A stretch of 11,268 nt of DNA from an uncultured bacterium. Lineage in GTDB: Bacteria > CAIJMQ01. A program made the position numbers and the translations under genes. Of the stretch, positions 1-11,268 are shown in pieces. The stretch spans positions 1 to 11,268 of the forward strand of contig CAZNJA010000045.1 of the NCBI GenBank assembly GCA_964573245.1. The letters run 5' to 3'. Positions within the stretch are counted from its first letter, which is position 1; each line of letters starts with the position of its first letter. Under the pieces are notes generated by a model. It saw only the letters and a program-made list of their open reading frames with translations. It did no database searches and was not told where the DNA came from.

Positions 1-2
1 AT

Positions 3-362
3 GGAGGGAATATTATCATCGGAGACCATTGTAGTATTAATCCCTTTTCTATTCTTTACGGACATGGGGGGCTTGAAATCGGTTCAATGGTCAGAATAGC
101 TGCTCACGTCGTAATCATCCCGGGAAACCATGGTATTGATAATCTTGAAATCCCTATCATGGAACAACCTACTGTCAAAGAAATGATTAAAATTTGTGAT
201 AATGTTTGGATAAGCGCCGGTGTAAAGATATTGGGCGGAGTAACAATTAATTCAGGGGCTGTGATAGCAGCAGGGGCAGTTGTAACAAAAGATGTCCCTA
301 AAAATGCAATTGCTGGCGGTGTCCCAGCAAGAATTTTAAGATTTCGTGGTAAAAAACAATAG
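3..362 (+). CDS. Hexapeptide-repeat (left-handed beta-helix) O-acyl/acetyltransferase, 5'-truncated by the window edge
   Basis: The frame of ORF 87..362 stays open back to base 3 (GGNIIIGDHCSINPFSILYGHGGLEIGS then MVRIAAH), so the ATG at 87 is internal. The C-terminal motifs ICDNVWISAGVKILGGVTINSGAVIAAGAVVTKDV and GVPARILR are typical of maltose/galactoside acetyltransferase-like LbH proteins. Confidence 0.9.
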   Translation, partial: GGNIIIGDHCSINPFSILYGHGGLEIGSMVRIAAHVVIIPGNHGIDNLEIPIMEQPTVKEMIKICDNVWISAGVKILGGVTINSGAVIAAGAVVTKDVPKNAIAGGVPARILRFRGKKQ

Positions 363-384
363 AATTTAAAATTAAGAGCAAGTC

Positions 385-1173
385 ATGAAAAAGTATTTCG
401 ATAAACAAAATAACTGCCTTGTATATATAGGAAAACCGGCGAATCAAAAGATGTGGGAAAAAAGGTGGCAGAATGAAGACATCAAGAAACTCTTTTCACC
501 GCCAATATACTCTAGGGCAGATAAAACCATACTAGATATAACAAAAAAATATATACCTATCGGCTCGAAAATACTTGAGGGAGGTTGTGGTCTTGGAAAT
601 AACGTTTTTTTTCTTAAACAATCGGGATACGAAGTGATAGGCGTAGATTATGCTTCAAAAACTGTTCATCGGGTCAATGAATTCATGCCGGAGATAGACA
701 TCCGGTATGGAAATGTCGAACACCTTGATTTCCCCGATTGTTTTTTCGACGGTTACTGGTCTTTGGGAGTTATCGAACATTTTTATAAAGGATATCAAAA
801 AATAGCGCGCGAAATGTATAGAGTTTTAAAGCCCCGCGGTCACCTTTTCATGACAGTTCCCGCCATGTCAACCCTAAGAAAGCTAAAAGCTGATTTAAGG
901 ATTTTCCCGAATTTCGATGAGAAAAAAACGGATATTTCCAATTTTTATCAATATGCTTTCACGGATAAAGAAATACGGATGGCTTTCCAAGATTTTGGTT
1001 TTGATTTCATTGAAAAACAGAGTTGGAATATTTACAAAGGTTTATCTGATGAAATTCCTGGGAGTCGTTTTCTAATGAGCTTTTTATGCAGGTTTCTATA
1101 TAAACCTACATGGTTTTTATTAAAAAATTTTTGTAATCACATGAACCTTTTCGTCTTTCGTAAAAAAATATGA
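385..1173 (+). CDS. Class I SAM-dependent methyltransferase (probable glycan or sugar modification)
   Basis: 262 aa ORF with motif I ILEGGCGLG, post-I VIGVDY, motif II FPDCFFDGYWSLGVIEH and motif III RVLKPRGHLFMTVP. The substrate is inferred only from context. Confidence 0.88.
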   Translation: MKKYFDKQNNCLVYIGKPANQKMWEKRWQNEDIKKLFSPPIYSRADKTILDITKKYIPIGSKILEGGCGLGNNVFFLKQSGYEVIGVDYASKTVHRVNEFMPEIDIRYGNVEHLDFPDCFFDGYWSLGVIEHFYKGYQKIAREMYRVLKPRGHLFMTVPAMSTLRKLKADLRIFPNFDEKKTDISNFYQYAFTDKEIRMAFQDFGFDFIEKQSWNIYKGLSDEIPGSRFLMSFLCRFLYKPTWFLLKNFCNHMNLFVFRKKI

Positions 1174-2285
1174 ACGAAACGCAACGATCTGTCGTATTGC
1201 TTATAGATGAATTAGGTCCTGGAGGCGCTCCACGGCAAATATGTATGCTTGCGCTTGAATTAGCAAAACGAGGATATCGCGTACAGATAGTATGTTATTA
1301 TCATAGTTCGTGGCATAAGAAATTATTGAGTGATGCGATACCGGTTAAAGTTGTTACCTGGCGTAATAAGATATCTAAGATATGGAATGTGTATCGATTC
1401 TTAAGGGAACAAAAAAGCGAAGTTGTTATTTCTTATTTAAAAGGCCCTAATATTCTTAACATACTTAACAGGTTTCCAAGAAAGGTTTCTAAGATAATAA
1501 TTTCCGAAAGGAATACAGACTCCTATCCAATTTCTTTTAGAAACAAAATTATTTTTTCCCTCTATCGTTTTGCGGATATTATAGTGGTAAATTCAAAAAG
1601 CCAGATGTCCTTGTTACAAAAAAATGCTTCTTACTTGATGCACAAAATTCGCTTGGTGCAGAACTGTGTGGATTTGGAAAAATTCGACTTACGCATTTCT
1701 GCACATAACACAAATAAAAAAAAGATAGTTTTTGGCGTCTTCGCCAGCTATTCCGAACGGAAGCGTCCTCAGGACCTTATTATTGCCGCAGAAAAGATTT
1801 TAAACAAATTGAATGGTATTACCCCTTATTTTATCTGGTGTGGTGAACAAAGGGATCCATCTTCCGGCAAGCTGTATAAAGAATTTGAAAAAGCAAAAAA
1901 TAAATTATCAGAATACAATCTGGGAAATTTTTTTGATTTACGCGGGCCAACAACTGAACCTGAAAAAATAATGCGGGAAATAGACTGTGTATGTCTTGTT
2001 TCGGAGAGAGAAGGATTTCCAAATTCAATATGTGAAGCATTTGCCAGCGGCAAACCGGTTGTTGCAACCCGCGTGGGAGATGTACCATATCTGGTAACCG
2101 AAGGCAAAACAGGTTTCATCGCAGAGCCCAAATCCCCCGGGAGCATAGCTTCCGCATTACTAAAGATGCTATTATTGGATGATTCCAAGAGATTAGAAAT
2201 GGGAAAGGCCGCAAGGCATTTTGCTGAACAGAATCTATCTGCTGAAAGATTTTGTAAACAATACATTGAAATAATTAACAGTTGA
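1170..2285 (+). CDS. GT4-family (GT-B fold) glycosyltransferase
   Basis: 371 aa ORF with N-terminal LGPGGAPRQ, IISERN, and C-terminal E-x7-E motif SEREGFPNSICEAFASGKPVVATRVGD. The start overlaps the previous stop (ATGA, 1170-1173). Confidence 0.92.
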   Translation: MNETQRSVVLLIDELGPGGAPRQICMLALELAKRGYRVQIVCYYHSSWHKKLLSDAIPVKVVTWRNKISKIWNVYRFLREQKSEVVISYLKGPNILNILNRFPRKVSKIIISERNTDSYPISFRNKIIFSLYRFADIIVVNSKSQMSLLQKNASYLMHKIRLVQNCVDLEKFDLRISAHNTNKKKIVFGVFASYSERKRPQDLIIAAEKILNKLNGITPYFIWCGEQRDPSSGKLYKEFEKAKNKLSEYNLGNFFDLRGPTTEPEKIMREIDCVCLVSEREGFPNSICEAFASGKPVVATRVGDVPYLVTEGKTGFIAEPKSPGSIASALLKMLLLDDSKRLEMGKAARHFAEQNLSAERFCKQYIEIINS

Positions 2286-2297
2286 AAGAGAGAGAAA

Positions 2298-3332
2298 ATG
2301 AAGGTTTTTATGCTCCATGTAGGAGATCCCGCAAAAAATACTGCTGGGCCAGAAGGACTATATTTAAAAATGATTTGTTTTAATGACGGGAAGTTAAAAA
2401 GATATTTTAAAAAAGATATTATTAATTCAGTTAGCCAAATGCTCTCAATTAAGAGAGCGAATGTTGATGTTAAGTATGGATTTTTTACTGGAAGAAAATC
2501 ATTAAAAGAATTAATAAAAGCTGGACTTCGTTTACGTAAAGAAATAAAGCATGAAAGCATTGAACTTGTGCATGCCCTTTGGGGTGGGACGACTTCTCTG
2601 ATGGGGGTAGTGTTTTCCCCTGTGCCGGTTGTAATTTCCTTCTGCGGCAGCGACCTTCTTTACGACACGATTATTTCTAGAAATTATATTTCTCATTTTT
2701 TTTCTCAGATATCCGGAGTATTTGCAAAACAAATCATAGTAAAATCAAAACAAATGTATGACTTGCTTTGGCCAAGGAATAGAACCAAATGCACTATTAT
2801 ACCCAATGGAGTAGATATGAATATCTTCTATCCGATAGAAAAAACAGAGGCCAGAAGAAAATTATCTTGGGATATTGATAAAAAGATAATTTTATTTTTC
2901 CCGGGAGGAGGAACAAATATAAAAGATCCAGCACTTGCTGAGGCAACCATATCTTACGTGCAGAAAATAATTCCAGAGACTATAATGGTCAAGGTTGAGA
3001 ATGTAATTCACGAAGACCTTAATTACTATTATAATGCTGTAGATGCGCTTTTATTAACTTCAGTGCATGAGGGGTCAAATAATTCCATAAAAGAAGCTTT
3101 GTGTTGCAATCTCCCGATAGTGGCGGTTAATTGTGGAGATGCCAAAGAACGCTTGCAGGGAGTAAGTCAATGTTATGTGATAAATAACAGATCATATGAA
3201 AGATTAGGAGAATGTTTGATTAAGATATTAAAAGATAAATCACGGAGTAACGGGAGAAACTATATTCAAAATTTGAGCTTAGAAAAAGTAGCGCACAAGG
3301 TAATAGATGTTTATAAAGCAGCTCTTGTATAG
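2298..3332 (+). CDS. GT4-family glycosyltransferase
   Basis: 344 aa ORF with PVVISFCGSDL, IIPNGVD, and E-x7-E motif TSVHEGSNNSIKEALCCNLPIVAVNCGD. Confidence 0.88.
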   Translation: MKVFMLHVGDPAKNTAGPEGLYLKMICFNDGKLKRYFKKDIINSVSQMLSIKRANVDVKYGFFTGRKSLKELIKAGLRLRKEIKHESIELVHALWGGTTSLMGVVFSPVPVVISFCGSDLLYDTIISRNYISHFFSQISGVFAKQIIVKSKQMYDLLWPRNRTKCTIIPNGVDMNIFYPIEKTEARRKLSWDIDKKIILFFPGGGTNIKDPALAEATISYVQKIIPETIMVKVENVIHEDLNYYYNAVDALLLTSVHEGSNNSIKEALCCNLPIVAVNCGDAKERLQGVSQCYVINNRSYERLGECLIKILKDKSRSNGRNYIQNLSLEKVAHKVIDVYKAALV

Positions 3333-3389
3333 TTTGGAAATCTTTAGTATTCCAGAGAGATCAATTAAAACATATAAAACAAACATCAT

Positions 3390-3396
3390 AGGAGAG
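3390..3396 (+). promoter_or_regulatory. Shine-Dalgarno sequence of the amidotransferase gene
   Basis: AGGAGAG at 3390-3396. The AGGAG core ends 7 nt before the ATG at 3402. Confidence 0.7.
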
Positions 3397-3401
3397 AAAA
3401 C

Positions 3402-4535
3402 ATGAATAGGGCTTACCAAATTTGCACCAAATGTATTATGGACACTACAGATATAGAAATACAGTTTGATAAAAACAGCAGATGTAATCATTGCAGGAAA
3501 TATGATGAAAGGGCACAAAAAGAACTGCACCTTGATGCCGGCGGACAAAAAAAGCTCAACCAGCTTGTAAATGAAATCAAAAATAAGGGGAAAAATAAAG
3601 AATATAATTGTATCATCGGTCTTAGCGGCGGCGCAGATAGCACAACGGTTGCTTACATAGTTAAGAAAAAATTGGGACTTAGACCATTAGCTATTACAGT
3701 AAATAATGGATGGAACAGCGAATTAGCAGAAAAGAATATAGAAAATTTAGTAAAAAAACTTAATATAGATTTATATACTCATGTACTTAATTGGGAAGAA
3801 TTCAAAGACGTACAGTTATCTTTCTTAAAAGCATCGGTTGCGAATTGTGAAGCTCCCACTGACCAAGCAATCATATCTCTTCTTTACCATACAGCTGCAA
3901 AAAGAGGAATACCTTATATCATAAGTGGCGGGAATCTGGTAACAGAAGCAATAATGCCCAAAAGTTGGGGATATTGTGCAAGGGATTGGAAACAGATTAA
4001 GAGCATCCATAAAAAATTTGGGAGAATAAAACTGAGAAGTTTTCCTCATCTGACTTTATTTGATTGGGGATATTATACTTTCATAAAAGGAATCAAATTC
4101 ATTCCCATACTAAATTATTTTGCATATGTTAAAAAGGACGCAAAACAACTTATTGAAAAAGAACTTTGTTGGAAGGATTACGGAGCGAAACATTTTGAAT
4201 CCGTATATACCCGTTTCTTCCAAGCTTATATTCTTCCCAAGAAATTCGGGTTCGATAAAAGGAGAGCTCATCTATCTACTCTTATTTGTTCGGGGCAAAT
4301 ATCGCGAGAAGAAGCATTGGAAGAGATGAAAGCTCCTCCCTACCCCTCTCAAGATATGATGGAAGAGGATAAGAGATTGGCACTTAAAAAACTTGAGCTT
4401 ACTGAAAAAGAATTCGAAGATATAATGTCTTTACCTATTAAAACATATAAAGATTATCCTAATAATGATTTTCTATCCAAAAAATTGGCCTTTTTTGCAA
4501 GATTTGCTCATAAAGTAATTACATATAATAAATAA
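3402..4535 (+). CDS. N-acetyl sugar amidotransferase (WbpG/WbuX/PseA family, PP-loop ATPase), probably forming an acetamidino group
   Basis: 377 aa ORF with N-terminal Cys pairs CTKC and CNHC, PP-loop CIIGLSGGADS, GLRPLA-x3-NNGWNSELA, YGAKHFES and FGFDKRRAHLSTLICSGQISREEAL, all characteristic of this family. Confidence 0.92.
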   Translation: MNRAYQICTKCIMDTTDIEIQFDKNSRCNHCRKYDERAQKELHLDAGGQKKLNQLVNEIKNKGKNKEYNCIIGLSGGADSTTVAYIVKKKLGLRPLAITVNNGWNSELAEKNIENLVKKLNIDLYTHVLNWEEFKDVQLSFLKASVANCEAPTDQAIISLLYHTAAKRGIPYIISGGNLVTEAIMPKSWGYCARDWKQIKSIHKKFGRIKLRSFPHLTLFDWGYYTFIKGIKFIPILNYFAYVKKDAKQLIEKELCWKDYGAKHFESVYTRFFQAYILPKKFGFDKRRAHLSTLICSGQISREEALEEMKAPPYPSQDMMEEDKRLALKKLELTEKEFEDIMSLPIKTYKDYPNNDFLSKKLAFFARFAHKVITYNK

Positions 4536-4545
4536 GAGAGAACAA

Positions 4546-5775
4546 ATGAAAATTTGGTATATATCTGCCTATGATGCTCCTGAAGGTGAATCATCAAGGA
4601 CTTATGACTATGCTAAGGAATTGACCTATATGGGGCATCAAGTCACTTTTTTCACTTCAAGTTATAATCACTTTACGCATAAAGAACGACTTAAAAAGAA
4701 AGAGAAATGGCGGGTAGAATGGTTTGGGGGAATCCGTGTAATTTGGTTAAAAACTTTTCCTTATAAAGATAACGGTTTGAAACGAGGAATTAATATGTTA
4801 AGTAATGCTTGGCATGCTTATTGGGTGGGCAGATCCTTAGAAGAAAAACCGGATATTATCTTTGGGCCGTCTGTACCTTTGTTCACTGGATTATCAGCAT
4901 ATTTTCTTTCTTTAAATAAGAAATGTTCCTTCTGCTTTGAAGTTAGAGACATTTGGCCTCAAGCATTGATTGACCTTGGTGTTTTATCAGAAAAAACTCC
5001 GATTACATGGCTATTACGTAAGATTGAGATTTTTCTTTATAGGCGGGCAAACAAGATTATTGCGGCTTTACCTTTTGCGTATAAGCATATTTGCCAATAT
5101 GGAATATCACCTGAACGGGTCATTTGGATTCCAAATGGCGTAAATCTAAAGCGTTTTTCTACTTGTAAAGCATACTCCGGGGGGGGAATAGACTCGTTAG
5201 TTGTGATGTATGTGGGACGGTTTGCTGCTGGACATGGAACTGAGGTTATTTTACAATCAGCGAGAATATTGCAGAAGAATTTCAACTTAAAAATCAAATT
5301 TATTTTTGTGGGAGACGGGCCGGGTAAGATACGGTTTGAACAAAAGATGCAAGAATATGGCATTAAAAATATTGAATTGAGAAAAGCCGTACCAAAAAGT
5401 GAAATCCCACGTGTTTTGGAAAAGGCCGATCTTCTTATCGCCAGTCTTCAAGACATTTCTATTTATCAGTTTGGAATTAATTTGAACAAAATTTATGACT
5501 ATCTTGCTTCAGGACGTCCAATTATATTCGCGGCCAATGCCCCTAATAATCCCATAGCAGACGCAAATGCGGGTATTTCGATTCCTCCCGAAAACTCACA
5601 GGCAATGGTAGAAGCCATCAAGACTATTTTTTCGATGTCACCTGAGAAACGGCGTATTTTGGGAGAAAACGGCAGAAGATATGCCGAAAGACATTATGAT
5701 ATCCGTATACTCGCTAAAAAACTTGAAAACATACTTTTAAAGGAAATCCATGAAACTCGAAGAACGCAAACTTAA
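4546..5775 (+). CDS. GT4 glycosyltransferase, WbuB/Cap5L-like subfamily
   Basis: 409 aa ORF with FEVRDIWPQ (EVRDxWP signature), WIPNGV, VMYVGRF, FVGDGP and NKIYDYLASGRPII (K-x2-D/E-Y-x-A-x-G-x-P). Confidence 0.9.
   Translation: MKIWYISAYDAPEGESSRTYDYAKELTYMGHQVTFFTSSYNHFTHKERLKKKEKWRVEWFGGIRVIWLKTFPYKDNGLKRGINMLSNAWHAYWVGRSLEEKPDIIFGPSVPLFTGLSAYFLSLNKKCSFCFEVRDIWPQALIDLGVLSEKTPITWLLRKIEIFLYRRANKIIAALPFAYKHICQYGISPERVIWIPNGVNLKRFSTCKAYSGGGIDSLVVMYVGRFAAGHGTEVILQSARILQKNFNLKIKFIFVGDGPGKIRFEQKMQEYGIKNIELRKAVPKSEIPRVLEKADLLIASLQDISIYQFGINLNKIYDYLASGRPIIFAANAPNNPIADANAGISIPPENSQAMVEAIKTIFSMSPEKRRILGENGRRYAERHYDIRILAKKLENILLKEIHETRRTQT
5179..5186 (+). repeat. G8 homopolymer tract inside the WbuB-like glycosyltransferase
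   Basis: The sequence tcc ggg ggg gga contains eight consecutive G, encoding Gly-Gly-Gly in frame. It is the longest G or C run I found in the window. Confidence 0.9.
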
Positions 5776-6589
5776 AGAAATAGAACATACTGATTGTCGC
5801 AGGCAAATTGTTACTGGTTATGAATATCAGACTGACACTGCCCAAGACCAGCAAAAGAAGGGTTTTATCACTAATGATAAAGAGTTTCAGAAGTATTTCT
5901 CAAACATGAAGTTTTATAGCATTACACGGTCTAGTACTGCATATAGAGATACAATGCTCTACGAAGGAATAAAGGGATGCACGGTTCTTGATTATTGTTG
6001 TGGTAACGGCGAGGCAAGTATTGGTATTGCCCGAAAAGGTGCTGACAAAATCTATGGAATCGATATTTCCCAAGTGGCTATCAATAATGCAATCAAACTG
6101 GCAGAAAACAGCGGAGTACAGAAACAGTGCGAATTCAAAGTTATGGATGCGGAAAATATGGAATTTGATGAAAACACCTTTGACATTATTCATGAATACG
6201 GAGCACTCCATCACCTTGAACTTGATACAGCACTAAAAGAATTAGCACGCGTTTTGAAACCAGACGGGAAAATCATTTGCACTGAGACACTGCGTCATAA
6301 TCCTATTATTCATTACTATCGCCGAAAGACCCCGCATCTACGAACAAAATGGGAAGCTGAACATATTTTAGGAGTGCCAGAAATTATGTCGGGACGTAAA
6401 TATTTTGAAAAAATCAAAATGCGTTTTTTCCATCTCGCTGCACTCGGGGCAGTCCCTTTCAGGAAAACGCTTCTCTTTAAACCGTTTTTAACATCATTGG
6501 AAACAATAGACGATATATTGACGAGAATTCCATACTTGAAATATATGGCATGGATTGCAGTAATTGTATATTCCAAACCTAAGAAATAA
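5750..6589 (+). CDS. Class I SAM-dependent methyltransferase
   Basis: 279 aa ORF with motif I VLDYCCGNG, IYGIDIS, MDAENMEFDENTFDII, GALHHL and ARVLKPDG. It overlaps the upstream gene by 26 nt, and AAGGA lies just upstream of the ATG. Confidence 0.9.
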   Translation: MKLEERKLKEIEHTDCRRQIVTGYEYQTDTAQDQQKKGFITNDKEFQKYFSNMKFYSITRSSTAYRDTMLYEGIKGCTVLDYCCGNGEASIGIARKGADKIYGIDISQVAINNAIKLAENSGVQKQCEFKVMDAENMEFDENTFDIIHEYGALHHLELDTALKELARVLKPDGKIICTETLRHNPIIHYYRRKTPHLRTKWEAEHILGVPEIMSGRKYFEKIKMRFFHLAALGAVPFRKTLLFKPFLTSLETIDDILTRIPYLKYMAWIAVIVYSKPKK

Positions 6590-6615
6590 TTTTTACATTA
6601 ATTACTTACTTTTAA

Positions 6616-7281
6616 ATGAGAAAACACGAAACCTTTTTTATACAACATTTCTATTCCTATCGGGGAAAGCACTTAATAGACTATTCGCTGGCATTTTTGG
6701 GGATCGTAATTTTCAGTCCGATTTTTTTGGTTATCACAGTGTTAGTAAAGATAAGTTCCCCGGGGCCGATATTTCACAAAGGTATCAGGACAAGTAAAGA
6801 CGGTATCCCTTTTCGCATGTTCAAATTTCGTACCATGGTGGAATATGCAGAAAAAATAGGGGGACCATCCACTGCCCTTAATGACCCTCGTTTAACAAAA
6901 ATCGGCAAATTCCTTAGAACATATAAATTAGACGAACTGCCGCAATTGATCAATATTCTTAAAGGAGAGATGAGCTTCGTTGGCCCAAGGCCTCAAGTTA
7001 AAGAGTATACTCAATTCTATAATAAAGAGGAAAAAATTATTCTTACCGTTCGCCCGGGTATGACGGATTATGCTACTATTAGATATATATATTTAGACAA
7101 GGTTTTAGGCAATAAGGATGTAGATAAGTTATATCGCGAAAAGATTGAACCGGAAAAAAACAAACTAAGAATAAAATACGCAAAAAACTATTCATTTCTC
7201 ATAGATATCAAAATAATTCTTGAGACAATTCAGGCAATAACTAAAGTGATTATATTAAAAGAATGGAATATCGAAAATTAG
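6616..7281 (+). CDS. Small monotopic phosphoglycosyl transferase (bacterial sugar transferase, PglC-like; initiates glycan on polyprenyl phosphate)
   Basis: 221 aa ORF with one N-terminal hydrophobic segment containing Ser-Pro (LAFLGIVIFSPIFLVITVLV), plus FKFRTM, DPRLT, catalytic LDELPQL, GEMSFVGPRP and VRPGMT. The exact start is uncertain because there is no clear SD. Confidence 0.93.
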   Translation: MRKHETFFIQHFYSYRGKHLIDYSLAFLGIVIFSPIFLVITVLVKISSPGPIFHKGIRTSKDGIPFRMFKFRTMVEYAEKIGGPSTALNDPRLTKIGKFLRTYKLDELPQLINILKGEMSFVGPRPQVKEYTQFYNKEEKIILTVRPGMTDYATIRYIYLDKVLGNKDVDKLYREKIEPEKNKLRIKYAKNYSFLIDIKIILETIQAITKVIILKEWNIEN

Positions 7282-8186
7282 GTTTGACAGATTTAAAAAT
7301 TTCCAGGATTGGTTTGGGCTGCTGGGCGATAGGAGGGCATGGCTGGGGTAAAGTCAGAGACAAAGATTCCATTGCTGCAATTCGTCAAGCTATTAAATTA
7401 GGAATTAATTTTTTTGATACAGCCGATGTTTATGGATTCGGACATTCCGAGGAAATTTTAAGTAAAGCTCTGGGCTCTTACAGAAACAAGGTAATTATTG
7501 CAACCAAATTCGGTATAAAATGGGACGAGACAGGGAAAACAACCAAAGATATTAGTCCCAAAAGAGTAATAAAAGCTTTAGATGACAGCCTAAAACGTTT
7601 AAGGATTAATTGTATTCCTCTTTATCAAATCCATTGGCCGGATTTTAAAACACCTATTTACGAAACGATGGAAACTCTGGGAAAATGCCAAAAAGCTGGA
7701 AAAATCAGATATATTGGTTGTTCTAATTTCTCCGTTGATTTAATAAAAGAGGCTCAAAAAGTCTTGCGAATAGAATCGTTGCAGATGCCTTATAATATAA
7801 AAGAACGAGAAATTGAAAAGGAGATTATCCCTTATTGCCAAAAACATAAAATAGGTATTATTACACATAGCACTCTAATTCAGGGTCTTTTCACGGGGAA
7901 ATATGGTAAAAATTCTAAATTTGACCAGAACGATATCCGCAACCGTTATACAAATTGGCAGGGAGAAAAGTTCAACCAGAACTTAAAAATAGTAAAAAAA
8001 TTAAGAGAATTATCTAACCTTTACAATAAAACACCGGCTCAAATTGCTATCCGCTGGGTTTTGGATAATCCTTTTATTACTTGTGCTCTTGCAGGTGTTA
8101 AAAAATCAGAACAAATTAAAGAAAATATAGGTATAATTGATTGGAAACTTTCGGGAGAAGACAGACAAAATCTTGGAAAAATATAA
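7263..8186 (+). CDS. Aldo/keto reductase (NAD(P)H-dependent)
   Basis: 307 aa ORF with IGLGCWAIGG, FFDTADVYG (catalytic Asp and Tyr), IATKFG (Lys), LYQIHWPD (His), GKIRYIGCSNF and QMPYN. It overlaps the PGT gene by 19 nt. Confidence 0.93.
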   Translation: MEYRKLGLTDLKISRIGLGCWAIGGHGWGKVRDKDSIAAIRQAIKLGINFFDTADVYGFGHSEEILSKALGSYRNKVIIATKFGIKWDETGKTTKDISPKRVIKALDDSLKRLRINCIPLYQIHWPDFKTPIYETMETLGKCQKAGKIRYIGCSNFSVDLIKEAQKVLRIESLQMPYNIKEREIEKEIIPYCQKHKIGIITHSTLIQGLFTGKYGKNSKFDQNDIRNRYTNWQGEKFNQNLKIVKKLRELSNLYNKTPAQIAIRWVLDNPFITCALAGVKKSEQIKENIGIIDWKLSGEDRQNLGKI

Positions 8187-8203
8187 TCCAAACAAAATAG
8201 TTT

Positions 8204-9223
8204 ATGAAGAAAAAAAAATTATGTGCAAATAAAAAACTCATAAAAGATATTTCCAGAAAAGTTCTATTAAAACTTTACATAGCAATGGTTAGAATTAGGT
8301 TTTGTGAAGAGAGCTTTGTCCAACCAATCCTTCGGAAAGAAATAATAGGGCCTGTCCACTTATATTCAGGAGAAGAAGCAATTGCAGCCGGTATATGCGC
8401 AAACTTAGAAGAAAAAGATTATATTTTCGGCACACATCGTTCTCACGGCCATTTTCTTGCAAAGGGCGGCTTAATGAACGAACTTGTTGCTGAGGTGTAT
8501 TGTAAAGAAACCGGCTGCGCAAAAGGAAGAGGTGGGTCAATGCATGTAACTTGTCCAGAAAAAGGAATGATTGGAGCAGCTCCTATTGTTGCAGGAACTA
8601 TTTCTTTGGCTTTAGGAGCTGCGCTTGCAACAAAAATACGCAAGGATAACCGCGTAGTGGTAAGCTTTTTTGGGGATGGGGCCACAGGTGAAGGCGTATT
8701 ATATGAATCGCTTAATTTTGCCGCTTTAAAGAAACTACCTATAATATTCGCTTGTGAAAATAACTTTTATTCAACACACCTTTCTCTTAAAGAATGCAGA
8801 TACGAAAAAAACATTTCCAAAATAGGTTATTCATTCGGTGTGCCAAGTTATAAGGTAGACGGCAATAATGTCTTAGCAGTTTATAAAATTGCAAAATCAG
8901 CTGTTTCAGCATGCAGAAAAAATAAAGGTCCCGTATTTATAGAATTTTCCACATATAGATTGCGCGGGCATGTTGGGCCGGATGATAATATACAGGGATG
9001 TCATAGGGATATTAGACCCGCCACAGAAATTACGGATTGGAAGAAAAGAGACCCTATAATACGAATGGAAGCATTTCTATTGGATAATAATATATGCACA
9101 ACAGAAGATATAGACTCAATCAAATCAAACGCCAATAAAGAAGTCCAAAATGCACATGAAATTGCAAAAAAGGCGCCCAATCCCCAACCAAAAGAGTTAA
9201 GCAGATATGTCTTTAAAAAATAG
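8204..9223 (+). CDS. ThDP-dependent 2-oxoacid dehydrogenase E1 alpha-like subunit (PdhA/AcoA family)
   Basis: 339 aa ORF with HLYSGEEA, THRSHGH, GRGGSMH, ThDP/Mg motif GDGATGEG...ENN and TYRLRGH. Confidence 0.93.
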   Translation: MKKKKLCANKKLIKDISRKVLLKLYIAMVRIRFCEESFVQPILRKEIIGPVHLYSGEEAIAAGICANLEEKDYIFGTHRSHGHFLAKGGLMNELVAEVYCKETGCAKGRGGSMHVTCPEKGMIGAAPIVAGTISLALGAALATKIRKDNRVVVSFFGDGATGEGVLYESLNFAALKKLPIIFACENNFYSTHLSLKECRYEKNISKIGYSFGVPSYKVDGNNVLAVYKIAKSAVSACRKNKGPVFIEFSTYRLRGHVGPDDNIQGCHRDIRPATEITDWKKRDPIIRMEAFLLDNNICTTEDIDSIKSNANKEVQNAHEIAKKAPNPQPKELSRYVFKK

Positions 9224-10220
9224 AAAATTAAAGTACAGTGAAGCTTTTAATGAAGCTCTTCACGAGATTATGTCTCGGGACAAATCCGTTTTTATAATTG
9301 GTCAGGGCGTAAAGAGCCCTTGGTATGTCGGCGATACGGTTCGTGGTTTAATCAAAAAATTCGGTGTTGAAAGAGTTATTGATACCCCGGTATCCGAAAA
9401 TGCTGTCACGGGTGCAGCAGTAGGAGCCGCTATAGTCGGTATGAAGCCGGTTGTCGTTCATCCAAGAATGGATTTTATGATGTATGCAATGGACCCAATA
9501 ATTAATGAAGCAGCTAATTGGCATTACATGAGTGCCGGCAGATCATCAGTACCGCTTGTGATTTGGGCGATTATAAACCGCGGAGGAGAACAGGCAGCTC
9601 AACATTCACAGGCCATGCATGCTCTATTTGCACATATTCCAGGACTAAAAGTTGTCATGCCCGCTACTCCATATGACGCAAAGGGCCTACTTATTGCGAG
9701 TATCAAGGATAACAATCCTGTTATATTCATCGACGATAGATGGCTATATAACATGAAAGGTAATGTTCCAAAAGGAATGTATTCGGTCCCTATAGGAAAA
9801 GGCCAAATTAAGAAAAAAGGAAAAGATGTTACACTGGTAAGCATTTCCTATATGGTACATGAATCTATTAAAGCGGCTGAAAAATTAAAGGAAGAAGGAA
9901 TAGACGTGGAAGTAATAGATTTGCGAACATTAAAACCATTAGACAAAAAACTTTTATTTGAATCGGTAAAAAAAACAGGCAGATTGGTTATTGCAGATTC
10001 CGGATGGAAAAGTTTCGGAGCCGCCTCAGAAATTTCCGCTTTAGTATCCGAAACCCTTTTTAAATATCTTAAACGCCCTCCCAAGAGAATAGCCCTACCC
10101 GATACACCTGCTCCCGCAAGTTCTATATTGGAAAAACCGTTCTACCCGAAAGAAAGCAATATTGTATGCACAATAAAAAACTTATTCAAAAAAAGACCAC
10201 AGATGCCGGATGAACGATAA
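9207..10220 (+). CDS. ThDP-dependent E1 beta-like subunit (PdhB/AcoB family; transketolase pyrimidine-binding and C-terminal domains)
   Basis: 337 aa ORF with RVIDTPVSE (cofactor-activating Glu), AAQHSQ (His), HIPGLKVVMPATPYDAKGLL and EVIDLRTLKPLD. It overlaps the alpha gene by 17 nt. Confidence 0.93.
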   Translation: MSLKNRKLKYSEAFNEALHEIMSRDKSVFIIGQGVKSPWYVGDTVRGLIKKFGVERVIDTPVSENAVTGAAVGAAIVGMKPVVVHPRMDFMMYAMDPIINEAANWHYMSAGRSSVPLVIWAIINRGGEQAAQHSQAMHALFAHIPGLKVVMPATPYDAKGLLIASIKDNNPVIFIDDRWLYNMKGNVPKGMYSVPIGKGQIKKKGKDVTLVSISYMVHESIKAAEKLKEEGIDVEVIDLRTLKPLDKKLLFESVKKTGRLVIADSGWKSFGAASEISALVSETLFKYLKRPPKRIALPDTPAPASSILEKPFYPKESNIVCTIKNLFKKRPQMPDER

Positions 10221-10262
10221 AATGCCATTTATAGATGAATTTAAATATTAAAGTTTATATGC

Positions 10263-10279
10263 GATTTTATGATAAAATC
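10263..10279. promoter_or_regulatory. Perfect 8-1-8 inverted repeat overlapping a candidate extended -10 promoter element
   Basis: GATTTTAT-G-ATAAAATC at 10263-10279. It contains TG-A-TAAAAT (10270-10278), matching TGnTATAAT with one mismatch. It lies in the 96 bp intergenic gap before the dehydratase gene. The palindrome is seen directly; its function is inferred. Confidence 0.45.
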
Positions 10280-10302
10280 CGAACAATACCTAAAATGAAC
10301 GT

Positions 10303-10307
10303 GAGGA
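10303..10307 (+). promoter_or_regulatory. Shine-Dalgarno sequence of the dehydratase gene
   Basis: GAGGA lies 9 nt upstream of the ATG at 10317. Confidence 0.65.
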
Positions 10308-10316
10308 TAGTTAACA

Positions 10317-11268
10317 ATGAATATTTCAAGTAGAAAAAGAGTAATCTTATTTATTTTAGCCGATATTTTATTAATAACTTTCTCCATCTGGTTAGCTTTC
10401 TTTTTAAGATTTGAAGGAAATATCCCGCCAAAACAATTGCTCTTGATGAGAAATTTTATTGTTTTTGCCAATCTTTTAATCATACCTACTTTTTATCATT
10501 TTCGTCTTTACCATTTTAGTTGGAATTTGATTAGTATTTTCACACTTTTGAGTCTTATTAAGGCTCTTGCAACTGACTTTATTCTTATCGGAACTATTTT
10601 ATTTTTCTTCAGAGAGAAGTTTTTTGTTGGATTCCCAAGGTCAGTATTCTTGATTTCCGCATTTTTGATTTTTTTAACCTGTGGCGGAATCCGCTTTGCA
10701 AAAAGAGTAATAAAAGAATTTTCCCCAAAACAATCTTCCGGCAGCAAAATTTTAATTGTAGGAGCAGGTAAAGCAGGGGGGCAACTACTAAGAAACATTT
10801 TGGGTGAGGCAAAAGACTCTTATAATCTAATTGGTCTTATAGATGATGATCCAAACAAACAAGGGATTTTTATCCATAATATTAGAGTTTGCGGTACTAT
10901 ACAAGATATACCTAAAATAGTAAAAAAATTTAATGTTGATAGAGTAATAATAGCCATACCTTCTGCTTCAGGAGATAAAATATCACGGATTTATAAATTT
11001 TGCCATCAAGTAAAGGTTCCCGTTTCCATAGTCCCACGTGTAAGTGAACTATTAGACAAAAGTATTTCCATAAACCAGATACGCAAGATACAGCCGGAGG
11101 ATATACTCGGGAGAGAAACAATAAAATTGAATACCGCAGAAATAAAACAATATCTTGACAATAAAACCATATTAATTACAGGTGCAGCGGGTTCAATTGG
11201 TTCGGAATTATCCCGACAAATAGCAGAATATAATACAAGAGCGCTTATTTTGATAGATAAAGAGGAAA
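10317..11268 (+). CDS. Membrane-anchored nucleotide-sugar 4,6-dehydratase, CapD/PglF/WbpM family, 3'-truncated by the window edge
   Basis: Absent from the ORF track because no stop lies in the window. Manual translation from ATG 10317 (in-frame TAG at 10308-10310 upstream) is open to the end. It reads MNISSRKRVILFILADILLITFSIWLAFFLRF, about four hydrophobic segments including FPRSVFLI, ILIVGAGKAG, IGLIDDDPNKQG, IIAIPSA, EDILGRE and the Rossmann motif ILITGAAGSIGSELSRQI. Confidence 0.93.
   Translation, partial: MNISSRKRVILFILADILLITFSIWLAFFLRFEGNIPPKQLLLMRNFIVFANLLIIPTFYHFRLYHFSWNLISIFTLLSLIKALATDFILIGTILFFFREKFFVGFPRSVFLISAFLIFLTCGGIRFAKRVIKEFSPKQSSGSKILIVGAGKAGGQLLRNILGEAKDSYNLIGLIDDDPNKQGIFIHNIRVCGTIQDIPKIVKKFNVDRVIIAIPSASGDKISRIYKFCHQVKVPVSIVPRVSELLDKSISINQIRKIQPEDILGRETIKLNTAEIKQYLDNKTILITGAAGSIGSELSRQIAEYNTRALILIDKEE

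Follow-up and report, generated by a model that had tools for sequence, protein, structure and literature searches.

A possible surface-glycan cassette that joins a stand-alone E1 alpha/beta pair to a phosphoglycosyl transferase and may build C4-branched amino sugars

Some antibiotic pathways attach two-carbon branches to sugars by using E1 alpha/beta pairs of the alphaKADH2 type. As summarized in a review, these pairs use pyruvate to put an acetyl branch on keto sugars, the branches are later reduced, methylated or transaminated, and the enzymes occur "mainly" in specialized metabolites (PMC12247030). One such pair, KbDH alpha/beta of kibdelomycin biosynthesis, has been assayed in vitro using pyruvate and ketones (PMC12247030). 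In the paulomycin pathway, the proposed role of the pair Pau11/Pau12 is to install the C4' acetyl branch, whereas the aldo/keto reductase (AKR) Pau7, which is reported as AKR5I, was shown in vitro to reduce this branch to hydroxyethyl in assays on the glycosylated antibiotic (PMC4753412). The alphaKADH2 substrates named in these publications (PMC4753412, PMC12247030) are antibiotic-pathway sugars, not UDP-HexNAc. The O-polysaccharide sugar shewanellose is 2-acetamido-2,6-dideoxy-4-C-(3'-carboxamide-2',2'-dihydroxypropyl)-D-galactose, so C4-branched 2-acetamido-2,6-dideoxyhexose scaffolds occur in nature (PMC4052302).

We analyzed a stretch of 11,268 nucleotides (the window) from an uncultured bacterium, whose genome comprises 110 contigs (1.46 Mb, 93% complete). 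The window is one whole contig (C45). Therefore, the locus is truncated at both ends, and a gene that is not in the window may still belong to the locus. Domains were assigned to window ORFs by Pfam and NCBIfam profile searches (Table 1).

Table 1. Features of the window and the profile matches that define them
Feature	Positions	Strand	Evidence
Hexapeptide acetyltransferase, C-terminus	3-362	+	Pfam/NCBIfam
MTase	385-1173	+	Pfam/NCBIfam
GT4	1170-2285	+	Pfam/NCBIfam
GT4	2298-3332	+	Pfam/NCBIfam
WbuX-type N-acetyl sugar amidotransferase	3402-4535	+	TIGR03573, 299.7 bits, cut-off 203
GT4	4546-5775	+	Pfam/NCBIfam
Class-I SAM methyltransferase (MT2)	5750-6589	+	Methyltransf_25/11/31 (Pfam)
Small phosphoglycosyl transferase (PGT), Bac_transf/PglC type, 221 aa	6616-7281	+	PF02397, 185 bits, residues 18-209
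AKR, 307 aa	7263-8186	+	PF00248 Aldo_ket_red, 260 bits
E1 alpha, ThDP-dependent, 339 aa	8204-9223	+	PF00676 E1_dh, 238 bits
E1 beta, 337 aa	9207-10220	+	PF02779 Transket_pyr + PF02780 Transketolase_C
CapD/PglF/WbpM-type dehydratase, N-terminal 317 aa, truncated by the contig end	10317-11268	+	CoA_binding_3 + Polysacc_synt_2 positions 1-33

ORF coordinates confirm the arrangement that was originally predicted, namely a PGT, an AKR, the E1 pair and the N-terminal part of a CapD/PglF enzyme on one strand, with overlaps of 19 nt (PGT/AKR) and 17 nt (alpha/beta) and a gap of 17 nt between AKR and alpha; 96 nt separate beta from CapD. The accompanying statement that aminotransferases and SDR enzymes are missing holds for the window, where profile searches found no DegT aminotransferase or SDR (Pfam and NCBIfam) and no class-I aminotransferase (Pfam). 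However, the genome does have a DegT, on contig C18, which also carries an acyltransferase and, in a locus other than that of the window, an ALS-like ThDP enzyme.

We give about an even chance to the hypothesis that the block at positions 5750-11268 represents the AKR-containing form of a glycan cassette that moves horizontally and builds a C4-branched amino sugar by the following pathway. The conserved core of this cassette consists of CapD, a stand-alone E1 alpha/beta pair and a small PGT. CapD-family enzymes make UDP-2-acetamido-2,6-dideoxy-hexos-4-ulose, in which C4 is the only ketone, from UDP-GlcNAc, and the CapD of the window would perform this step. The E1 pair, lacking an E2, would act as an alphaKADH2-type carboligase: after ThDP-dependent decarboxylation of pyruvate, the resulting acetyl-anion equivalent would attack the C4 ketone, and C4 would become a tertiary alcohol that bears an acetyl branch. 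By analogy with Pau7, the AKR would reduce the branch ketone to a 1-hydroxyethyl group, and, more speculatively, MT2 might methylate the product. The PGT, presumed to be the initiating enzyme, would then move the sugar 1-phosphate onto undecaprenyl phosphate, making this sugar the first residue, and GT4 enzymes would extend the lipid-linked residue. In most relatives, a DegT-type aminotransferase in place of the AKR would instead produce a 1-aminoethyl branch.

Related loci were fetched to evaluate this arrangement (95 in total, 74 unique after de-duplication), and the fractions that follow are over readable loci. E1 alpha orthologues with 51-79% identity come from at least nine named phyla. 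The hosts belong mostly to uncultivated, non-actinobacterial phyla, and include Saccharibacteria, Omnitrophota, Nitrospirota and the small-genome phylum of the window itself. The conserved order is [MTase]-PGT-[AKR]-E1α-E1β-[DegT]-[class-I aminotransferase]-[MTase]-CapD; its recurrence in 95 loci (74 unique) is far beyond chance. Among unique loci, E1 beta directly follows E1 alpha in all cases (58/58), and a PGT is just upstream in 48/53. Of the 22 loci whose downstream sequence reaches 5 kb or more, 16 have CapD downstream, and it was not found in the other 6; it was also not found within 20 kb in genome G275. One locus (L020) encodes a PGT-CapD fusion. A class-I/II aminotransferase whose best NCBIfam matches are generic amino-acid aminotransferases follows DegT in 13/28 readable loci. 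The expected co-occurrence with the E1 pair was thus observed for PGT and CapD. An AKR is likewise encoded between PGT and E1 alpha elsewhere, but only as a minority partner (8/65 unique related loci), whereas a DegT follows E1 beta in 33/39. Wzy is also present in related cassette loci.

Comparison with a genome of the same genus (G002) shows SDR-PGT-CapD in place of the window's PGT-AKR-E1 alpha/beta-CapD. The window CapD shares 74% identity, across 312 aa, with the full-length, 648-aa CapD of that genome, and no second CapD copy was found in the window's own genome. The window PGT has just 38% identity to its G002 counterpart, versus 44-69% identity to E1 alpha-adjacent PGTs of other phyla. 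MT2 homologues appear in related loci either directly upstream of PGT or between DegT and CapD; among AKR-variant loci, a homologue is upstream of PGT in four (L018, L057, L075 and L124), with a GT4 gene intervening in L057. MT2 is therefore predicted to be a cassette-associated tailoring enzyme.

The E1 pair retains an intact ThDP site, in that alignment with human E1 alpha shows both GDG...ENN and the TYRLRGH histidine to be conserved. Pfam identifies two subunits, not a single chain with TPP_enzyme_N, M and C domains. An ordinary catabolic E1 of pyruvate or acetoin dehydrogenase could conceivably have come to lie in a glycan locus by accident, but we consider this very improbable. The top family names for the pair are indeed pyruvate dehydrogenase (PDH) E1 alpha and beta, E1 beta scores above the subfamily-level cut-off of NF006667 (343.5 bits versus 321; NCBIfam), and the nearest solved structure to E1 alpha is human PDH E1 alpha. 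However, E1 alpha falls below the equivalog cut-off of TIGR03182 (312.9 versus 393.85 bits; NCBIfam), and the 93%-complete genome, in which this is the sole true E1_dh, has no match to the E2 domain PF00198 (2-oxoacid_dh). Four E2 probes also had no matches in the window plus the 95 cassette loci (828 kb in total), although E2 was detected directly after E1 beta in four distant loci that serve as a positive control (L038, L040, L041 and L045). The E2 domain was not found in three of five searched cassette host genomes, and no carrier protein was found in cassette gap ORFs. Cassette E1 alphas form one clade (71 rows, SH-aLRT 99) separate from E2-linked E1s. Synteny with PGT, DegT and CapD across at least nine phyla, and the lack of the E1 alpha gene in eight of eight genomes of the window's own phylum, also argue against a catabolic role. 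We conclude that the window E1 pair does not belong to a dehydrogenase complex.

The AKR retains the tetrad D, Y, K, H in an alignment to 1pz1. Its best matches are YhdN and IolS, which we take to be AKR11-type, and its best NCBIfam match is YdjG (212.8 bits), whereas DkgA and DkgB, presumably AKR5-type, score only 89 and 78 bits (NCBIfam). Judged by these scores, it is AKR11-like and not a member of the AKR5 family. DegT is absent from three of the four AKR-bearing loci, window included, versus 1 of 36 AKR-less loci (Fisher p = 0.0016, with related loci not being independent). On the E1 tree, the rows with an AKR are dispersed and involve at least three changes, and in L078 a DegT occupies the slot that the AKR has in L075, a locus with a near-identical E1 alpha. 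Nonetheless, AKR and DegT are not strict alternatives, because L124 has intact genes for both, together with a class-I aminotransferase. The DegT partners represent at least three subtypes that are 40-50% identical to one another, and their nearest solved relatives act on ring ketones. These features of DegT weigh against the preferred pathway, as do the gene content of L124, the loci in which CapD was not found, the AKR11-like type of the AKR, the existence of closer AKR homologues (69-74% identity), and the antibiotic-pathway substrates of the known alphaKADH2 enzymes.

These observations can also be accommodated by an unlikely alternative in which C4 of the keto sugar is the direct target of the AKR (of DegT in most relatives), so that QuiNAc/FucNAc or a 4-amino sugar results, much as in the classical PglF/PglE pathways, while the E1 pair supplies another substituent (for example, acyl or hydroxyethyl on O or N) by undescribed chemistry. 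The PGT/aminotransferase/CapD layout mirrors PglC/PglE/PglF, with E1 alpha/beta replacing the acetyltransferase, and a hexapeptide acyltransferase is found in just 1 of the 95 fetched loci. The SDR at the equivalent position in G002, the resemblance of DegT partners to ring-ketone aminotransferases, and the joint presence of AKR and DegT in L124 are likewise consistent with direct action at C4. However, ThDP acyl transfer from a 2-oxo acid requires an oxidant, and no lipoyl, FAD or Fe-S oxidant is encoded in the cassette or its gap ORFs. Also, cassette DegT sequences match PglE and PseC far more weakly (E-values of 1e-31 to 1e-35) than the 3-aminotransferases QdtB, DesV and WbpE (1e-70 to 1e-81), and on this basis are not PglE-like. 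To our knowledge, no AKR is a UDP-4-keto-HexNAc 4-reductase, whereas reduction of an acetyl branch by an AKR has been demonstrated with Pau7 (PMC4753412). Somewhat less probable still is that carboligation occurs as proposed with other details, such as a longer 2-oxo acid donor (perhaps derived via the class-I aminotransferase in loci that have one), another keto position, or a lipid-linked sugar as acceptor. The frequency and generic amino-acid type of the aminotransferase that follows DegT would fit a longer donor, but the window has no such gene, and the CapD family yields only a C4 ketone. YerE-like enzymes take C3-C8 donors, whereas alphaKADH2 enzymes are described as apparently specialized for C2 branches, with KbDH alpha/beta limited to pyruvate (PMC12247030).

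Addition of an acetyl branch at C4 is the preferred explanation. This branching chemistry, advanced in the original prediction, has good support from analogy and synteny, though it is unproven, because the tailoring known for alphaKADH2 branches corresponds to the partners that vary among these loci. The PGT/CapD synteny and the lack of an E2 favor the branched-sugar interpretation, and its precedent is closer than the one first cited, in the form of Pau11/Pau12 with the AKR Pau7 (PMC4753412) and the KbDH pair (PMC12247030). Two parts fared less well: the AKR is a minority partner, and the suggestion that a pathway to a yersiniose-like branched 2-acetamido sugar is not known to be characterized needs the qualification that antibiotic sugars already provide examples of this chemistry and that the structure of shewanellose is established (PMC4052302). 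What would be new, though it is unproven, is the use of alphaKADH2 branching in surface-glycan synthesis, on a UDP-HexNAc and in association with a PGT. More broadly, and slightly short of an even chance in our estimation, a mobile cassette found in at least ten phyla, the window's own included, may make undescribed C4-acetyl-branched 2-acetamido-2,6-dideoxyhexoses, tailored to 1-hydroxyethyl (AKR) or 1-aminoethyl (DegT) forms or methylated, that serve as the lipid-linked first glycan residue.

If so, these would be the first alphaKADH2-type C-branching enzymes in primary envelope glycan synthesis, acting on UDP-HexNAc, and E1-type ThDP carboligases would not be restricted to actinomycete antibiotic sugars. 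Many uncultivated lineages would use such enzymes recurrently to build amino sugars with a quaternary carbon for the reducing end of surface glycans, and these would be a new class of sugar in bacterial glycobiology. For annotation, E1 alpha/beta genes without E2 beside PGT and CapD genes should then not be called pyruvate dehydrogenase. Biocatalysis would gain many and diverse carboligases that accept ketones and come with matched reductase and transaminase partners.

PglC/PglD/PglE/PglF (diNAcBac) and WcfR/WcfS (AATGal) are initiating-sugar modules. Like most cassette relatives, they combine a small PGT, a CapD/PglF dehydratase and a DegT into a single module for the lipid-linked first sugar. 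Unlike these modules, the cassette always has a stand-alone E1 alpha/beta pair and almost never the hexapeptide acetyltransferase, and in the window it contains an AKR but lacks DegT. Shewanellose, as its structure is described, has a branch that is longer than the C2 unit proposed here, and we know of no link between that sugar and E1 enzymes. YerE and YerE-like enzymes of yersiniose, erwiniose and caryophyllose (LPS) are described as performing the kind of reaction proposed here, ThDP-dependent acyl-anion addition to a 4-keto-6-deoxy sugar nucleotide. However, YerE is a single chain of the decarboxylase (ALS-like) superfamily that acts on a CDP-3,6-dideoxy sugar, whereas the cassette has an E1 alpha/beta heteromer and, presumably, a 2-acetamido scaffold. 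The window AKR resembles Pau7 in having an intact tetrad and in being encoded beside an E1 alpha/beta pair, but Pau7 is reported as AKR5I, and the window enzyme would act on a nucleotide sugar; the analogy is therefore functional and not one of orthology. In gene content and published descriptions, the cassette E1 pair resembles AviB1/AviB2, Pau11/Pau12, the aldgamycin pair and KbDH, which are two-subunit E1 enzymes without E2 beside an NDP-sugar 4,6-dehydratase and have the same kinds of tailoring partner (reductase, aminotransferase or methyltransferase). Unlike those antibiotic pairs, the cassette of the window resides in a surface-glycan locus with a PGT, GT4 enzymes and, in relatives, Wzy, and its scaffold is predicted to derive from UDP-GlcNAc through a membrane-type CapD.

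The window constitutes the whole of contig C45 in a 1.46-Mb genome (G000) that comprises 110 contigs and is estimated to be 93% complete. Its forward strand is filled by twelve ORFs, separated by short gaps or overlapping, which were assigned by using ORF calls, Pfam, and NCBIfam. The original prediction gave overlaps of 19 nt between the phosphoglycosyl transferase (PGT) and aldo-keto reductase (AKR) genes and of 17 nt between E1 alpha and E1 beta, with 17 nt separating AKR from E1 alpha; these sizes exactly match the ORF coordinates. Pfam and NCBIfam show neither a DegT nor an SDR gene in the window.

Genes assigned in the window, with the basis of each assignment
Feature	Position	Strand	Basis
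Hexapeptide acetyltransferase, C-terminus	3-362	+	Pfam/NCBIfam
Methyltransferase MT1 (class-I)	385-1173	+	Pfam/NCBIfam
GT4 glycosyltransferase, first	1170-2285	+	Pfam/NCBIfam
GT4 glycosyltransferase, second	2298-3332	+	Pfam/NCBIfam
WbuX-type N-acetyl sugar amidotransferase	3402-4535	+	299.7 bits vs cut-off 203
GT4 glycosyltransferase, third	4546-5775	+	Pfam/NCBIfam
Methyltransferase MT2	5750-6589	+	Pfam/NCBIfam
PGT, 221 aa, Bac_transf	6616-7281	+	Pfam/NCBIfam
AKR	7263-8186	+	Pfam/NCBIfam
E1 alpha	8204-9223	+	Pfam/NCBIfam
E1 beta	9207-10220	+	Pfam/NCBIfam
CapD/PglF-type protein, first 317 aa only, cut at contig end	10317-11267	+	Pfam/NCBIfam

Relatives of E1 alpha number in the thousands, and the best 120 are 62-79% identical to it. 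We retrieved the DNA surrounding 95 orthologues, 15 from named genomes and 80 from metagenomes, and annotated these loci by tblastn with the cassette proteins and by Pfam on neighboring genes. The named hosts are Omnitrophota, a 'Deltaproteobacteria' MAG, Saccharibacteria, Nitrospiria, Flavobacteriales, Bacteroidales, a Pseudomonadota MAG, Syntrophaceae, Desulfobacterium, Elusimicrobia, and an anammox planctomycete. A same-strand gene order recurs, in which brackets mark variable genes: [MTase]-PGT-[AKR]-E1 alpha-E1 beta-[DegT]-[class-I/II aminotransferase]-[MTase]-CapD. Merging near-identical loci removed 21 duplicates and left 74, and the following counts use the readable loci among these. 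E1 beta follows E1 alpha in 58/58 loci, and DegT is the next gene after E1 beta in 33/39. The original prediction had asked whether AKR, PGT, and CapD accompany the E1 pair. This holds for PGT, found within 2.2 kb upstream of E1 alpha in 48 of 53 loci, and for CapD, found downstream in 16 of the 22 loci with at least 5 kb readable; AKR, however, is a minority partner, directly upstream of E1 alpha in only 8/65. A class-I aminotransferase lies downstream in 13/28. In one locus (L020:5589-8117), the E1 pair is directly followed by an 842-aa fusion of PGT (Bac_transf) and full CapD (CoA_binding_3 and Polysacc_synt_2), and a single cassette locus (L021) carries a PglD-like hexapeptide acyltransferase.

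The cassette is rare and patchy. It occurs in 2 of 401 sampled Bacteroidia genomes, the second of which (G275) has the arrangement GT4s-MTase-PGT-E1 alpha/beta-DegT-aminotransferase-Wzy. Searching the 401 genomes for AKR at E <= 1e-80 yielded 0/401, but at a cut-off so strict that it also dropped the cassette AKR of genome G009, which leaves this zero uninformative. The window's phylum is represented in our collection by nine genomes of 0.9-1.9 Mb each (G000 and G001-G008). E1 alpha is absent from the relatives in the window's order (0/4) and phylum (0/8 genomes), and its vertical history is not traceable from them.

Some neighboring genes also have counterparts elsewhere. MT1, which separates the acetyltransferase fragment from the first GT4 and is unrelated to MT2, has only weak homologues in cassette loci (26% identity; L098-L100). 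Homologues of the WbuX-type amidotransferase, an enzyme type of acetamidino formation, are 52-66% identical and occur in at least four further loci (L015, L024, L101, and L115), where they precede the cassette by a few kilobases, a hint that acetamidino sugars often accompany it.

An E1 pair could belong to a complex with an E2 component or, like the enzymes termed alphaKADH2, could add branches to sugars. At four control loci (L038, L040, L041, and L045), whose E1 pairs are 35-40% identical to that of the window, an E2 with a lipoyl domain lies directly 3' of the pair. Probes consisting of the four E2 proteins from these loci gave zero matches across the 828 kb that make up the window and the 95 related loci, and in G000 they matched solely a small lipoyl/biotinyl-type domain on contig C10. 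A profile search detected no 2-oxoacid_dh (E2) domain in G000, where the cassette E1 is the only true E1_dh gene, the one other match being weak (a 664-aa frame on contig C44). The E2 domain was not found in three of five cassette-carrying genomes searched, whose completeness is not given. ORFs that occupy unusual gaps inside cassettes included no lipoyl or carrier genes, being exclusively toxin-antitoxin, IS200, 23S-IVP, or AAA_14/DUF4143 sequences. Such inserts were seen in L061, L076, L079, L088, L027, L064, L063, L120, and L132, and some split E1 alpha from E1 beta; the toxin-antitoxin inserts are DUF433/DUF5615 and MNT/HepT, and the IS200 inserts are transposase fragments. E1 alpha retains the GDG...ENN ThDP motif and, in an alignment, a His at the position of the human active-site His, and it looks active; with these features conserved, we found no discriminating active-site difference from complex-forming E1s, and the comparison does not separate the rival readings.

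In a quick maximum-likelihood tree with SH-aLRT support only, the cassette E1 alpha sequences form a single 71-row clade (SH-aLRT 99) that is apart from E2-linked E1s and adjoins the E1s of four loci with sugar-type contexts (L029, L031, L035, and L036). The E1 pairs of these four loci, one of them in Aquitalea magnusonii, are 41-45% identical to the window's; the genes downstream of them encode SDR sugar epimerase/dehydratases, radical SAM proteins, GT2s, or a split transketolase rather than E2. E1-type sugar chemistry may be broader than the cassette.

A genome of the same genus (G002) provides a comparison. Its locus on contig C10 (L140:13122-19664, minus strand) runs from FnlB/FnlA/FnlC-like genes through an SDR and a small PGT directly to CapD, its last gene, with convergent genes downstream. 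This is a classical FucNAc/QuiNAc-type arrangement where the window has the E1 cassette. The G002 CapD (648 aa) is 74% identical to the window's CapD fragment, whereas the PGTs of the two loci share 38% identity, and the window PGT shares 44-69% identity with the PGTs of cassettes in other phyla. These identities indicate that PGT-AKR-E1 alpha/beta takes the place of SDR-PGT ahead of a CapD that is vertically conserved; this argues that the inserted genes process the 4-keto product of CapD.

The distribution of AKR and DegT is that of interchangeable tailoring modules. Where sequence extends beyond E1 beta, three of four AKR loci (the window, L057, and L082) lack DegT and proceed from E1 beta to CapD, whereas DegT is present in 35 of 36 loci without AKR (Fisher p = 0.0016, a significance overstated by relatedness among loci). 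The nine AKR-bearing rows are scattered on the E1 alpha tree, where the starred branches require at least three changes. Moreover, DegT in L078 occupies exactly the AKR slot of L075, and the E1 alpha sequences of these two loci are nearly identical. The DegT partners comprise at least three subtypes with mutual identity of just 40-50%, while E1 alpha/beta stays at 58-72%. The cassette DegT matches QdtB, DesV, and WbpE with E values of 1e-70 to 1e-81, versus 1e-31 to 1e-35 for PglE and PseC; it is not an obvious C4 aminotransferase of UDP-HexNAc.

The sequence data show the gene identities, the lack of E2, the synteny, and the module swap. In the pathway that we infer, including every chemical step and their order, CapD would make a UDP-4-keto sugar, to which E1 alpha/beta would add a C2 acetyl branch, with pyruvate as putative donor and C4 as putative acceptor position. 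The branch ketone would then be tailored, in the window by AKR to 1-hydroxyethyl, and PGT would receive the branched UDP-sugar as the first sugar of the glycan. We consider it about evenly balanced whether the window pathway delivers UDP-4-C-(1-hydroxyethyl)-2-acetamido-2,6-dideoxyhexose, perhaps methylated, to PGT in this role. Three observations count against this reading: the window's AKR is AKR11-like, whereas Pau7, the AKR of paulomycin biosynthesis, is reported as AKR5; AKR, DegT, and aminotransferase genes are all intact in L124; and AKR homologues closer to the window's AKR than the cassette AKRs exist (69-74% identity; P0122-P0130). Among the 120 listed AKR homologues, three share longest-contig size with E1 alpha matches (81910, 12454, and 6495), a hint of co-location only.

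The tight linkage of PGT across phyla favors the branched sugar as the initiating residue. An aminotransferase elsewhere in the locus whose product PGT prefers would argue against this, and G000 has a second glycan block on contig C18 (C18:92-9082; L011). After the final 30 codons of an unidentified gene on the same strand, it is headed by a hexapeptide acyltransferase, DegT, and Wzz; next come NeuB, a NeuC-type epimerase, a PGDH-like 2-hydroxyacid dehydrogenase, a 514-aa ALS-like ThDP enzyme, a GFO/IDH/MocA oxidoreductase, and a PseF-like cytidylyltransferase. That a nonulosonic-acid cluster contains a ThDP enzyme and a 2-hydroxyacid dehydrogenase suggests an acyl or branched substituent of an unusual kind. 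Sequence searches and comparison with G002 revealed no link between C18 and C45, and C18 as a continuation of C45 is possible but not supported: the G002 locus ends at CapD, with no C18-type genes seen after it. Because nothing links the C18 acyltransferase/DegT pair to C45, and a nonulosonic-acid pathway suits that pair no less well than a PglD/PglE role, the initiating-sugar part of the original prediction is neither refuted nor proven.

Related chemistry is known from several systems. For paulomycin, a C4' acetyl branch is proposed to be added by Pau11/Pau12, which are homologues of E1 alpha/beta, and its reduction to hydroxyethyl by Pau7 was shown by knockout and in vitro (PMC4753412). A review that uses the term alphaKADH2 for E1 alpha/beta sugar-branching enzymes describes evidence from feeding and knockouts on the aldgamycin pair, in vitro pyruvate-ketone coupling by KbDH alpha/beta, and later reduction, methylation, oxidation, or transamination of the branch ketone; it associates YerE-like enzymes with LPS and alphaKADH2 mainly with specialized metabolites (PMC12247030). 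Carboligation by E. coli PDH E1 alone is reported (PMC7696235), and the known O-antigen sugars include shewanellose, a C4-branched 2-acetamido-2,6-dideoxy-galactose (PMC4052302). Full-text literature searches listed no description of E1 alpha/beta beside PGT and CapD at a surface-glycan locus; the 'about 120 BGCs' of PMC12247030 ref. 70 may include some. The CapD/E1 alpha/beta/PGT core, with AKR, DegT types, class-I aminotransferase, and MTase as variables, fits alphaKADH2 pathway logic, and we liken the cassette E1 pair to the alphaKADH2 antibiotic pairs by gene content and this logic rather than by sequence comparison.
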